From IMG/VR virus record IMGVR_UViG_3300001868_000007, positions 1 through 64,000 of that record: 64,000 bases of DNA. One strand, given 5' to 3'. The notes under the pieces are model-generated. The model searched no databases. It saw only the letters and a list, made by a program, of their open reading frames with translations, and was not told the DNA's origin. This document shows, piece after piece, positions 1 to 64,000 of this stretch. This DNA comes from a virus. Its lineage: Duplodnaviria > Caudoviricetes. The stretch's first letter is position 1. Every line of letters starts with the position of its first letter. A program made the position numbers and the translations under genes.

Positions 1-1
1 G

Positions 2-934
2 GCTCGTATCTCAGAAATCAAAGCAATCGGTTCAGGAATTGATATCACTGGTCCTGACGTACTCAAATCAAGAAAAGAGTATTTCGGTCACATAGAAACA
101 AATAAAATCTATTGGGCGCTCAATTCAATCAGCTATGTAAGTGAAGCAGCGACTGAGGAAATTATGAAGTTGCGGGATGTGGATAAAAGATTCTTTGCAG
201 ATTTTGAAGACTTTTACAATCTCGTTCAAACAGTAAAAGTTGAAAAGAAAGGAGCCCTTCAAGAAGGCGAACGAATGAGAAGTCCAATCAACAAAAGAGT
301 CCTAACAAATCTTATCATTGTTGGAGCTTTTGATGAACTTGAAAAAATCGGACCAACCACACTTTGGAAGAGAGGCAAGCTTCTTCAAAAGTTATACGAA
401 CTCAGCTTTCCAGAACTTAAATTAGAACCATTCAGCTTTCATTCTGAAAAATGGAAGAAGAGAATGACTGAGGAACTTATGGTGATAACGGATTATAAAT
501 TCGACTATCAATGGATCATGGCTCAGAAGAAGTTATGCGGATTCGGAGATCTGAATTTCAAAGAGTTGATGTCAAAAGTAGGATTAGCTGCGAAGGTAGA
601 TAAATTCAGAACAAATAACGAAATCAACGCAACAGAACTCAAATACGATCGTAACGAAAAGCTTATCGAAGAAGATGTGGTTGTAGGGGGAGTTGTACAG
701 AGTATAATCGAAAGAAAATCGAAAAACGGACCATTTGCCCAGTTACTACTTCACGACGGTGAGAAAGAGTTGTACATAACTGTTTGGAATGAAATTTACG
801 ATCAATTCAAAACAGAAGTAGATAACAGTGGAAATAAAATTTTATTTATCGACGGAATAATAACTTTCGACAAATATAAAAATAGCAATGTGATACATTC
901 AAAATCGTATTCAATAGTAAAAATTTTAAATTAA
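2..934 (+). CDS. dnaE: DNA polymerase III alpha subunit, C-terminal part (gene starts before the window)
   Basis: The frame is open from base 2 (…GPDVLKSRKEYF…IYWALNSISYVSEAATEEIMKLR, DnaE HhH region). It includes INKRVLTNLIIVGAFD and a C-terminal OB fold (VGGVV…KSKNGPFAQLLLHD…ITVW). Confidence 0.8.
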   Translation, partial: ARISEIKAIGSGIDITGPDVLKSRKEYFGHIETNKIYWALNSISYVSEAATEEIMKLRDVDKRFFADFEDFYNLVQTVKVEKKGALQEGERMRSPINKRVLTNLIIVGAFDELEKIGPTTLWKRGKLLQKLYELSFPELKLEPFSFHSEKWKKRMTEELMVITDYKFDYQWIMAQKKLCGFGDLNFKELMSKVGLAAKVDKFRTNNEINATELKYDRNEKLIEEDVVVGGVVQSIIERKSKNGPFAQLLLHDGEKELYITVWNEIYDQFKTEVDNSGNKILFIDGIITFDKYKNSNVIHSKSYSIVKILN

Positions 935-2838
935 TGGACAAAAAAACAATTCCCTTTGGTGAGATTGGTTACATCACATTCAAAAGGACGTACGCTCGCA
1001 GAGTAAATGAAGACGATATCAATTCTCGCACAGAGGAATTTGATGAAGTAGTTAATCGAGAATTGAGAGCATCGGACACTCAACTTGGAGTAGGCTTTAC
1101 AGATGAAGAAAAGAAGCGTTATTTTGAAACTCGAATGGGTTTGAAATGGTCTCCAGCAGGAAGATTCATGTGGCAACTCGGAACCAAAACAGTTGAGAAA
1201 TTAGGATTACCCTCTCTTCAGAATTGTGCTTTCACTACAGTCAACGAACCGATTAAACCATTTACTTGGACGATGGATATGCTCATGCTTGGGTCGGGAG
1301 TCGGATTTAACATTCAGAGAGAAAATGTCTACAAGCTTCCAAAATTGAAGGGACCAATCAAGATTGAGAGAGTTGATGAGAACGATGTTGATTTCATCGT
1401 AGCAGATAACAGAGAAGGGTGGATCAAGCTACTTGGAAAAGTATTGAAAGCTCACTTCTACGCAGGAAAAGGCTTCATTTATTCTACAGTTTGCGTCAGA
1501 GGTAAAGGAGCTCCTATTAAAGGGTTCGGAGGAATATCAAGTGGACCTGAAGAGTTATGTTGGGGAATCAATGAGATTCACAAAATACTTAACAAGAAAG
1601 CCGGAAAGAAACTTGAGCCGATCGACTGCCTCGATATTATGAATATTATTGGATTTATCGTAGTATCAGGGAATGTTCGTAGAAGCGCAGAGATTGCAAT
1701 AGGTGATTACGATGATCTAGCTTTCTTGAGAGCTAAAACTTGGAGTCTTGGTAATATACCAAACTGGAGAGCAATGAGTAATAACTCGATCATCACTCCA
1801 AAAGATTTGAAAGACTTACCTAAAGAGTTTTGGCAAACTTACGAACAAGGTGAACCATACGGAATGATCAATTTAAGATTGGCTAAAAAGGTTGGTCGAA
1901 CTGGAGAAAAACAATACAAAGACGCTGATATTGAGGGATTTAACCCTTGTGGCGAGCAAAGTCTCGAACCTTACGAAACTTGCTGTCTCGCCGAAATATT
2001 CTTACCGAACATTGATTCTCCGGAAGAATTACAAGAAGTACTCATTTACGCTTATCGCATGTGTAAACATTCGCTTACACTTCCATGTCACTTGAAAGAG
2101 ACAGAAGAAGTAGTTCACAAAAACATGAGAATGGGAATTGGGATGACTGGAGTACTTCAAGCTACTGAAAAACAGAGAAGTTGGTTGAAAGAAGCTTACG
2201 TTTGGTTGAGACGATACGACAAAGAGTATTCAGAACAACACAACTTCCCGATCTCAATAAAACTCACAACTGTTAAGCCGAGTGGAACAAGCTCTCTTAT
2301 TGCAGGAGTAACGCCAGGAGTGCATCCAAATCCAGCAGGACCATATTACATCAGAAGAGTAAGAATCGCTGCAGACTCACCTCTAATTGAAGTTTGTCGC
2401 ACTCATGGATACGAAGTAGATTCTCAGATCAATTTCGATGGAAGCTTAGATCGAAATACGTTAGTGGTTTCTTTCCCATGTGCAATCCCAGAGACCACTC
2501 CAATCGCAGCAACCTTCGGATGGAAAGAGCAACTCGATGCTGTACGTCGAATGCAGGCTGAATGGTCTGATAACAGTGTATCTTGCACAGTGTACTATAA
2601 GAAAGAAGATTTACCGGAAATCAAAGAGTATTTAGATCAGTATTTCACAAACGAAATTAAGTCAGTAAGCTTTCTATTGTACTCAGGGCACGGATTCATT
2701 CAAGCTCCGTACGAGAGCGTTTCGAAAGAAAGATACCTTGAGATGAAGGCAAAAACAAAACAAATAATTTCAACTGATGTCGAAGAAGAAGCTTTCGAAC
2801 TTGACGAGTGTAGCTCAGGAGTCTGCCCTATCAAATAA
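934..2838 (+). CDS. nrdJ: Class II (adenosylcobalamin-dependent) ribonucleotide reductase, monomeric type
   Basis: TFKRTYAR, SPAGR, LQNCAF, NPCGEQSLEPYETCCLAE active site, TVKPSGT, and the C-terminal redox pair CSSGVCPIK. Confidence 0.92.
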   Translation: MDKKTIPFGEIGYITFKRTYARRVNEDDINSRTEEFDEVVNRELRASDTQLGVGFTDEEKKRYFETRMGLKWSPAGRFMWQLGTKTVEKLGLPSLQNCAFTTVNEPIKPFTWTMDMLMLGSGVGFNIQRENVYKLPKLKGPIKIERVDENDVDFIVADNREGWIKLLGKVLKAHFYAGKGFIYSTVCVRGKGAPIKGFGGISSGPEELCWGINEIHKILNKKAGKKLEPIDCLDIMNIIGFIVVSGNVRRSAEIAIGDYDDLAFLRAKTWSLGNIPNWRAMSNNSIITPKDLKDLPKEFWQTYEQGEPYGMINLRLAKKVGRTGEKQYKDADIEGFNPCGEQSLEPYETCCLAEIFLPNIDSPEELQEVLIYAYRMCKHSLTLPCHLKETEEVVHKNMRMGIGMTGVLQATEKQRSWLKEAYVWLRRYDKEYSEQHNFPISIKLTTVKPSGTSSLIAGVTPGVHPNPAGPYYIRRVRIAADSPLIEVCRTHGYEVDSQINFDGSLDRNTLVVSFPCAIPETTPIAATFGWKEQLDAVRRMQAEWSDNSVSCTVYYKKEDLPEIKEYLDQYFTNEIKSVSFLLYSGHGFIQAPYESVSKERYLEMKAKTKQIISTDVEEEAFELDECSSGVCPIK

Positions 2839-3178
2839 GCGAGTTCGCAACGATCCAAACTACATTCTCTCTCAGAAGCTCAGAATCAAAGTGAGGCGAG
2901 CCCTGAGAGAGAATTCAAACAAACTTTTGAAGCAGTTTGGATATACAGTAGAAGAGTTAAGGACTCATCTTGAATCGAATTTCACTGAGAATATGAGTTG
3001 GGAGAATTATGGTGAATGGCATATAGATCACAAAGAACCATGCGCTAAATTTAATCTTCAATGCTTAGGTCAGCAACGTAAATGTTTTCACTACAGTAAC
3101 CTACAACCTCTATGGAAGAGAGAAAACATTTTGAAGGGTTCAGTGTTTGAAGGCAAAAGACATTATTATGGGAAATAA
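2777..3178 (+). CDS. Free-standing HNH endonuclease
   Basis: WHIDHKEPC…CFHYSNLQPLWKRENILKG HNH motif; overlaps the nrdJ 3' end. Confidence 0.7.
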   Translation: MSKKKLSNLTSVAQESALSNKRVRNDPNYILSQKLRIKVRRALRENSNKLLKQFGYTVEELRTHLESNFTENMSWENYGEWHIDHKEPCAKFNLQCLGQQRKCFHYSNLQPLWKRENILKGSVFEGKRHYYGK

Positions 3179-3190
3179 TTGGAAAATAAA

Positions 3191-3231
3191 ACATACTTTT
3201 GTTGTTTTATCGAAATATGGGTCGTATCTTT
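3191..3231 (+). promoter_or_regulatory. Repeated phage promoter, copy 1
   Basis: ACATACttttGTTG followed by GTATCTTT 33 nt after the ACATAC start. Confidence 0.75.
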
Positions 3232-3257
3232 AGGTCATAATTAAAACAACAAACGAT

Positions 3258-3998
3258 ATGGCACGCTTAATTGGATTCGCAACAGAATTTTACACATTAT
3301 GGGATGTTCAAGAAGAATGTAGGTATACTACAGATTCTCAAGGTAAGAGTTGGTTAACTGGTAAAGATTACAAGTTCTTCTATATCAAGAACGTAAGCAC
3401 TGATCTCAATAAGGTAAAATCTTTATATCCTGATTTATCAATCGATGAATCATTAAGAGGTAAATGTAGAGATTTCATCGTTGAAGGCAAAGAAGATTTA
3501 TGTCCTCAGATAATGAAGTTCGGCAAATATTACGGTCGCAATTTAGATGAGTTAGTTTCTTTGGATTTCAATTACGTTCTATGGTTAGTTGAAAATGGTA
3601 ATTACTCAGGTAATCGACTATATGCTGAAAAATTACCTCAAATAGTGAAGCATTTTACCGGCATTGAAAACGAACAAGTTGCAAAAGAAGCTGAGGCAGA
3701 ATCTATCTTATCAGAGCTCGCAACCTTAAAAACAATCTCTTTTGTAGCTGAACGCAATTTAACCGTAGGAGAAACAGAAGCCTATATTATGCCTTTGTAT
3801 AAAGGGATTCCTGTTATATTGAAGTTTAAAGGTGGTTACAACGTAATGTCTTATAATGGATTTGACTACGCTTTGCCAACTATTAATGGAAAAGCAAAAA
3901 GAATAAAAGGTAACGAAATCACACTCACGTTTGAGCATATCGATTCAGAATTTGGAGATAATGAATTTTTAGTACATACAATTAAAATTAATAAATAA
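3258..3998 (+). CDS. Hypothetical protein with a DUF3820-like (FGKY-x-G…Y-x-x-W) motif
   Basis: IMKFGKYYGRNLDEL…DFNYVLWL; directly downstream of promoter copy 1. Confidence 0.5.
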   Translation: MARLIGFATEFYTLWDVQEECRYTTDSQGKSWLTGKDYKFFYIKNVSTDLNKVKSLYPDLSIDESLRGKCRDFIVEGKEDLCPQIMKFGKYYGRNLDELVSLDFNYVLWLVENGNYSGNRLYAEKLPQIVKHFTGIENEQVAKEAEAESILSELATLKTISFVAERNLTVGETEAYIMPLYKGIPVILKFKGGYNVMSYNGFDYALPTINGKAKRIKGNEITLTFEHIDSEFGDNEFLVHTIKINK

Positions 3999-4000
3999 AT

Positions 4001-4588
4001 ATGATAATAAGAAAACAGTTTAAATTTGAAGGATCGCATATAGTTAGAGATTGCTCTACAAAATTATGCCAACGTAACTCGCACGGTCACAGCTATTTAG
4101 TGGAAATCTTCTTTACTTCGAAAGGAATCGATAATGGAGGAATGGTAATGGATTTTGGTTTAATGAAATCGACAATTAAAGAATTTATCGAATCGTTTGA
4201 TCATGCCCATACCTTATGGAGTAAGGAATCAGAAGAGTTTAAAAAATTCTACTATGATCATTTTGAAAGAGTAATTGAGCTACCCTGCTCTCCTTCTGCT
4301 GAGATGTACTCGCTCATGTTTTTCTATGTGATCGATTTAATCGTTAAGAATACGCAATTTAGAAATGGAGAAAAAGAAGTAGAGCTTCGCTCAGTACGAG
4401 TACACGAAACAACAACCGGATACGCAGAGTCCTTTCGTGAAGATCTGCAGTATTGGAAGTGGAGATTAGACGATATCAAAATCTCTGACGGGATCGTAGT
4501 TGATTGGAAGGAGCCTAAAATGTGGCACTACTTGCAGATCGGCCACAAATTCATTAATCTAGATGTAGATTTAAGATATCAAGACTAA
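4001..4588 (+). CDS. queD: 6-carboxy-5,6,7,8-tetrahydropterin synthase
   Basis: FKFEGSH…CQRNSHGHSY (CxxxHGH), MVMDFG, FDHA, SAEM, VRVHET. Confidence 0.9.
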   Translation: MIIRKQFKFEGSHIVRDCSTKLCQRNSHGHSYLVEIFFTSKGIDNGGMVMDFGLMKSTIKEFIESFDHAHTLWSKESEEFKKFYYDHFERVIELPCSPSAEMYSLMFFYVIDLIVKNTQFRNGEKEVELRSVRVHETTTGYAESFREDLQYWKWRLDDIKISDGIVVDWKEPKMWHYLQIGHKFINLDVDLRYQD

Positions 4589-4593
4589 GGGTC

Positions 4594-4620
4594 GAAGCTC
4601 CCACGGAAAATGGGAGCTTC
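4594..4620 (+). terminator. Perfect 10-bp hairpin between queD and queE
   Basis: GAAGCTCCCA-cggaaaa-TGGGAGCTTC; weak T-tail; followed by a TAnnTTT box at about 4645. Confidence 0.45.
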
Positions 4621-4672
4621 TGCTTGTTCTACAAAAATAAGTTGTACTTTTACAATACTAAAATATAAACAA

Positions 4673-5440
4673 ATGTCAAAACAAATAATTGAAGCAGATC
4701 CTAATCGAGTAAAAGATTATGTTGGACTTAATCCTTTTCGTTCTCTTAAAATCTCTGAATTTTTTAGTGAAACGATTCAAGCTGAGGGAGTAAGTGCAGG
4801 AATGCCAGCAGCTTTCCTTCGAGTAGCAGATTGCACCCTCTCTTGTATTTTTTGTGATTCAAAGACCGTATGGAGATTTGGTAATTTTTATTCTTTCGAA
4901 GAGTTATGGAAGCTTATGGAAGATGCTAATTTACCTCAACAATTTGTAAACGGTGTAAGATTAGTTCTTACAGGAGGTTCTCCTTTAAAAGCTGAACTTC
5001 AGTTAATTAATTTCATAAAAGAGTTTATTGAAAGATATGGTTTCAAACCTTATATTGAAGTTGAAAACGAATGTACCTTGATGCCAAGTGAAGAATTCAT
5101 CACTTTAGTTGATCAATGGAATAACTCTCCAAAGTTGAATAATTCAAATATGCCTCAAAAGGTTTGTTATAAACCCAAAATCTTGAAGAGATTAAGTGAG
5201 CTTGGTAACTCTTGGTTTAAATTTGTTTTCTCAGAAGAGAGTGACTGGTATGAAATAGAATCCAATTTTATTGAACCCGGTTTAATTCGTCGAGAACAAG
5301 TCATCATTATGCCTGAGGGAGAGAATAGATCTAGGTTGCATTGGACTCGAGAATTAGCTGTGAATGTAGCTATACGTGAAGGAGTAAGATATTCAGATCG
5401 TCTACAAATCATCCTTTGGGATAATAAGAAAGGAGTGTAA
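4673..5440 (+). CDS. queE: 7-carboxy-7-deazaguanine synthase (radical SAM)
   Basis: ETIQAEG…FLRVADCTLSCIFCDS (CxxxCxxC), LTGGSP, SPKL, RLQIILW. ATG 4673 preferred because ATG 4610 lies in the hairpin. Confidence 0.9.
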   Translation: MSKQIIEADPNRVKDYVGLNPFRSLKISEFFSETIQAEGVSAGMPAAFLRVADCTLSCIFCDSKTVWRFGNFYSFEELWKLMEDANLPQQFVNGVRLVLTGGSPLKAELQLINFIKEFIERYGFKPYIEVENECTLMPSEEFITLVDQWNNSPKLNNSNMPQKVCYKPKILKRLSELGNSWFKFVFSEESDWYEIESNFIEPGLIRREQVIIMPEGENRSRLHWTRELAVNVAIREGVRYSDRLQIILWDNKKGV

Positions 5441-5442
5441 TT

Positions 5443-5739
5443 ATGAGTTATTTACCAGGATCAACTCAAGCAAAGATCGTTGAAGTGACTACCGCAATAC
5501 AGGAGTTACTTCTTGAAAAGAATAAGCGCTATGGTGACGCCGCTATTAATCCAACAAACACATTTAGTAAGCTTTCAGGGAATGCCTCTATCAAGATTCG
5601 TCTTGATGATAAAATTAATAGAGTTAAAGCTTCTGAAGAAATTAGAGTAAATGATGTTTGCGACATTATTGGATACTGCACTCTACTCCTTATTTCAATG
5701 GGAGTATCAAAAGAAGATATTTTAAAACTAATCGATTAA
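5443..5739 (+). CDS. Nucleotide-modification-associated domain 1 (Nmad1/DUF1599-like) protein
   Basis: LLEKNKRYGD…IRLDDKINR…DIIGY pattern (all-helical NTP-PPase-like). Confidence 0.6.
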   Translation: MSYLPGSTQAKIVEVTTAIQELLLEKNKRYGDAAINPTNTFSKLSGNASIKIRLDDKINRVKASEEIRVNDVCDIIGYCTLLLISMGVSKEDILKLID

Positions 5740-5749
5740 AAATAGCATT

Positions 5750-6196
5750 ATGAACAAAATTGAAATTGCACAACATTACAAAACGCTTCTTCCATGTGAA
5801 CAATTTTATGTTACTGGATCAACAGCTCTCGCTTATCATGGACTTATAGAATTGAGTTCTGCAGCCGATTTAGACATCATTCTTGTCAATCCCACAGATG
5901 CAGCAAAGGAATTGCTCTCACGCCTTCAAAACGATGCTCCAGCTAATACTAAGCCGAGTGGGAAAGCTGAAGTAAATTACATTTTTATGCATGATGGAAC
6001 AAAGATTGATATTTTTGTTCAATCTGAAAAAGTTGATGGACTTTTATCTCATAATGGAATTGATTTTTCATCCATCAAACATATCGTTGCTGCAAAGAAA
6101 CGTATCAATAGAGTGAAAGACTGGATACAGTTGAGAAAACTTTCTCAAGTAATCTGTAAATACGAGGAATTTAACACTTTTTTAAATCAACAGTAA
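5750..6196 (+). CDS. Minimal Pol-beta-superfamily nucleotidyltransferase-like protein
   Basis: VTGSTAL…ADLDII (GS…DxD), KIDIF as the third carboxylate, C-terminal KRINRVKD. Confidence 0.55.
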   Translation: MNKIEIAQHYKTLLPCEQFYVTGSTALAYHGLIELSSAADLDIILVNPTDAAKELLSRLQNDAPANTKPSGKAEVNYIFMHDGTKIDIFVQSEKVDGLLSHNGIDFSSIKHIVAAKKRINRVKDWIQLRKLSQVICKYEEFNTFLNQQ

Positions 6197-6197
6197 C

Positions 6198-6845
6198 ATG
6201 AAACTAATTAGACCATCGCACCAAATACTATCTGAAATTGATAGCTCAAAAATTCTACAAAGCATTGAGAGAGCAGGTAGAACTTGTTATAAGAGTGAAG
6301 AGAAAATGACAGATGAGAGCGCTAACAAATTCGTTGAAATGTTGATAAAACGTGGACATGAATCAGTACTTGAACATCAATCTCTTTCAGTGTTATTTAT
6401 TTGTGATCGAGGAGTGTCGCATGAAATAGTTCGTCACAGACTTGCTTCTTTCTCGCAAGAAAGCACTCGCTATTGTAATTATTCACAAGATAAGTTCGAA
6501 AATCAATTAACTTTCATTATTCCTGAGTGGTGTAGTTTTGAAGAAGGCGAATATTCGAGAGAGTTTATACAGATAGATGCGGGAGAAGCGTGGTTTAATG
6601 CCATGATCCTCGCCGAGTACTACTACAAAACACTACTTGCAAAAGGTTGGTCACCTCAACAAGCTCGATCAGTACTTCCAAACTCTCTGAAAACAGAAAT
6701 AGTAGTTACAGCAAATATGCGTGAATGGAGGACTATTTTCAAACAGCGCACTTCAGCAGCAGCTCATCCTCAAATGGTAGAGTTAATGAAACCTTTATTA
6801 GAAGAATTGCAATCAATTCTTCCATCAATCTTCAAAGATATTTAA
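6198..6845 (+). CDS. thyX: FAD-dependent thymidylate synthase
   Basis: GHESVLEH, RHRLASFSQESTRY signature, ARSVLPN, NMREW. Confidence 0.95.
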   Translation: MKLIRPSHQILSEIDSSKILQSIERAGRTCYKSEEKMTDESANKFVEMLIKRGHESVLEHQSLSVLFICDRGVSHEIVRHRLASFSQESTRYCNYSQDKFENQLTFIIPEWCSFEEGEYSREFIQIDAGEAWFNAMILAEYYYKTLLAKGWSPQQARSVLPNSLKTEIVVTANMREWRTIFKQRTSAAAHPQMVELMKPLLEELQSILPSIFKDI

Positions 6846-6867
6846 TCAGAGTAAAATAAAAAACAAA

Positions 6868-7110
6868 ATGGCAGAACAAAGTGTAGCGGAACAACTCCGT
6901 CAAGTAGTAAAAGAAACATCAGGAGCAGCAATGACCCTCAGTCCAAACGACGAAGGTTGGGGAGGATATCTTCTTCAGAAGAAAAAGAAATTCGAAGAAG
7001 CAAGTTTCGATGAATTGGTAGATGCGATCGTCGCATACATCAAAGAGAATCGCACCAAAGCGGTAGTCGCTGAAGGTAAAAAAGATCCAAAGAAACCTTT
7101 TAAATTTTAA
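6868..7110 (+). CDS. Hypothetical protein
   Basis: 80-aa ORF tightly packed in the operon, with an A-rich leader. Confidence 0.6.
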   Translation: MAEQSVAEQLRQVVKETSGAAMTLSPNDEGWGGYLLQKKKKFEEASFDELVDAIVAYIKENRTKAVVAEGKKDPKKPFKF

Positions 7111-7114
7111 GAGA

Positions 7115-7759
7115 ATGGAGTTATTGAAAAAAGCGAATGGGAATATCTCTCGAACAGAAGAAGAGAAAATTCAGATGATTGAAGAAGGAGCTCTCCATTA
7201 TGGTCGATTTTTAACAGCAATGGGTTTTGATTGGGAAGCTGATCCTCATTCAGACAGAACTCCATATAGAGTTGCGAAAGCTTGGGTAAACGATCTAATC
7301 GCTGGAAGTATTAATCCTCTCTCACCGATCACAACGTTTCCTAATGACGAAGGTTATACAGGATTGATTTGTCAAACGAATATCCCTGTTGTAAGCATGT
7401 GTTGCCACCACAATTTGAGTTTCATTGGAGTTTGCCATTTAGCGTACATTCCAGGGAAAGAAAAGACTGATCAGGTACTTGGATTAAGTAAACTAAATCG
7501 AATCGTCGATTGGTACGCTCGTAGACCAAATATTCAAGAATCACTTACAAAGCAAATCCACGACAAGGTAGATGAATTATGCGTTGGTAATAGAGGAGTG
7601 GCTTGTGTAATCGAATCACAGCATTGTTGCGTTAAATGTAGGGGAATCAAACATGATAGTGTTATGAAAACATCTCAAATGTCAGGATATTTCTTCACTA
7701 ATGAGATTGGTACACGTCAAGAGTTTTTTCAATTAATTGATCAATCACGTACAAAATAA
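7115..7759 (+). CDS. folE: GTP cyclohydrolase I
   Basis: [34 protein letters not shown]. Confidence 0.95.
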
Positions 7760-7767
7760 ATCGCAAA

Positions 7768-8754
7768 ATGGAACAATCGGAAAAAGATAAAAGAGTACAA
7801 TTGGCTCTCGAAAAAATATCGAAACAGTTTGGAAAGACTGCTGTAATGAAATTGTCAGATAAGCCTGAGATGGATGTTGAAGTGATTCCAACAGGATCGC
7901 TCACATTAGATATTGCATTGGGTGTTGGAGGATTTCCTCGAGGTAGAGTGATAGAAATCTATGGGCCGGAAAGCGCAGGTAAAAGTACTCTCGCTATTCA
8001 TGCAGTAGCTGAAGCTCAAAAACTTGGAGGGAACGCTGCTTATATTGATGTTGAGTGTGCGTACGATATACAATATTCTGCAAATCTTGGAGTAGATAAC
8101 GAGAAGTTATATTTTGCGCAGCCAGATTTTGGAGAACAGGCCTTGGAAATAGCTATCAACCTTATAGAATCAGGCGGCTTTGACATACTGGTAATCGACT
8201 CAGTTGCTGCTCTAATTCCTAAAGCAGAGCTTGATGGAGAAATGGGCGATGCGAAAATGGGATTACAAGCACGTATGATGTCTCAAGCAATGAGAAAGAT
8301 GGTTTCAGTTGTTTCAAAAAGTAATACTTGTGTTATTTTCATAAATCAATTACGTGAGAAAATTGGCGTAGTCTACGGTTCAAACGAAGTAACCACGGGA
8401 GGAAACGCATTAAAATTCTATGCTTCAGTTCGACTTGATGTAAGGAGATCAGCTCAAGTGAAAGATGGTGAAGAAGTAATGGGAAATCTAACAAGAGTAA
8501 AAGTAACAAAGAATAAAGTAGCTCCACCTTTCAAAATAGCTCAATTTGATATTATGTACGGGAAAGGTATTTCTAAATCAGGAGAGATCGTTGATCTTGG
8601 AGTAGAGCTTGCAATTATCAAAAAAGCAGGATCTTGGTACAGTTACGGAGATACAAAGTTGGGGCAAGGACGCGATGGAGTTAAACAACTTCTTGAAGAC
8701 AATCCAGAACTGATGGATGAATTAGAAATCAAAATCAAAGCACAAATAAATTAA
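7768..8754 (+). CDS. recA: RecA recombinase (bacterial type, no acidic C-tail)
   Basis: GPESAGKS Walker [39 protein letters not shown]. Confidence 0.97.
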
Positions 8755-8758
8755 AAGT

Positions 8759-9085
8759 ATGAATTTTACAGAGTATCAAAACAAAGCGATTACTACAAAG
8801 ATCTACAAGCCAGAGGTAGCATTAGCGTATGTGACATTAGGAATCACCGGAGAAGCCGGAGAAGTAGCTGAAAAAGTAAAAAAGATCATTCGCGACGACA
8901 ATGGAGTTGTAAGTGAAGCGAAGAAAGTCGAAATCTCGAAAGAGTTAGGAGATGTCCTTTGGTATTTAGCTGCAATGTGTGACGAGTTAGGTCTCGACTT
9001 CGACGAAGTAGCTCAGCAAAATATTGACAAACTTGCTTCTCGGAAGGAACGCAGTGTCTTGACTGGATCGGGAGATAATCGATAA
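8759..9085 (+). CDS. mazG: MazG-like nucleotide pyrophosphohydrolase
   Basis: LGITGEAGEVAEKVKK…KELGDVLWYLA…NIDKL. Confidence 0.85.
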   Translation: MNFTEYQNKAITTKIYKPEVALAYVTLGITGEAGEVAEKVKKIIRDDNGVVSEAKKVEISKELGDVLWYLAAMCDELGLDFDEVAQQNIDKLASRKERSVLTGSGDNR

Positions 9086-9119
9086 ATCACAAAAATAAAG
9101 GTGATTCGACCTAAAAACT

Positions 9120-9160
9120 ACAATAGTCTGTTGTTTCGAAAGAGATAATGGACTATTTTT
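9120..9160 (+). promoter_or_regulatory. Variant copy of the repeated promoter, upstream of the dpdL-like gene
   Basis: acaatagtctGTTG then cTATTTTT at the same spacing; embedded AATAGTC/GACTATT inverted repeat. Confidence 0.4.
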
Positions 9161-9186
9161 ACATCCATAAATAAATAAATATAATC

Positions 9187-9549
9187 ATGGCAATGAAAAT
9201 CAGTACAGAAATCGTCGCTCGTACTTCAGTTGAGGGAATACATCGTTGGGGACAATGTCCTATTGAAGAGGTTAGCTATCTTCGAAACTACCACCGTCAT
9301 CTCTTTCAAATTGCTGCAAAACTGCCGGTATCCCACTCAAACCGTGATACTGAATTTATCCAATTAACCCATAAGATCAAAACCTATCTTCGCGAAACGT
9401 ATTTCAGTACTGAAACACAATGCTTATTCTTCGGAGATCGTTCTTGTGAAATGATAGCTGAGGAACTTCTAATTGAATTCAGTCTTTCTGAATGCGAAAT
9501 ACAAGAAGATAATGAGTCATCAGCAATTGTTAAAAGAGTGGAGGAGTAA
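9187..9549 (+). CDS. dpdL: QueD-like T-fold protein, DpdL-type (putative CDG decarboxylase)
   Basis: EGIHRW…YLRNYHRHLF matches the LxxxHRHxF signature I recall for DpdL; also RDTEFI, SCEMIA and EDNE. Confidence 0.65.
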   Translation: MAMKISTEIVARTSVEGIHRWGQCPIEEVSYLRNYHRHLFQIAAKLPVSHSNRDTEFIQLTHKIKTYLRETYFSTETQCLFFGDRSCEMIAEELLIEFSLSECEIQEDNESSAIVKRVEE

Positions 9550-9551
9550 TT

Positions 9552-9839
9552 ATGAATAAACTAACAAGAATGACTACTTTTGTTGATAGTGAATTACAGC
9601 ACGTAATTACTAATCTCTACAACAATCTTGAAGACGTGATTTATAATGCAGCTTTGTTAGATATACGATCTCAAAGAGATGAAAAGAATTATAATGATGT
9701 ACATTTTCAACAAGTAATTAAATACACCAATAAAGCTGTAGAAGAACTCAATGACTTGTGGAATACAGAATTAAAACCTTTTAAAGGAGAGCAATTTTTA
9801 AAGAAGGCTGCAGATTTTTTGAATTCAGATATCTATTAA
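9552..9839 (+). CDS. Hypothetical protein
   Basis: ORF track; operon packing. Confidence 0.55.
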   Translation: MNKLTRMTTFVDSELQHVITNLYNNLEDVIYNAALLDIRSQRDEKNYNDVHFQQVIKYTNKAVEELNDLWNTELKPFKGEQFLKKAADFLNSDIY

Positions 9840-9840
9840 C

Positions 9841-10362
9841 ATGAAAAACGAACAATCATATCTTATCGCAGTCTTCGGTAAAGTCTGCTCCGGCAAGAAC
9901 AAATACGTTCTTGAAAACTGTCCACCTAACTGTCTTCACATTGATATTGGAGATGTGGTTCGCGAACTCACCAAAACCAACTCTCGCACTCACGACAAAT
10001 CTCTCGACACTCAGATAATTGACTATCTTCAGAATGAGATTTTTTATTCGAAAGCTGATACTAATACGATGGTGATTACTGGTATTCGTCAGTTGAGTAT
10101 TCTGAAAGCTCTTGAGAATATAGTGAATGAAATTCACACAATCAACTACGAAAGAGTACTTCTGAACGTACCTGAATCAATTCTAAAAACTCGCTATGAA
10201 AAGAGAGCAGCTACTAAAGACCACAGTATCGCCTTCGAAGATACAATAAAACGGGACAGTTTGCTTGGTCTCGACGAATTAATACAATACCTTTACACTG
10301 TAAAAACAACAATCATCGAATATTACAATCGCAATGAAATCGACACTCTACAAGAAAAGTAA
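9841..10362 (+). CDS. P-loop kinase (NMP/dephospho-CoA kinase-like)
   Basis: AVFGKVCSGK Walker A, IDIGDVVREL, VITGIR, ILKTRYEKR lid. Confidence 0.6.
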   Translation: MKNEQSYLIAVFGKVCSGKNKYVLENCPPNCLHIDIGDVVRELTKTNSRTHDKSLDTQIIDYLQNEIFYSKADTNTMVITGIRQLSILKALENIVNEIHTINYERVLLNVPESILKTRYEKRAATKDHSIAFEDTIKRDSLLGLDELIQYLYTVKTTIIEYYNRNEIDTLQEK

Positions 10363-11479
10363 ATCCGGTAAGATCCAAATCTGGATCATCGAAACCGAAG
10401 ACAATCGTTACAGAACAACCGAAGGTTATCTTGATGGTAAACAAACTCCTACTGAATGGACGAGTTGTCAAGGTAAAAGAATCGGTTCTACAAACGAAAC
10501 CTCTCCACAAGAGCAATCTATCAAAGAAGCAGAAGCTCGCGTCAGAAAACAAAAAGACAAAGGCTGGACTGAAGACATCGATTCAGTTGATGAAGCTGCG
10601 ATGAAAATTTCTCCACAATTAGCTCATAAATATCTTGAAAATGAAGATTACGTCAAATCTTTGAAGTATATTGCTATTCAAGCTAAACTTGACGGAGCCA
10701 GAACTATTGGTACAGAAGATGGATTATTTACTCGTACCGGAAAGCCGATCTATGCCGCACCTCACATTTGGGAAGAAATTAAAGGAGCTTTTTTGATTGA
10801 AGAATTCGAAGAATCAGGTATAAAATTTGACGGAGAGTTCTACAACTCAGAGCTTTACGATGATTTTAACGAAATAATCTCTATCTTCAAAAAACAAAAA
10901 CCTTCTGAAGAAGATTTAATCAAAAGTAGAAATCTTGGCCAATATCATGTTTACGACATGGATATTAAAAATCTACCTTTCTCTACTCGATACGCAACGT
11001 TACAAGTTCTTGCAAAAGAAAAAACTGTACCGTATCAATATGTTCATATCGTTCCAACCGTCTTCCTCGACAACTCTCAAGGTCAAGTGACTAAAGAAAT
11101 CCTCAAAGAGTACCGCGATAAATTCATCGAAATGGGCTACGAAGGAGTAATGATTCGCAACGCTGATTCACTCTATCAAAATCACCGGACCAAAGATCTT
11201 TTGAAGTGGAAAGAGTTCCAGGATGCTGAGTTCGAATTGATCAATATTGAAGAAGGCAGAGGAAATCGTGCCGGAATGGCTGCAAAAGTTTATTGTCGCG
11301 ATATCAGAGGCGAAGAATTCTCTGCAGGCTTAAAGGGAACAGTTGAGTATTGTAAACAGCTTTTGAAAGATAAAGATCAATTGATTGGGAAGATGGTGAC
11401 GATCCGCTACCAGAATTTAACGGCCGATAGACAAGTACCTAGGTTTGGAAAGATGCTTATTGTGAGAGATTATGAGTAA
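10334..11479 (+). CDS. lig: ATP-dependent DNA ligase with an N-terminal WGR-like domain
   Basis: QAKLDGAR (motif I), FDGEF, YDMD, EGVMIR, LLKWK, VPRFG. Confidence 0.92.
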   Translation: MKSTLYKKSKSGKIQIWIIETEDNRYRTTEGYLDGKQTPTEWTSCQGKRIGSTNETSPQEQSIKEAEARVRKQKDKGWTEDIDSVDEAAMKISPQLAHKYLENEDYVKSLKYIAIQAKLDGARTIGTEDGLFTRTGKPIYAAPHIWEEIKGAFLIEEFEESGIKFDGEFYNSELYDDFNEIISIFKKQKPSEEDLIKSRNLGQYHVYDMDIKNLPFSTRYATLQVLAKEKTVPYQYVHIVPTVFLDNSQGQVTKEILKEYRDKFIEMGYEGVMIRNADSLYQNHRTKDLLKWKEFQDAEFELINIEEGRGNRAGMAAKVYCRDIRGEEFSAGLKGTVEYCKQLLKDKDQLIGKMVTIRYQNLTADRQVPRFGKMLIVRDYE

Positions 11480-12410
11480 GCCAACTCCCGAACAATTCGG
11501 ATACTATAACGCAATATCTTTCGATGAGGAATCGGGATGGATGATTGAAGAAGGAGAAGAACGATATTACGAAGCTCTTAAACAATACGAAGAACAAACA
11601 ACTAAAAAGAAAATAAGTATGAAATTTTGTGTAATTCCAACCCTGTCTAATCCAGAATTGATGAGAGAAGGTGAAATGATTTTCGTTCTGGCGCAGCATT
11701 ATTTGCGAAACGAGAAATATCGCAACTATGTCAAGCAATTGAAATCCGAAGGTTTTTGGATAATTTTAGACAACGGAGCTGGTGATTATGAGACAGTTAC
11801 GCCTCAAATACTACTCGAAGCAACACTCGATCTAATGCCAAACGAGATCATTCCTCTTGACACTATCTTCGACGCTGAGACCACTCTTGGAGATCTCAAC
11901 AAGTTTATTGAAATGATGGAAGAAGCTGAAATTATTGACAAAGTCGATATATTCGCGGTGCCACAGGGGAAAACTAAAGAAGACTGGCTTTTCTGTTACA
12001 AGCAAATGCTCGCTAATCCGAACGTGAAAACAATTGGTTTCTCTAAGATCGGAGTACCTTATGCTTTTGGAATGCATAAAGATGATCAAGGTATTATGGA
12101 AGGGCGTCACGCATGTTACGACGAACTTATGGCTGCTGATCTAATTCAAAAACCAATTCACTGTCTTGGTGCCGGAGATCCTCGAGAATTCTTGAAGTAC
12201 AAGAATAATCCACTTATGCGCTCTACTGACTCATGCTTTAGTGTATGGGCTGGTATGTGTGGAGTTTTATGGGATGAAGGGAATTTCGTTCGCCACAAAA
12301 CTCCAAAAGATTATTTCCTTCAGAAAATAGACGAAGGAGAGATAGAGTATGCTAAACGCAACATTGCATTTCTAAGAACAATCGTAACAAATACAATTGA
12401 CAATGAGTAA
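11472..12410 (+). CDS. dpdA: TGT-fold DNA-guanine transglycosylase (DpdA-like); possible internal start at ATG 11619
   Basis: IILDNGAG, PLDT, AVPQG, IHCLG and RSTDS pattern of TGT/DpdA, located in a fol/que neighbourhood. Confidence 0.72.
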   Translation: MSKPTPEQFGYYNAISFDEESGWMIEEGEERYYEALKQYEEQTTKKKISMKFCVIPTLSNPELMREGEMIFVLAQHYLRNEKYRNYVKQLKSEGFWIILDNGAGDYETVTPQILLEATLDLMPNEIIPLDTIFDAETTLGDLNKFIEMMEEAEIIDKVDIFAVPQGKTKEDWLFCYKQMLANPNVKTIGFSKIGVPYAFGMHKDDQGIMEGRHACYDELMAADLIQKPIHCLGAGDPREFLKYKNNPLMRSTDSCFSVWAGMCGVLWDEGNFVRHKTPKDYFLQKIDEGEIEYAKRNIAFLRTIVTNTIDNE

Positions 12411-12996
12411 ACCATTATTTAATCGCAATGATCCTGCTTCAATTAAAGCAGCACTTGAAATGACTCAAGAAGAGTTCGTGAAACACTATACAGAGTCAAC
12501 AAGCTCCTCAGCTAACGTTCTCACAGATCTTTATACAATCATGCGTAAAAACAAAACTGCAGTGATTCAGAGGAATTCTGGTACAACAAAGAATGATGAA
12601 CCAATCGAAACAATTACACCAATAAAAACAAATAAAGAAATGATGACAACTGACAAAATCGAAGGTGCACCTAAAATGCGTACCGAAACAGAAAACGGAG
12701 AAACGATCCGCGTTCCTATGGAACAAATTGAAAAAACAGAGCTACTTAAAGTTGCAAACGCAAAAGCTGTAACGAAAGCTAATAAGGGAGCTAAGCCAGT
12801 GAAAGAAAAAGTTGAAAAAGCTCCTAAAGCTGAAAAAGTTGCCGGTGGACTAACTAAGCAAGACAAAATTGTTGAGCTTCTGAAAGGTGGTGCAACTAAC
12901 AAAGAGATCAAGCTGCTTTTAGCAGAAGATGGTCAGAAAGTGTACGATTCTGAAATCGCGAACGCCAAAAAGAAACTCCCTTCAACTGAAGCGTAA
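12403..12996 (+). CDS. Hypothetical protein with a C-terminal HTH-like domain (paralog family A)
   Basis: LTKQDKIVELL…VYDSEIANAKK, shared with the 20978 and 24063 ORFs. Confidence 0.55.
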   Translation: MSKPLFNRNDPASIKAALEMTQEEFVKHYTESTSSSANVLTDLYTIMRKNKTAVIQRNSGTTKNDEPIETITPIKTNKEMMTTDKIEGAPKMRTETENGETIRVPMEQIEKTELLKVANAKAVTKANKGAKPVKEKVEKAPKAEKVAGGLTKQDKIVELLKGGATNKEIKLLLAEDGQKVYDSEIANAKKKLPSTEA

Positions 12997-13526
12997 TGGC
13001 AAACTACGAACAAGAACCTCTAGTAATAGAGTTGAGAGATAAAATGATAGTGTTAAAAGCGCTACCGTTTGATACCGACATTGACATCGATGAAATCTTA
13101 AAGATCGATCATCACAACTATCTTGGAGAGATTTTAACTTTCCCAGTATTATTGAATCGTATTGCTAATCTGAAAGCTGAGCAACAGAATATCGTTAGTG
13201 AATCCAAAAACGATGTTGAAATCTTCGAAGCTCAATTGACTGAAGAGAAGCGTAAATCAATTATGGCTACCGGAGGTAAAGGAACAGTTTCAGAAATCGA
13301 TGCTGCAGTGAAAATTGACGCTCGCTACAGAATCAAGAAGAACGACTTCTTTACTAAGCAAAAGAATCTCGATTATCTCGACTCATTGTATTGGGCAGCT
13401 CAAGCTAAGATGAATCTTTTGAACAAAATTTCCGACAAGATTCGCCCTGAGGAATTCTCTAATGAACTTCTAACTGACGTAGTTAACGGAGTTATGATCA
13501 AAGCTTCTAAAAAAGCAATTAAGTAA
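12996..13526 (+). CDS. UvsY-like recombination mediator
   Basis: Helical, TVSEIDAAVKIDARY…YLDSLYWAAQAK pattern; sits directly before an SSB-like gene. Confidence 0.45.
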   Translation: MANYEQEPLVIELRDKMIVLKALPFDTDIDIDEILKIDHHNYLGEILTFPVLLNRIANLKAEQQNIVSESKNDVEIFEAQLTEEKRKSIMATGGKGTVSEIDAAVKIDARYRIKKNDFFTKQKNLDYLDSLYWAAQAKMNLLNKISDKIRPEEFSNELLTDVVNGVMIKASKKAIK

Positions 13527-13541
13527 AGTACCTAATAAAAT

Positions 13542-13582
13542 ACATACTTCTGTTGGTTTATATCAACTAAGTATGTATTTTT
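13542..13582 (+). promoter_or_regulatory. Repeated promoter copy 2, with an inverted second copy of the upstream element
   Basis: ACATACttctGTTG…GTATTTTT at +33; TACATACTT…GTTG/CAAC…AAGTATGTA is an inverted repeat. Confidence 0.7.
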
Positions 13583-13657
13583 ACGCACACAAAACAACTG
13601 ATCAGCGCAAAGATCTTAATTATTATTATTATTATTAACAACTAAAAACTAAACATT

Positions 13658-15022
13658 ATGGCGTTAGACCGTAGTAAATTCAAAGCTACAAGTGTAGCAG
13701 CAACAGTGCAAAAAGATGCTGAATTAAGCAGCTCATTAGGTCGCAACAACGATCGTGTAGATTATTTGAAATGGAATCAAGGTTCCAATCTTGTTCGCAT
13801 CTATCCTCCTCATCCTGAAGAAGATGGTGGATCAGATGTATTCGCAGAAGCAAAGGTGACAGTTTGGTTACCAATGATGGTTGCTCAGAAAGACAGTAAT
13901 CATCAAGAAATGCTCGATCCTAAAACTCGTCGCCCAATTATGAAAGAAGGAGCGAAGTCAGTTTTCAATTCTCGTATTCATGGTGGAACTGAGAAAGATC
14001 TTGTTGAAGAGTATATCAATTACTCTCGTGAACGTTTAACTGAAGATCTGAAAGTTTGTCAAGATCAGAAGATAAAAGCTTTCATTGAAGATAAGATCGA
14101 ATCTATTACCGGAAATTTTATGAAAAAGGTGCAAGGTCTCAAGTACAAACAAGCTTGGGTGATGTATGTTGATCAGATCGTTGGAGGTGTTCCAAAATTT
14201 GGAATGGCTGAAGTTGGACCAGCTATCAAAGATCGTTTGAACAGTATTGCAGCTTCGACAGACACTGGTAATGATCCTCTTGCAACAGATCCTTTCACAG
14301 ATATTGAAACTGGTCGCGCCATTATCGTTACTTACGATAAAGATGCAAAACAAGCGAAAGATTACTACAAGACCGAGTTGGATAACGCTATTGAGAACAC
14401 AATTATCAACGGTAAAACTTATCCTCTTCCACGTATGTTTCCTTTGAGTGACGAGCAACTTGAGAAGTTTATGAAAGCTACTCCTCTTGCTAAAAAATTC
14501 CGGAATGCATTTTCGCGTCGCGACTTTGATCTTCAGCTTGAAGGATTAGAGTTTTTCGATCAAAAGAATCAAATTGGTACTTTCGAAGATTCAACTTGGT
14601 TAGGTATTTGTGAAGAAATTTCAGCTTATTATCCTGAGGATGATGACGCTGCAGCTTCAGAAGCAGAAGAAACTACTCACGAAGTAGTTGATGTTGTAAC
14701 TGAAACAACTACAGTTGAAGAGCCAGAGGGAGACATGTTTGAATTAATGACTCGTAAAGAACTTGCAGATTTTGCAAAGATCAACAAAACCGGACTAATC
14801 ATCAAACCAACTCTTTCTGACGACTCTATACGTGAATCATTACGTGAATGGGAAGTAGCTCAGGACACAGTAGTTGAAGAAGAAGTTGCTCAAATTCCGG
14901 AGCCGGAAGTTGTAGAAGAAACTCCTCCAACAGCAACGAAAGCTGTAGAAGCTCCAACAGCAGCAACAGTTTCTACTCAAGATCGTTTAGCAGAAATACG
15001 TAAACGAATGGCAGGTAAGTAA
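13658..15022 (+). CDS. gp32-like single-stranded DNA-binding protein
   Basis: YLKW…NLVRIYPP, DPF…GRAIIV…DY; long acidic flexible C-terminal part. Confidence 0.6.
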   Translation: MALDRSKFKATSVAATVQKDAELSSSLGRNNDRVDYLKWNQGSNLVRIYPPHPEEDGGSDVFAEAKVTVWLPMMVAQKDSNHQEMLDPKTRRPIMKEGAKSVFNSRIHGGTEKDLVEEYINYSRERLTEDLKVCQDQKIKAFIEDKIESITGNFMKKVQGLKYKQAWVMYVDQIVGGVPKFGMAEVGPAIKDRLNSIAASTDTGNDPLATDPFTDIETGRAIIVTYDKDAKQAKDYYKTELDNAIENTIINGKTYPLPRMFPLSDEQLEKFMKATPLAKKFRNAFSRRDFDLQLEGLEFFDQKNQIGTFEDSTWLGICEEISAYYPEDDDAAASEAEETTHEVVDVVTETTTVEEPEGDMFELMTRKELADFAKINKTGLIIKPTLSDDSIRESLREWEVAQDTVVEEEVAQIPEPEVVEETPPTATKAVEAPTAATVSTQDRLAEIRKRMAGK

Positions 15023-15023
15023 T

Positions 15024-15266
15024 ATGGAAGCAGAAGAAATCTTAGGTAAATTAAAAACGATCATTTCGGATCGTCTTGGATTTGATGAATCTGAAATCAC
15101 TCCTGAATGCAACTTGAGAAAAGATTTATGTTTCGATTCTCTTGACGAGATTGAGTTCATTATAGATATCGAAGGAGAATTTGGTCTTTCAATCTTAGAT
15201 GAACAAGTAGAAGGAATTGAGACAATTCAACAAGTCGTTGACTTGATCGCAGAATTAACAAAATAA
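15024..15266 (+). CDS. acpP: Acyl carrier protein
   Basis: DLCFDSLDEIEFIIDIEGEFG: DSL phosphopantetheine site, 80 aa, acidic. Confidence 0.85.
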   Translation: MEAEEILGKLKTIISDRLGFDESEITPECNLRKDLCFDSLDEIEFIIDIEGEFGLSILDEQVEGIETIQQVVDLIAELTK

Positions 15267-15298
15267 TCAACCAGCTCACAAGAGCGCAAAACAACAAA

Positions 15299-15565
15299 AT
15301 GAATAAAGCAGAATTAGTAAAATCAATCGCGAAAAAGTCAGGTTTGACAATCGCACAATCTCAGTCAGCGTTAGACGCAGTAACTGAAACAATTGTAGAA
15401 ACATTAAATACCGGTGACGAAGTAGGTTTGAAAGGCTTCGGAGTATTCAAAGTAAAAGTTCGTGAAGCACGTACTGGTCGTAATCCTAAAACAGGAGCTC
15501 CAGTAGCTGTTCCAGCTAAGAATTTAGCAAAATTCAAATTCTCGAAAGAGGTAGCTTTGGATTAA
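15299..15565 (+). CDS. hup: HU histone-like DNA-binding protein
   Basis: MNKAELV…GFGVFKV…ARTGRNPKTG…KFK. Confidence 0.93.
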   Translation: MNKAELVKSIAKKSGLTIAQSQSALDAVTETIVETLNTGDEVGLKGFGVFKVKVREARTGRNPKTGAPVAVPAKNLAKFKFSKEVALD

Positions 15566-15593
15566 GAAGAAAAAGAGTAAGTTTACAGAGTTG

Positions 15594-15630
15594 AATAAGG
15601 CAGTGTAGAAAGCTGTGCTGCCTTATTTTA
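15594..15630 (+). terminator. Rho-independent terminator
   Basis: AATAAGGCAGTGTAG-aaag-CTGTGCTGCCTTATT (with GU pairs) followed by TTT. Confidence 0.75.
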
Positions 15631-15657
15631 AAGCGCATTAATCTAAAGCAATCGTAA

Positions 15658-16014
15658 ATGGGTACAAACATTAATCAAATGCAAGCAAACACATTAACGA
15701 AAGGCGAAAAAGTCTCGAAATTTATCACTGAAAGAGTTGGAACTATTGGATGCGCTATTATCTTCTGTATTCTTTCGTTAATTAGTTTACCAGCAGCAGT
15801 TATGTCTAAAGATCCCTTAGTGATTGTTGCATGGGTAGCTCAAACATTTCTCCAGTTAGTTCTCCTTCCAGTTATCATGGTTGGACAAAATCTTCAGAGT
15901 AGACATTCAGAGATATTAGCTGAAGCCACCTATGAGAACGATGTTAAGATCCATGAGCACGTAGACGAAATACATGAAGACATCAAAGAAATTCTAAAAA
16001 TCGTAAAGAAATAA
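15658..16014 (+). CDS. DUF1003-like membrane protein
   Basis: Two TM segments followed by LPVIMVGQN…AEATY. Confidence 0.6.
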   Translation: MGTNINQMQANTLTKGEKVSKFITERVGTIGCAIIFCILSLISLPAAVMSKDPLVIVAWVAQTFLQLVLLPVIMVGQNLQSRHSEILAEATYENDVKIHEHVDEIHEDIKEILKIVKK

Positions 16015-16023
16015 AATCGTAAA

Positions 16024-17067
16024 ATGAAAAAACCAATCGCTGTCGTAATCACCGACACTCACCTCTCAGATTCAACTATTGAGTTAAATAAATCGATCTT
16101 CGAACAAGCTACCATGTTAGCTAATAGTTTGGGATTAAATCAGATCGAACATCTTGGAGATATTTTTCAAAGTCGCAAATCACAATCTCAAGCTGTTCTT
16201 ACAGCATTCAGAGAAATTCTTAACAATTTACATGATCGAGAGATAACATTGAATTGTGTTGTAGGCAACCACGATAAGGTCTCCTACAGTGAAGTTGATT
16301 CATTTCTTGATCCATTCCAAGACCACATTGCTTTAAATTTATATCGCTTTTGCGGAGCTCGTTTTACAAAACCTGCTAACTCACTTTCATCTGGCAATGT
16401 TGGTATTAACTATGCTTCATACTTCAGCGACGAACAATACATTAAGATGCTTCAAGAAAAAGATAAAGTAGATGGATTTGCTGAAAGAAACATTCTTCTC
16501 ACTCATATTGGATGTACTGGAGCAGTAATGAACAATGGCACCAAGATTGAGAGCTCAATCAACTCTAACTTGTTCAGTAAGTACGATTTAGTTCTCGTTG
16601 GCCACTATCATGACCCACAGCAATTTGATCATATCGAATACATTGGTGCAGCAATGCAGCATAACTTCGGAGAAGGAACTCAGAAAGGCGCTACAGTTAT
16701 CTATGATGATCTCAGCACAGAACTGGTTCCATTTACTTTTCCACAGTACTTGAAGTACGAAGTGGATGTAAAATCGATGACAACTAAAGATATCGACGAT
16801 CTGAAGAAAGAAAAGCAAAATTCTCAAGATCATATCAGAGTTATTCTGAAAGGTGCAGAGAAAGATTTAAAAGCGTTTAATTCAAACTCTCTACGTGAGA
16901 TTGGTATCAGTGTTCAACTTGAACAAGAAAAAATTGATATCGAAGAGCTTGAAACCAGATGTGAAGCTTTTGATAGCAAAACACTTACTGAGGAATTCGA
17001 AGTCTTCTGTAAGAAAAACAAACTTAATCATAAAGAGGGATTAAAATACTTCAATCAAATCGTATAA
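16024..17067 (+). CDS. sbcD: SbcD/Mre11/gp47-like metallophosphoesterase nuclease
   Basis: TDTH, LGDIF, VGNHD, LTH and GHYH motifs. Confidence 0.88.
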   Translation: MKKPIAVVITDTHLSDSTIELNKSIFEQATMLANSLGLNQIEHLGDIFQSRKSQSQAVLTAFREILNNLHDREITLNCVVGNHDKVSYSEVDSFLDPFQDHIALNLYRFCGARFTKPANSLSSGNVGINYASYFSDEQYIKMLQEKDKVDGFAERNILLTHIGCTGAVMNNGTKIESSINSNLFSKYDLVLVGHYHDPQQFDHIEYIGAAMQHNFGEGTQKGATVIYDDLSTELVPFTFPQYLKYEVDVKSMTTKDIDDLKKEKQNSQDHIRVILKGAEKDLKAFNSNSLREIGISVQLEQEKIDIEELETRCEAFDSKTLTEEFEVFCKKNKLNHKEGLKYFNQIV

Positions 17068-17079
17068 ATAAAAATCGCC

Positions 17080-19164
17080 ATGTATAGACCAAAATCGCTA
17101 CAAATCACTAACATCATTTCTCACAGAAACAGTACTTATCGCTTTCGTCAAGGAGAAGCTGTTATAATTATAGGTCTCAATTGTGACGACCCCCAACAGC
17201 GCGGGAATGGATCAGGGAAATCAGCTTTCATTGAATCATTGGCACTCGCTTTCATAGGAACTTCAATTCGCGACGTTAAGACTAAAGAACTGATCACAAA
17301 CGATCAAGATTCCGGAGAAGTAGAATTAACTCTGGAGAACACAGCTACAAATAAAGATCTACGTATTTGGCGTAAATTTTATTCCAACACTAAATCAGCA
17401 GAGTGTAAGATTTGGCTAGGGACAACCGAGATCAAGAAATCAGACATCAACGAGTACAATAAATTCATCTTTGAGGAAATCGGTCTCTCAAAAGAAGACT
17501 TCTTCAATTTTTTCCTCATAACTTCAGATAATTACAATCCATTCCTCAAAGTAAGCGACACAAAGAAAAAGGAAATCATAAATCGATTCTCAGGAGCCGA
17601 TAACATTGACTCAGTCTTTCCATCTATCAAAACAGATGTTGATAAACTTGAGAACGAAAAGATTCAATTCGGTAAAGATCAAGCTGGATGGGTAGCGAAA
17701 GCAGAAGTATACGCTGGACAGTTAGTTGAGATTGAAGAAAGACTTGATCCTGAAGTGATTCAGATTCTTAAAGAAACTAAACAATCAGAAATAGGTGAGT
17801 TTATGGCTACTTCTACAGAAGCTAAGATCACTTACCTTGATATGACTGAAAAACTCAACGAAGCTAAAAAAGCAGTCACTGACTTTGATCTTGAAGTTAA
17901 AACTAAAGTTATCGATGAAAAGATTGATAAAGAGCGTCTATCAGCAAATCCACGTATTGAAAAAAAATCTACACTCACAGCACAACATGCTGCAGTAGCT
18001 AATCAATTTACAGATCGTATTGAAACTACTCGACAACTTGAAGGAGTCACTCTTGCTAGCATCAATGAAACAGTAGCAGCAATTGAAGATTTTGAGAAGT
18101 TTGAAAGTGAAGTCTCAAAAAAACTTGAAGATGTCATTGAATGCCCAAAATGTCAACATAAATTCTCTTTGCGCAATAAAGAGTTCAATGTCACTGAAGC
18201 TAAAGAATTACTTCCAGGATTGATCGAAGACATTGCTACATTTAAAGTACAATTGGTTGAATTAAAGAATACTCAAAACGTCACTATTCCTCAGCAAAAG
18301 CACGATATCAATGGTGACGTACTCAAAGCTCAAGAAGCAATCAAAAAGCAAATTGAGCAAGTAAATGAAGAAGCGAACATTTCTCAACAGTTGATTGGAA
18401 CTTATCTCACTGAAAAGAATAAAATCAATTCAGATCATCAGTTCTTACAACAGAATGTTATGCGAATGCAAGTTTCATTCGACTCAGCCAAAAAAACTGT
18501 AGAACAAAACGAAATTAAGCTGCAGACTTTAACTCAGGAACTAAACAATATCGGTAAGGATGATTTCAAAACTGAGATCAACGAATTAAACAAAAAGATT
18601 GAAGAAGCTTTCAAAGAAGAAGATAAAGTCAAACTTGCTCTTGAGAAAAAAGAAAAAGAAATTGAAGCAACTAAAGCTTGGGAAACTAACTTCAAGAACT
18701 TCAAATCACACGTAGCTAATCAATCTATCAAGAATGTAGCTGACTACACAAATCTCTTCTTACAATCAATGGGAACAAATTTAGCTATCAACATTGAAGG
18801 CTATAAGTTACTCTCTACTGGTAAAGTGAAAGAGAAAATCGATACTACTGTATTGAGAGATGGATTTGATGCTGGTAGTTACGGTAAATTCTCAGGAGGA
18901 GAGCGTGGACGTGTGGATATTTGTTGTATTTTGGCTCTCCAAGAGTTGATTAATTTAAACTGTCCTCATCAAAAAGGTCTGAATTTACTTGTGTGCGATG
19001 AGATACTTGATCAAGTTGATACTATGGGATTAGAATCTATCATTGATTCTCTTCAGAATTTAGATAAGACAGTTTGCGTCGTATCCCAAAATGAGATTAA
19101 CGCCCTGAAAGAGCATACAGTTATAATGAGAAAAGAAAACGGAGTAACAATAATAATACAGTAA
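17080..19164 (+). CDS. sbcC: SbcC/Rad50/gp46-like SMC ATPase
   Basis: GNGSGKS Walker A, coiled coils, CPKC zinc hook, FSGGE signature, VCDE Walker B. Confidence 0.9.
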   Translation: MYRPKSLQITNIISHRNSTYRFRQGEAVIIIGLNCDDPQQRGNGSGKSAFIESLALAFIGTSIRDVKTKELITNDQDSGEVELTLENTATNKDLRIWRKFYSNTKSAECKIWLGTTEIKKSDINEYNKFIFEEIGLSKEDFFNFFLITSDNYNPFLKVSDTKKKEIINRFSGADNIDSVFPSIKTDVDKLENEKIQFGKDQAGWVAKAEVYAGQLVEIEERLDPEVIQILKETKQSEIGEFMATSTEAKITYLDMTEKLNEAKKAVTDFDLEVKTKVIDEKIDKERLSANPRIEKKSTLTAQHAAVANQFTDRIETTRQLEGVTLASINETVAAIEDFEKFESEVSKKLEDVIECPKCQHKFSLRNKEFNVTEAKELLPGLIEDIATFKVQLVELKNTQNVTIPQQKHDINGDVLKAQEAIKKQIEQVNEEANISQQLIGTYLTEKNKINSDHQFLQQNVMRMQVSFDSAKKTVEQNEIKLQTLTQELNNIGKDDFKTEINELNKKIEEAFKEEDKVKLALEKKEKEIEATKAWETNFKNFKSHVANQSIKNVADYTNLFLQSMGTNLAINIEGYKLLSTGKVKEKIDTTVLRDGFDAGSYGKFSGGERGRVDICCILALQELINLNCPHQKGLNLLVCDEILDQVDTMGLESIIDSLQNLDKTVCVVSQNEINALKEHTVIMRKENGVTIIIQ

Positions 19165-19607
19165 TGAGCAGAAATTATCCAGATTGCGACGATGACGACG
19201 ATAAAATGCGTCCAGATGGAAGCTTTTACGATACAGATTATTATCACGATAAAATAAATATGGAAATATCAATTCAACGCGACTACGCTAATAATAAAGC
19301 GTTCATTTACCTCTTAGGAGGATCTCGTAACAGTATGGTCAGAGAAGGGTATTCGTATAATTCTGAAGATCAGACTATAATAGTTGTCACTCTTCAAGAA
19401 GAAGAAGTTTTACAAACTATCAAACCTTTCTTAGTGTTACCAATTAGAATGGCAGATGAATTAGTTAAAGCCTTCACTAATCTAGGTTCAGAAATGAATA
19501 TCAAAACAGAGAACGAGAACCTTTTGAAAGGTAAGCTCGAAGCGACTCAACTTCACCTTGAAGACATGAGAGAGTTAACAAAACACTTAATAATTAAAAA
19601 GAAATAA
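19164..19607 (+). CDS. Hypothetical protein
   Basis: ORF translationally coupled to sbcC. Confidence 0.55.
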   Translation: MSRNYPDCDDDDDKMRPDGSFYDTDYYHDKINMEISIQRDYANNKAFIYLLGGSRNSMVREGYSYNSEDQTIIVVTLQEEEVLQTIKPFLVLPIRMADELVKAFTNLGSEMNIKTENENLLKGKLEATQLHLEDMRELTKHLIIKKK

Positions 19608-20146
19608 TGATTAAAGTAAGAATTGGTATCGATTTGGGGAAGAAAGGAGCGATCGCGATCTATCACGACGACATCCTTCAAGAGCCTGTTGTAATGCCAG
19701 TAGTTAACAAAACTGAATACGATATTCACTTCATTGCAAACGAACTTCTCAAATACACTGATACAGATCAATATGATGTTCATATTGTAACAGAGGACAT
19801 TCATGCAATCTACGGCAGTTCTGCAGGTGGTACGTTTGATTTCGGACGAGGATTAGGAATTTTTGAAGGCATAATTTGTGCTTACGGATTACCGTACACT
19901 AAAGTGATGCCTAAAAAATGGCAGAAAGATGCTTTTGAAGGAGTTAGTGAAATTCGTAAACCTGCATCAGTAAAGCAACAAGCTGTTGGACGACGCGGAG
20001 ATATTGATACCAAAGCGATGGCTTTGGTTGCGATTAAGAGACTTTTCCCTAATTTAAAGCTCACATTTGGAACCAGAGCTCATGTACCACATGACGGTCT
20101 TGTAGACGCAGTACATTTAGCTCGTTATTGTAAACTAAATTTTTAA
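19607..20146 (+). CDS. ruvC: RuvC-like Holliday junction resolvase
   Basis: IGIDLG, VTEDI, FDFGRGLG, PKKWQK, DGLVDA. Confidence 0.75.
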   Translation: MIKVRIGIDLGKKGAIAIYHDDILQEPVVMPVVNKTEYDIHFIANELLKYTDTDQYDVHIVTEDIHAIYGSSAGGTFDFGRGLGIFEGIICAYGLPYTKVMPKKWQKDAFEGVSEIRKPASVKQQAVGRRGDIDTKAMALVAIKRLFPNLKLTFGTRAHVPHDGLVDAVHLARYCKLNF

Positions 20147-20152
20147 ATAAAT

Positions 20153-20419
20153 ATGAAGCCGATTAATTTATTACACGAGTTTTTGAACTCAAGTTCAAAT
20201 ATCTCTCCTTTAGAAGCAACAGAACAGGAACAACTTGAAGAAAAATTTCAAGCTTGGTTTGATCAAAAACTGAAGGATTTCGAATTCGTTTCTCACTTAT
20301 CGATGCAGTCAGTAGCCAAAGTCTTCGATCCGTATCAAACTCTCATAGTAACTTTCGATCGTTGCGAAATTCTAAGAGCTGAAAAAGTAACACAAACAGA
20401 CGAATACATTTCTGATTAA
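20153..20419 (+). CDS. Hypothetical protein
   Basis: ORF track. Confidence 0.5.
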   Translation: MKPINLLHEFLNSSSNISPLEATEQEQLEEKFQAWFDQKLKDFEFVSHLSMQSVAKVFDPYQTLIVTFDRCEILRAEKVTQTDEYISD

Positions 20420-20420
20420 C

Positions 20421-20735
20421 ATGGCTAACGACTCAATGTACCGCCAAGAGTATAAATGTACTAAATGCGGTCTGATAACAAAACGCTACGTTTGGACCTC
20501 TGAATTAGAAACTGCTACACATAAGTGTGATTGTGGAGAAGTTCTTACAGTTGAGAACATTTACGATGCACCGGTAATAGAAACCTTTAGAATCGGTACT
20601 AAGATGACAAAAGAGCAAATTAAAGCTGAACGTACAATAAGGAGTAAAAAACACTTTAAAACAGAAGTTCTACCAACCTTGAGTGGAAAAGATCAGCGTT
20701 ACTTTAACAGTAAAAATAGAAACAATAAGAATTAG
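20421..20735 (+). CDS. FmdB-like zinc-ribbon protein
   Basis: YKCTKCG…HKCDCG. Confidence 0.55.
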   Translation: MANDSMYRQEYKCTKCGLITKRYVWTSELETATHKCDCGEVLTVENIYDAPVIETFRIGTKMTKEQIKAERTIRSKKHFKTEVLPTLSGKDQRYFNSKNRNNKN

Positions 20736-20768
20736 ATTTTTCATGGGTTTAAATTTTTTTAGATTAAG

Positions 20769-20803
20769 GGAAGTCTCACTGTGAAGTGGGACTTTTCTGT
20801 TTT
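20769..20803 (+). terminator. Rho-independent terminator
   Basis: AAGTCTCACT-gtga-AGTGGGACTT followed by TTCTGTTTT. Confidence 0.75.
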
Positions 20804-20942
20804 ATCCGCGATATCGACCCATATTGTTATATAATTCTTAGAAATAGTTATGTAATTACTACCTAAACGCTACACTTTCTGTATAACATAAGTATCTTTC
20901 CTATGTATCAATTATCAATTATCAAATAACAATTTAACAATT

Positions 20943-20970
20943 TCAGCCCTATCGCATCACGGTCAAGCGA
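20943..20970 (+). ncRNA. Conserved 5'-leader RNA motif (Flavo-1-like putative pseudoknot), copy 1
   Basis: TCAGCCCTa-TCGC-ATCACGGTcAA-GCGA, 7 nt before the ATG. Confidence 0.5.
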
Positions 20971-20977
20971 GAATCGT

Positions 20978-21364
20978 ATGACAACTAAACAATCGAGCAA
21001 CAACAAAGTTGCAAAAATGGAAGTCGATCAATTGTGCAAACAGTACAAGAAAGACGAAATGGCAAAAAAAGAACTTCCTATTGTTAAGAAGTTCTTACTA
21101 GAGAAAGGAATTGATGTAGCTACTCTTCAAGTAAAGATCGCTCCTCAAGCTAAAGTTTTGACAGTTGAAAATAAAGCTGCCAAATCATTCGACAAATCTG
21201 ATACAAAATCAGATTGCATGCGTAAATTGATGCTTGCAAAAATGGAAATCAATCTTCACGACATTAATGTAAAATTGACGAAGAAAGGATTTCATCAAGC
21301 TTATCCATCTGAAGTGCAACGTGTACGTAAACAAATCAATCAACACCTTGTCTCATTGAATTAA
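20978..21364 (+). CDS. Hypothetical protein, paralog family A (HTH-like)
   Basis: DTKSDCMRKL…AYPSEVQRVRKQ. Confidence 0.6.
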   Translation: MTTKQSSNNKVAKMEVDQLCKQYKKDEMAKKELPIVKKFLLEKGIDVATLQVKIAPQAKVLTVENKAAKSFDKSDTKSDCMRKLMLAKMEINLHDINVKLTKKGFHQAYPSEVQRVRKQINQHLVSLN

Positions 21365-21380
21365 TCAACTCTGAATTGAA

Positions 21381-21423
21381 GAGGGTGAGTATTGCTATAA
21401 AACGCAGTCTCACCCTCTCTTTA
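21381..21423 (+). terminator. Rho-independent terminator
   Basis: GAGGGTGAG…CTCACCCTC with an inner ATTGC/GCAGT stem, then TCTTT. Confidence 0.75.
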
Positions 21424-21453
21424 TGTACTTATGAAAAATAATTCAAAAATGAA

Positions 21454-21494
21454 ACATATTTCTGTTGCTTTGTAGGTAAGTAGGTTGTATCTTT
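21454..21494 (+). promoter_or_regulatory. Repeated promoter copy 3
   Basis: ACATATttctGTTG…GTATCTTT at +33. Confidence 0.7.
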
Positions 21495-21531
21495 CCGACG
21501 TCTTAAAACAATTCACTTTAAAAATCATCTT

Positions 21532-21651
21532 ATGAAAACGCTCAAAATTGACAAATCCTTTATTCCTTTTATAATAGTAGTAATTAGCATACTTATTGCT
21601 ATTGTTGTTATTTGGTGTAATTTCGATACATCTTTTGGTGGATCTTATTAA
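21532..21651 (+). CDS. 39-aa single-TM small protein (below the ORF-track cutoff)
   Basis: MKTLKIDKSFIPFIIVVISILIAIVVIWCNFDTSFGGSY; first gene after promoter 3. Confidence 0.6.
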   Translation: MKTLKIDKSFIPFIIVVISILIAIVVIWCNFDTSFGGSY

Positions 21652-21670
21652 TAATCTTAAATAAATCATC

Positions 21671-22309
21671 ATGGCTAAAATCAATGAACAGCTTCAAACT
21701 AATCTCACTAATGTAGTGAGTAAAATTTTCACTCTCGCTAAAGATCATTGGGTAAACGCAAAAGATTATCCTATCAGTAAACTATGTGAGGAATATAGTG
21801 TCGATCGCAGATATTCTACAGCTATTGGTAAAGTGCTTAGAGAAAAAGGTTTAATGTTCTCAGAGGGAGAAAAATCTGGAATGAAGTATAAAATTGATTA
21901 TTTCAGTAATGCTCATATTCCATCATATTCTCACCTTGCTGAACTGATTGTCGAGCAATATCGTGCAGATCTTAAAGCTTATAATGATTCTCGCAAATCT
22001 GACGATTGCCGCCCTCTTCGTTATCCAAAAGAGAAAGTTGAAGTTATGCCTGCAAACTTTACTAAATGTTCAATACCTCATTTAGGAGAAAATAGATTTT
22101 GCTTAATTGCAAATAGGATCTTTGAGTGTAAAATTATAGGCAAAAGACAGTCACATGATGAACACATCCTTTTGTTTGAAGTTGAAGTACCAACTAAAAG
22201 TGAAAAAGACGAAAGACTTTTTATAGACAATATTACTCTCAACAATCTTTTTGAATCAGTTGACACTCTCCTCATATATCTTTCCAAAAAAGTAACAAAA
22301 TTCAAATGA
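21671..22309 (+). CDS. Hypothetical protein
   Basis: ORF track. Confidence 0.55.
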   Translation: MAKINEQLQTNLTNVVSKIFTLAKDHWVNAKDYPISKLCEEYSVDRRYSTAIGKVLREKGLMFSEGEKSGMKYKIDYFSNAHIPSYSHLAELIVEQYRADLKAYNDSRKSDDCRPLRYPKEKVEVMPANFTKCSIPHLGENRFCLIANRIFECKIIGKRQSHDEHILLFEVEVPTKSEKDERLFIDNITLNNLFESVDTLLIYLSKKVTKFK

Positions 22310-22596
22310 TATCGTATTCAGTACTCCTCCTCAAGAAAGATCTCACATTGATCAACACTGAAAATGAAGTTGAGAAAATTATTGTGCACTCTTATGACTA
22401 CGTTGGACTGCGGACAGTGAAACAAAATGATGAAGGAGTATTGTATACAGCTTATAAAATCATAAATAAGAAGTGTTATTGCAGCACCTATAAAATTAAA
22501 AACAATCAAACTACTCTGAGTGCTGGAAGTGGACTAGAGTCGCAAGAAATTCTCGAAGATAAACTTTATTTTAAATATAAACAAAAATCATTATGA
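22306..22596 (+). CDS. Hypothetical protein
   Basis: ATGA overlaps on both sides. Confidence 0.5.
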   Translation: MISYSVLLLKKDLTLINTENEVEKIIVHSYDYVGLRTVKQNDEGVLYTAYKIINKKCYCSTYKIKNNQTTLSAGSGLESQEILEDKLYFKYKQKSL

Positions 22597-23024
22597 GAAC
22601 ACTAAAATTATCAATTGTACTTCTTTTTGTTTCAATATTAAGTTACTCTCAATGTGTGACGCAATTTTTTGGAGCAAAATATACTCAGAACAAAACTATT
22701 TCTTTAAATGTATCGCAACTAAATCCTGACTATTCATATTCTGGACTACAAGCTACAATGCCTTTATTCGATAGTAAAACATTTCTAGCAAACGCTGAAG
22801 TAGGTAGAGGAATTGTAATTAATAAAGTTGGCTTCATTGGATATGGAGTCATAGGTTTGTATATCTATGATTTTGGTGATTGGAAACTCAATTATGGAAT
22901 AGGATTTCAAACATTTTACAAGAATGTTTTCGTCGGAGTAAATTGCACCAATAAAGAACATTTAGGCATTAAATTGGGGATTTGTTTTAATTCAATGTTG
23001 TGTCCAATAAAATATCATAAATAA
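22593..23024 (+). CDS. Secreted or outer-membrane beta-rich protein
   Basis: Signal peptide (…ILSYS|Q) followed by alternating amphipathic strands (LNYGIGFQ, VFVGVN, LGIKLGICF). Confidence 0.45.
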   Translation: MRTLKLSIVLLFVSILSYSQCVTQFFGAKYTQNKTISLNVSQLNPDYSYSGLQATMPLFDSKTFLANAEVGRGIVINKVGFIGYGVIGLYIYDFGDWKLNYGIGFQTFYKNVFVGVNCTNKEHLGIKLGICFNSMLCPIKYHK

Positions 23025-23026
23025 CT

Positions 23027-23479
23027 ATGAAAATTAAAATCGGTAGCACTCGTATTTGTTTTATGTTCTCTAAAGTTGCAGTAAAGATTCCTATCTTCTT
23101 CTCATGGAGAAGATTTATCGCTGGAGTAGCTTCTAATTATAGTGAAGCCCTGACTTGGGAACAAACCACCTTAGATCTAATCAACGGAGAAGAGAATCAA
23201 CAATATCTTTGTGAGGTTTATGAGAATCTCGGAGGATTACTTCTAATCGCTGAAAGAGTTCATCAGTTATCTGATCTTGAATTCCTACAGATACCTCTCT
23301 ATGTTCACGACAAACTTCTTCGTCTCGCCTCAGATAAGTCAGAATTCGTTAATCAGAATGTAGGTAGAATTGAAATCGATGAAACTACTCACTATAAACT
23401 TCTTGATTACGGAACCAACATCTTGATTCAATCTTCTAAAAGAAACTGGATCGTCAGGTATTTAAAGATTCTTCGCTAG
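23027..23479 (+). CDS. Minimal protein-kinase-like-fold protein
   Basis: GSTRIC, VAVKIP, N..EA, NQNVG, LLDYG (DFG-like). Confidence 0.45.
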   Translation: MKIKIGSTRICFMFSKVAVKIPIFFSWRRFIAGVASNYSEALTWEQTTLDLINGEENQQYLCEVYENLGGLLLIAERVHQLSDLEFLQIPLYVHDKLLRLASDKSEFVNQNVGRIEIDETTHYKLLDYGTNILIQSSKRNWIVRYLKILR

Positions 23480-23536
23480 GAATTCAGCATGAATCCTTAA
23501 TAGATCATAAAAGATCGCATGGGTCGGAGAAATACT

Positions 23537-23577
23537 ACATACTTTTGTTGTTTCGCGTTGTGGGTAGGGGTATCTTC
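23537..23577 (+). promoter_or_regulatory. Repeated promoter copy 4
   Basis: ACATACttttGTTG…GTATCTTC at +33. Confidence 0.75.
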
Positions 23578-23602
23578 GCAGTGTAATTAAAAACAGAAGA
23601 TT

Positions 23603-23815
23603 ATGAAAACGACACTGATTACCGTAGTTAATGGTTCAATTGAAAGTGAAATTCTTGAATACTTAGGAGCAACAGAATTAAATTATAGAGCTTATTTAAC
23701 ATCTAAGAAATTGATCGATACTCAATGCTATCTTTATGGTTCATGTGGATTTTCAATGTTCGATGTAATTTGCACTAAACTCGATAAATTAACCGCTGAA
23801 ACTCTCAACAAATGA
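23603..23815 (+). CDS. Small hypothetical protein
   Basis: First ORF after promoter 4. Confidence 0.55.
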   Translation: MKTTLITVVNGSIESEILEYLGATELNYRAYLTSKKLIDTQCYLYGSCGFSMFDVICTKLDKLTAETLNK

Positions 23816-24027
23816 ACCTCACCAAAGTCATAGAAGCACAATCCACTCATTCAGGAACACTACCTTCGGTACTGTTCGATGAAGTAGCTGAATTCGTAGA
23901 TAAAAATCTGCATCAATCAACTCATGTAGATTTAATCAAAAATCCTCAATCCATTAAGAGATCGGAAAATTTTCAGTATCTCGTAGACGGATTATCCTAC
24001 ACAGTAATCAATAAATTCTTTAAATAA
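23812..24027 (+). CDS. Small hypothetical protein
   Basis: ATGA overlap. Confidence 0.5.
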   Translation: MNLTKVIEAQSTHSGTLPSVLFDEVAEFVDKNLHQSTHVDLIKNPQSIKRSENFQYLVDGLSYTVINKFFK

Positions 24028-24031
24028 ATAC

Positions 24032-24056
24032 TCAGCCCTCGACATCACGGTAAGTC
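24032..24056 (+). ncRNA. Conserved 5'-leader RNA motif, copy 2
   Basis: TCAGCCCTc-GAC-ATCACGGTAA-GTC, 6 nt before the ATG. Confidence 0.5.
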
Positions 24057-24062
24057 AGCATT

Positions 24063-24692
24063 ATGTCACTAACCAATGAAGATCAAAAAAAGATTTCAAA
24101 AATCGGCACATCAGCGTTAACAGTCAGAGTTCAGCTTGGTAAATTCGAAGGCGAAGAGCTTGAGTACGCTATTTCTCTCCTTAAAAAACGTCACATAGAT
24201 ATTGATTTAATTCTTGCGAAAAAAGCTACAAAAGTAGTAGAACTTGAAGTAGCTTTAAATAAAGCTGTGATCGAGTCGCCTAAAGAAGTTTATGTTGAAG
24301 AAGAACCTTTCCAATCAGAAGATCTGCCGGAGTTATTTTTTCTACCTGAAAACGACGGTCCTCAATCGCAAGAAGAATACGATGCTCTTCAAACCATTGA
24401 AAACACTCAAGATCCTTTGATCGAAGAAGTAGCTTTTGTTCCGGTAAAAAAAGAAAAGAAAGCGAAAGCTGTGAAGAAATCCAGCAAACATGAGAAAAAA
24501 ATCTATACTGACGCTAACGGTAAAGAAATGACCAAATCTGATCTGATGCGTCGCTTAATCCGTCTCAAAAACAATATCAAACCAAAAGAACTCAACGAAC
24601 AACTTATTGATGCAGGTTTTGAGAAAGCTTATTACAGTGAAATTCAACGTTGTCGTCAACAAATGGGTGTAACTCCTGAAGCGAAAGAATAG
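24063..24692 (+). CDS. Hypothetical protein, paralog family A (HTH-like C-terminus)
   Basis: MTKSDLMRRL…AYYSEIQRCRQQ. Confidence 0.6.
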   Translation: MSLTNEDQKKISKIGTSALTVRVQLGKFEGEELEYAISLLKKRHIDIDLILAKKATKVVELEVALNKAVIESPKEVYVEEEPFQSEDLPELFFLPENDGPQSQEEYDALQTIENTQDPLIEEVAFVPVKKEKKAKAVKKSSKHEKKIYTDANGKEMTKSDLMRRLIRLKNNIKPKELNEQLIDAGFEKAYYSEIQRCRQQMGVTPEAKE

Positions 24693-24696
24693 CATC

Positions 24697-24891
24697 ATGT
24701 TAACAGTACAGACCGACGTTACCTATTTAAGTATAGGAGATTTGAAGAGAGAGTATCAAGATATCTCTATTGTTATTAGCGAATTAACTCTTAATCACTT
24801 TAAAAGTGACGATCCTAGAGATTGGCGACTAAAAAGTGTCATTATTTTCAGAAAAGGAAAAGAAACCAAAGTATTAAAATCTCGTTTTTAA
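24697..24891 (+). CDS. Small hypothetical protein
   Basis: ORF track. Confidence 0.45.
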   Translation: MLTVQTDVTYLSIGDLKREYQDISIVISELTLNHFKSDDPRDWRLKSVIIFRKGKETKVLKSRF

Positions 24892-24898
24892 TAAAATT

Positions 24899-25537
24899 AT
24901 GAAGAAAGCAATAGTAATTTCCACATTTGGTTCACCTGCTTATATTGCCTTACAAATAGAATCAGCTCGACGTTTCTCTCCTGATTCCTCGATATTGATC
25001 TACGACGACATGAGTAATAATATTGGTCTTCGCGATCTCTGTAAACAGCAACGTATTGAGCTTTACTCTAACCATTCCCGAATGGGACATTTCTTAGGCG
25101 ACTTGAATTCCTACATCGTAGGACTGGAGTTTGCAAAAAATATCGGAGCAGAACAACTCATCAAAATATCGCGAAGATTCTTACCAATCACTTCGTGGGA
25201 AAACATTCCTTTCGACACAACTGTTGGGAATTCAGATGTAGCCTTTAATTGGAATCTACGAACTGAATTTGTTGGCTTTAATGTAGAAATGTGGCATAAG
25301 CAACTATCATTAAAAGATTACGCAGGAGGTTTCATTGAGAATCATATAGCTGAGAAAGCACAAAAAATTGGATCAATAACACAATTTGATTGGTTAGGTG
25401 CAACTAGATATCGAGATAATGGTAACTTTCTATGGTACAACTTCGCTACTCCTTTAGACTATGTCAATAAAGGTTTAGAGTGGGGACTAGAATTCACAGA
25501 ATCAGATTTTAATACATCACCAAATTGGGAACAATAA
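24899..25537 (+). CDS. GT-A fold (GT2-like) glycosyltransferase
   Basis: AIVISTF…ILIYDDMS…N…G N-terminal GT2 pattern. Confidence 0.5.
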   Translation: MKKAIVISTFGSPAYIALQIESARRFSPDSSILIYDDMSNNIGLRDLCKQQRIELYSNHSRMGHFLGDLNSYIVGLEFAKNIGAEQLIKISRRFLPITSWENIPFDTTVGNSDVAFNWNLRTEFVGFNVEMWHKQLSLKDYAGGFIENHIAEKAQKIGSITQFDWLGATRYRDNGNFLWYNFATPLDYVNKGLEWGLEFTESDFNTSPNWEQ

Positions 25538-25554
25538 TTAATACTTAATCACAT

Positions 25555-25734
25555 ATGAAAACTGTAAGAATAGAACTCAATCTTCCTAACGGAAGCTCTC
25601 AAGAACTCGAATTCCCTGAAGGAACAATGGTTACGGTAAAAACGAAAACGTTAAAGAAAGTTATCTTCGAGCCTAAAGAAGAGTTAAAGATTGAAGAAGT
25701 CATTATTCCCAAAACTTATTCATACGAAGGATGA
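25555..25734 (+). CDS. 59-aa hypothetical protein (not in the ORF track)
   Basis: MKTVRIELNLPNGSSQELEF…YEG; fills the gap between neighbours. Confidence 0.5.
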   Translation: MKTVRIELNLPNGSSQELEFPEGTMVTVKTKTLKKVIFEPKEELKIEEVIIPKTYSYEG

Positions 25735-25738
25735 TATT

Positions 25739-26077
25739 ATGAAAGATCTCAAGGTTTCATACGAAATTACTTGCCAATTCGCAGAATCTCACTTACTCAG
25801 TGAAGAGAAATTGGAAAACATGAGAAAGCGTTATATATCTCAGCTTTTTGTAAAAAAAATATGTGAAGAAGGTTTATTCGAAATTAAATCAAGTAAGGTT
25901 CCATCTAAACAAACAGATACTTACGAAGCTCAGTTTTTCGTTCAAACTACTGAAGAGTATAACGAAATGATTAACGCTCTCAGACATCTTGAAGGAACAA
26001 TCATGGGATTGACTTCAGCTAACACTCAAGAAACTCTTTTACAACAACTTGATAAACTTAAAGAAATACTGAAATGA
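25739..26077 (+). CDS. Hypothetical protein
   Basis: In frame with track ORF 25691; ATG 25739 preferred. Confidence 0.5.
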   Translation: MKDLKVSYEITCQFAESHLLSEEKLENMRKRYISQLFVKKICEEGLFEIKSSKVPSKQTDTYEAQFFVQTTEEYNEMINALRHLEGTIMGLTSANTQETLLQQLDKLKEILK

Positions 26078-26469
26078 ATATACTAAACGATAAAACAGAT
26101 CAGAATCACGTTGTTCTCAACCAAATGGAGCATGTAGAACAAGAGAAAATGGAATACAAGTTGATTGATACATTTCTCCGTACACCAGGTTTAAAACTAT
26201 GGTTCTACAATCCTGAGACAGAAGTGGTTGCTGAGGTGATTGAAAAAGAAGTTGAGAAAGGAACTGCTCAAATGGTGATAACTAGTGAGAAAGACTACGT
26301 AATCGAAGACCATGAACGCAAATCAATCAACGTTGATTCTCGTAATATCTATTTTGAAGCTCTACATTGGAAGAGTGCAGAAAATCGAGTAAAAAAATAT
26401 ACATCTGGCAAAATCAAAACACTTTGTAATTTACGTAAACCGACAGGAATGTCACTTAAACTTTGGTAA
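26074..26469 (+). CDS. Hypothetical protein
   Basis: ORF track. Confidence 0.55.
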   Translation: MNILNDKTDQNHVVLNQMEHVEQEKMEYKLIDTFLRTPGLKLWFYNPETEVVAEVIEKEVEKGTAQMVITSEKDYVIEDHERKSINVDSRNIYFEALHWKSAENRVKKYTSGKIKTLCNLRKPTGMSLKLW

Positions 26470-27164
26470 TCATGCAATCAAATATCCCTTTCAAATGTCC
26501 TCATGGAGAATTTACATGTATAGATGTAGATCCTAACGGAGTCCTCAGTCCAGAATGTAGTGAATGTGAACACTCTAAAAATATAGATCCTCGCAAAGCA
26601 GCAATTGCTTCAGTTAATTATGATTTGAACGAAAACATAAAAATAGGAGCAAAACTGTTTTATAGAGATATGACATTTGCTGGAATTGAAGATAGTATTA
26701 TTGTGTCATTTGAGACTGGTGCTAAATCTCAACAAGCAAAAGAGTATTGGTATAATCGATTCAAACAAGATTATTTTGCTTCAGATCAAAACGCTAACGA
26801 TTTGATTGATAATCATAGAGCAATTGGTATTATTGGTCATAATCCAAAAGTAATACTATGTAGTAGTGGTAGAATTGATGGAAAGTCTCAACTTTTTGAA
26901 GCAATCGGGAAAGCTCATAAAGAAGGAATCGAAGTAGTAGTTATTAATTCACCAAACTACAGACCTCCTCTTGAAGTTCCTGATTTCAACAATGAGATAA
27001 AAGAGATGGAGATACAATCAAATCGTAGACCAGAAATCTTTGAGTTACATAATTATGATATGGTTGGAGAATGTCGTATTGTTGAAGAACCTAAATCCTA
27101 CGACAGAAAATCAATGCCAGGTAAGATGAATACTTATAAATCAAAGAGGAGAAACAAACGGTAG
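26463..27164 (+). CDS. Hypothetical protein with an N-terminal Cys cluster
   Basis: CPHGEFTC…CSECEH. Confidence 0.5.
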   Translation: MVIMQSNIPFKCPHGEFTCIDVDPNGVLSPECSECEHSKNIDPRKAAIASVNYDLNENIKIGAKLFYRDMTFAGIEDSIIVSFETGAKSQQAKEYWYNRFKQDYFASDQNANDLIDNHRAIGIIGHNPKVILCSSGRIDGKSQLFEAIGKAHKEGIEVVVINSPNYRPPLEVPDFNNEIKEMEIQSNRRPEIFELHNYDMVGECRIVEEPKSYDRKSMPGKMNTYKSKRRNKR

Positions 27165-27344
27165 TGTGTAGTTTTTAAAATTAAGGAGCGAACGCAGTTC
27201 GCAATTTATTTCTTATGAATGTAATGAATAAGAAATATTACTCTATTCCTTGATTCTTATTTATTAACTCTTATTTTATTATATCGCGGGATTACCGCCA
27301 CGTATGCCGTGATTACCGCCATGTAAAACTCCACTAAACTACAC
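27165..27344. other. Candidate replication origin or operator region
   Basis: Flanking 9-bp inverted repeat, AT-rich core, and two GATTACCGCCAyGTA direct repeats 21 bp apart. Confidence 0.35.
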
Positions 27345-27356
27345 TAAAAATCTTTT

Positions 27357-27791
27357 TTGAATTATGAAGGGAGCGAAAGAGTTATTCTCTCAAACATCGA
27401 TAGTATCTTTACGAAAAAATTAACAATGGATAGTACAACGATACTTCTGCAACAAAATGGATACTGGCAATTGAACTATGATCTAGTTGCAGAGTTTGGA
27501 TTCTCCAAAGCTGCAGTCTTAACCGATTTGATTGTAAAATTCAATTTCTTCGAAAGAACAAATCAACTCATTGAAAAGAAATGGTTTTTCTATAGACGAG
27601 AAGATATGTCTCAGAGGTGGAAGATGCAAGTAGACGCTCAAAGAAAAGTTCTCAAGGAACTTAGAGATCTCAACTTGATTGATTTTCAATTAAGAGGAAT
27701 TTCTCCTCAAAAACAATTCTACACAATTAATAGAGTAGAGGTAGATCAATTATTATTTTCTCTTCATAAAAAATATAAAAATGAGCGCTAA
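27357..27791 (+). CDS. Winged-helix replication-initiator-like protein (paralog 1)
   Basis: FGFSKAAVLTDL…KWFFYRREDMSQRW…QRKVLKELRDLNLI…RG. Confidence 0.5.
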   Translation: MNYEGSERVILSNIDSIFTKKLTMDSTTILLQQNGYWQLNYDLVAEFGFSKAAVLTDLIVKFNFFERTNQLIEKKWFFYRREDMSQRWKMQVDAQRKVLKELRDLNLIDFQLRGISPQKQFYTINRVEVDQLLFSLHKKYKNER

Positions 27792-28185
27792 CGCAACTGT
27801 ACATTTTCTGTCACCAGATAGCTTTTATAGATTAAGTAAAGCTCTTGTTCATCATCTTGGATTAACCAAAGCTTTTGCCTTAACAGATTTACTTGATAAA
27901 TATGAAGATTTGGAGACTAGTAATCTTCTACCTGAAGACAAATGGTTCACATATACTCGACCAGAGATCAGTAAGAGTTGGGGAGTTCATTTCAAATTAC
28001 AACGAGATATTCTTGCTGAATTCAAGCAGCTTGGATTAATAGATTTTGAAAAAAGAGGAATAATTCCTCAAAGAAATCACTTTAAGTTAAATTTTTCAAA
28101 GATAGATGAGCTTCTTGATATTGCTGTAGAGTCTTATATAAAAGATTGTCAAGAACAATATACAAATCACATCAATCGTAACTAA
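27781..28185 (+). CDS. Winged-helix replication-initiator-like protein (paralog 2)
   Basis: LGLTKAFALTDL…KWFTYTRPEISKSW…QRDILAEFKQLGLI…RG. Confidence 0.5.
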   Translation: MSANATVHFLSPDSFYRLSKALVHHLGLTKAFALTDLLDKYEDLETSNLLPEDKWFTYTRPEISKSWGVHFKLQRDILAEFKQLGLIDFEKRGIIPQRNHFKLNFSKIDELLDIAVESYIKDCQEQYTNHINRN

Positions 28186-28202
28186 CAAAACAAAATCGCA
28201 AA

Positions 28203-29648
28203 ATGAACTTTAGTCCATATCAAATCGACATTTTTAAAGCAGTTCAAACTACACAGAATCACATATGTGTTGAAGCAACCGCAGGTGCAGGTAAAACATC
28301 AACGATTCTGGAGGCTTTGAAGCTAATTCCTCGAATGAAGAAAAGTATATTTTTATCATTTAGTAACACAATTGTAAACGAATTAAAATCTCGAGTACCT
28401 GATTATGTAAAAGCTTCAACACTTCACTCTCTTGGTTGTAGAATGATTATGAAGCAGTATAGAGGAGTAAAAATCGATAACGATAAATGGTTTAAAATAT
28501 TAGTAAATGATCTCAAAGCTGAAGATAAAAACAAAGCTAATTTTAGAATTTGCGGTCAAACTTCCGATGTTATCAATTACGCTCGAATGACATTGACTCG
28601 ACCAAGCGTTATAGATTTGTCGACAATGTGTGATCATTATGGTTTAGAGTGGACTACTGAGATTATTTATAAAGCTATGAAGTTTCTCAATGAGCAAGAA
28701 AAACACTTGAAGATGATTGATTTTACTGACATGATCTATTTACCTGCAACCTCAACCAGACTTATTGATGAACAATTTGATTTTGTATTCTTGGACGAGG
28801 CACAGGATTTGAATAATGCTCAGAGAACATTTATTGAAAAGATATTGAGACCAAATGGAAGATTAGTGGCTGTAGGGGACTCAAAACAAAGCATATATTC
28901 TTTTTCGGGAAGTTCCATAGATTCTTTTGATAAATTGAAACAGAGACCGAATACAACAGAATTACCGCTATCAATTAGTTATCGTTGTGCTAAAAATATT
29001 GTTATTGAAGCTCAGAAAATATTTGATACAATTCAACCTTTTGAAGGAGCTATCGATGGTATAGTTCGGAAAGGTGATCTCGAAGAAGCAAAAGCTGGAG
29101 ATATGGTGCTATGTCGCAAAACAGCTCCACTCATACTTGCATTCTTCTATTTGCTGAGAAAAGGAATCAAATCGACAGTGATCGGTAAAGATATTGAGGT
29201 CGGATTACTTGATCTTGCAGCTAAAGTTCAGACAACAGATAAGGAGCGAACACTACTTCGCATTGAGGATCAAAAGGAAGTTTTGAGAGAGGAGTTAATC
29301 AAATTGAAATTTCATAATCCTCTTGTTCATCCTAGATACCTTGCTCTACTTGATAAGGTGGAAGTTCTACACTTAATTATCCATCAATCGAACGATCCTG
29401 GCAATCTCTCAGCAACGATCAGAGAACTCTTTAGAGAGGATAAAAAAGCAATACGACTGATGACGATTCATCGAAGCAAAGGACTTGAGAATGATCGCGT
29501 ATTCATAATCGACAAATTCAACGGAACAAAAACAATACCTTCTCCTTTCGCAACTAAAGATTGGGAAAAAGTTCAAGAGAAGAATCTTTTGTTTGTTGCA
29601 ATAACGAGAGCTAAAAAAGAGTTGATTTATATTAATTTAGATGAGTAA
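28203..29648 (+). CDS. SF1 UvrD/Rep-like helicase
   Basis: ATAGAGKT, LDEAQD, VGDSKQSIY, SYRC, TIHRSKGLE, FVAITRAK. Confidence 0.92.
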   Translation: MNFSPYQIDIFKAVQTTQNHICVEATAGAGKTSTILEALKLIPRMKKSIFLSFSNTIVNELKSRVPDYVKASTLHSLGCRMIMKQYRGVKIDNDKWFKILVNDLKAEDKNKANFRICGQTSDVINYARMTLTRPSVIDLSTMCDHYGLEWTTEIIYKAMKFLNEQEKHLKMIDFTDMIYLPATSTRLIDEQFDFVFLDEAQDLNNAQRTFIEKILRPNGRLVAVGDSKQSIYSFSGSSIDSFDKLKQRPNTTELPLSISYRCAKNIVIEAQKIFDTIQPFEGAIDGIVRKGDLEEAKAGDMVLCRKTAPLILAFFYLLRKGIKSTVIGKDIEVGLLDLAAKVQTTDKERTLLRIEDQKEVLREELIKLKFHNPLVHPRYLALLDKVEVLHLIIHQSNDPGNLSATIRELFREDKKAIRLMTIHRSKGLENDRVFIIDKFNGTKTIPSPFATKDWEKVQEKNLLFVAITRAKKELIYINLDE

Positions 29649-30115
29649 TGTCTAAAGCCGAAGTTGAGTATTTTAAAAGTGCAGAACAAAGGAGAAGAAT
29701 AATATCGGAAGTATTAGAAAAAATGCTGGCAGGAGAAGCCTTTCGAGATATTGAAGATTATCTGCTTGATAAATACGATCTACCGAAAGAATACTCTCGC
29801 CATAATCTTTTAAATTCAGCTAAGAACGAAGCAGCAAAAATCACAGCACAACAAGCTGATTTAATTATTCCTTCTCACATTATGATTTACGAGGAGCTTT
29901 ATAAGTATTTCAGTGACATGGGTCACACTCCTGGTAAAATGAAGGCTTTGAAACTAAAAGAAAAGCTCTTAGGGCTTCATAAAGTTGATAATACTATTGA
30001 AATAAACAATAAAAGAACGACCATCATTGAGCGCGATGTGGTGTACGAAATCAGCAAGTTAGATGTGCGAGAGCAAAGTAGATTGGATTATTTACTAAGT
30101 AAAGCGAAAAAATAA
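29648..30115 (+). CDS. Terminase-small-subunit-like protein (paralog of the 36371 ORF)
   Basis: HTH-like N-terminus; KEKLLGLH…INN…SKL shared with 36371..37459. Confidence 0.4.
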   Translation: MSKAEVEYFKSAEQRRRIISEVLEKMLAGEAFRDIEDYLLDKYDLPKEYSRHNLLNSAKNEAAKITAQQADLIIPSHIMIYEELYKYFSDMGHTPGKMKALKLKEKLLGLHKVDNTIEINNKRTTIIERDVVYEISKLDVREQSRLDYLLSKAKK

Positions 30116-30155
30116 CATACTTTTGTTGCTAAATAGAAATAAAGGTAGTACTTTC
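30115..30155 (+). promoter_or_regulatory. Repeated promoter copy 5
   Basis: ACATACttttGTTG…GTACTTTC at +33. Confidence 0.75.
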
Positions 30156-30302
30156 CCAACATCAAACAAATCGCAATTATTTATTCTTAAAAATCGACAA
30201 CATTATGAAGATTAAAACAGCATTCTTAGGAGCTAGAGCTTATTACAGATTATCTACAGGTAGATTATTTACAGAATCGAAAGTGAAAACTTTTATCACA
30301 TC

Positions 30303-30566
30303 TTGTTATATTTTTCTATCATGTATAACGAGATCATCAGTATGTCAAAACTAATCCAATATGCAGTAATAACTGCTACAGAAGAACAACTTCAAGAACA
30401 AGGACTCAGAACGCTTCACTCAAAACAAAAAGTAGTAGTAGAAGATTTTTTACTCAACATTAAACTCTGTATTGTGAGAACGAACGAAAGCACAAAATCT
30501 TTTCACATAATGAACAGATCTCAACTCAGAATCATCGAGAATCAACAATTAACACTTCAATTTTAA
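30303..30566 (+). CDS. Hypothetical protein
   Basis: ORF track; the true start may be the later MSKLIQY. Confidence 0.45.
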   Translation: MLYFSIMYNEIISMSKLIQYAVITATEEQLQEQGLRTLHSKQKVVVEDFLLNIKLCIVRTNESTKSFHIMNRSQLRIIENQQLTLQF

Positions 30567-30567
30567 T

Positions 30568-30975
30568 ATGATCATTGCTGTAGATTTCGACGGAACCATT
30601 GTAGAAAATAAATTTCCTAAAATAGGAGAATTCAAACCGGGAGCAAAAGAAACTCTTGCAAAGCTTTATAGTGAAGGTCACTATATCATAATTTGGACTT
30701 GTCGTTCAGGTATCAAATGTAGTGCATGTGAAAAGTTTCTCAAGATTAATAATGTGAAGTATCACGTTATCAATCAACAGAATCCAGAGAATTTAGCCTT
30801 CCATAAAGGACTTGATACTCGTAAAGTGTTTGCCGACATCTATGTTGACGATAAACATCTTGGATTCAAAGTTGATTGGAAGAAAAATTATAAAGAGATT
30901 CAAAAGTTAAACAGAACCTATATTCCATACTGGAAGCAACTCATCTACTGGTTCATTGAATATATAAAGAAGTAA
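30568..30975 (+). CDS. HAD-superfamily phosphatase
   Basis: IAVDFDGT (DxD), IWTCR, K…ADIYVDD. Confidence 0.85.
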   Translation: MIIAVDFDGTIVENKFPKIGEFKPGAKETLAKLYSEGHYIIIWTCRSGIKCSACEKFLKINNVKYHVINQQNPENLAFHKGLDTRKVFADIYVDDKHLGFKVDWKKNYKEIQKLNRTYIPYWKQLIYWFIEYIKK

Positions 30976-31010
30976 ACTATTAATAACACCAATTTCTGAT
31001 TTTGAATAAA

Positions 31011-31367
31011 ATGAAAAAACTTATTTACATTGTTGAAATACTTATGTTGTTAATTTCGTGTACTGACGATCAATTCATTACATCAACATGGAAAGTGCAT
31101 TCTATTGAAACAATAGATATATGTGAATATATTAATAATGAATGGGTTATTAATCAGTGTCCTTCTAAATTGGTTCTTGATGTTACACAAATATATATGC
31201 CTCAGGATGAACAGACACTGTTAAATAAAATACAAGATACGATATATACTACATACTCAGGCGATCTACAACATAAACTTATTCACGATGTAAAGTATCT
31301 ATCACATGAATTGAATCTACATAGTGATACTACTTATATAACGATTACTAAATACAGATTAGATTAA
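31011..31367 (+). CDS. Predicted lipoprotein
   Basis: MKKLIYIVEILMLLISC lipobox followed by TDD. Confidence 0.55.
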   Translation: MKKLIYIVEILMLLISCTDDQFITSTWKVHSIETIDICEYINNEWVINQCPSKLVLDVTQIYMPQDEQTLLNKIQDTIYTTYSGDLQHKLIHDVKYLSHELNLHSDTTYITITKYRLD

Positions 31368-31469
31368 AACAAAACTATTAGTAACGGTTTGCTTTCAACT
31401 GAATTCGAACGGATTAAAGAAACTTATAATAATGGCACTCGAAAGAAGGAATAAAATTCTTATTAGATT

Positions 31470-31667
31470 ATGAAAAATTTGAAGCAGACTTCCGCAAATT
31501 TGCAGGGCTCGGAGAACTCAAAACAGAGTAGGCTCCGAACGTTAATCGCAACAAAAGAACGAAGTTTACCAAGAAAAGAACTCTACTCGAAAGAAATAGA
31601 GGAATTTCTCGAAAGTAAACCGAAAACAAAGAGAGAAAAAGAAATAGATAAAGATTATACTTTTTAA
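31470..31667 (+). CDS. Small hypothetical protein
   Basis: ORF track. Confidence 0.4.
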   Translation: MKNLKQTSANLQGSENSKQSRLRTLIATKERSLPRKELYSKEIEEFLESKPKTKREKEIDKDYTF

Positions 31668-31821
31668 AGAAAATCGCTATGATAATTCCATATAATTTCC
31701 GAGAAGATCAACGGACTCGAGAAGAAAGAAAATCTGACTTCGAGAGAATTAAATCGTACAAGAAACATCTTCAAACTTGTGCTAAAAATAAATCAAAAAG
31801 AAAATCTAAAAAGAAACAAAA

Positions 31822-32082
31822 ATGATAAAACCAATCGGATCGAGAGTAACTCTCAAAGCAATTGAATTAGCTGAAAGAAAATCAGAAAGTGGATTAATTC
31901 TTCCGGACGACAATTCTCAGAAAATAATCACAGGACAAGTTATGTCTTGTGGAGTGAAAACAACCGAAGTGAAAGAAGGAGATTTCGTGCTATTCAACAA
32001 GTATTCAGGGATCAAACTTGAAGTCGAAAGACAATCACTCATTCTTGTTGAAGAAGTGGAGATACTCGTTATAATCCAGTAA
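31822..32082 (+). CDS. groES: Co-chaperonin GroES (Cpn10)
   Basis: IKPIGSRV, SGLILP mobile loop, VKEGDFVLF.KYSG, EILVI. Confidence 0.9.
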   Translation: MIKPIGSRVTLKAIELAERKSESGLILPDDNSQKIITGQVMSCGVKTTEVKEGDFVLFNKYSGIKLEVERQSLILVEEVEILVIIQ

Positions 32083-32095
32083 AAATCGAAAGAAA

Positions 32096-33573
32096 ATGAA
32101 AAGAATCGAGTTTAAAGAAAAGTATAGCAACTCAAATATTATTATATCAAATTTAACTCTCAACATCAGAGATAAGATAAATTATCTTGAAGAGGTCTGT
32201 GTTGGACAGCTAGGTTGCTTATTAGAGAGAGTTGTAAATACTACTACTTCAGAAGGAATAATTCTCATCTATGATCCAAAAGGTCAATACAAGAATTGTC
32301 TTGTCTCATACCCTATCGAAGTTTTCTTCTCAGATTGGGAATTAGTTTGTAACAAACAGGAACAAGAAGAATACAAAGAGATCAAAGAAGCTCTTCGTCG
32401 ACTCAGTATTGAAACAGAAAAGATCAAAAAGATAGAGAGTAATCTCGGTCCAGAGTATTGGACCAAGCAAGGATTCATCCAAAGTACCACAACTAAAACT
32501 ATTTCGCTCTGGTGGCATATTGACGGCAGAAGAGTAGCTTTTATGTACAATAAAGGTATATTCGAACTTGATTAAAAAGAAAACGACAACATGAAAGATA
32601 TTGAAATGATAAATTGGTGGGCAAAGATCACAGTAAGCGAAGTAGTAGCTATGAGAAATTGGTTACAAGATCTCTTCCCACATCACTATGACGTAATGTC
32701 AGTCGAAGAGAAAATTGGTATTATTTATTTCAACTTCCACAAATCAATAAAATAATAAAAATGAGAACATTTAAAGATTATCCCTCAGGAAAACGCTTCA
32801 TATCTGAAGGACAAATTGTAAAAGCAGTAGACAATTACACACATAAATTAGGTTGTAGTGATTGTCTATTTAGTGGCGAAAACTCTATCAGTAAAAGATG
32901 CTTTGATCACGCCTGTAGTCATCGCATCTTCAAGCTCTCTCGACTAAATAAATTAATCTTCTGGAAAAAGAAAATCAACAAGAAATAAAAATCGATTATG
33001 GAGAATAACGTAAAAACACGACAACTACAACACGATTTCGCATTCTTAACTAAAGAAGAAGTGGAAACAGCAATCTCGATAGTAGAAGCCAAAACATCAT
33101 TGGTAGAGACAGTTATGGAAACAACAAGATTATTCATCAACTCTTGTCTTACTAATCGAATCTTAATGAATTAAGAAATTATGGAAGATAAAAATGAATG
33201 GGTAAAATTCCAAGAGATTGAATGGTCTGATCCGAAATACAATGTATTCAGTATAGACACAAGAGACTTCTGTGTAGGATATCGCTTTGAAAAGAAAAAT
33301 CATCAAGATCTCGAAACATTAAAGAAATATCTTCAAAAATTCTTCCATACAGAAGAAGAAATAAAAACACTCATTCAGAGATACTTTGAAGAGTCAGGAG
33401 GAGTAGGTGAATGGAGAATGTTCTCTCTTGAGAAAATGGATAACTGGGGAATGAAATACGTTCGCATTTGGAGAAGTGAAGAAGGTTTTGTAGTCTGTAA
33501 TTCAGACAACAGAGCGCTACCAAAGTCACTATTATCTAATAAGGTACTTCAAGAACATTTGAATCATTATTGA
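32096..33573 (+). CDS. Run of small hypothetical ORFs (32096-32575, ~32590, 32761-32988, ~32997, 33181-33573)
   Basis: Tightly packed + strand ORFs with A-rich leaders; no recognisable motifs. Confidence 0.45.
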
Positions 33574-33583
33574 AAAAGAAAAA

Positions 33584-33865
33584 ATGACAATGGAAGAGAT
33601 TAAACTAAATCTCATCGAGGATATTGATCTCGTAAAAGAGAAAGGTGACGCAATCATGGTTCTCAGTAGACATTCTCAAACAGGAGAACAAATTCAACAA
33701 TTAATAATATGTTGTCCAGGTTGTGGGAAGAGATCGGGAAGTGCTGGCAATCATGTGTTTGATCCTACTACACAAAATTACACACCTTCTATCATACACG
33801 ATAAGAGTCTAGGAGGATGTGGTTAGCATGGTTGGTTGAAGAATGGAATATTCAAACAAGTGTAA
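33584..33865 (+). pseudogene. DUF6527-like Cys/His protein interrupted by an in-frame TAG at 33824-33826
   Basis: CCPGCG…TPSI…GCG*HGWLKNGIF; the family motif predicts W at the stop. Confidence 0.5.
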
Positions 33866-33886
33866 AAAGAAAAACAACAAACAGGA

Positions 33887-34117
33887 ATGAAACATAGAAA
33901 GTGTCCACATTGCAAATCAACCAAAGGCTTCAGAATAAACTATGAAGTATTTGGTCACGGTACTGAGGACAGAAGCTTCAAAGGAGTTGTGATCGATGCT
34001 GATAGGGAGGTTGTTGAGAACGTAGACAACTATGTTGAGTGTCTTAGTTGTGGAGAGAAGATTGATCGAGAGTGTGTAAGAACTGATGAGTTTGAAGCTA
34101 AGAGTGTAGAGAGCTAA
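33887..34117 (+). CDS. Zinc-ribbon protein
   Basis: CPHC…CLSC. Confidence 0.5.
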   Translation: MKHRKCPHCKSTKGFRINYEVFGHGTEDRSFKGVVIDADREVVENVDNYVECLSCGEKIDRECVRTDEFEAKSVES

Positions 34118-34209
34118 GTTAAAGAGTTGATATTGAGAGAGTTGAGGAGAGAATTGTATTAATGTTTATTGAAGATCGTTAATGTTTGTTAAGGAAAAGT
34201 TGGTGAATT

Positions 34210-36093
34210 GTGGCAAAGAGTAAGCAAATTAGAAATTCTATAGACAGAGACCTGGAGTTGGAACTTAAACGATTGATATTCACGGATTCGTATTTTGAAT
34301 TTTTCAAATGGTCGTTTTTTTTATTGTTCCCAAATGAGAAGTTTGAAGACACCTTCCACATCAGGTATCTATGTGATTTATACCAAGTTGAGATAGAAAG
34401 GGTCATTAGAAAAGAGGAAAGGACTACCGACCTAATCGTCAACATCCCCCCACGTACTTCTAAATCACTCATCACATCAGTGTCGCTCCTAGCATGGATG
34501 TGGATAAAACAACCGTCGCTACCGATGATCTCTATCTCGTTCGATGAGGATCTGTCGCTTCTAAACGCACAGTATTCAAAGGATATAATCAAGAGCGACG
34601 AGTATCAAGAGTTGTTCGGACACCTATTTCAAATCAGAGGCGACGCTGATAGCAAAAGTTACTTTATGAATGACAAAGGTGGGTTCAGACTGTCGAAGAC
34701 GACTGGAAGCAATATAACTGGACACAAAGGTACAGTTTGCTTTCCTAAAGGACAAATGATCTCTACAAGTACAGGAGAGCTCGACATAGCTGATGTTGTA
34801 GAGAGACAATTACAAGTACCGATACTTTCTTTCAATGAGAAGAGTAGAGTTGGAGAATTCAAACCAATAGTACACTATCTTAAATCGAACTACATTGGAC
34901 GACTGTACACTATTCAAACTACTACCAGACGACTGATATGTACAAGTGAGCATCCCATTTATGTAGTTGATAAGGGTTGGGTAGAAGCCAGTAAGGTTCC
35001 AAAGAACGGTAGCGTACTATTAAAGAGAGGTAGCGAAACAGAGAGTCAAAAGATTCGATCAATATCTTTCAAGGAAGTTGAGAATTTAGAAGTGTACAAT
35101 TTAGAAGTCAAAGACAACAACAACTACTATATCGATGGAGTTTTAGTTCACAACTGTATCGTCGACGATCCCCAGAATCCCAAGACATCAGAGAGTGAGC
35201 TCAGTAGAAAAGTAGTAATAGAATACTACACTCGAGCGCTGTACAATCGACTCACACCTATCAACCTTGGGATAAGAATTATCATCATGCAACGACTACA
35301 TGAGAACGATCTGACTGGATTCTTACTTGCAACTAATCCTGAACAGTACAGACATATATGTCTACCTGCAGAAGTGTCCGACATAGTCAAACCTATTGAA
35401 TTAAAAGAAAAGTACACAAACGGACTACTCGATCCTACTCGACTCTCAGCGATGATCTTGAGTGGGTTTAGAAAGACTCTTGGGTTGAGAGGTTACACTG
35501 GACAGTACGAGCAACGACCAAGTCCAGACGAAGGTGGAATCATAAAGCGTACATGGTTCGATATACTACTACCTGAGATGATTCTAAGAAAAACAGAACA
35601 GAGTCCAATCCACTTCTTTATTGACTCAGCATACACAGCTAAAACAGAAAATGATCCAACAGGTATTTTAACGTGTTTTGTACAAGACAATTTCCTTTAT
35701 GTGTTGGATTTCACAGAAAAATGGTTAGAGTTCCCAGAACTGTGTAAAAACATCATAATTCACACCAATGGATATCAGTACACTCACCTAAGTAAAATTT
35801 TCATTGAACCTAAGGCAAGTGGAAAGAGTATAGTACAACAACTACGTTCAGTCACTTCACTGAATGTGATCGAAGCTGAGAATCCTGAAAAAGATAAAGT
35901 GACAAGAGCTCATTCTATCGCACCAACCTTAGAATCAAGGAGAGTTCGACTGATTCAAGGTCAGTACGTGGAACACTTCTTAGATTTGTTAGGATCTTTC
36001 CCAAGTGGTAATCACGATGAAGCTATTGATACACTTGTGATGGCTGTACGAGAATTACTGATTGATAATAATCCAGATTTTATGTTTATATAA
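34210..36093 (+). CDS. terL: Terminase large subunit containing an intein
   Basis: VNIPPRTSKS Walker A, reconstituted GHKGTV|CIVDDP Walker B, IMQRLHENDL, YEQRP, FIDSA, IEPKASG, HDEAID nuclease motifs. Confidence 0.92.
   Translation: MAKSKQIRNSIDRDLELELKRLIFTDSYFEFFKWSFFLLFPNEKFEDTFHIRYLCDLYQVEIERVIRKEERTTDLIVNIPPRTSKSLITSVSLLAWMWIKQPSLPMISISFDEDLSLLNAQYSKDIIKSDEYQELFGHLFQIRGDADSKSYFMNDKGGFRLSKTTGSNITGHKGTVCFPKGQMISTSTGELDIADVVERQLQVPILSFNEKSRVGEFKPIVHYLKSNYIGRLYTIQTTTRRLICTSEHPIYVVDKGWVEASKVPKNGSVLLKRGSETESQKIRSISFKEVENLEVYNLEVKDNNNYYIDGVLVHNCIVDDPQNPKTSESELSRKVVIEYYTRALYNRLTPINLGIRIIIMQRLHENDLTGFLLATNPEQYRHICLPAEVSDIVKPIELKEKYTNGLLDPTRLSAMILSGFRKTLGLRGYTGQYEQRPSPDEGGIIKRTWFDILLPEMILRKTEQSPIHFFIDSAYTAKTENDPTGILTCFVQDNFLYVLDFTEKWLEFPELCKNIIIHTNGYQYTHLSKIFIEPKASGKSIVQQLRSVTSLNVIEAENPEKDKVTRAHSIAPTLESRRVRLIQGQYVEHFLDLLGSFPSGNHDEAIDTLVMAVRELLIDNNPDFMFI
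34738..35154 (+). mobile_element. 139-aa mini-intein (no homing endonuclease) in TerL
   Basis: Block A CFPKG, block B TSEHPI, block F VYNLEV, block G GVLVHN, followed by Cys+1. Confidence 0.93.
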
Positions 36094-36114
36094 ATATTAA
36101 ATAAAATAAATAGC

Positions 36115-36387
36115 ATGTGGTGGATAATAAGTATTATAGTTTGGTTCATAGTCGGATTAGTCTCTACGTTAATTGGAGCTCATGTAGCTATGACTGAGAG
36201 AGGTGGAATGACACTCTCTGATTGTTTAGTAGGATTGATGTGGTTGTTGATTGGACCACTTCTATGGCTATCTATAGGTTATACAAGTTTAAGAGATTGG
36301 ATTGATAATAACAGTACCAAGATGATCTTCAAAGCAAAGTGGCCTCAGAAATGGAATAATAAAAAATCAGATGTGGACCAAGTTTAG
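36115..36387 (+). CDS. Small membrane protein
   Basis: Two hydrophobic segments. Confidence 0.55.
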   Translation: MWWIISIIVWFIVGLVSTLIGAHVAMTERGGMTLSDCLVGLMWLLIGPLLWLSIGYTSLRDWIDNNSTKMIFKAKWPQKWNNKKSDVDQV

Positions 36388-37459
36388 TAAACAATTACCT
36401 CCAAATAGATCATCGATAATGGTGAAATTCGGAGATTTAAGGATTGTTAAAGGAAGAGTTAATGGTAGTTGTGTAGATTATAGTCCAAACCTTAAACTTA
36501 CTCCTCAAACCATAACTTCAGGACAAAAAGAATGGTCTATGGTTCAAAAAAAAGATAATCGAGGAAGAGCTAAAAAACCAAGACGAAAAGGTAGAGAAGC
36601 AATCAAAGATCCAAAGATGGTTGATCCAAAAAATAGACCAACAAAGGAGGAAATTGAGAAGAAAGGTCAAGGAGGAGTAGCAGGTAACATGGAGCGACTA
36701 GTCTACAGAATGATCGATCAGATCAAGTCTGGAATGAGTATCGATAGTTGTAAAACACTTCTTGAAGATGAGATTAATCCAAACACAAAAAGAGTATATG
36801 CTCCTCGATTTGTTCAAGATATCTCTATCAAAGCAAATACTCTCATTAAACAGGATTATGAACTACAGAGATCAGAAGTGGTTTCAATTCACACTCAACG
36901 GTACGATAGAGAGATCCAAGAATTACTCACATATCAAGCTCCCTACAACGATCGTAAACCATGGTTGCAAGATGAGATGAATAACGCTGCTAGAATGAAT
37001 TGTCTTGGAGTTCTACATCAAAAAGAAGAGTTGTTAGGAATGCATCGTAAATCATTCAAACTAATCATTAACAACGAGGATACAACCGTCATAAGAACTA
37101 CAAAGACCAATATTGATCTCTCTAAACTTACTCTTGAAGAAAAGATCGAACTGAATCAGCTGATGGAGAAGAGTAGAAGGACCGACGATGAGATAGGTGG
37201 AGTAATTCTCAGATCAGAACAAGCCAGAGTGATTGAGGATGTTGAACACGAAGTAGTTGAAGAGAGATTGAATATTGATCGAATGGAAAATAAACAACCA
37301 AAAGAGATCATACAGCCTCATCCTCAAGACATGGCTTTGTTAAGTATTCAAGAGAAAATGAGACTAGCTCTCAGAAAGAAAGCAAAAGAGGAGCTTGAAA
37401 GAGTAGGTAGTAAGACAGTAGAATTCGATAATCCAGAACATCAGGTACCACAACGATGA
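36371..37459 (+). CDS. Terminase small subunit-like protein
   Basis: Lies next to terL; QKEELLGMH…IDLSKLTLEE TerS-like C-terminal motif. Confidence 0.45.
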   Translation: MWTKFSKQLPPNRSSIMVKFGDLRIVKGRVNGSCVDYSPNLKLTPQTITSGQKEWSMVQKKDNRGRAKKPRRKGREAIKDPKMVDPKNRPTKEEIEKKGQGGVAGNMERLVYRMIDQIKSGMSIDSCKTLLEDEINPNTKRVYAPRFVQDISIKANTLIKQDYELQRSEVVSIHTQRYDREIQELLTYQAPYNDRKPWLQDEMNNAARMNCLGVLHQKEELLGMHRKSFKLIINNEDTTVIRTTKTNIDLSKLTLEEKIELNQLMEKSRRTDDEIGGVILRSEQARVIEDVEHEVVEERLNIDRMENKQPKEIIQPHPQDMALLSIQEKMRLALRKKAKEELERVGSKTVEFDNPEHQVPQR

Positions 37460-38036
37460 AGACATTTGAAACTCAATATATAATTTACTTCACAAATAAA
37501 CCTCAAGAATCTCACACTATCAAAGTGAAGAATTGTATGAGTGATCTTCACGCTAAAGTAAAACTTGAAGACTACCTAAAAAGAAAACATAAAGACTTTG
37601 AAAAGTTAGTAGTTGTGAGTTGCGTAAAGGATATATTCAGTATCTTTGGAGGATTGTTTAATTAATAAATCAAAATGAAATTCACATCAACATCAACTCA
37701 ATCAAACCTTCACTATTTTGAAGATGTAACTTGGACTAGGTTTCCAAAATATACTCAACCAACATTATCTCGATTATGTGTACGAAATTAGTTCAAGAGA
37801 GAATACACCTCCCAATTGGAAGTGAAGTTCAGATTTATTCAGTAGCTTGGTATATGTTAAACGAGGATCGTACAATAGGTATAGTTGATGTAGGACCAGG
37901 CTTCACAATCGAAATGAGAGAATACTGTAGCAAGACAACAAAAATTGTAGCATACGACGAATTCACACATACATACGAATTAGCTATTGATAAAGGACAG
38001 AATCGTTGGAGTGAAGAAATGTTTAAAAAGAAGTAA
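37456..38036 (+). CDS. Small hypothetical ORFs (37456-37665, 37675-37791, 37776-38036)
   Basis: ORF track plus manual reading. Confidence 0.45.
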
Positions 38037-38207
38037 TTATGAATATAAAATTAAAAACATTAAAAAGTGGAGAAGTAGTTCTTCATTTACATGGTCCATT
38101 TAGAATTTCACAAGGAGGATATTGGCATTTTGGGATATTGACACTTAGTATAAGTAAAGAAGGGTGTGGCTTTCAGGTTCTTGGAATATCGATAGGAGTA
38201 GGTTGGT

Positions 38208-38840
38208 ATGAGTGAACCTTGTAGCAAATGTCTAAAATCGAAACCAATTGAAAATAGATCAAAGTGGTTATGTTCAGATTGCAATTTCGAAAGACTTCAC
38301 AATGGAGTGAGTAGAGCTCAAGTCTACAAGGAGAGAGCTTCTGAAAGAGTAGAAGCTAAAGTGCCACGAACGATCAGAGCAAAATTCAAACCCATTAAGC
38401 AACAAACCTCAAACGAAGCCGAAACAAAAAAGAAGCTACATGAACTCAAATTATTAATTGAGCAAAAAGCAATTAATAATGGAGTCTATTATTGTTGGGG
38501 ATGTGGCAAGAGTGAAGGAGGATTAGATAAATCTCACATCCTCTCAGTGAAACAGAGAAAGGATCTTGAGTTAGATGAGAACAACATTGATCTATTCTGT
38601 CGAACTTGCCATGAATCGTGGGAATCAGGAATTATCGAGAAGATGATAATCCTCAACACATTTGAAAGCGATCTACTCTACATTCAAAAGCACGATTCAA
38701 AACGGTACAATAAAATCCTACTGATGATTGAAAATTACAGCGAGAGAATGTTTGATCTAATTATTGACGGATTAGGACCTAAAGAAGTTGTTGAAAAAAT
38801 AAGGTACTTTAGTGAGCGTTACGAATATATTTTGACATAA
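38208..38840 (+). CDS. HNH/NinG-like nuclease with zinc fingers
   Basis: CSKC…CSDC; CWGCG…SHIL…NIDLFCRTCH. Confidence 0.65.
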   Translation: MSEPCSKCLKSKPIENRSKWLCSDCNFERLHNGVSRAQVYKERASERVEAKVPRTIRAKFKPIKQQTSNEAETKKKLHELKLLIEQKAINNGVYYCWGCGKSEGGLDKSHILSVKQRKDLELDENNIDLFCRTCHESWESGIIEKMIILNTFESDLLYIQKHDSKRYNKILLMIENYSERMFDLIIDGLGPKEVVEKIRYFSERYEYILT

Positions 38841-38862
38841 GACAGAATATAGATTATCTTTA
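38831..38862 (+). promoter_or_regulatory. Canonical Bacteroidota-type promoter upstream of the tail-fibre genes
   Basis: TTTG at 38831 and TATCTTTA at 38855. Confidence 0.5.
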
Positions 38863-38886
38863 CATTTTAAAATAAACATACTCAGA

Positions 38887-39261
38887 ATGGCAACAACTAC
38901 AGAAGAAGGAATAATTAAACTCGATACTATCTATCAAGGTTCAACATTCTATGGTACTGAATGCGATTTCGTAGAAGTACTTGATGATGGATCTGAAGTT
39001 CCAGTAGATCTTACAGGAGCAAATATCAAAATCGATATGATAAAGAGTAGTCAAGTGTACGATACTTATTCAAGTGAATTTGAAGACAACAGTCTAAAAA
39101 AACTCACTATTACTAACAACAAATTCACATTTGCAGAACATATTCCAACTCTTCCTTCAGGAATATACACTTTTGACATCAAAGTGATATTCGCTAACGA
39201 AATCGTTGAAACTGGTATTGGTCGTGGACAATGGACTATTCTTAATCCTTCAACTAAATAA
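38887..39261 (+). CDS. BppU-N-like baseplate/fibre-attachment protein
   Basis: IYQGSTF…PVDLTGANIK…GIYTFDIKV. Confidence 0.55.
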   Translation: MATTTEEGIIKLDTIYQGSTFYGTECDFVEVLDDGSEVPVDLTGANIKIDMIKSSQVYDTYSSEFEDNSLKKLTITNNKFTFAEHIPTLPSGIYTFDIKVIFANEIVETGIGRGQWTILNPSTK

Positions 39262-39262
39262 C

Positions 39263-40102
39263 ATGAGAACATTCAAAGTAACAGTCATTAAGACAGTTAG
39301 AACTTTTCTGATTCGCTATAGCGGAATCAAATGGAAAAGTATGGAGGGAGGAGACGTTTCAGCAGACAGTATCGATACAGCAATGAACAACTACACTCTT
39401 GTCGAAACCATAACCGATGCAGAAAAAATAATTGTAAAAGGGAAGAAGTTACTCTCTTTTGGAGATCTTAAAACTCTTATTCAAACAGCATTTACTTCTA
39501 TTTTTCAATCCAAAAAAGCGGATACAGAACTATATGTAGATGAAACTGAAAAAGCTTTGATTGCTACGATCAGCGATAAAATAAACCGAAGCGAAACACT
39601 CACAGCCGTTGAAATTCAGTTGTTGATTACTAACTTAATAGATAGTTCCCCAGAGTTCCTTAATACACTCAACGAACTTTCTAATGCTATAGCAAACGAC
39701 CCCAATTTTGCAACCACAATGGCTACGGAGCTATCAAAGAAGGTTACGGCTATTGTAGGCTATTCTCTTACAAAGAATGACCTTACAGACTTACTGAAAG
39801 CAGCGTATGACGATGCAGTTACGGCAATTCCAAACAAAGCAATTAAAACTACACAAGTAACCGAATTAACATTAACCGCTGCTAATTGGACACTAGTAAG
39901 CGGGTTGTACGAATATAACTTAGCAAATGTGAATATTACGGCATTAAATTTTGTAGAAGTGATACCAGATAATGCAACCATTGAAATAACTAAGTCGGCT
40001 CAATTACTTCCAACAAATGTAAGTAGCGCAGGAAGCGTTAAAATATACGCTACAAATTTACCAACAGGTGACATAGTAGTAACCATAAATATCTACGAAT
40101 AA
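39263..40102 (+). CDS. Tail-fibre-associated protein
   Basis: LIDSSPEFLNTLNELSNAIANDPNFATT is a typical tail-fibre helical motif. Confidence 0.65.
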   Translation: MRTFKVTVIKTVRTFLIRYSGIKWKSMEGGDVSADSIDTAMNNYTLVETITDAEKIIVKGKKLLSFGDLKTLIQTAFTSIFQSKKADTELYVDETEKALIATISDKINRSETLTAVEIQLLITNLIDSSPEFLNTLNELSNAIANDPNFATTMATELSKKVTAIVGYSLTKNDLTDLLKAAYDDAVTAIPNKAIKTTQVTELTLTAANWTLVSGLYEYNLANVNITALNFVEVIPDNATIEITKSAQLLPTNVSSAGSVKIYATNLPTGDIVVTINIYE

Positions 40103-41274
40103 TGATAGGAAAAACGATTTTACCCTATAGTAGTGGCAGTGCCGGAACTATCATTGTGGGCACCGGGAAGTATGCAGTGAAATTCATTGACTACGATGGA
40201 ACGATTTTAAAAATTCATAATGTAAATGCAGGAGAATCAGCTATCAAACCAGCTAATCCGACATTGACAAATTGCACTTTCAACGGGTGGATTGGAGACT
40301 ATACAAATATTCAGTATGCTACAGTAATCGGAGCAAGTTATAACTCAGCGCATACTTATTTAGACTTGACTATTAATGCAAACCACGGATTAACACCAAC
40401 ATTGTATTTAACGAAGACAAATACAACAGCGTTAAATGTCTATAATGATTCGACAAATGCCTTGATGGCTACAACCTCTACAGCAGGAACTGTGGCTATT
40501 CCGTTAACTTTTGCAAGTGCAGGGCAGTATATATTAAGAATAGAAGCCACAGCAAATTACTCTTTCAGTACTTATATTTTTGGTATTAACAATTTATATC
40601 AAATTTATGCTTTAAAAAATGTGATATTAGGGAATAGAGTGACTTCAATTGGTCTTTCTGCATTCTCCCCCTGCTACTCCCTTCAATCAGTAGTTATACC
40701 AAATTCAGTGACTTCAATTGGGTCTTCTGCATTCAGTGCCTGCTCCGCCCTTCAATCAGTAGTTATACCAAATTCAGTGACTTCAATTGGTCTTTCTGCA
40801 TTCTCCCCCTGCTACTCCCTTCAATCAGTAGTTATACCAAATTCAGTGACTTCAATTGGGTCTCAATCATTCAGTGGCTGCTCCTCCCTTCAATCAGTAG
40901 TTATACCAAATTCAGTGACTTCAATTGGTGTTTCTGCATTCTCCACCTGCTCCTCCCTTCAATCAGTAGTTATACCAAATTCAGTGACTTCAATTGGGTC
41001 TTCTGCATTCTTTGCCTGCTACTCCCTTCAATCAGTAGTTATACCAAATTCAGTGACTTCAATTGGTACTCAATCATTCAGTGGCTGCACGAGATTTTAT
41101 GAATATATAATTCAATCTACGACTCCACCATCTTTAACCAGTATAAATGCTTTTACAGGTATCCCAGCCTATTGTAAGCTATACGTTCCTGATGCAATCG
41201 TTGCAGATACTAAGGCGGGAACCAATTGGTCGTTTTATTCTTCACAAATTTACGCAATTAGCACACGATTATGA
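40102..41274 (+). CDS. BspA-type leucine-rich-repeat (LRR_5) protein, likely receptor-binding
   Basis: N-terminal VKFIDYDG (Flg_new-like) domain, then seven 23-aa SVVIPNSVTSIGxxxFxxC repeats. Confidence 0.85.
   Translation: MIGKTILPYSSGSAGTIIVGTGKYAVKFIDYDGTILKIHNVNAGESAIKPANPTLTNCTFNGWIGDYTNIQYATVIGASYNSAHTYLDLTINANHGLTPTLYLTKTNTTALNVYNDSTNALMATTSTAGTVAIPLTFASAGQYILRIEATANYSFSTYIFGINNLYQIYALKNVILGNRVTSIGLSAFSPCYSLQSVVIPNSVTSIGSSAFSACSALQSVVIPNSVTSIGLSAFSPCYSLQSVVIPNSVTSIGSQSFSGCSSLQSVVIPNSVTSIGVSAFSTCSSLQSVVIPNSVTSIGSSAFFACYSLQSVVIPNSVTSIGTQSFSGCTRFYEYIIQSTTPPSLTSINAFTGIPAYCKLYVPDAIVADTKAGTNWSFYSSQIYAISTRL
40639..41088 (+). repeat. 69-bp tandem repeat array (6.5 units)
   Basis: GTGACTTCAATTGG starts at 40639, 40708, 40777, 40846, 40915, 40984 and 41053; the scaffold is invariant and a few codons vary. 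Confidence 0.95.
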
Positions 41275-41438
41275 AAAAGATAACAGCACAAATAGGAAAG
41301 GTATTCATACGAATACACGATGGTATGTTTTTCGGAAGCGAAATATATCTCGGATATGACTATTCAACAGGTCTTAAAAGAGATGATTTACCCCAATATT
41401 ACGAAGAAATTGACGAACATGTAGAAGTAGATGCTTAA
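41271..41438 (+). CDS. 55-aa small tail-fibre-associated protein
   Basis: MKKITAQIGKVFIRIHDGMFFGSEIYLGYDY…YEEID; ATGA-coupled to the LRR gene. Confidence 0.55.
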   Translation: MKKITAQIGKVFIRIHDGMFFGSEIYLGYDYSTGLKRDDLPQYYEEIDEHVEVDA

Positions 41439-41556
41439 TTTAAAATAAATAGATAAAAATGGAAAATAATTATGATAATAAACAAAACAAAACAACAATA
41501 AACAAATTTAGTATTCCCGAAATGTTCAGTGATTTGAGTAACAGAAAACAAAAATA

Positions 41557-41597
41557 ACATACGATCGTTGCTAAATCGAATTAACAGTAGTATCTTT
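41557..41597 (+). promoter_or_regulatory. Repeated promoter copy 6, driving the RNA operon
   Basis: ACATACgatcGTTG…GTATCTTT at +33; closely similar to copy 5. Confidence 0.7.
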
Positions 41598-41623
41598 CCA
41601 AAGTCAAACGAGACAAATAAATC

Positions 41624-41698
41624 ACTAAGATAGCTTAAATGGAATAGAGTGCTAGTCTTAAAAGACTGGAGATGGTAGTTCGAGCCTGCCTCAAGGTG
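41624..41698 (+). tRNA. Degenerate tRNA-like gene (8-nt anticodon loop CTTAAAAG; two A·A mismatches in the acceptor stem)
   Basis: TAGCTT..TGG..AGAGT D-arm, CTAGT/ACTGG stem, GGTAG-TTCGAGC-CTGCC T-arm. Confidence 0.5.
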
Positions 41699-41819
41699 CA
41701 AAAATACAACACGCACGAATCAATTAGATGTAGCTTAGGCAGAATAATTTCGTAGTTCTTTAAGTTGGTAGCAGATAAATGTGACTCTGCAAATTTTAAA
41801 AAGAGTTCTTTGAAAATAC

Positions 41820-42196
41820 GGGGGTATATGATTTTGACAGCAGGTAGAAGCTGTATTGGAATAGCACGAGTTTGATAAGGTCTCGTTTCAAAAGATCACA
41901 AAATTAATTGACAACAAAATCAACCGCATGATTGATGAAGTACTAGTAATCAATTTTGCACAACGTGTAGCAATGAAAAATGCTGCATAATGTAGTCAGA
42001 AGTTTATTGAAGAGTTTGCTTGTTTAGATAAAATGAGATGGTGGAGCTGGAGGAAACTTCAGCCTAAAAGTTTGTTAGTTTGAAGCTTATAGATGCAAAA
42101 TTAACTAATGTATTGATGTGAATTATCAATTAAAGCTATAATCAATTCCAATATAGATTCCTTGTTTGGACGAGGGTTTGACTCCCTCTACCTCCA
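41820..42196 (+). ncRNA. ssrA: tmRNA
   Basis: GGGGGTA/TACCTCC-A acceptor with G3·U70, TTTTGACAGC 5' motif, GAGGG-TTTGACT-CCCTC T-arm, and an internal tag ORF (41910-41990) ending in AA*. Confidence 0.92.
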
Positions 42197-42245
42197 CAAA
42201 ACTGCGGCTTTCCGCATATTATGAACATTTAAAAATCGAGTCATT

Positions 42246-42428
42246 ATGACAAACATTCAACAAGGATTTAGCGATCTAGTTTTAGCTGGAGTAATCATTT
42301 TAGTTTTCTTTTTTGCGATTTTACTAACAAAAGTATTGTGGAAGATCATCGATCTGATCATTTACAAGATCAAAATCAATCTTGAGTTAAAGAAAGATCA
42401 CTTGAGAAGTTTAGGATTAAAGAAATAA
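42246..42428 (+). CDS. 60-aa single-TM protein inside the RNA operon
   Basis: Hydrophobic LVLAGVIILVFFFAILL segment and a basic tail. Confidence 0.55.
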   Translation: MTNIQQGFSDLVLAGVIILVFFFAILLTKVLWKIIDLIIYKIKINLELKKDHLRSLGLKK

Positions 42429-42433
42429 TATAT

Positions 42434-42505
42434 CGCGAGGGTGGAGCAATTGGTAGCTTACGAGACTCATAACCTTGAGACGCAGTTCGAATTTGACGCT
42501 CGCAA
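42434..42505 (+). tRNA. tRNA-Met(CAT), initiator-like but degenerate
   Basis: CGCGAGG…TGGAGCA..TGGTAGC, CT-CAT-AA loop, C1·A72 mismatch; imperfect anticodon, T and acceptor stems. Confidence 0.6.
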
Positions 42506-42510
42506 CATAA

Positions 42511-42950
42511 TAGCAGAAGTAGAAATTCAAAAGTGAACCAATCTAACCTTCGTTGGACAGAGGGAGACAAGGGTGAGGAAATCCACTAAACTGCTACTAA
42601 CACATAAAATCGAATGAAAAGGTCAACTCTATTGTTAATCATCTACTTAGCACTCTCAAACTGTTCGATCAGTATTGAGAGCAAGTCGAAACAAACCTCT
42701 GAAAAGAAGGTTTGGTTGAGCAAAGGTGAACAGAGAACTGACTACAATTCATTCGAACAAACCCAAGCTATCACTGGTGGAGGACAATTAACCGTTAAGG
42801 GGAGAGAAGTTGATATCGTTCCGTTGTCCGTTGAAAGAGTGAAGCTAGTTAACAAGAAGCTATTCAATTTTAGACTCTGGCAATTAGCCTGGACATTCGG
42901 TATAGAAACACAAGTCCTCGTATGAGTCAGAAATCATACCGAATTGATAT
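42511..42950 (+). ncRNA. Candidate large structured RNA of unknown class
   Basis: Five or more stems between the tRNA and the terminator (see finding). Confidence 0.4.
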
Positions 42951-42974
42951 CAAAAAACAAAACTCACACATAAC

Positions 42975-43022
42975 AAAGCTTCATTCGTACCCTTGCAATC
43001 ATGGGAGAATGAAGCTTTCTTC
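42975..43022 (+). terminator. Rho-independent terminator closing the RNA operon
   Basis: AAAGCTTCATTC…GAATGAAGCTTT 12-bp stem followed by CTTCTT. Confidence 0.75.
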
Positions 43023-43052
43023 TTGAAGTAATGTTAAAAAATATTAAAAGAA

Positions 43053-43093
43053 ACATACTCTTGTTGCTTTATCGAAATGTAGGTCGTATCTTC
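43053..43093 (+). promoter_or_regulatory. Repeated promoter copy 7
   Basis: ACATACtcttGTTG…GTATCTTC at +33. Confidence 0.75.
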
Positions 43094-43118
43094 GTAGCGT
43101 AATTAAAAACAGAAGATT

Positions 43119-43331
43119 ATGAAATCAACATTGAAACATAGAGATGTAGTTGTAGTAGAATTACCAAATATCACTCCTTTCAAAACAACTATCAGAGGAT
43201 ATCCATTTGAAGGATCAGAAGGTGAAATGGTTCGTATTAAAACAGGAGATCAATTAGTTGATGTTGAGTGTGTTACTAAAGTAGCACCAGGAATAAAGGA
43301 GTGGAAAGGTCAAAAATTAATAGCATGGTGA
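43119..43331 (+). CDS. Small hypothetical protein
   Basis: First ORF after promoter 7. Confidence 0.55.
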   Translation: MKSTLKHRDVVVVELPNITPFKTTIRGYPFEGSEGEMVRIKTGDQLVDVECVTKVAPGIKEWKGQKLIAW

Positions 43332-45316
43332 AAGAAATAGAACTTAGAGACTATCAAAAATCCGACATAGAAAGAATCGAATCAGCTTGGACTGAATACA
43401 ACTCAATCCTCTACCAACTTCCAACTGGTGGAGGAAAGTCTGTGATCATATCTAAGATAATCAGTAATCACAAAATAGAGAAGATCATAATTTTTGCTCA
43501 CAAACGTAGACTGCTCAAACAACTCAAAGAACATCTCTCAAACGTAGGAATCAAAGCTGGATTACTCATAGCTAACATCGCTGAGAATATGGATAGTAAT
43601 ATTGTAATTGTTTCAATTCGTACAGCAGTTAAAGATGCACGACTAGATAAGTTGCTTGAGAGAGATTGGGATATGGTAGTGATTGACGAAGCTCGTCACT
43701 CAAGAACCAATTCTTATGACAAAGTTCTTAAAGCAATAGAAGCTAACAATCTAAATATCAAGAAATTAGGGGTAGATGCAACTCCTTTCCGCAAAGACAA
43801 AAAGAGATTAGATGAGCATTTCGAATGTATGGTGTGTAGCACTGAAACTACTGCTTCACTTATCGAGAAAGGTTATCTTGCTAAATATAAAACATATGTC
43901 GCTCCGATTGGAGAGATCGAAAAAGAAGTTGATGAGGTAGCTAACGACTTTCAACAACAACAACTCTCTCACTACATGAGAAACCCCGAATATCTTCATT
44001 ATGTAGTAGAAATGTACAAGCAGTATGGAGACAATCATCAAGCAATCGTTTTTGCTGTCGATAAAGAGCATGCTCGTAGTTTAAAGAAAACGTTTGTAGA
44101 ACAGAAGATAAAAGGTGTAGAACAGATTGATTCATCCTTATCTGTAGATGAAGTTGAGAGTATAGTCAAATCTTATGAAGAAAAAGAAACACAGATCCTC
44201 ATAAACGTTGAGATGTTGACTGAAGGAGTCGATCTACCTGATACTGGAGTAATCGTTGGAGCTCGTCCAACCAAATCACTTACTCTCTATCTACAAATGG
44301 TTGGTAGAGGAACAAGACTAAAAGGAGATGGTTCTCACCTTATAGTACTTGACTGTTGCGGTTGGACTGAAGCATTTGGTCAATTAAGTAGCCCAAAACA
44401 CTGGTCACTCAATCCTGAGATCGATCCAAATAATCCTCGATTGAATAATAGAGTAGTTGGGAAAAGAGAAAACGGTACGATCGAAGAAGATCTGTCTGAT
44501 TTCATTGGTGAGGTAATTGAACTCACTCCTGAAGAATATCTCAACAGTGTGCAGAATGGTCTTGAAAAAGCAACCAAACTGAACGAGAAGATCGATTTCA
44601 ACAAACTCGCTTTATTTGAAAAAATATATGAATTGTGGAGTAATTCTGTAAAGAGTAAGTTGAGTGAGTGTTGTTACATAGTTGAAGCTCGAGATAGAGA
44701 TATGACTCAACAAATAACTATATTTGATATTCGCAAAAAAGAATCAAAAGAGAGTGATTGGCAAAGATTCAGAGTAATTATCAAATTCTCACTTGAAAGA
44801 AGGCTATATGCAGCGTTCGAAGGACCAAACACGCAACCTGGCGAAGAAGGTAGAATCGTTGAAATGATGAGAATGTCACAAGTGTTTGCTGAGCTCAACA
44901 ATATGTTTTTCACTCAGTCAAAAATAGAAATACAGACATTGGAGCTATATGAACAGATTCTCGATCTCGAGAAGACGAAAATAGATCTGAAAGCAATTCA
45001 AAACAAAGCAACAGAATTTAACGAAGAACAGTGGAGAAAAAGTGTAGAAGATCACTTTGTAGCGAACGATGGATTGTTTACGTTAGAGAGAGAGCAACGA
45101 AGAGATAGTTGGTTCAAAGGTTATAGTAGCGATCGATTCTCAAACATTAAAATACTCGGATCAACTCTTAATTCATACAGCAACACACTTGAGATCTCAA
45201 TGATAAATGGATGGAGAAGAGAAGAAGTTAAAACAGAAATCAAAAGCTACATCAAAGCTGAAAAGATATATGAAATCTTAAAAGCAGGCAAGTGGAACGA
45301 AATAATTGAAAAATAA
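43325..45316 (+). CDS. SF2 DEAD/DEAH-box helicase (ResIII/UvsW-like) with a C-terminal extension
   Basis: LPTGGGKS, IDEARH, DATP, EGVDLP, QMVGRGTR. Confidence 0.9.
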   Translation: MVKEIELRDYQKSDIERIESAWTEYNSILYQLPTGGGKSVIISKIISNHKIEKIIIFAHKRRLLKQLKEHLSNVGIKAGLLIANIAENMDSNIVIVSIRTAVKDARLDKLLERDWDMVVIDEARHSRTNSYDKVLKAIEANNLNIKKLGVDATPFRKDKKRLDEHFECMVCSTETTASLIEKGYLAKYKTYVAPIGEIEKEVDEVANDFQQQQLSHYMRNPEYLHYVVEMYKQYGDNHQAIVFAVDKEHARSLKKTFVEQKIKGVEQIDSSLSVDEVESIVKSYEEKETQILINVEMLTEGVDLPDTGVIVGARPTKSLTLYLQMVGRGTRLKGDGSHLIVLDCCGWTEAFGQLSSPKHWSLNPEIDPNNPRLNNRVVGKRENGTIEEDLSDFIGEVIELTPEEYLNSVQNGLEKATKLNEKIDFNKLALFEKIYELWSNSVKSKLSECCYIVEARDRDMTQQITIFDIRKKESKESDWQRFRVIIKFSLERRLYAAFEGPNTQPGEEGRIVEMMRMSQVFAELNNMFFTQSKIEIQTLELYEQILDLEKTKIDLKAIQNKATEFNEEQWRKSVEDHFVANDGLFTLEREQRRDSWFKGYSSDRFSNIKILGSTLNSYSNTLEISMINGWRREEVKTEIKSYIKAEKIYEILKAGKWNEIIEK

Positions 45317-45317
45317 A

Positions 45318-45358
45318 ACATACTTTTGTTGTTTAATTGAAATATTCAATAGACCTTT
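45318..45358 (+). promoter_or_regulatory. Repeated promoter copy 8
   Basis: ACATACttttGTTG…AGACCTTT at +33. Confidence 0.65.
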
Positions 45359-45383
45359 ACGGAAAATTTAAAAAGATCGAATT

Positions 45384-45569
45384 ATGGATAATCCAAGATT
45401 AAAACCAGAAGAACAAGACATCAATCTTATTGGTGTGAAATTTCGAGTTGAAGGTTATGTGTGGGTAGTGAAAACCTCAGGAATCAAAGATCGTTGGGGT
45501 TGTGAAAGCACAAGAACATCAGCTTTCTCAACTTTCGATACAGAAGAAATTCAGAAAAATCGTTTATAA
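45384..45569 (+). CDS. Small hypothetical protein
   Basis: ORF track. Confidence 0.5.
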   Translation: MDNPRLKPEEQDINLIGVKFRVEGYVWVVKTSGIKDRWGCESTRTSAFSTFDTEEIQKNRL

Positions 45570-46318
45570 TGGAAGCAAAGCAAAACGCAATCATATCTCG
45601 CATCAAGAAACTGATGCGACATGCAGAGTCAGCCAAACAACTTGGATCTCTCGAAGAAGCAGAAACCTTCTCAGCAAAAGTCGAGGAATTGATGATCGAG
45701 TACAATATAGAGCTCAGTCAAGTCAAACTCGAAGAGAACGAAGGAGAATTCGATAAATGGATGTATAGTGAAAAAGTGTCGTATAAAGATAATCAAGCTG
45801 GACAGAGATGGAGACTCCACTTAGTTGAAGTACTATGTGAACACAATTTCTGTAGCTATATTTGGAACTCATATTCAAAAACCTTTGAAGTGTACGGTAG
45901 AATGGAGAACGTAGATACAGTAGTTTGGATGTATAATTTTCTTTCTATTGGACTACTCAGACTTGCTCAAGAAGCTCATGTTGATCGAGGTTGGGAGAGT
46001 AAGTTAATCTACGGTGAACGTCGCTACGCTTTTTTGAAAGATTGGTTGATTGGAGCAACAGTAGGATTAGATAGGAAATTTCAAAGACAAAGAGAGGAAT
46101 CGGCTCATGCTGATCAGATCGGAGGATTGGTGTTATTCAATAAAGAAGCTTTAGCTAAGTTTTTAAAGACGCAAGATCCAAAAGTCAAAACAGTAAAAAT
46201 GAAACCAGTATATGTTGGACCAGCCTATGAAAATGGAATCAAAGCTGGTGAAAACTACAGTATTAATCCACCTCTGAAACACAAAGAGGTTAAACAGATT
46301 GGACAATGGAAACGTTAA
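45569..46318 (+). CDS. DUF2786-domain protein
   Basis: ISRIKKLM…EEAETFSAKVEELMIEYNI; C-terminal AYENGIKAG. Confidence 0.7.
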   Translation: MEAKQNAIISRIKKLMRHAESAKQLGSLEEAETFSAKVEELMIEYNIELSQVKLEENEGEFDKWMYSEKVSYKDNQAGQRWRLHLVEVLCEHNFCSYIWNSYSKTFEVYGRMENVDTVVWMYNFLSIGLLRLAQEAHVDRGWESKLIYGERRYAFLKDWLIGATVGLDRKFQRQREESAHADQIGGLVLFNKEALAKFLKTQDPKVKTVKMKPVYVGPAYENGIKAGENYSINPPLKHKEVKQIGQWKR

Positions 46319-46875
46319 AAGTTAAATTCAAAGCCATTGGATTAAGAGGTGAGTCAGTAAGATTCACTCAAAAGATCCAATGTCCAGATTTTGAAGAGTA
46401 TGAAAGCGATATTGGTCAATTTGTTGATAGTAAATTGATTCGAGATGGAATTATCAACTCAAAGATCACTATTGAAGAACAACAAGAAGAGTGGTTATCT
46501 GATTTCAACAAATGGGATATAATGATTGATAAGGATATTCAATCAATCATTAATTAGACCATCGTCAGAAAGAAGGAGAAAGTGAATTATGAAGAAATCA
46601 AATTTGAAGCTTTAAAAGTAAAGTTATTAGAAATTTGGCCAAATCAACCTGATAGAGTAGCAGATTTTCTCAGTATTTATCAAGAGATGTTTCCAAAAAT
46701 AAAAAGATTCTCTTTGATCAAAAGATTCGAGATTGTTTTACAATCGTATGTGGTTGCTGTGAAAGCTACAACGACATTCGCTGAGAGAATTACAGCAACC
46801 TTGAGAGGAGAAGGTTTAACAGAAGAGCAACAACAGAGAAGGCGAGAAATATTGCCACAATGGAAGAAAAGCTAA
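46306..46875 (+). CDS. Two small hypothetical ORFs (46306-46557, 46582-46875)
   Basis: ORF track. Confidence 0.45.
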
Positions 46876-46890
46876 TCAATAGGTACCAAA

Positions 46891-46923
46891 AGCAACAGAA
46901 GTATGTAAAGAGATAGTATCTTT
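46891..46923. promoter_or_regulatory. Inverted copy of the upstream promoter element in front of a + strand -7 box
   Basis: AGCAACAGAAGTATGTA is the reverse complement of TACATACTTCTGTTGCT; GTATCTTT follows at 46916. Confidence 0.55.
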
Positions 46924-46946
46924 ACTGTCTCAAAAATAAAACAACA

Positions 46947-47213
46947 ATGGCAAAATTAGTATTAAGTAAAAACGAACATACTGTAGAAACTCTTCTTCAG
47001 CATGTTAAAAAACAACACAATCAGAAGATGAATGGATCTCCATTTAGCAAATCTGATATTCATGACTGGGCAAACAAAGGACGAATTCCAAAAGCTTATG
47101 GTGGACAGTTCTTAAAAATTCAAAAGATCGGACCATTGAAAGTGTTAGAGCTTTCAGTTACACCTTTCATCAACAACGATGAGACAGTATTAAAAATCGA
47201 AAAAGAAAAATAA
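46947..47213 (+). CDS. Hypothetical protein, possibly DNA-binding
   Basis: DIHDWANKGRIP (HTH-like). Confidence 0.45.
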   Translation: MAKLVLSKNEHTVETLLQHVKKQHNQKMNGSPFSKSDIHDWANKGRIPKAYGGQFLKIQKIGPLKVLELSVTPFINNDETVLKIEKEK

Positions 47214-47216
47214 ATA

Positions 47217-47960
47217 GTGGCCGGATACAATAACAGTAAACCTCAAGAACCAAACTCATTCGTGGTATTTGACTTCGAGACTGGAGGATTAGATTCAAAT
47301 AAGAATCCAGCAACAGAGATCGCATTAATCGCCATAAAAGGTGACGCTTCGCTAGATGAGATTGGACGTTATCAAGAACTCATTAAACCGTATGACTATG
47401 ATCTTCAATATGAAGAGAAGGCTGCGAAAGTCTCAGGGATCACTTTTGAGCTAGTAGAGGACGAAGGTAAAGAGTTGTTCGAGGTAGTTGATAAAATAGT
47501 TGAACTGCTGAGATTAGCAAACGCTACCAACGCTCGAAATAGTCCAGGATTACGTCCAGTATTAGTTGGTCACAATGTAGGATTCGATATCAACTTCCTT
47601 CACTCCATCTTTGATTATCGCTTCAAAAACGAAAAGAAAACAAACGGACAAGATCAACTTGAATCACTGCTACACGGTCGAAGAGATCACTTTGGTAATT
47701 TCAGTCCATCATCTATCGATACTTGGTCCTTAGGTAAGATGTGGTTCGGAGGAGATCAAGAGCTACCAAATTTCCAACTTGGAACCTTAGTAGAGAAAGC
47801 TGGTGTAGAACTAAGTGACGCTCACAGAGCGATGAATGACGTTATCGCCACTACAGATCTATTGAGAACAGTAATAAGAAACTTGAGAAGCGGATATGGT
47901 CTTGGAGAAGGGTCAAACAGCTTCCGAGCAAAAAGAGAGGGATTTCAATTTCCAATTTAA
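47217..47960 (+). CDS. dnaQ: DEDDh 3'-5' exonuclease (DnaQ/epsilon-like)
   Basis: VFDFETGG, GHNVGFD, AHRAMND. Confidence 0.85.
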   Translation: MAGYNNSKPQEPNSFVVFDFETGGLDSNKNPATEIALIAIKGDASLDEIGRYQELIKPYDYDLQYEEKAAKVSGITFELVEDEGKELFEVVDKIVELLRLANATNARNSPGLRPVLVGHNVGFDINFLHSIFDYRFKNEKKTNGQDQLESLLHGRRDHFGNFSPSSIDTWSLGKMWFGGDQELPNFQLGTLVEKAGVELSDAHRAMNDVIATTDLLRTVIRNLRSGYGLGEGSNSFRAKREGFQFPI

Positions 47961-47964
47961 TAAA

Positions 47965-48480
47965 ATGAAGATTGCTAAAATATTCAGCGACGGGGCTGCA
48001 AACAATCATCTTGGAAAACCATCGATGGGATATGGAGTAGCTGTCTTTTTAGAAGGAGTCTATACTGAAGAATTATGTCGAGCAGTTCATGTCGCTGCAG
48101 AGTCAAGAGAAGAGAAATTAACAAGTAACGTCGCTGAATGGTACGCTTGCATTGAAGCTATGAAAGTAGCAGTAGGATTACGACAAGATGGTTACACAGT
48201 ATTTGCTTATTCAGACTCTCAAGTGATTGTAAACCAATTTAACGGCGATTTCTACATTAATAAACCAGAATTCAGAGAAGCATTCACAACAGCTCATCAC
48301 TATGCTCAGAAGGCAGGAGTATCGAAAATTAAATGGATTCCTCGAGAAGAGAATCAAGAAGCTGACGATCTTTCCAAACTTGGACTATACGGTGAAGATT
48401 GGAGAAACAGAAAGAAGAATAAAAGAAAAGCAAAGATTGACCTTCAAAACACAGACGACTGTTGCTTAGTAAAAGTTTAA
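47965..48480 (+). CDS. rnhA: Ribonuclease HI
   Basis: FSDGAA, NVAEW, SDSQ, WIPREENQEAD. Confidence 0.88.
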   Translation: MKIAKIFSDGAANNHLGKPSMGYGVAVFLEGVYTEELCRAVHVAAESREEKLTSNVAEWYACIEAMKVAVGLRQDGYTVFAYSDSQVIVNQFNGDFYINKPEFREAFTTAHHYAQKAGVSKIKWIPREENQEADDLSKLGLYGEDWRNRKKNKRKAKIDLQNTDDCCLVKV

Positions 48481-48591
48481 AGTCTACTTTTCCAATCCAA
48501 AGTTAAAAGAAACATGATTTAAAACAACATCAGTAATTCAAAATCAATCAAAGTATGAAAAAGAATTGGTAATTAGTGAATGATTTTCAGA

Positions 48592-48628
48592 ACGGTCGGA
48601 CCAGTAATCGAAAGATTTATCCGACCGT
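48592..48628 (+). promoter_or_regulatory. GC-rich hairpin in the leader of the morphogenesis operon
   Basis: ACGGTCGGA…AATC-gaaa-GATT…TCCGACCGT; no T-tail. Confidence 0.4.
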
Positions 48629-48658
48629 AATTTTAAATTCAAATCAATAAATTGCAAA

Positions 48659-49042
48659 ATGGCAGATCAAGAAATTCCAAACCTCACAGACGAGGAAGTA
48701 GTAAAAGCTTACATAAGCAATCCCAAGAACAAAGAGATGCATATAGCGATGGCTTATACTCTTAAAGAAGCTTTCAAAGATAAATGGTTTCGAGTAAAAG
48801 AAATCAATCAAAAGACAGGAGTTAAGAGTTCTCAAGAAGCAGCTCGAATGATGGTTGGACTTCAATTATTTGGATTATGTACATCAAGAGAATACAAAGG
48901 AGAAGCTCAATTCAAAATCACTCTCACTATTGAGGAAAAATTGAAGGTCCTGGAGGGATACAAGCAAAATCACATCAAACAGATTGAGTTACTTGATCAA
49001 GAGATCGAAAAATTGAAATCGGAAGTAGAAATCGAAAAATAA
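48659..49042 (+). CDS. Hypothetical protein (wHTH-like plus coiled coil)
   Basis: ORF track. Confidence 0.5.
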   Translation: MADQEIPNLTDEEVVKAYISNPKNKEMHIAMAYTLKEAFKDKWFRVKEINQKTGVKSSQEAARMMVGLQLFGLCTSREYKGEAQFKITLTIEEKLKVLEGYKQNHIKQIELLDQEIEKLKSEVEIEK

Positions 49043-49071
49043 TTTCTTACCTTTACGAAAATTTATCGACT

Positions 49072-50658
49072 TTGGCAAAGCAATCATCAACCCTAGACAG
49101 TGTACTTCTACAAGAACAAAAGCTTCAAATCGAGAAGACTTTAGCTCTTGAAAAAGCGTTCAAATCAAACGATGTGAACGAAATAATGAAGGCTCAACAA
49201 TATCTTAAAGGAATAGAGAAGAGAGAGGATATCGATTTCAAATCGATTATCGTCGATCCTCTCGACATGACCACTGCTTTAGGATATAAGCAAAAGCCAT
49301 ATAATCTTAGCTTTGATGTGTTAAGAGGAATGGGAAGAACTCCAATTGTGAAGGCGATAGTTGAGACCAGAAAAGAACAAATAATGTCTTTCTGTGAGCC
49401 TCAATCAAACAAATATGCTACTGGATTCGTTATCTCAAAAAAGAAAGGATATAGAGTTCAACAAGATCAAGAAGTCAAACTGACTAAAGCTGAAGAAGCT
49501 AAAGTTGACGAGCTCTACTCATTTATAATGAATTGTGGAGCGACTGGGAACTACTGGTCACAAGATTCATTCGATGTTTGGGTAAATAAGATCATGGGAG
49601 ACTCACTTATCCTTGACCAAACCACATCGGAGATTATTCGCAACAGACGTGGAGTTCCAGTGAATTTCTTTGCAACAGATGGAGCTACTTATCGCATTGC
49701 TGATTCTTACGAACAAGATGATTATACAAAGGGAGAAAAAGAAATCTCAGGCTACACTCCATCATACGTTCAAATCTACCAAAGCAAAGTTTTAGCAGAA
49801 TTCTATCCTTGGGAACTTATGTTTGGAGTTCGCAATCCTCAAACCGACATTCGATTAAATGGATACGGTAAGAGTGAACTTGAAGATATGATTCAGACTG
49901 TTACTGCACTCTTAAACGCTGATTTCTACAACGCAAACTTCTTTAAAGTAGGATCCGCTCCAAAAGGAATACTTCGTTATTCTGGCAATATAAATCCGAA
50001 TACAGTCGAAGACTTCAAGCGTCAATGGGTAGCTCAAGTAGCTGGTGTACAGAATATGCACAAAATTCCGATGATCAACGCAGATAAGTTGGATTTCATC
50101 AATACTCAACAATCAAATAAAGATATGGAGTGGTCTAGATATCAAGAGTTCTTGATAAAGATTACTTGCGCCATGTACAAGATTGATCCATCAGAGATTG
50201 GTTTTCCAATGTCAGGATCAGCAGAGTCACACCCAATGTTTGAAGGCAACAATGAAGCTCGACTACAGTATTCAAAGGACAAAGGATTAAAACCTCTTCT
50301 GAAGAGATTACAATTTTGGATTAATAAATATCTAATTTCTCAAATAGATCCTGCTTATGAATTCAGATTTGTTGGTATAGAAGGAGAGGTAGATGCTAAC
50401 ACAGAGCTCGATAACGATATTAAAGGACTACAGAACTTTTCTACATTGAATGAGATTCGTGCAAAACGAAACTTACCGTTGCTTCCAAATGGAGATGTAC
50501 CATTAAATCCAATGTATATTCAACTTATGATGTCATCTATGGAAGGTGGAGAAGAAGGAGGAGGTCAACAACAGGAAGAAGATACTCAGAAAGCTGAAGA
50601 AAATAATCCGATAATGAAAGCTTTAGAGAACGATTTAGAAAAACTTTTATGTGAATAA
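49072..50658 (+). CDS. Portal protein
   Basis: YGKSELE…NANFFK.GSAPKGIL…KDMEW…YKIDPSEIGF (HK97/SPO1-like portal). Confidence 0.9.
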   Translation: MAKQSSTLDSVLLQEQKLQIEKTLALEKAFKSNDVNEIMKAQQYLKGIEKREDIDFKSIIVDPLDMTTALGYKQKPYNLSFDVLRGMGRTPIVKAIVETRKEQIMSFCEPQSNKYATGFVISKKKGYRVQQDQEVKLTKAEEAKVDELYSFIMNCGATGNYWSQDSFDVWVNKIMGDSLILDQTTSEIIRNRRGVPVNFFATDGATYRIADSYEQDDYTKGEKEISGYTPSYVQIYQSKVLAEFYPWELMFGVRNPQTDIRLNGYGKSELEDMIQTVTALLNADFYNANFFKVGSAPKGILRYSGNINPNTVEDFKRQWVAQVAGVQNMHKIPMINADKLDFINTQQSNKDMEWSRYQEFLIKITCAMYKIDPSEIGFPMSGSAESHPMFEGNNEARLQYSKDKGLKPLLKRLQFWINKYLISQIDPAYEFRFVGIEGEVDANTELDNDIKGLQNFSTLNEIRAKRNLPLLPNGDVPLNPMYIQLMMSSMEGGEEGGGQQQEEDTQKAEENNPIMKALENDLEKLLCE

Positions 50659-50660
50659 TT

Positions 50661-50900
50661 ATGGAAACAGCAAAATCAAAATTTGGAACATTAAAAACAT
50701 TTGACTTCTGGAAAGGACTAATCGTTGCTATTTTAACAGCAGGCATCACTTCTTTAGAAAGCGTTATTAGTTCAGCGACAGACTTTGTTTCTTTCAATTG
50801 GCAAGGTGTTGTATTAGCTGCAGCAGGAGCATTCGTTGCTTATATTATTAAACAATTCATTACGAATTCAGACGGACAGATTCTTAAAAAAGAAAATTGA
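50661..50900 (+). CDS. Holin-like membrane protein
   Basis: DFWKGLIVAIL…FNW…AYIIKQFITNS.GQ two-TM pattern. Confidence 0.6.
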   Translation: METAKSKFGTLKTFDFWKGLIVAILTAGITSLESVISSATDFVSFNWQGVVLAAAGAFVAYIIKQFITNSDGQILKKEN

Positions 50901-51592
50901 TCATGGGAAAAATAAAAGAATTTTTGAGTAAGAATTGGTTTCCAGTCATTTTAGTTAGTATATTAGTTTCTCTCGCCTTGTTCAATGCAATAGACAATCA
51001 TCGATCAAACAAAGCAAAACAACTTGTAGAACAAACGCAAATCGATCAATGGTGGCATCATTATAAAGATTCTATCGATTTATCTTATTTGAAGATAGAT
51101 AATATAAAAATTGATAGCATAAAGAGAGTAGATTCGATCAAAACTGAATTTCATAAGAAAAGAGCCGACGGTCTTCAGGTAGTAGTTAATAGACAAGACA
51201 AAACAATCAAAAAACTACAAGGAGAAGCGAATAATGCTGTAAGTGACTATCAAAGCGATACTACAGTTCATTCTGAGAAATGTGATTCTGCTATCTCAAA
51301 ACTACAACAAGTTAACGATTCACTCTACACTCAGACAGACTCTTTGAAAACAGAATGCAAAGATTTGAATCAAGAGGCAGAAGGATACAGTAGACAATTA
51401 TATGAGTCTAATCTTCAACTCATGAATAAGCAAAAAGAAATCTTTATAAAAGATGACGCTATATTAGAGAGCGAGAGGATTAGTAAGCAGCTTAGAGATC
51501 AAATTAAAAAAGATAATAATTGGTGGCGTCGAAATGAGAAATGGCTCTATTTGGGTGCTGGAGTGGTAGCAACTGGATTAATTCTCAAATAA
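50897..51592 (+). CDS. Spanin-like membrane-anchored coiled-coil protein
   Basis: N-terminal TM, long coiled coil, C-terminal WW…hydrophobic tail. Confidence 0.45.
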   Translation: MIMGKIKEFLSKNWFPVILVSILVSLALFNAIDNHRSNKAKQLVEQTQIDQWWHHYKDSIDLSYLKIDNIKIDSIKRVDSIKTEFHKKRADGLQVVVNRQDKTIKKLQGEANNAVSDYQSDTTVHSEKCDSAISKLQQVNDSLYTQTDSLKTECKDLNQEAEGYSRQLYESNLQLMNKQKEIFIKDDAILESERISKQLRDQIKKDNNWWRRNEKWLYLGAGVVATGLILK

Positions 51593-51831
51593 TGCTTAAC
51601 AAAGATGGCGACATAGTAGTTGGTAAATTTTTAGCGACACCTCAGAAGAATGGCACATTTCTCTATAAAGCGAATAATGTACCTACTTCTTTCTCAGTAG
51701 TTAAACCAATTCATAAAGAGAAACCTCAATATCCCTTAATAGAGCAATACGAAAACGTTGCAAAAGAGAGATATAAAGAGGAGCTTTCCACTACAGTTTT
51801 AGATATAGTAAAATTCCTCAAAACAATATAA
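51592..51831 (+). CDS. Small hypothetical protein
   Basis: In frame with track ORF 51541; ATG 51592 is coupled to the previous stop. Confidence 0.45.
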   Translation: MLNKDGDIVVGKFLATPQKNGTFLYKANNVPTSFSVVKPIHKEKPQYPLIEQYENVAKERYKEELSTTVLDIVKFLKTI

Positions 51832-51834
51832 TTT

Positions 51835-52578
51835 ATGCCTAACTTCGAAGAAATTCAAAAAGCTAGAATACTCAATTCTTTCAATATTGACGAGGGATTA
51901 AGTGAACTCACCAAAGCCGAAATTCTTGATATTGAAAAAGGAGGGAAGCGTGCATTAATCGGGGAGAAACGTACCTTTGCAGGAAGGGAATACATCAAAA
52001 CTACAGACGGTTGGAAGTTTCATGGGAAAGGAACTGGAGCTAAAGCACAATCTCACATTGCTGGCGCATTAGAGCATCATGTTGGAGAGAAGAAAGAGAG
52101 TGAAGAAGTTGGTTCTACACAAGCGGATTATGGTACATATTTAGATAGATCTAAAGTAACGAAAGAGGATGTTGAGAAATTCGATAACTCTTTGTCAGAA
52201 GAAGATCGAAATCTTATTGAAGTAGCTATGAAGGATTATCGAACTCAAGGAGGAGTTTTCCATTCTCCTGGAGACATATTAGCTTTTAAAAAGAAAACTT
52301 TACAAAAAGAATCTACATCTACTCACAAAGATGAAGATTCAAAGGAATCTCACGAAAAGAGAGGTTTTAAAGAAGAGTCGGGAGATGAAGATATAACTAG
52401 TAAAAGTGAAATTGTTACCGATTCTTCTGAAAAACAACGACTCAGAAACGGGATAAGAGAGGGTGAAATGATTCTTCAATCTAAGAGATCAGCTACCGGA
52501 AGAAAAATGCATGAAGATGAATTAGGTGCAGTTAGAAGATCTGTTGAAAACTCAAAAAAGAAGTTAGGTGAAAAATAA
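51835..52578 (+). CDS. Putative capsid-internal protein (motif family B)
   Basis: EIQKARIL leader; KGGKRALIGEKRTFAGREYIKTTDGWKFHGKGTG. Confidence 0.5.
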   Translation: MPNFEEIQKARILNSFNIDEGLSELTKAEILDIEKGGKRALIGEKRTFAGREYIKTTDGWKFHGKGTGAKAQSHIAGALEHHVGEKKESEEVGSTQADYGTYLDRSKVTKEDVEKFDNSLSEEDRNLIEVAMKDYRTQGGVFHSPGDILAFKKKTLQKESTSTHKDEDSKESHEKRGFKEESGDEDITSKSEIVTDSSEKQRLRNGIREGEMILQSKRSATGRKMHEDELGAVRRSVENSKKKLGEK

Positions 52579-52637
52579 AGAAGAATAAACAATCGCAACA
52601 AACAAATCGAAAAACTTAATCTTCAATTATTGAAATA

Positions 52638-52925
52638 ATGGTAAAGAAAGTGTCGAGTTGGTTTGGTGAAAACCAAATAATAGTCGGATCAATAATCACT
52701 TTATTGATATATGGGATCGGTCTTTACATTGCAGTAAGCGATAAAGTTTCAGCAAACACAACCAAAGACGCTGTCTATCAAGAAAAAGTTGATCAGCACG
52801 ATAAACGAATCAACAGTATCGAAGCTACACTCAAAGATATCAATGACGCTGTTAATCGTATCGATAAGAATGTAGTTGAGATTAAGACAGAGGTAAAGTA
52901 TAAAAAGGATAAAGGAGATAAATAA
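52638..52925 (+). CDS. Holin/anti-holin-like TM plus coiled-coil protein
   Basis: Single TM, coupled to the endolysin. Confidence 0.5.
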   Translation: MVKKVSSWFGENQIIVGSIITLLIYGIGLYIAVSDKVSANTTKDAVYQEKVDQHDKRINSIEATLKDINDAVNRIDKNVVEIKTEVKYKKDKGDK

Positions 52926-53563
52926 TGAGGTTAATCAAAGATTTTCAAACGAAATACGGATTAGTCCCTGACGGACAAATTGGTAAGAAAACTCTTTTGA
53001 AAATCAAAGAGGTTCTGTTAATTCCAACCATCGAAGCATTATCTCATTATATGGGACAATGTGATCATGAAAGTATGACTTTCACTCAGTTAGTAGAGAA
53101 TCTTAATTATTCATCTCAAGGATTACTTGGAACCTTTGGTAAGTATTTCGACGATAAAACAGCTCCACTCTATCAACGCAATCCTGAAAAGATAGCAAAT
53201 AGAGTTTACGCTAATCGAATGGGGAACGGTAACGAAATGAGCGGAGACGGATGGAGACATCGAGGTTTTGGTCCGATTCAATTAACTGGAAAAACAAATC
53301 AAGATGCGTTTGCAAAAAAGATTAGCGATCCACTTATAGTTGATAATCCCTCTTTAATTGCAGCCAAATATGCTTTTGAATCAGCTAAATTTTTCTTTGA
53401 TGATAGGAGTTTATGGAGTTATTGTAAAAAAGTAGATGTTGCTTCGATCACTAAAGTATCTAAACTAATCAATCAAGGGAATTTGAAAGCAAAAGGAGAT
53501 CCAAATGGACTTCAAGAACGTATTGAGAAAACAAATCATTATTATAAAATTCTAACAACATAA
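52925..53563 (+). CDS. Endolysin, glycoside hydrolase family 19 with an N-terminal PG-binding motif
   Basis: FQTKYGLVPDGQIGKKT; QCDHES, ENLNYS, YANRMGNG, RGFGPIQLTGK. Confidence 0.9.
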   Translation: MRLIKDFQTKYGLVPDGQIGKKTLLKIKEVLLIPTIEALSHYMGQCDHESMTFTQLVENLNYSSQGLLGTFGKYFDDKTAPLYQRNPEKIANRVYANRMGNGNEMSGDGWRHRGFGPIQLTGKTNQDAFAKKISDPLIVDNPSLIAAKYAFESAKFFFDDRSLWSYCKKVDVASITKVSKLINQGNLKAKGDPNGLQERIEKTNHYYKILTT

Positions 53564-53568
53564 CGAAT

Positions 53569-53898
53569 ATGAAATCATTAATTTTTACAAACGGAGCAAA
53601 CATTCGTGTTGAATATGTAGTTGATCAATTAGGAACCAACACAGGCAACATCACAGTAATGGAAATCAAAGGTTTGGATACAGCAGAAGAAGCTTTATTC
53701 CAGGGTTTTCAAAAACTTCCAACAAATCTTGCAGCCTTCAAAGCGTTCGCTACAGCGAATCACATGCAACTGACAGAAGCTGATCAAGATGCTTCAACAT
53801 CGTTGATTAATGCTACCACAACGACAACCACTGCAGCTCCAACTACTACGACCACGACTGCCGCTCCTACAACTACTACAACAACTACTGCCGGATAA
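53569..53898 (+). CDS. Small protein with a C-terminal (T6AAP)n repeat
   Basis: ATTTTTTAAPTTTTTTAAPTTTTTTTAG. Confidence 0.6.
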   Translation: MKSLIFTNGANIRVEYVVDQLGTNTGNITVMEIKGLDTAEEALFQGFQKLPTNLAAFKAFATANHMQLTEADQDASTSLINATTTTTTAAPTTTTTTAAPTTTTTTTAG

Positions 53899-53901
53899 TA
53901 A

Positions 53902-54843
53902 ATGTTTCAGCTCACGCCAGAAAATACGAACGAACTCCTTAACATCATTGATCGCAATCAATGCGTAATGGTAGCTAAGGAATTTGGACCCAACTTTTTA
54001 ACGGAGTATGATAAATCACTTCTAAGCGATTATGGAGTGAAAGTAGATGAATTATACCAATTAGAGAACGATACTGTATTCTCGAGCTTCCATTTCGGCT
54101 TATTAAGCGATTCATTGGAAGCGATAAGATCTGTTAGCAAAGTAACATATGACGATCTTAAAGAATACATCAAAGGTGGAAATTATATTCCACTAACTGA
54201 ACAAGAGAAAGCGACCATTAATCACATCAAAACTCAAAACCTAAGTTCATTGAAAGGGTTAGGGGGGAAGATTTTCCAAGATGTGAATGGGATACTCGAC
54301 GACAACTCAAGAACAGCTCAAGAAGAATTCTTGAAGAGAGAAGTAGTTGAAGGAACACTGAAGAAACAAACAATTCGACAAATTGCTAATGAGATAGCAA
54401 GTAAAACAGGAGACTGGAGTCGAAATTTTGATCGTATAGTTGAATATATGTCACAATCAGCATTTGAGAGTGGTAAAGCTGCAGCGATTGAAAGACAAGT
54501 AAGTGGTGATCCTCTTGTATTTAAGCGAGTTTTCAATGGTGCTTGTAAAAATTGTATCAGACTATACCTTACAAAAGGATTAGGTAGTGAGCCGAGAATC
54601 TTCAAGTTAAGTGAACTAAAAGCGAACGGAGATAATATCGGAAGAAAAACTGCAGATTGGAAGGCTACTCTAGGAAGTTTGCACCCATTTTGCAGATGTT
54701 CACTTCACCACAAAACTCCAGGATACGCTTTTGATCCAAAAACGAACAACTTCAGTATCTACGATGAAAAAGAAAGACCGCAACTTAAAAGAGCTCGTGA
54801 AAAAATAAAAGCGATAATAGGTGGAGTTGAGGTCTGGGTATAA
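53902..54843 (+). CDS. MuF/SPP1 gp7-like minor head protein
   Basis: RNFDRIV…ACKNC…LHPFCRC. Confidence 0.75.
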   Translation: MFQLTPENTNELLNIIDRNQCVMVAKEFGPNFLTEYDKSLLSDYGVKVDELYQLENDTVFSSFHFGLLSDSLEAIRSVSKVTYDDLKEYIKGGNYIPLTEQEKATINHIKTQNLSSLKGLGGKIFQDVNGILDDNSRTAQEEFLKREVVEGTLKKQTIRQIANEIASKTGDWSRNFDRIVEYMSQSAFESGKAAAIERQVSGDPLVFKRVFNGACKNCIRLYLTKGLGSEPRIFKLSELKANGDNIGRKTADWKATLGSLHPFCRCSLHHKTPGYAFDPKTNNFSIYDEKERPQLKRAREKIKAIIGGVEVWV

Positions 54844-54865
54844 TTAATTGAACTATCTTTAGAAA

Positions 54866-55192
54866 ATGAAGCTAATCATATTCACAAGACAAGATAATAT
54901 TGAAGTCAAATTTAAAACCTCTATTAAAGATGTTAATAATTTGGATGAGAATTTTGTGATTAGTGATATCAAACTCAACACATATCTTGAACAAAGTCTT
55001 TTTTATAGTTTCGATAAGAAACAGTGGACTTTGAATGAGATGTTGTTTTTCGCAGCAAACAATTTAATGTTAGTTGAGATTTATGATGAAATAGGAATAA
55101 CTTTATTAAAAACGTATGATTGTACTTCAGGAACAGTACCCACAACAACTACCACTACTACAATTTCTACAACTACAACAACCACAGTATAA
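54866..55192 (+). CDS. Small protein with a Thr-run C-terminus
   Basis: PTTTTTTTISTTTTTTV. Confidence 0.55.
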   Translation: MKLIIFTRQDNIEVKFKTSIKDVNNLDENFVISDIKLNTYLEQSLFYSFDKKQWTLNEMLFFAANNLMLVEIYDEIGITLLKTYDCTSGTVPTTTTTTTISTTTTTTV

Positions 55193-56397
55193 TGTTTCAA
55201 AAAACACTAGATAGAATCGGACAACTTCTTGCTTTAAAGAAGAATAAAACTCACTACTCTGATTGTGTGATTAGAGATGAGAAAGGTAGAATTTGTTTAC
55301 TTCATCGATCATATCAAGCTGATTTTGAACCAGGTAAATGGTGTTTACCTGGAGGACATATCGAAGAAGGGGAAGAACCAATAGTTGCAGCAGCTCGCGA
55401 ACTTGAAGAAGAAACTGGTTATAAAGACATACCATTGTCTTATATTGACAAGATTGATCGTAAAGATAGTGTTAGTCTGTACTACGAAGGATTCGTTTGG
55501 AGTGGAACAGCAGTTCTTCTTGATAACGACGAGCATTATCGAATTCAATGGGTTAGATCAGAAGATCTCGATGATTATGAACTATTATGTGATCTCAAAG
55601 ATATACTCGCAAAATTACCGTTGTCTCCAGTTCCTACACTTCCAGAAGTAGCTCCGGCAGGAGAAGATTTATATACTTCGTGGCAAAACAACTTCGCATC
55701 ATTTGATGAAGGCAAAATCAACGAAGCAACATTCTTTAAAACTATTGAAATCCACAAAGCTGTCGCTGCTTACGAATTAGTAACCAGAGCTTTTGATAAT
55801 GACGAAATCACGCCGGAAGAATTCAGTAGAGTTCATAGAGTCGAAAAAGCAGAAGGATTCGATCAAGCTCTTGAGCTTGCAAAAGAAACTGACACTGAAG
55901 TGTTGGAGGATATCGTGAAGGGTGGAAGAAAAGCTATGATCGGCGAAAAGAGAACTTTTGGTGGCAGAGAATATATTAAGACAGTCGATGGTTGGAAGTT
56001 TCATGGGAAAGGAACTGGCTCAAAAGCTCAAGAGCATGTAAAGAACAGCTCTGAGAAGAAAGAAGATAATTCTGATATTCAAGATAAATTGGATTATTTT
56101 AAAGAACTTTCACCAGAAGAGCAAACTCAATATCATAAAACTCTTACTGAAAAATGGATTCCTGAAACAGAAGAGAGTCTTAAAAATGCTTCAGGAGCTT
56201 CGAAAGAAATCTACGAAAAACAAAGCAAATTTGAGCAACAACTTCTCTTATCGATTGAAAAAATTATAAAAGATGATAAAGTTGAAAAAATGGACACAGG
56301 ATCTGTTCCTGGAGCTGAGACAGTAACTGAAAACGGAAAGTTAGTAAAAAGCGAAGATAAAGAAATAACTAAAGCAGATCATACAAAATGGCTATAA
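55192..56397 (+). CDS. Nudix hydrolase fused to the family-B capsid-internal motif
   Basis: Nudix box GGHIEEGEEPIVAAARELEEETGY; later KGGRKAMIGEKRTFGGREYIKTVDGWKFHGKGTG. Confidence 0.8.
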   Translation: MFQKTLDRIGQLLALKKNKTHYSDCVIRDEKGRICLLHRSYQADFEPGKWCLPGGHIEEGEEPIVAAARELEEETGYKDIPLSYIDKIDRKDSVSLYYEGFVWSGTAVLLDNDEHYRIQWVRSEDLDDYELLCDLKDILAKLPLSPVPTLPEVAPAGEDLYTSWQNNFASFDEGKINEATFFKTIEIHKAVAAYELVTRAFDNDEITPEEFSRVHRVEKAEGFDQALELAKETDTEVLEDIVKGGRKAMIGEKRTFGGREYIKTVDGWKFHGKGTGSKAQEHVKNSSEKKEDNSDIQDKLDYFKELSPEEQTQYHKTLTEKWIPETEESLKNASGASKEIYEKQSKFEQQLLLSIEKIIKDDKVEKMDTGSVPGAETVTENGKLVKSEDKEITKADHTKWL

Positions 56398-56879
56398 TAT
56401 CAAATAAGGCGATCGAGTTACTCAACTACAGAATAGCTCAAGAAGAAGCAAGCTCACGACTATACAAGTCAATGGCAGTATGGTTAGATTACAACGGTTA
56501 CTCAGGAGCAGCTTCTTTATGGCAGAAATACTCCGATGAAGAATTAGTTCATGCAGGATTCTCCTACGACTATCTACTCGATTTGAACATCAAACCTACA
56601 GTACCGGTAATCGAGAAACCAACTGGAGAATTCAGAGATTTGCCCCAGATCATAGCTGCCTCTTTTCAGCACGAAGTTGAAATTACAAATCAATGTAAAG
56701 TTTTAGCGAAGAGTGTAGCAGATGAAGACGATTACATGACACTAACCTTAGCTCAGAAATACCTTTCAGAACAGGTGGATGAGCTCAAAAAAACGCAATT
56801 CTTAGTAGACCAACTCAACATCTTTGGAACAGATAAAATCGCTCTACAATTACTCGATACTAAATTAGGAGAGCTATAA
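56388..56879 (+). CDS. ftnA: Non-haem ferritin
   Basis: Ferroxidase-centre pattern QEE…LY, EELVH, HE, EQVDE; four-helix bundle length. Confidence 0.85.
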   Translation: MAIISNKAIELLNYRIAQEEASSRLYKSMAVWLDYNGYSGAASLWQKYSDEELVHAGFSYDYLLDLNIKPTVPVIEKPTGEFRDLPQIIAASFQHEVEITNQCKVLAKSVADEDDYMTLTLAQKYLSEQVDELKKTQFLVDQLNIFGTDKIALQLLDTKLGEL

Positions 56880-56880
56880 C

Positions 56881-58551
56881 ATGAACACAACAAGCAACAA
56901 ATTTAATTTCTTCGTACCGTTAAGCTTTGAAAAAGGAACAGACGGTAAGGGAGCGTCAGTTGTAAAGATAAAAGGTGTTGCTTCTTCAGAAGCGGAAGAC
57001 TCTGATGGAGAGACATTAATTCCAGCAGGATTTGATTTTGGACCACTACTGAAGACAGGATTCTTAAATTGGAATCATCAAGCGGGAAAATCAGCGAAAG
57101 CAATTTGTGGAGAACCAACAAGCGCTAAAATCATCAACAACGGAAAAGATTTCTACATTGAAGGATTTCTCTATCCAAACGCTCAAGGTAAAGAGGTAGC
57201 AGATTTAGCAGAGACTCTTGAGATGTATTCTCCAAACAGACGTCTTGGATTCTCTATCGAAGGACAAGCAACTGAAAAAGATCCAATGAATGAAAAAAGG
57301 ATTACTAAAGCTCGCATCACTGGAGTAGCAATTACACAGAGTCCAAAAAATCCAAACACACTCATGTCAATCATCAAAGGAGAAACAGATGATCTCTATA
57401 TTGAAGATGAAGAGTTAACTGACGAAGAAAAGAAAAAACAAGAAGAAGAAAAAAAGAAAAAAGAAGGTACGACTGAGAAGGCCATGGATACTGAGGCGAT
57501 GACCCCAGCTATGCCTGAGTCAGTCGAACATAAAGAAAAGCCCACTGTTGGGTTATCGTTAAACAAAAGTGAAGTTTACATTCAAATCTACGATCGGTAT
57601 ACAACTGACGTAATCAAAGCAAAAGAAATTTTCAATTTTATATCAAACGTCAACGAAAAACTTTTCAATATGACAAAAGGTGAAAAAATAACTGAAGAAA
57701 CTCTTCAGAAATCTTTCGAGATTCTCGATGGACTTGTAAAAGGTAAAGAAGACACAGAAGAAGGTGTTAACAAGATCAAAGAAAAAGAAGAGGAAGAAGA
57801 TGAAGAAAAAACTGAACCTGCAACTTCTGGTAAAGAAGTAGCTGAAGAAGAAACTGAAGAAGTAAAAAAAGCGAAAGCTTGCACCTCAATGGCGAAAAGT
57901 TTATTGTCTACCGGTATGGCTCAAGGCGACGTTGTGAAAGCAATGACTGCTGTAGGAGTGGATCTAACAATGGCAGAAACATCTTGTCAAGCTTGTATTT
58001 CTCAAGCAGAAGCTTTGAAAGAAAACGGTGGAACTATAACAACTGAAACAGCTCCTATCGTTAAGGGAGAAGAGTCAGTTATTTTAGAATCAACTCCAGA
58101 TCCAGTTCTTGACCTTGTAAAAGGTTTACAAAACGGTTTAGGAGAAGGATTCAAAGCTATTGGCGTAATTCTGAAATCAGTAGTTGATGAAAGAAACGAT
58201 TTGAAAGAAACTCTCAACACTCTTCAAAAAGGTTTCGATGATCTTTCAGATGACTTCGAAAAACTTGCAGAAACTCCAGCAGCTCCAAAATCAAAACGTA
58301 CAGTCAAGTCAATCGAACGTTTTGAAAAAGGAGAAGAAGAAGGCAACGAAGATATGTATTGTATTAATAACGCAGCAGACGTAAAACGTTTAGGTGACCG
58401 TATCATGGGTCATGTCGAAATTTTGAAATCAAAAGGACAAGAAGATTTACAACTTGAAAAAGCAATAGCTGATCTTGAGATCAGTAAATCAACCGACTAT
58501 ACAGCAATAGCTCCTAAATTAAGAGCATTGAACATCACATTAGTGAAGTAA
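56881..58551 (+). CDS. Prohead protease with a C-terminal scaffold region
   Basis: IKGVAS…DSDGE, LNWNH, GFSIEG, VAITQSPKNP; acidic coiled-coil C-terminus. Confidence 0.85.
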   Translation: MNTTSNKFNFFVPLSFEKGTDGKGASVVKIKGVASSEAEDSDGETLIPAGFDFGPLLKTGFLNWNHQAGKSAKAICGEPTSAKIINNGKDFYIEGFLYPNAQGKEVADLAETLEMYSPNRRLGFSIEGQATEKDPMNEKRITKARITGVAITQSPKNPNTLMSIIKGETDDLYIEDEELTDEEKKKQEEEKKKKEGTTEKAMDTEAMTPAMPESVEHKEKPTVGLSLNKSEVYIQIYDRYTTDVIKAKEIFNFISNVNEKLFNMTKGEKITEETLQKSFEILDGLVKGKEDTEEGVNKIKEKEEEEDEEKTEPATSGKEVAEEETEEVKKAKACTSMAKSLLSTGMAQGDVVKAMTAVGVDLTMAETSCQACISQAEALKENGGTITTETAPIVKGEESVILESTPDPVLDLVKGLQNGLGEGFKAIGVILKSVVDERNDLKETLNTLQKGFDDLSDDFEKLAETPAAPKSKRTVKSIERFEKGEEEGNEDMYCINNAADVKRLGDRIMGHVEILKSKGQEDLQLEKAIADLEISKSTDYTAIAPKLRALNITLVK

Positions 58552-58611
58552 TCAAATCGTGAATCGCATTTAGAGATCGTTAATCGCAAAATTACAAACA
58601 AAAATACAATC

Positions 58612-60078
58612 ATGGTAGGATTAAATGACTATGTTGATGGTTTTGGTGGAACCGAGCAAGAAGGTCAATTAGAGTTGCAAAAAGCAATGTCTGCAGGCCA
58701 AATTACCGGTAGAGAAACCACAGGTTTATCATTAACTCAAGAACCTCTGAAAGCAGAGTCTCTTGAAAAAACACTGAAATTACTTGAATTTCGGACAACG
58801 GATATCAAATTATTCAACGCTATTCCTAAGCTAACAGCTTATAACACTGTTGAAGAATTCTTGCAATTATCAAGTTACGGTTCTCAACGCGGAGGTTTCT
58901 ATAATGAAGGCGAACTTTCAGATGTAGAAGATTCTAAATATATCCGTCGGTCTGAGTTGATAAAATACATGCAGGTTACCGGTGAAGTAACAATGCAGGC
59001 TCAAATGGTACGTTCGTACGTTGATGCAATGCGTAAGGAAGTTGAAAACAAAATGATGTGGATCATGCGTTTAGCCAACACAACTTTGACAAAAGGTGAC
59101 GCTGACATTATTCCTCAGGAATTCAACTCTATCTACAAACAACACGCAAGTATTGGCGCAACACAAGATTTCTTGTATCCAACTTTCGAAGCTTACTACA
59201 ACAGTGGTACAGTAGTTGATTTACGCGGAAAGAGTTTGAAACAATCTGATGTTGAAAATGGCGCTATCAAAGTAGATGAAAACTACGGTACAATCTCTCA
59301 CTTGGCTGCTCCAACAACTGTTCTTTCAGCTTTAGCTCAAGACTATTTCGAAACTCAACGCATCATCCAAAACGGTACTGGATTTGAAGGTAAAATTGGA
59401 GTTGTTCCAAAAGTGATCTCAACAACTATGGGAGACGCAGCTTTGATGGGTGACAAATTTATGAAGGCAGATCCTTCAAAAAATTCAGCTACTCCTTCAA
59501 CTTCTACGAAAGCTCCTTCTGCTCCAACGATCTCTACAGTTGCAACTGCTGCTGACGCGTTATCGAAATATGTAACCGGTGAATTGGGTGACTGTTTCTA
59601 TGCAGTATCTGCAATCAATCGTTACGGTGAATCAAACTTAGCTATCCACGCTACTCCAATCACATTGGCTGCTGGTTATTCTGTGGATTTGACTTTTGTT
59701 GCTGGTGCTGGATCAAACGTAACTAACGGTTATGTGATCTTCCGCACGAAAATCACTACTGCTACTACTCCTGCAGGTTTAGAATTTTATCCTATCTTCC
59801 GAGTTGGCTCTGCAAATCTTTCTGCAGGATTCAATAACGGAGCTCCCGGTACAATTCGCGACGCTGGATATTTCTTACCAAACACTGAACAAGCATTCTT
59901 GACTCAGATTGATGAAGAAGTTGTAGCATTCAAACAATTGGCTCCAATCTCGAAATTGGACTTAGCTGTATTGTCTATGAGCCGCAGATTTATTACATTT
60001 TTATTCGGAACGACCCAGGTGTATGCGCCAAAAAAGATCATACGTTACATCAACGTAGGGAAAACTTTAACAGCTTAA
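58612..60078 (+). CDS. Major capsid protein (SPO1/Twort-like) with an Ig/FN3-like insertion
   Basis: LQKAM…LKAESLEKTLKLL…FYNEGE…YIRR; YAVSAINRYGES insertion; strong terminator after. Confidence 0.88.
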   Translation: MVGLNDYVDGFGGTEQEGQLELQKAMSAGQITGRETTGLSLTQEPLKAESLEKTLKLLEFRTTDIKLFNAIPKLTAYNTVEEFLQLSSYGSQRGGFYNEGELSDVEDSKYIRRSELIKYMQVTGEVTMQAQMVRSYVDAMRKEVENKMMWIMRLANTTLTKGDADIIPQEFNSIYKQHASIGATQDFLYPTFEAYYNSGTVVDLRGKSLKQSDVENGAIKVDENYGTISHLAAPTTVLSALAQDYFETQRIIQNGTGFEGKIGVVPKVISTTMGDAALMGDKFMKADPSKNSATPSTSTKAPSAPTISTVATAADALSKYVTGELGDCFYAVSAINRYGESNLAIHATPITLAAGYSVDLTFVAGAGSNVTNGYVIFRTKITTATTPAGLEFYPIFRVGSANLSAGFNNGAPGTIRDAGYFLPNTEQAFLTQIDEEVVAFKQLAPISKLDLAVLSMSRRFITFLFGTTQVYAPKKIIRYINVGKTLTA

Positions 60079-60099
60079 TTGTTGTTTAAATATATAATT

Positions 60100-60134
60100 A
60101 AGAAGCGTCGCCTATATTGTGCGACGCTTCTTTT
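60100..60134 (+). terminator. Rho-independent terminator after the MCP gene
   Basis: AAGAAGCGTCGC…GCGACGCTTCTT followed by TT. Confidence 0.85.
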
Positions 60135-60186
60135 GCTTTAAGGAAATAGTTTACTGATATTTACGCAAATTATAAACATTTTAAAG

Positions 60187-60648
60187 ATGGTATTATTAAA
60201 AACAACACTGCAACACAAATGGGGTAGAAACGCCTGCCTTCCAATCATTGGAGATGTAACTATCTCAGAAGAAGGAACTATCGAAGTAGAATCTGAAGAG
60301 ATTGCTCAACAGATTGAAGATCTTGAAATTGGTTTCAGTATAGCTGAAGAGGTAGAAATAACTACTACCACAACCGAAGCGACAACAACAACTACCACTA
60401 CCGAGTTGATCGTAGAGAAAGTTGAAAAAGACGAACTCAATCCTGAAAGCGAAACCGAACTTCATAAAGAAAGTCAAGGCGACGAAACCGATCTAATCTC
60501 TCAACTTGAAAAAGAAATCTTCTTTGCTTCGCTTGAAGAAAAGAAGCTTGAAGAATTGAAAGAGTTAGCAAAAGACTTTCCTGGTAAAGAATGGAGAGCT
60601 TTGAAAAAAGAAGATTTGATCATTTATTTGAAAGAAAAATTAGCTTAA
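60187..60648 (+). CDS. Hypothetical protein with a Thr run and a C-terminal HeH/Rho-N-like motif
   Basis: TTTTTEATTTTTTT; KKLEELKELAK…LKKEDLI. Confidence 0.55.
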   Translation: MVLLKTTLQHKWGRNACLPIIGDVTISEEGTIEVESEEIAQQIEDLEIGFSIAEEVEITTTTTEATTTTTTTELIVEKVEKDELNPESETELHKESQGDETDLISQLEKEIFFASLEEKKLEELKELAKDFPGKEWRALKKEDLIIYLKEKLA

Positions 60649-60654
60649 TACAAC

Positions 60655-61503
60655 ATGCCTCAAATAAACTTTAGTATAATAATTAATAAGAGCACTCGAC
60701 AGATTTTATCTGTTGAAGAGTTCAAACAGAAGTATTTGTTTGGTCTACCCCTTGAAAAAGATGGAGTACTCATACCAGCAGAGATCTATGAGCACTATCT
60801 AAGTGCAGCTAAGGAACAAGTTGAGGATTTATTGAATTTAAGACTAAACAGAGAAATTATCAGAGAGCAAAAAGACTTCTTCTACGACGATTGGGTACAT
60901 TGGAGTTACACGAAAGCGACTTATCCGGTAGTGTACCCAATTGCGTTGAAAGGTTATCTCGGCACAACTAAACAAGTTGATTATCCTCGTTCATGGTTAC
61001 AAGCTCGCAAAACAAGCGATAATAAATTGTATAGTCGACTTCTTTACATGGTCCCAACTTACAATTCAGTCACAAGTCAGAACTCAATTATCTTCTCAGG
61101 AGTAATGCCTAATCTGAATTGGTTCGCTTCTTACGGAGCTAACGGTCAAATTCCATCGTATTGGAACCAAGAATACATCACAGGGTTCGATAAAATTCCA
61201 TCAGACATTATTCATGTTATTGGAATGCTCGCTAGCATCTCTTTTTTGGCAGTTCTAAGTGATATGCTGATGGGAAATCGTCAAGCTGGGGAAACTGGCT
61301 CAGGAATAGGTTGGGGTTTAAATTCAAAGAGTATTTCGATAGACGGATTATCACAATCGTTGTCAAGTGGAGCGACAAGCGGTATCTTTAAGGCACGGAT
61401 CCAACAATATCAACAAACTCTTGGAGATCTTAGAGGTCAAAAATCCGGAGAATTGCAACGATTGATCGATTATTATAACGGTATTTTAATGATTTGCGCA
61501 TAA
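60655..61503 (+). CDS. Head-tail connector/neck protein
   Basis: Position after MCP; YITGFDKIPSDI…SISIDGLSQS pattern. Confidence 0.6.
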   Translation: MPQINFSIIINKSTRQILSVEEFKQKYLFGLPLEKDGVLIPAEIYEHYLSAAKEQVEDLLNLRLNREIIREQKDFFYDDWVHWSYTKATYPVVYPIALKGYLGTTKQVDYPRSWLQARKTSDNKLYSRLLYMVPTYNSVTSQNSIIFSGVMPNLNWFASYGANGQIPSYWNQEYITGFDKIPSDIIHVIGMLASISFLAVLSDMLMGNRQAGETGSGIGWGLNSKSISIDGLSQSLSSGATSGIFKARIQQYQQTLGDLRGQKSGELQRLIDYYNGILMICA

Positions 61504-61505
61504 TT

Positions 61506-61985
61506 ATGAATGAATTTCAAAAAGCTCAGAGCGAGCGTATTTTAGGTTGTTACGGCGAAAGTTCGGAAACTCTTTTAGAAAAAGGTGGAGAAGGTGCTCG
61601 TGGCGGAAAGGTTATCGGTCACACAAAATCAGGTAAACCAGTATATGCAAATCTAAAAGCTGACCACGAGAATTATAAACATTTCACTTCAACAGATCAT
61701 AAAGAAGCTGCAAGCCTTCACAATGACGCTAAGCAATTCCTTCACCCTCGTGAAAACGCAGGAGAGATGGATAAGCACCGTAGTGCATCAGAGAGTCACA
61801 TTGAAACAAGTCATCGCCCCTACAAGAATCATTCAAAAGAAGAATTACACAAACTTGCAGATAAGAAAGCTGGAAGGGATCGTGCTGACGCAGTAGATGA
61901 ATTAGCTAATCGCTACAGAGAGTCTCATCCAGGACAGACAGCTAACACATCGGCTTTAGATAGATCTGATCCCAAAACACATTAA
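61506..61985 (+). CDS. His-rich putative capsid-internal protein (family B')
   Basis: NEFQKAQSERIL..YGESSETLLEKGGEGARGGKVIGHTKSGKPVY. Confidence 0.5.
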   Translation: MNEFQKAQSERILGCYGESSETLLEKGGEGARGGKVIGHTKSGKPVYANLKADHENYKHFTSTDHKEAASLHNDAKQFLHPRENAGEMDKHRSASESHIETSHRPYKNHSKEELHKLADKKAGRDRADAVDELANRYRESHPGQTANTSALDRSDPKTH

Positions 61986-61988
61986 CCA

Positions 61989-62750
61989 ATGCCACTTCAA
62001 CCAACTAACCTTCCGCCTCCAAGAGCTGATCTCGACAAAGCTGAGTTCGAAAAGCTTATTGATCAAAAAGGTGGAGATGTGATCTTTGAAAAAGCACTTG
62101 AATGTCCTTGTAAATCAAAATCTACCAATCAACAAAGTGACTGTAAAAACTGCGGAGGAACTGGATGGGTATTCATTAATCCAGTACAGACACGAATGAT
62201 CTTGACTGCAATCAATATCGTAACAGATTTCAAGGCATGGTCAGAGGAAATGAGAGGAACTGTCAACATTACTTGTAAAGCTGAAGAGCAACTTTCAGTG
62301 ATGGATAAAATAACCGTTCTAAACGGAGAAGCTATTTTCAATGAAGTACTCTTTTTGAGAAAGAAGGGCGAAGAAGTTTTTTGCTACACTACGTACGCTG
62401 TAAAGGAGATTTTATATGTAGGCATGTTCGTAGCAACAGACGAACCATTACTAAGATTGATTGAGGGCGCTGATTTCACAATTGAAGGCAGCATTTTCAA
62501 ATTAACAAATCTCGATCTTCTTGGAAGTGACTCAACTGGTGAGAATACATCTTTCACAATAAGATATAAACACGCTCCTGAGTTTCACGTAATTGAAATG
62601 CGGAGAGAAACAATGCAAACATTCGAGTGGCGAGGAACTGAAAGACTTCAAAGCATGCCAGTTTCAGCAATAGCTCGAAGAGCACATTATCAACTAAAAG
62701 CAAACAATCTCCTTGGAGATAGATTAATCGATAATTCATATATAGAATAA
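61989..62750 (+). CDS. Neck/head-closure protein (SPO1/Twort-like)
   Basis: EKALECPC…CKNCGGTGW…RYKHAP. Confidence 0.65.
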   Translation: MPLQPTNLPPPRADLDKAEFEKLIDQKGGDVIFEKALECPCKSKSTNQQSDCKNCGGTGWVFINPVQTRMILTAINIVTDFKAWSEEMRGTVNITCKAEEQLSVMDKITVLNGEAIFNEVLFLRKKGEEVFCYTTYAVKEILYVGMFVATDEPLLRLIEGADFTIEGSIFKLTNLDLLGSDSTGENTSFTIRYKHAPEFHVIEMRRETMQTFEWRGTERLQSMPVSAIARRAHYQLKANNLLGDRLIDNSYIE

Positions 62751-62751
62751 T

Positions 62752-63123
62752 ATGCTAAACGAAATCCAAAAAGCACAAAGTGCACGCATTCTTGCTACTT
62801 ATGGCGAAACTTCAGAAAGTATTCTTGAAAAGAGTGGCGAAGGCTCCAAAGGTGGCAAAATCATAGGACATACTAAATCCGGGAAACCCATTTATGAACA
62901 CTCGATACATACTTCAAAAGATTTTACTGCGGAAGATCACAGTGATGCAACGAGTGCTCATATGAAAGCTGCAAAATCAGCGAACGAAAAGAAGCAATTT
63001 CTTCACCCAAAAGAAAACGCAGGAGAGATGGAAAAATTGCGGAATCAATCTCAACATCATTCTTCAATGGCTGAGCTACATTCAAATGCAATAAATCAGA
63101 AATATGACGAAAAGAAAGACTAA
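62752..63123 (+). CDS. His-rich putative capsid-internal protein (paralog of 61506)
   Basis: NEIQKAQSARIL..YGETSESILEKSGEGSKGGKIIGHTKSGKPIY; LHPKENAGEM. Confidence 0.5.
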   Translation: MLNEIQKAQSARILATYGETSESILEKSGEGSKGGKIIGHTKSGKPIYEHSIHTSKDFTAEDHSDATSAHMKAAKSANEKKQFLHPKENAGEMEKLRNQSQHHSSMAELHSNAINQKYDEKKD

Positions 63124-63933
63124 ATGATCGTACCAATTATCATAGATGGATCAGCTTTACAGCAACAGTTTGCTCTCAGTTCAGATCAAATTGAATCCAT
63201 TTGCGATAATATAGCCAAAACCCTTGCAGTACGCTACGCACAACAACTAGAGCAAGAAGCAAATAACGCACTTCACTCCACTAGGCAACGCTATATTAAA
63301 AGTGTACACGTAGTTGATTCTGGAAGAGCGGAAAGTATGGTAGTTCTTGACTACTCAAAAGATAAGTTGATTCAAATGCTTGAAGAAGGTGCAAGTCCCT
63401 TCGACGAAAAAACAAAATTATTAGCAAGCACAAAAGCTAAGATTGGTAAAAATGGAGGAAGATATATAACTGTTCCAATGCGTTGGGGAACTCCTGGTAT
63501 AGTAGGAGAGAGTGACGTATTCACAGGGATACTACCACAACAAGTTTACGATGTTGTAAAAGCAAAGTCTACAAATATTCCAGTAAGTGGAGGAGGTTCA
63601 AGAAGTGCTGGATTAAGCGCAGGAGAAATTCCTAGTCCGTTTAACGCGATAGGAAGCAGAGCTCCAATAGTAGATTCAGTAGGAAAAGTACTTTTCAACG
63701 AATACCAACACAAGACCTCAATTTATCAAGGAGTCTCAAAGAAAACAGATCTATCTACTGGACAAAATACATATAACTCATTCCGTAGAGTAAGTGAAAA
63801 TAGCGATAAAGACGCTTTCATTCACCCAGGAATTGAGCAATACAACTTAATTCAGCGTGCTTTAGACAACTTCGATAGAGATAATATTGTATCAATAGCT
63901 ATAGATCAAGAATTAATCAATTTAGGTTTTTAA
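63124..63933 (+). CDS. Neck/tail-completion protein (SPO1/Twort-like)
   Basis: YITVPMRWGTP…YNSFRRVSENS…FIHPG. Confidence 0.6.
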   Translation: MIVPIIIDGSALQQQFALSSDQIESICDNIAKTLAVRYAQQLEQEANNALHSTRQRYIKSVHVVDSGRAESMVVLDYSKDKLIQMLEEGASPFDEKTKLLASTKAKIGKNGGRYITVPMRWGTPGIVGESDVFTGILPQQVYDVVKAKSTNIPVSGGGSRSAGLSAGEIPSPFNAIGSRAPIVDSVGKVLFNEYQHKTSIYQGVSKKTDLSTGQNTYNSFRRVSENSDKDAFIHPGIEQYNLIQRALDNFDRDNIVSIAIDQELINLGF

Positions 63934-63935
63934 AA

Positions 63936-64000
63936 ATGCAGACATTAATCGTTCCAGAAACTATTATACTTGATTCTCTTGAAAAAGCGTTACAATTTGT
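63936..64000 (+). CDS. 5' end of the next structural gene (truncated by the window)
   Basis: ATG MQTLIVPETIILDSLEKALQF… open to the edge. Confidence 0.45.
   Translation, partial: MQTLIVPETIILDSLEKALQF

Follow-up and report, generated by a model that had tools for sequence, protein, structure and literature searches.

Probable structured lipoprotein-like mRNA and a tRNA-free copy of a mini-intron-like RNA module in a phage stable-RNA operon

An interval of about 440 nt (42511–42950), located between a tRNA-Met-type gene and a terminator-type hairpin in a phage operon carrying tRNA and tmRNA genes, contains several RNA stems and, overlapping with them, an open reading frame (ORF) of 103 codons. 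The question raised by this locus is whether the interval acts as one large RNA, as a gene, or as a combination of the two. A sequence-only reading had taken it for a candidate new large phage ncRNA, comparable with the ornate GOLLD and ROOL RNAs, and had counted homologues that keep the protein frame in place of the base pairs as evidence against this. In the following, the window denotes the whole stretch of DNA analysed, 64,000 nt in length, which is part of an 84.9-kb IMG/VR phage record. With a probability of roughly 0.7, the comparison with related loci points to a different composition, that is, a structured coding mRNA and a phage module from the mini-intron-like class, itself poorly understood, which occurs here outside any tRNA.

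Transcription unit and its surroundings

The order of motifs and genes from 41557 to 43018 (Table 1) suggests that the interval constitutes the 3' third of one phage transcription unit of ~1.4 kb, putatively extending from the promoter-like motif at 41557 to the terminator. In the window this motif occurs five times, where chance predicts 0.05 copies; after 41557 it is next met at 43053, just beyond the terminator, and only these two copies flank the unit. The terminator-type hairpin was missed by a terminator scan because its loop is longer than 8 nt, and the relatives contain other stem sequences at the same position, each followed by a T run. As had been claimed, the interval is G/C-richer than its flanks, if slightly (0.385–0.415 versus 0.31–0.35). 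The operon is not, as had been assumed, otherwise made of stable RNAs, since it also contains the ORF of a 60-residue membrane protein, which is found in five of the relatives as well (L002, L006, L026, L027, and L028) and gives a weak match to SieB (E = 0.0017, below the cut-off).

The cultured phages closest by helicase similarity have Chryseobacterium and Flavobacterium as hosts. The nearest of them by helicase, Chryseobacterium phage MA9V-3 (44.5% identity), has neither an annotated RNA gene nor an intergenic gap 5' of its helicase gene, and nucleotide searches of cultured phages, both with the region and with the module described below, gave no real match. A search of Rfam 15 with 42505–42960, the check proposed together with the ncRNA candidate, returned nothing at gathering scores and remained empty even at E ≤ 10 with permissive filters.

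Table 1 Features of the putative transcription unit and of the interval 42511–42950 (window coordinates).
Feature	Position	Strand	Remarks
Promoter-like repeated motif, ACATAC-N4-GTTGCT-N2-ATCGAA	41557..41580	+	Likely start of the unit; putative promoter
tRNA gene with 8-nt anticodon loop (ARAGORN 'taaa')	41624..41699	+	ARAGORN; Rfam tRNA 33.2 bits (gathering score 29)
Phage tmRNA	41820..42199	+	Rfam RF00023 56.2 bits (gathering score 47); ARAGORN gives a tag peptide
ORF of 60-aa single-pass membrane protein	42246..42428	+	Conserved partner 5' of the lipoprotein-like ORF
tRNA-Met(CAU)-type gene	42435..42504	+	Rfam tRNA 35.6 bits (gathering score 29); not called by ARAGORN
Rod hairpin, 86 nt	42511..42596	+	P1 42511-16/42591-96, P2 42518-23/42582-87, P3 42526-28/42577-79
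Outer stem TAGCAG/CTGCTA (stem 1)	42511-16 / 42591-96	+	Identical with P1 of the rod hairpin
Conserved ~54-nt module at the tip of the rod	42526-42578	+	Almost invariant
Invariant core, CCAAUCUAACC-[hairpin]-GGAGACAAGG	42538..42572	+	Helices CC/GG, UCU/AGA with AA bulge, CCNNN/NNNGG
UCGAAUGAA, with start codon 42614-16	42610..42618	+	Pairs with UUCAUUCGA at 42748-42756; 9-bp long-range helix in the minimum-free-energy (MFE) fold
103-aa ORF, lipoprotein-type N-terminus (MKRSTLLLIIYLALSNC...)	42614..42925	+	Frame, indels, and dN/dS in homologues
Hairpin over the lipobox codons (stem 2)	42653..42681	+	98.7% of cells paired; 2 compensatory pairs in L028
Hairpin (stem 3)	42692..42714	+	Partly conserved: paired in 77.6% of cells, no longer formed in L026, L027, and L028
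Stem GGACAA/TTGTCC (stem 4)	42782-87 / 42824-29	+	100% paired; 4 compensatory pairs
Stem ATTCGGTAT/ATACCGAAT (stem 5)	42895-903 / 42936-44	+	Across the stop codon; 77.8% paired overall
Terminator-type hairpin, 12-bp stem AAAGCTTCATTC/GAATGAAGCTTT, then CTTCTT tail	42975..43018	+	Read from the sequence

The rod hairpin and its module inside and outside tRNA genes

At its 5' end, the interval forms a rod-like hairpin of 86 nt, whose tip is occupied by a module composed, in this order, of a 3-bp closing helix, a RAAAGUGAG/AUGA asymmetric loop, a CC/GG helix, an AA/CAA loop, a UCU/AGA helix with an AA bulge, and a 5-bp hairpin. The helices that carry the module are maintained in the relatives. Thus, P1 is found as three complementary haplotypes (CAG/CTG, TGG/CCA, and CGG/CCG) in five relatives, and in all five of five, P2 retains 5–6 of its six pairs. 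The closing helix P3 covaries, one of its pairs occurring as AU, GC, UG, or UA and the following one as UA, AU, or CG, and the three variable pairs of the terminal hairpin each show 3–4 pair types, 18 cells being changed on both sides (0/500 shuffles). A covariance model, designated R1, recognised the window hairpin with 62.7 bits (E = 1e-12) and found exactly one module copy per phage record. Collectively, these patterns indicate that the 86-nt segment is a separate non-coding structured RNA of an uncatalogued family.

The module was found at 14 distinct phage loci, two of them reached via the protein homologues and the others by core-pattern scans of IMG/VR and JGI metagenome contigs. The pattern required the invariant core, including the CC/GG and UCU/AGA helices, and was therefore only able to find core-bearing copies, so that the invariance of the module is in part a matter of ascertainment. 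Some 35 positions of the module do not vary although the contexts are unrelated, and this speaks for a conserved partner. Two pattern scans of prokaryotes, covering 185,579 species, gave only one chance match, which lies inside a protein repeat; a relaxed pattern, in which the UCU/AGA helix was free to vary, added no new members, the chance match being located in a protein repeat of Gemmatimonadales. A kink-turn comprises a canonical stem, a bulge of 3 nt, and tandem sheared G.A pairs; in the module, two invariant GA dinucleotides are opposed (GUGAG/AUGA), and the bulged strand measures 6 nt. A leader peptide encoded in the hairpin, for which a resemblance to GGAG...AUG/GUG was considered, was rejected, because the frame that would follow is not maintained, being shifted in L002 by an indel of 1 nt, and the copies in tRNAs yield 2–17 unrelated codons.

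At seven of the 14 loci (L007, L008, L012, L013, L014, L016, and L017), the module resides in the anticodon arm of a gene for a tRNA or a tRNA-like RNA. In L008 and L016, the match to the Rfam tRNA model extends across the insert, ARAGORN with introns allowed assigns L007, L012, and L017 to tRNA-Asn(GUU) with an insert of 50–51 nt, and L013 and L014 resemble tRNAs in possessing acceptor and T arms. In four tRNA genes from two tRNA families, the closing helix of the module is formed by the anticodon itself: in L007, L012, and L017, its 3' strand is GUU and the insert starts with the complement AAC, and in L008 the two strands are GAA and UUC. As read from these four sequences, the anticodon loop obtained by removal of the insert is UUGUUGA, UUGUUAA, or UUGAAAA, in each case a normal 7-nt loop for Asn (GUU; L007, L012, and L017) or Phe (GAA; L008); the same excision rule yields no canonical anticodon loop in L013, L014, and L016, that is, in three of the seven embedded copies. 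In these four genes, in which the anticodon closes the helix and removal restores a 7-nt loop, the module behaves as a mini-intron of 50 nt would. In silico, ARAGORN accepts almost any splice register, and the excision test therefore does not fix the borders of the insert. A search for an insert-free allele of the L007-type tRNA found none.

The other seven copies (window, L002, L006, L015, L019, L026, and L027) are free-standing, the one in the window being flanked by helices P1 and P2 and not situated inside a tRNA. Five of these seven are placed in tmRNA-bearing phage stable-RNA clusters. A tmRNA located 5' of the free copy was directly seen in the window and in L006, the contigs of L002, L026, and L027 not extending far enough to reveal it; the tmRNA of L019 is another one and encodes another tag peptide, and the fetched locus of L015 is the exception, containing neither tRNA nor tmRNA.

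Comparable inserts have been described in the tRNA genes of Lak megaphages, as 'enigmatic', highly conserved introns for which no mechanism was given (Devoto et al. 2019, PMC6784885). Like these, the relatives of the module are short, sequence-conserved inserts in the anticodon loop of a phage tRNA (tRNA-Asn(GUU) is split at nt 33–35 in L007, L012, and L017), and both are too small for self-splicing, belong to no Rfam class, and have no known route of removal. The window copy differs from the Lak introns in that it caps a free 86-nt hairpin between the tRNA-Met gene and the mRNA, outside any tRNA. Among RNAs with a known way of cleavage, the small self-cleaving ribozymes (hammerhead, twister, twister-sister, pistol, hatchet, hairpin, and HDV-like) gave no match at E ≤ 10 in Rfam 15. 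A group I intron comprises a catalytic core P3–P9 (RF00028) and is usually >180 nt in size; this candidate was rejected with an insert of only 50–58 nt and no Rfam match in the window or the tRNA-bearing loci. In size, the module falls far short of both group I and group II introns.

Tentatively, at somewhat below even odds, we propose that the module is a recognition or processing element of a protein-dependent system for RNA cutting, or cutting and rejoining. In tRNA genes it would then serve as an intron and be excised, and in the window it would be a processing site, which would either detach the downstream mRNA from the stable RNAs or set free a small and stable hairpin RNA. The free-standing occurrence argues that recognition is directed at the module and not at the tRNA. 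No enzyme for cutting or joining is consistently encoded with the module in the three phage records searched: genes of the L7Ae and RtcB types were found in none of them, and an Rnl2-type ligase in one only, at a distance of 3 kb from the L007 tRNA. The release of small RNAs from a tRNA transcript has a known example in phage T4, whose tRNA gene cluster includes 'species 1 and 2', small and stable RNAs without an assigned function that are released by tRNA-processing enzymes. The window hairpin, as predicted, resembles these species as a small RNA co-transcribed with phage tRNAs; to our knowledge, they bear no sequence relation to the module and do not occur inside tRNAs.

A more specific form of this proposal, which we regard as unlikely, takes the module as the signal of an undescribed protein-dependent cut-and-join system of bacteria or phages, a counterpart of the archaeal bulge-helix-bulge (BHB) system, which would clear tRNA anticodon loops and process the lipoprotein mRNA from a tRNA/tmRNA precursor. 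A BHB motif has two bulges of 3 nt with a helix of 4 bp between them, placed at the exon–intron borders; the splicing endonuclease cleaves such motifs in pre-tRNA, in pre-rRNA, and in some mRNAs. The analogy lies in a structural signal that extends the anticodon stem, in an anticodon that pairs with the insert, and in the occurrence in both tRNAs and non-tRNA transcripts, the processing role of the module being a proposal. In contrast to BHB motifs, the module has, in the alignment, loops of 9/4 and 2/3 nt and a closing helix of 3 bp and shows no BHB geometry, and it is highly conserved in sequence, whereas BHB motifs are conserved in structure only. Moreover, the host of the window's phage is bacterial, as the presence of a tmRNA indicates, and bacteria are not known to possess the splicing endonuclease.

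Two other explanations of the module were considered, to each of which we assign little probability. The module could itself be the product, a stable small RNA displayed on a tRNA scaffold or a hairpin and titrating a host protein, such as a tRNA-targeting defence nuclease or a translation factor. The ~35 positions held invariant despite unrelated contexts are compatible with such a decoy, as are the position of the module, which always tips a long helix, its confinement to phages in the pattern scans, and the neighbouring tmRNA in two different phage groups. However, no host RNA with the same motif that could be mimicked was found in the prokaryotic scans, and the perfect anticodon loop restored by removal in four tRNAs is better accounted for by an intron. 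Alternatively, a selfish mobile mini-element might insert, as DNA or as RNA, into hairpin loops, in which case the copy in the window would be a neutral passenger; the near-identity of the core in unrelated tRNAs and phages, the polymorphism of close relatives for its presence or absence, and the single copy per genome would all agree with this. Against mobility, neither a transposase nor an endonuclease nor terminal repeats accompany the module, and the flanking helices P1–P3 covary, which implies selection on the RNA fold of the whole rod.

A lipoprotein-like reading frame in a folded mRNA

The remaining part of the interval was compared with six homologous loci (L002, L006, L024, L026, L027, and L028), which together with the window form a seven-sequence nucleotide alignment. 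Frame +1, that of the ORF, contains no stop in any of the seven, and each of the other five frames contains 2–12. The homologues comprise 101–109 codons and share 53–84% pairwise amino-acid identity (n = 7). All gaps inside the ORF are 3, 6, 12, or 18 nt in length, in an alignment made at the nucleotide level and not codon-guided, and the adjoining non-coding leader has 1-nt indels. The dN/dS values range from 0.26 to 0.99 with a median of ~0.55 and amount to ~0.3 over the first 27 codons (signal peptide); substitutions are distributed over the three codon positions as 415:485:541, a weak enrichment at the third.

The ORF had been described as lacking recognisable features, a view that is not borne out by its signal-peptide-like N-terminus. 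In all seven homologues it reads M-K-(K/R), followed by ~10 hydrophobic residues and (L/F)-S-N-C, with Cys17 invariant. The residue preceding the Cys is Asn throughout (L-S-N-C or F-S-N-C), which places the motif outside the classical lipobox [LVI][ASTVI][GAS]C. A search of 1.84 billion representative proteins retrieved six at E ≤ 0.001: the protein of the window itself, a long repeat protein with a weak match, and four homologues. The protein has no match in Pfam, the NCBIfam model of Cor (NF047972) reached at best E = 0.14 in one of the seven family members, and a match to PHROG 17010 (E = 0.0024) is limited to the N-terminus. No fold is predicted for the mature protein (AF2 pLDDT, 42.6; Atlas pLDDT, 0.43), and its structural look-alikes in the Atlas were all below a useful score; the mature part is probably disordered. 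Collectively, the comparison indicates that the ORF is a real protein-coding gene, whose predicted product is a small, fast-evolving, secreted lipoprotein-like protein.

Cor, T5 Llp, and the Rz1 o-spanins are similar to this product in being phage proteins of ~100 residues with a signal peptide and a Cys, in their fast evolution and little predicted structure, and in being paired with a small membrane protein. The ORF product has no significant sequence match to them, is not proline-rich like Rz1, and carries Asn before its Cys. As a guess, the protein and its 60-residue membrane partner may have a role in superinfection exclusion or in the envelope.

The base pairs are kept along with the frame. 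All five stems that had been claimed for the interval were found in place, and, since conserved RNA structure is present, they are no artefact. The 456-nt stretch 42505–42960 folds with z = −2.89 relative to dinucleotide shuffles, and 42600–42960 alone with z = −3.85, none of 100 shuffles being equally stable. In the seven-sequence alignment, 88.7% of the cells of the four in-ORF stems are paired, compared with 32–41% when the partners are slid, and ten pairs are changed on both sides, compared with 0–3 when slid (0/500 shuffles). The hairpin over the lipobox codons (stem 2) and stem 4 are well supported. In the columns of stem 4, all six relatives have GAGCTG/CAGCTC in place of the window's GGACAA/TTGTCC, and both forms are paired at 6/6; the change is one evolutionary event between two lineages, and its weight is therefore real but limited. 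A domain closed by 42764–75 and 42838–48 encloses this stem. Stem 5 is paired at 9/9 positions in the window and L006, with one compensatory pair, and at 7/9 in the other full-length relatives (L002, L026, L027, and L028). Thus, at least two internal stems of the mRNA are maintained by compensatory change. Furthermore, blocks of 30–44 nt are invariant even at synonymous sites, one over the lipobox hairpin and one at 42910–39 across the stop codon. The overlapping small ORF 42922–43026 was rejected as coding, as L006 has a stop at its codon 7; the invariant block there is therefore not due to coding.

In the MFE fold, the long-range helix that includes the start codon closes a domain of 147 nt holding stems 2 and 3. 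The alignment fold of the relatives contains an equivalent 8-bp helix, GAAUGAAG/CUUCAUUC (pairs 19–26 with 179–186); both strands differ from those of the window, and the helix is kept two positions out of register. By hiding the start codon, the 9-bp helix of the window would throttle or time translation of the lipoprotein-like protein, a role that the structure makes probable. Messages silenced through long-range pairing of their start region, among them hok of plasmid R1 and the maturation gene of MS2, likewise have a compact fold in which a helix with a distant coding segment holds the start codon. The window mRNA differs from them in having no identified antisense RNA, 3' processing signal, or toxin-like product, and its proposed regulatory role is derived from structure.

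Protein frame and base pairs, set against each other at the outset, are thus both kept by the homologues, and the proposal of a new large ncRNA does not hold as made. What stood of it is the conserved RNA structure and the non-coding nature of the 5' 86 nt, predicted to belong to an uncatalogued family; what fell is the single ornate RNA of ~440 nt like GOLLD (RF01998) or ROOL (RF03087). The interval shares with these two its location in a phage tRNA/stable-RNA cluster and its many stems, but it matches no covariance model, 312 of its 440 nt are a conserved ORF, and the separable non-coding part measures only 86 nt. It is very unlikely that the whole interval nevertheless acts mainly as one RNA, be it a new ornate ncRNA or one of dual function whose ORF is secondary or untranslated. 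The strong folding of 42600–42960, the compensatory changes within the ORF, including non-synonymous ones that preserve pairs, the blocks unchanged at synonymous sites, the unpredicted protein fold, and the location in a stable-RNA operon would suit such an RNA; however, the frame open in seven homologues with in-frame indels only and dN/dS below 1, the signal-peptide-like N-terminus, the occurrence of hairpin and ORF apart from each other in relatives, and the empty Rfam search all speak against it.

Equally improbable is a cis-acting leader of the lipoprotein-like gene (riboswitch, thermosensor, or antitermination element): the hairpin lies directly 5' of the ORF in the window, L002, and L026, and invariant internal loops in a rod-like hairpin are typical of small aptamers, but in L006 and L027 a distance of 110–350 nt separates the hairpin from the ORF on its 3' side, and L024 and L028 have the ORF without the hairpin, which is thus not a dedicated leader of this gene, and the module also occurs within tRNA genes with no such ORF nearby.

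Implications for phage RNA processing and translation

The 'enigmatic introns' in the anticodon loops of phage tRNAs have been known since 2019, with a mechanism lacking. According to the reading preferred here, a structured coding mRNA together with a tRNA-free member of the mini-intron-like class, one such module also occurs as a free-standing hairpin in phage stable-RNA operons, beside tmRNA in two phage groups and directly 5' of an mRNA. With the free hairpin, there would be a second substrate, simpler than the tRNAs, in the search for the factor that cuts or binds the module. The lipoprotein-like gene appears as a clear case of double constraint on a coding sequence, by reading frame and by base pairing, and its buried start codon offers a testable case of what is probably structure-controlled translation in a Bacteroidota-type phage.

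Promoter-like repeat and neighbouring genes

An intergenic repeat, ACATAC-N4-GTTG(C/T)T-N2-AT(C/A/T)GAA, is present in five copies in the window, against 0.05 expected. Its layout is Bacteroidota-like, and it probably serves as a phage promoter. Shortly 5' of the RNA operon, a 390-residue protein (40102-41274) carries seven near-identical, leucine-rich repeats of 23 residues (SVVIPNSVTSIG...). Within the operon lies the 60-residue ORF (42246-42428), with a single transmembrane helix and, at its C-terminus, a basic tail. Five relatives also keep this ORF 5' of the lipoprotein ORF; its match to SieB was weak and below the cut-off.

Coordinates of the repeat copies, tmRNA genes and closed RNA elements
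Feature	Locus	Position	Strand	Remark
Promoter-like repeat	Window	3191
Promoter-like repeat	Window	30115
Promoter-like repeat	Window	41557
Promoter-like repeat	Window	43053
Promoter-like repeat	Window	45318
Phage-encoded tmRNA	Window	41820-42199
Phage-encoded tmRNA	L006	2088-2452
Phage-encoded tmRNA	L019	1856-2224	(-)
Closed multi-stem element, ~185 nt	L024	378-561 (approx.)		Immediately 5' of lipoprotein ORF
Closed multi-stem element, ~185 nt	L027	667-856 (approx.)		Immediately 5' of lipoprotein ORF
Closed multi-stem element, ~185 nt	L028	520-708 (approx.)		Immediately 5' of lipoprotein ORF

tRNA, tmRNA and RNA ligase genes around the module

The three tmRNA genes belong to two distinct phage groups with different tag peptides, and a copy of the module follows each of them within ~0.3-0.7 kb. 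For the tRNA gene at the start of the operon (41624-41699), the sole ARAGORN fold has an 8-nt anticodon loop with a four-base 'taaa', and the same sequence occurs in contigs L003-L005, which are near-identical to one another. Either a Leu(UAA) tRNA whose loop is unusual or a frameshift-type tRNA could account for this gene. Over-long tRNA genes were also seen in module-bearing phages. That of L019 (about 1595-1473, minus strand) holds in its anticodon arm a different 51-nt insert of similar rod-like layout, which the module's covariance model, R1, did not detect, and in L016 a second such gene of 115 nt (1000-1114, minus strand) adjoins the module-bearing tRNA. An Rnl2-family RNA ligase gene (L029; G001 8934-9431) lies about 3 kb 5' of a module-bearing tRNA-Asn, on a 39-kb fragment estimated by CheckV as 7% complete, that is, from a very large phage.

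Structured RNA upstream of the lipoprotein ORF and a conserved block at its stop codon

A 30-nt block over the stop codon of the lipoprotein ORF (42910-42939) showed no differences among six full-length homologues, synonymous sites included. Because the small ORF overlapping it (42922-43026) is disrupted in the homologous locus L006, the constraint acts on the nucleotide sequence or on the RNA. On the 5' side of the lipoprotein ORF, the ~185-nt element of the three window-phage relatives has a 16-bp closing helix and shows four compensatory pairs across the three sequences, and no match to it was found in Rfam. In the window, this slot is occupied by tRNA-Met and the module, so the position exchanges structured-RNA cassettes.
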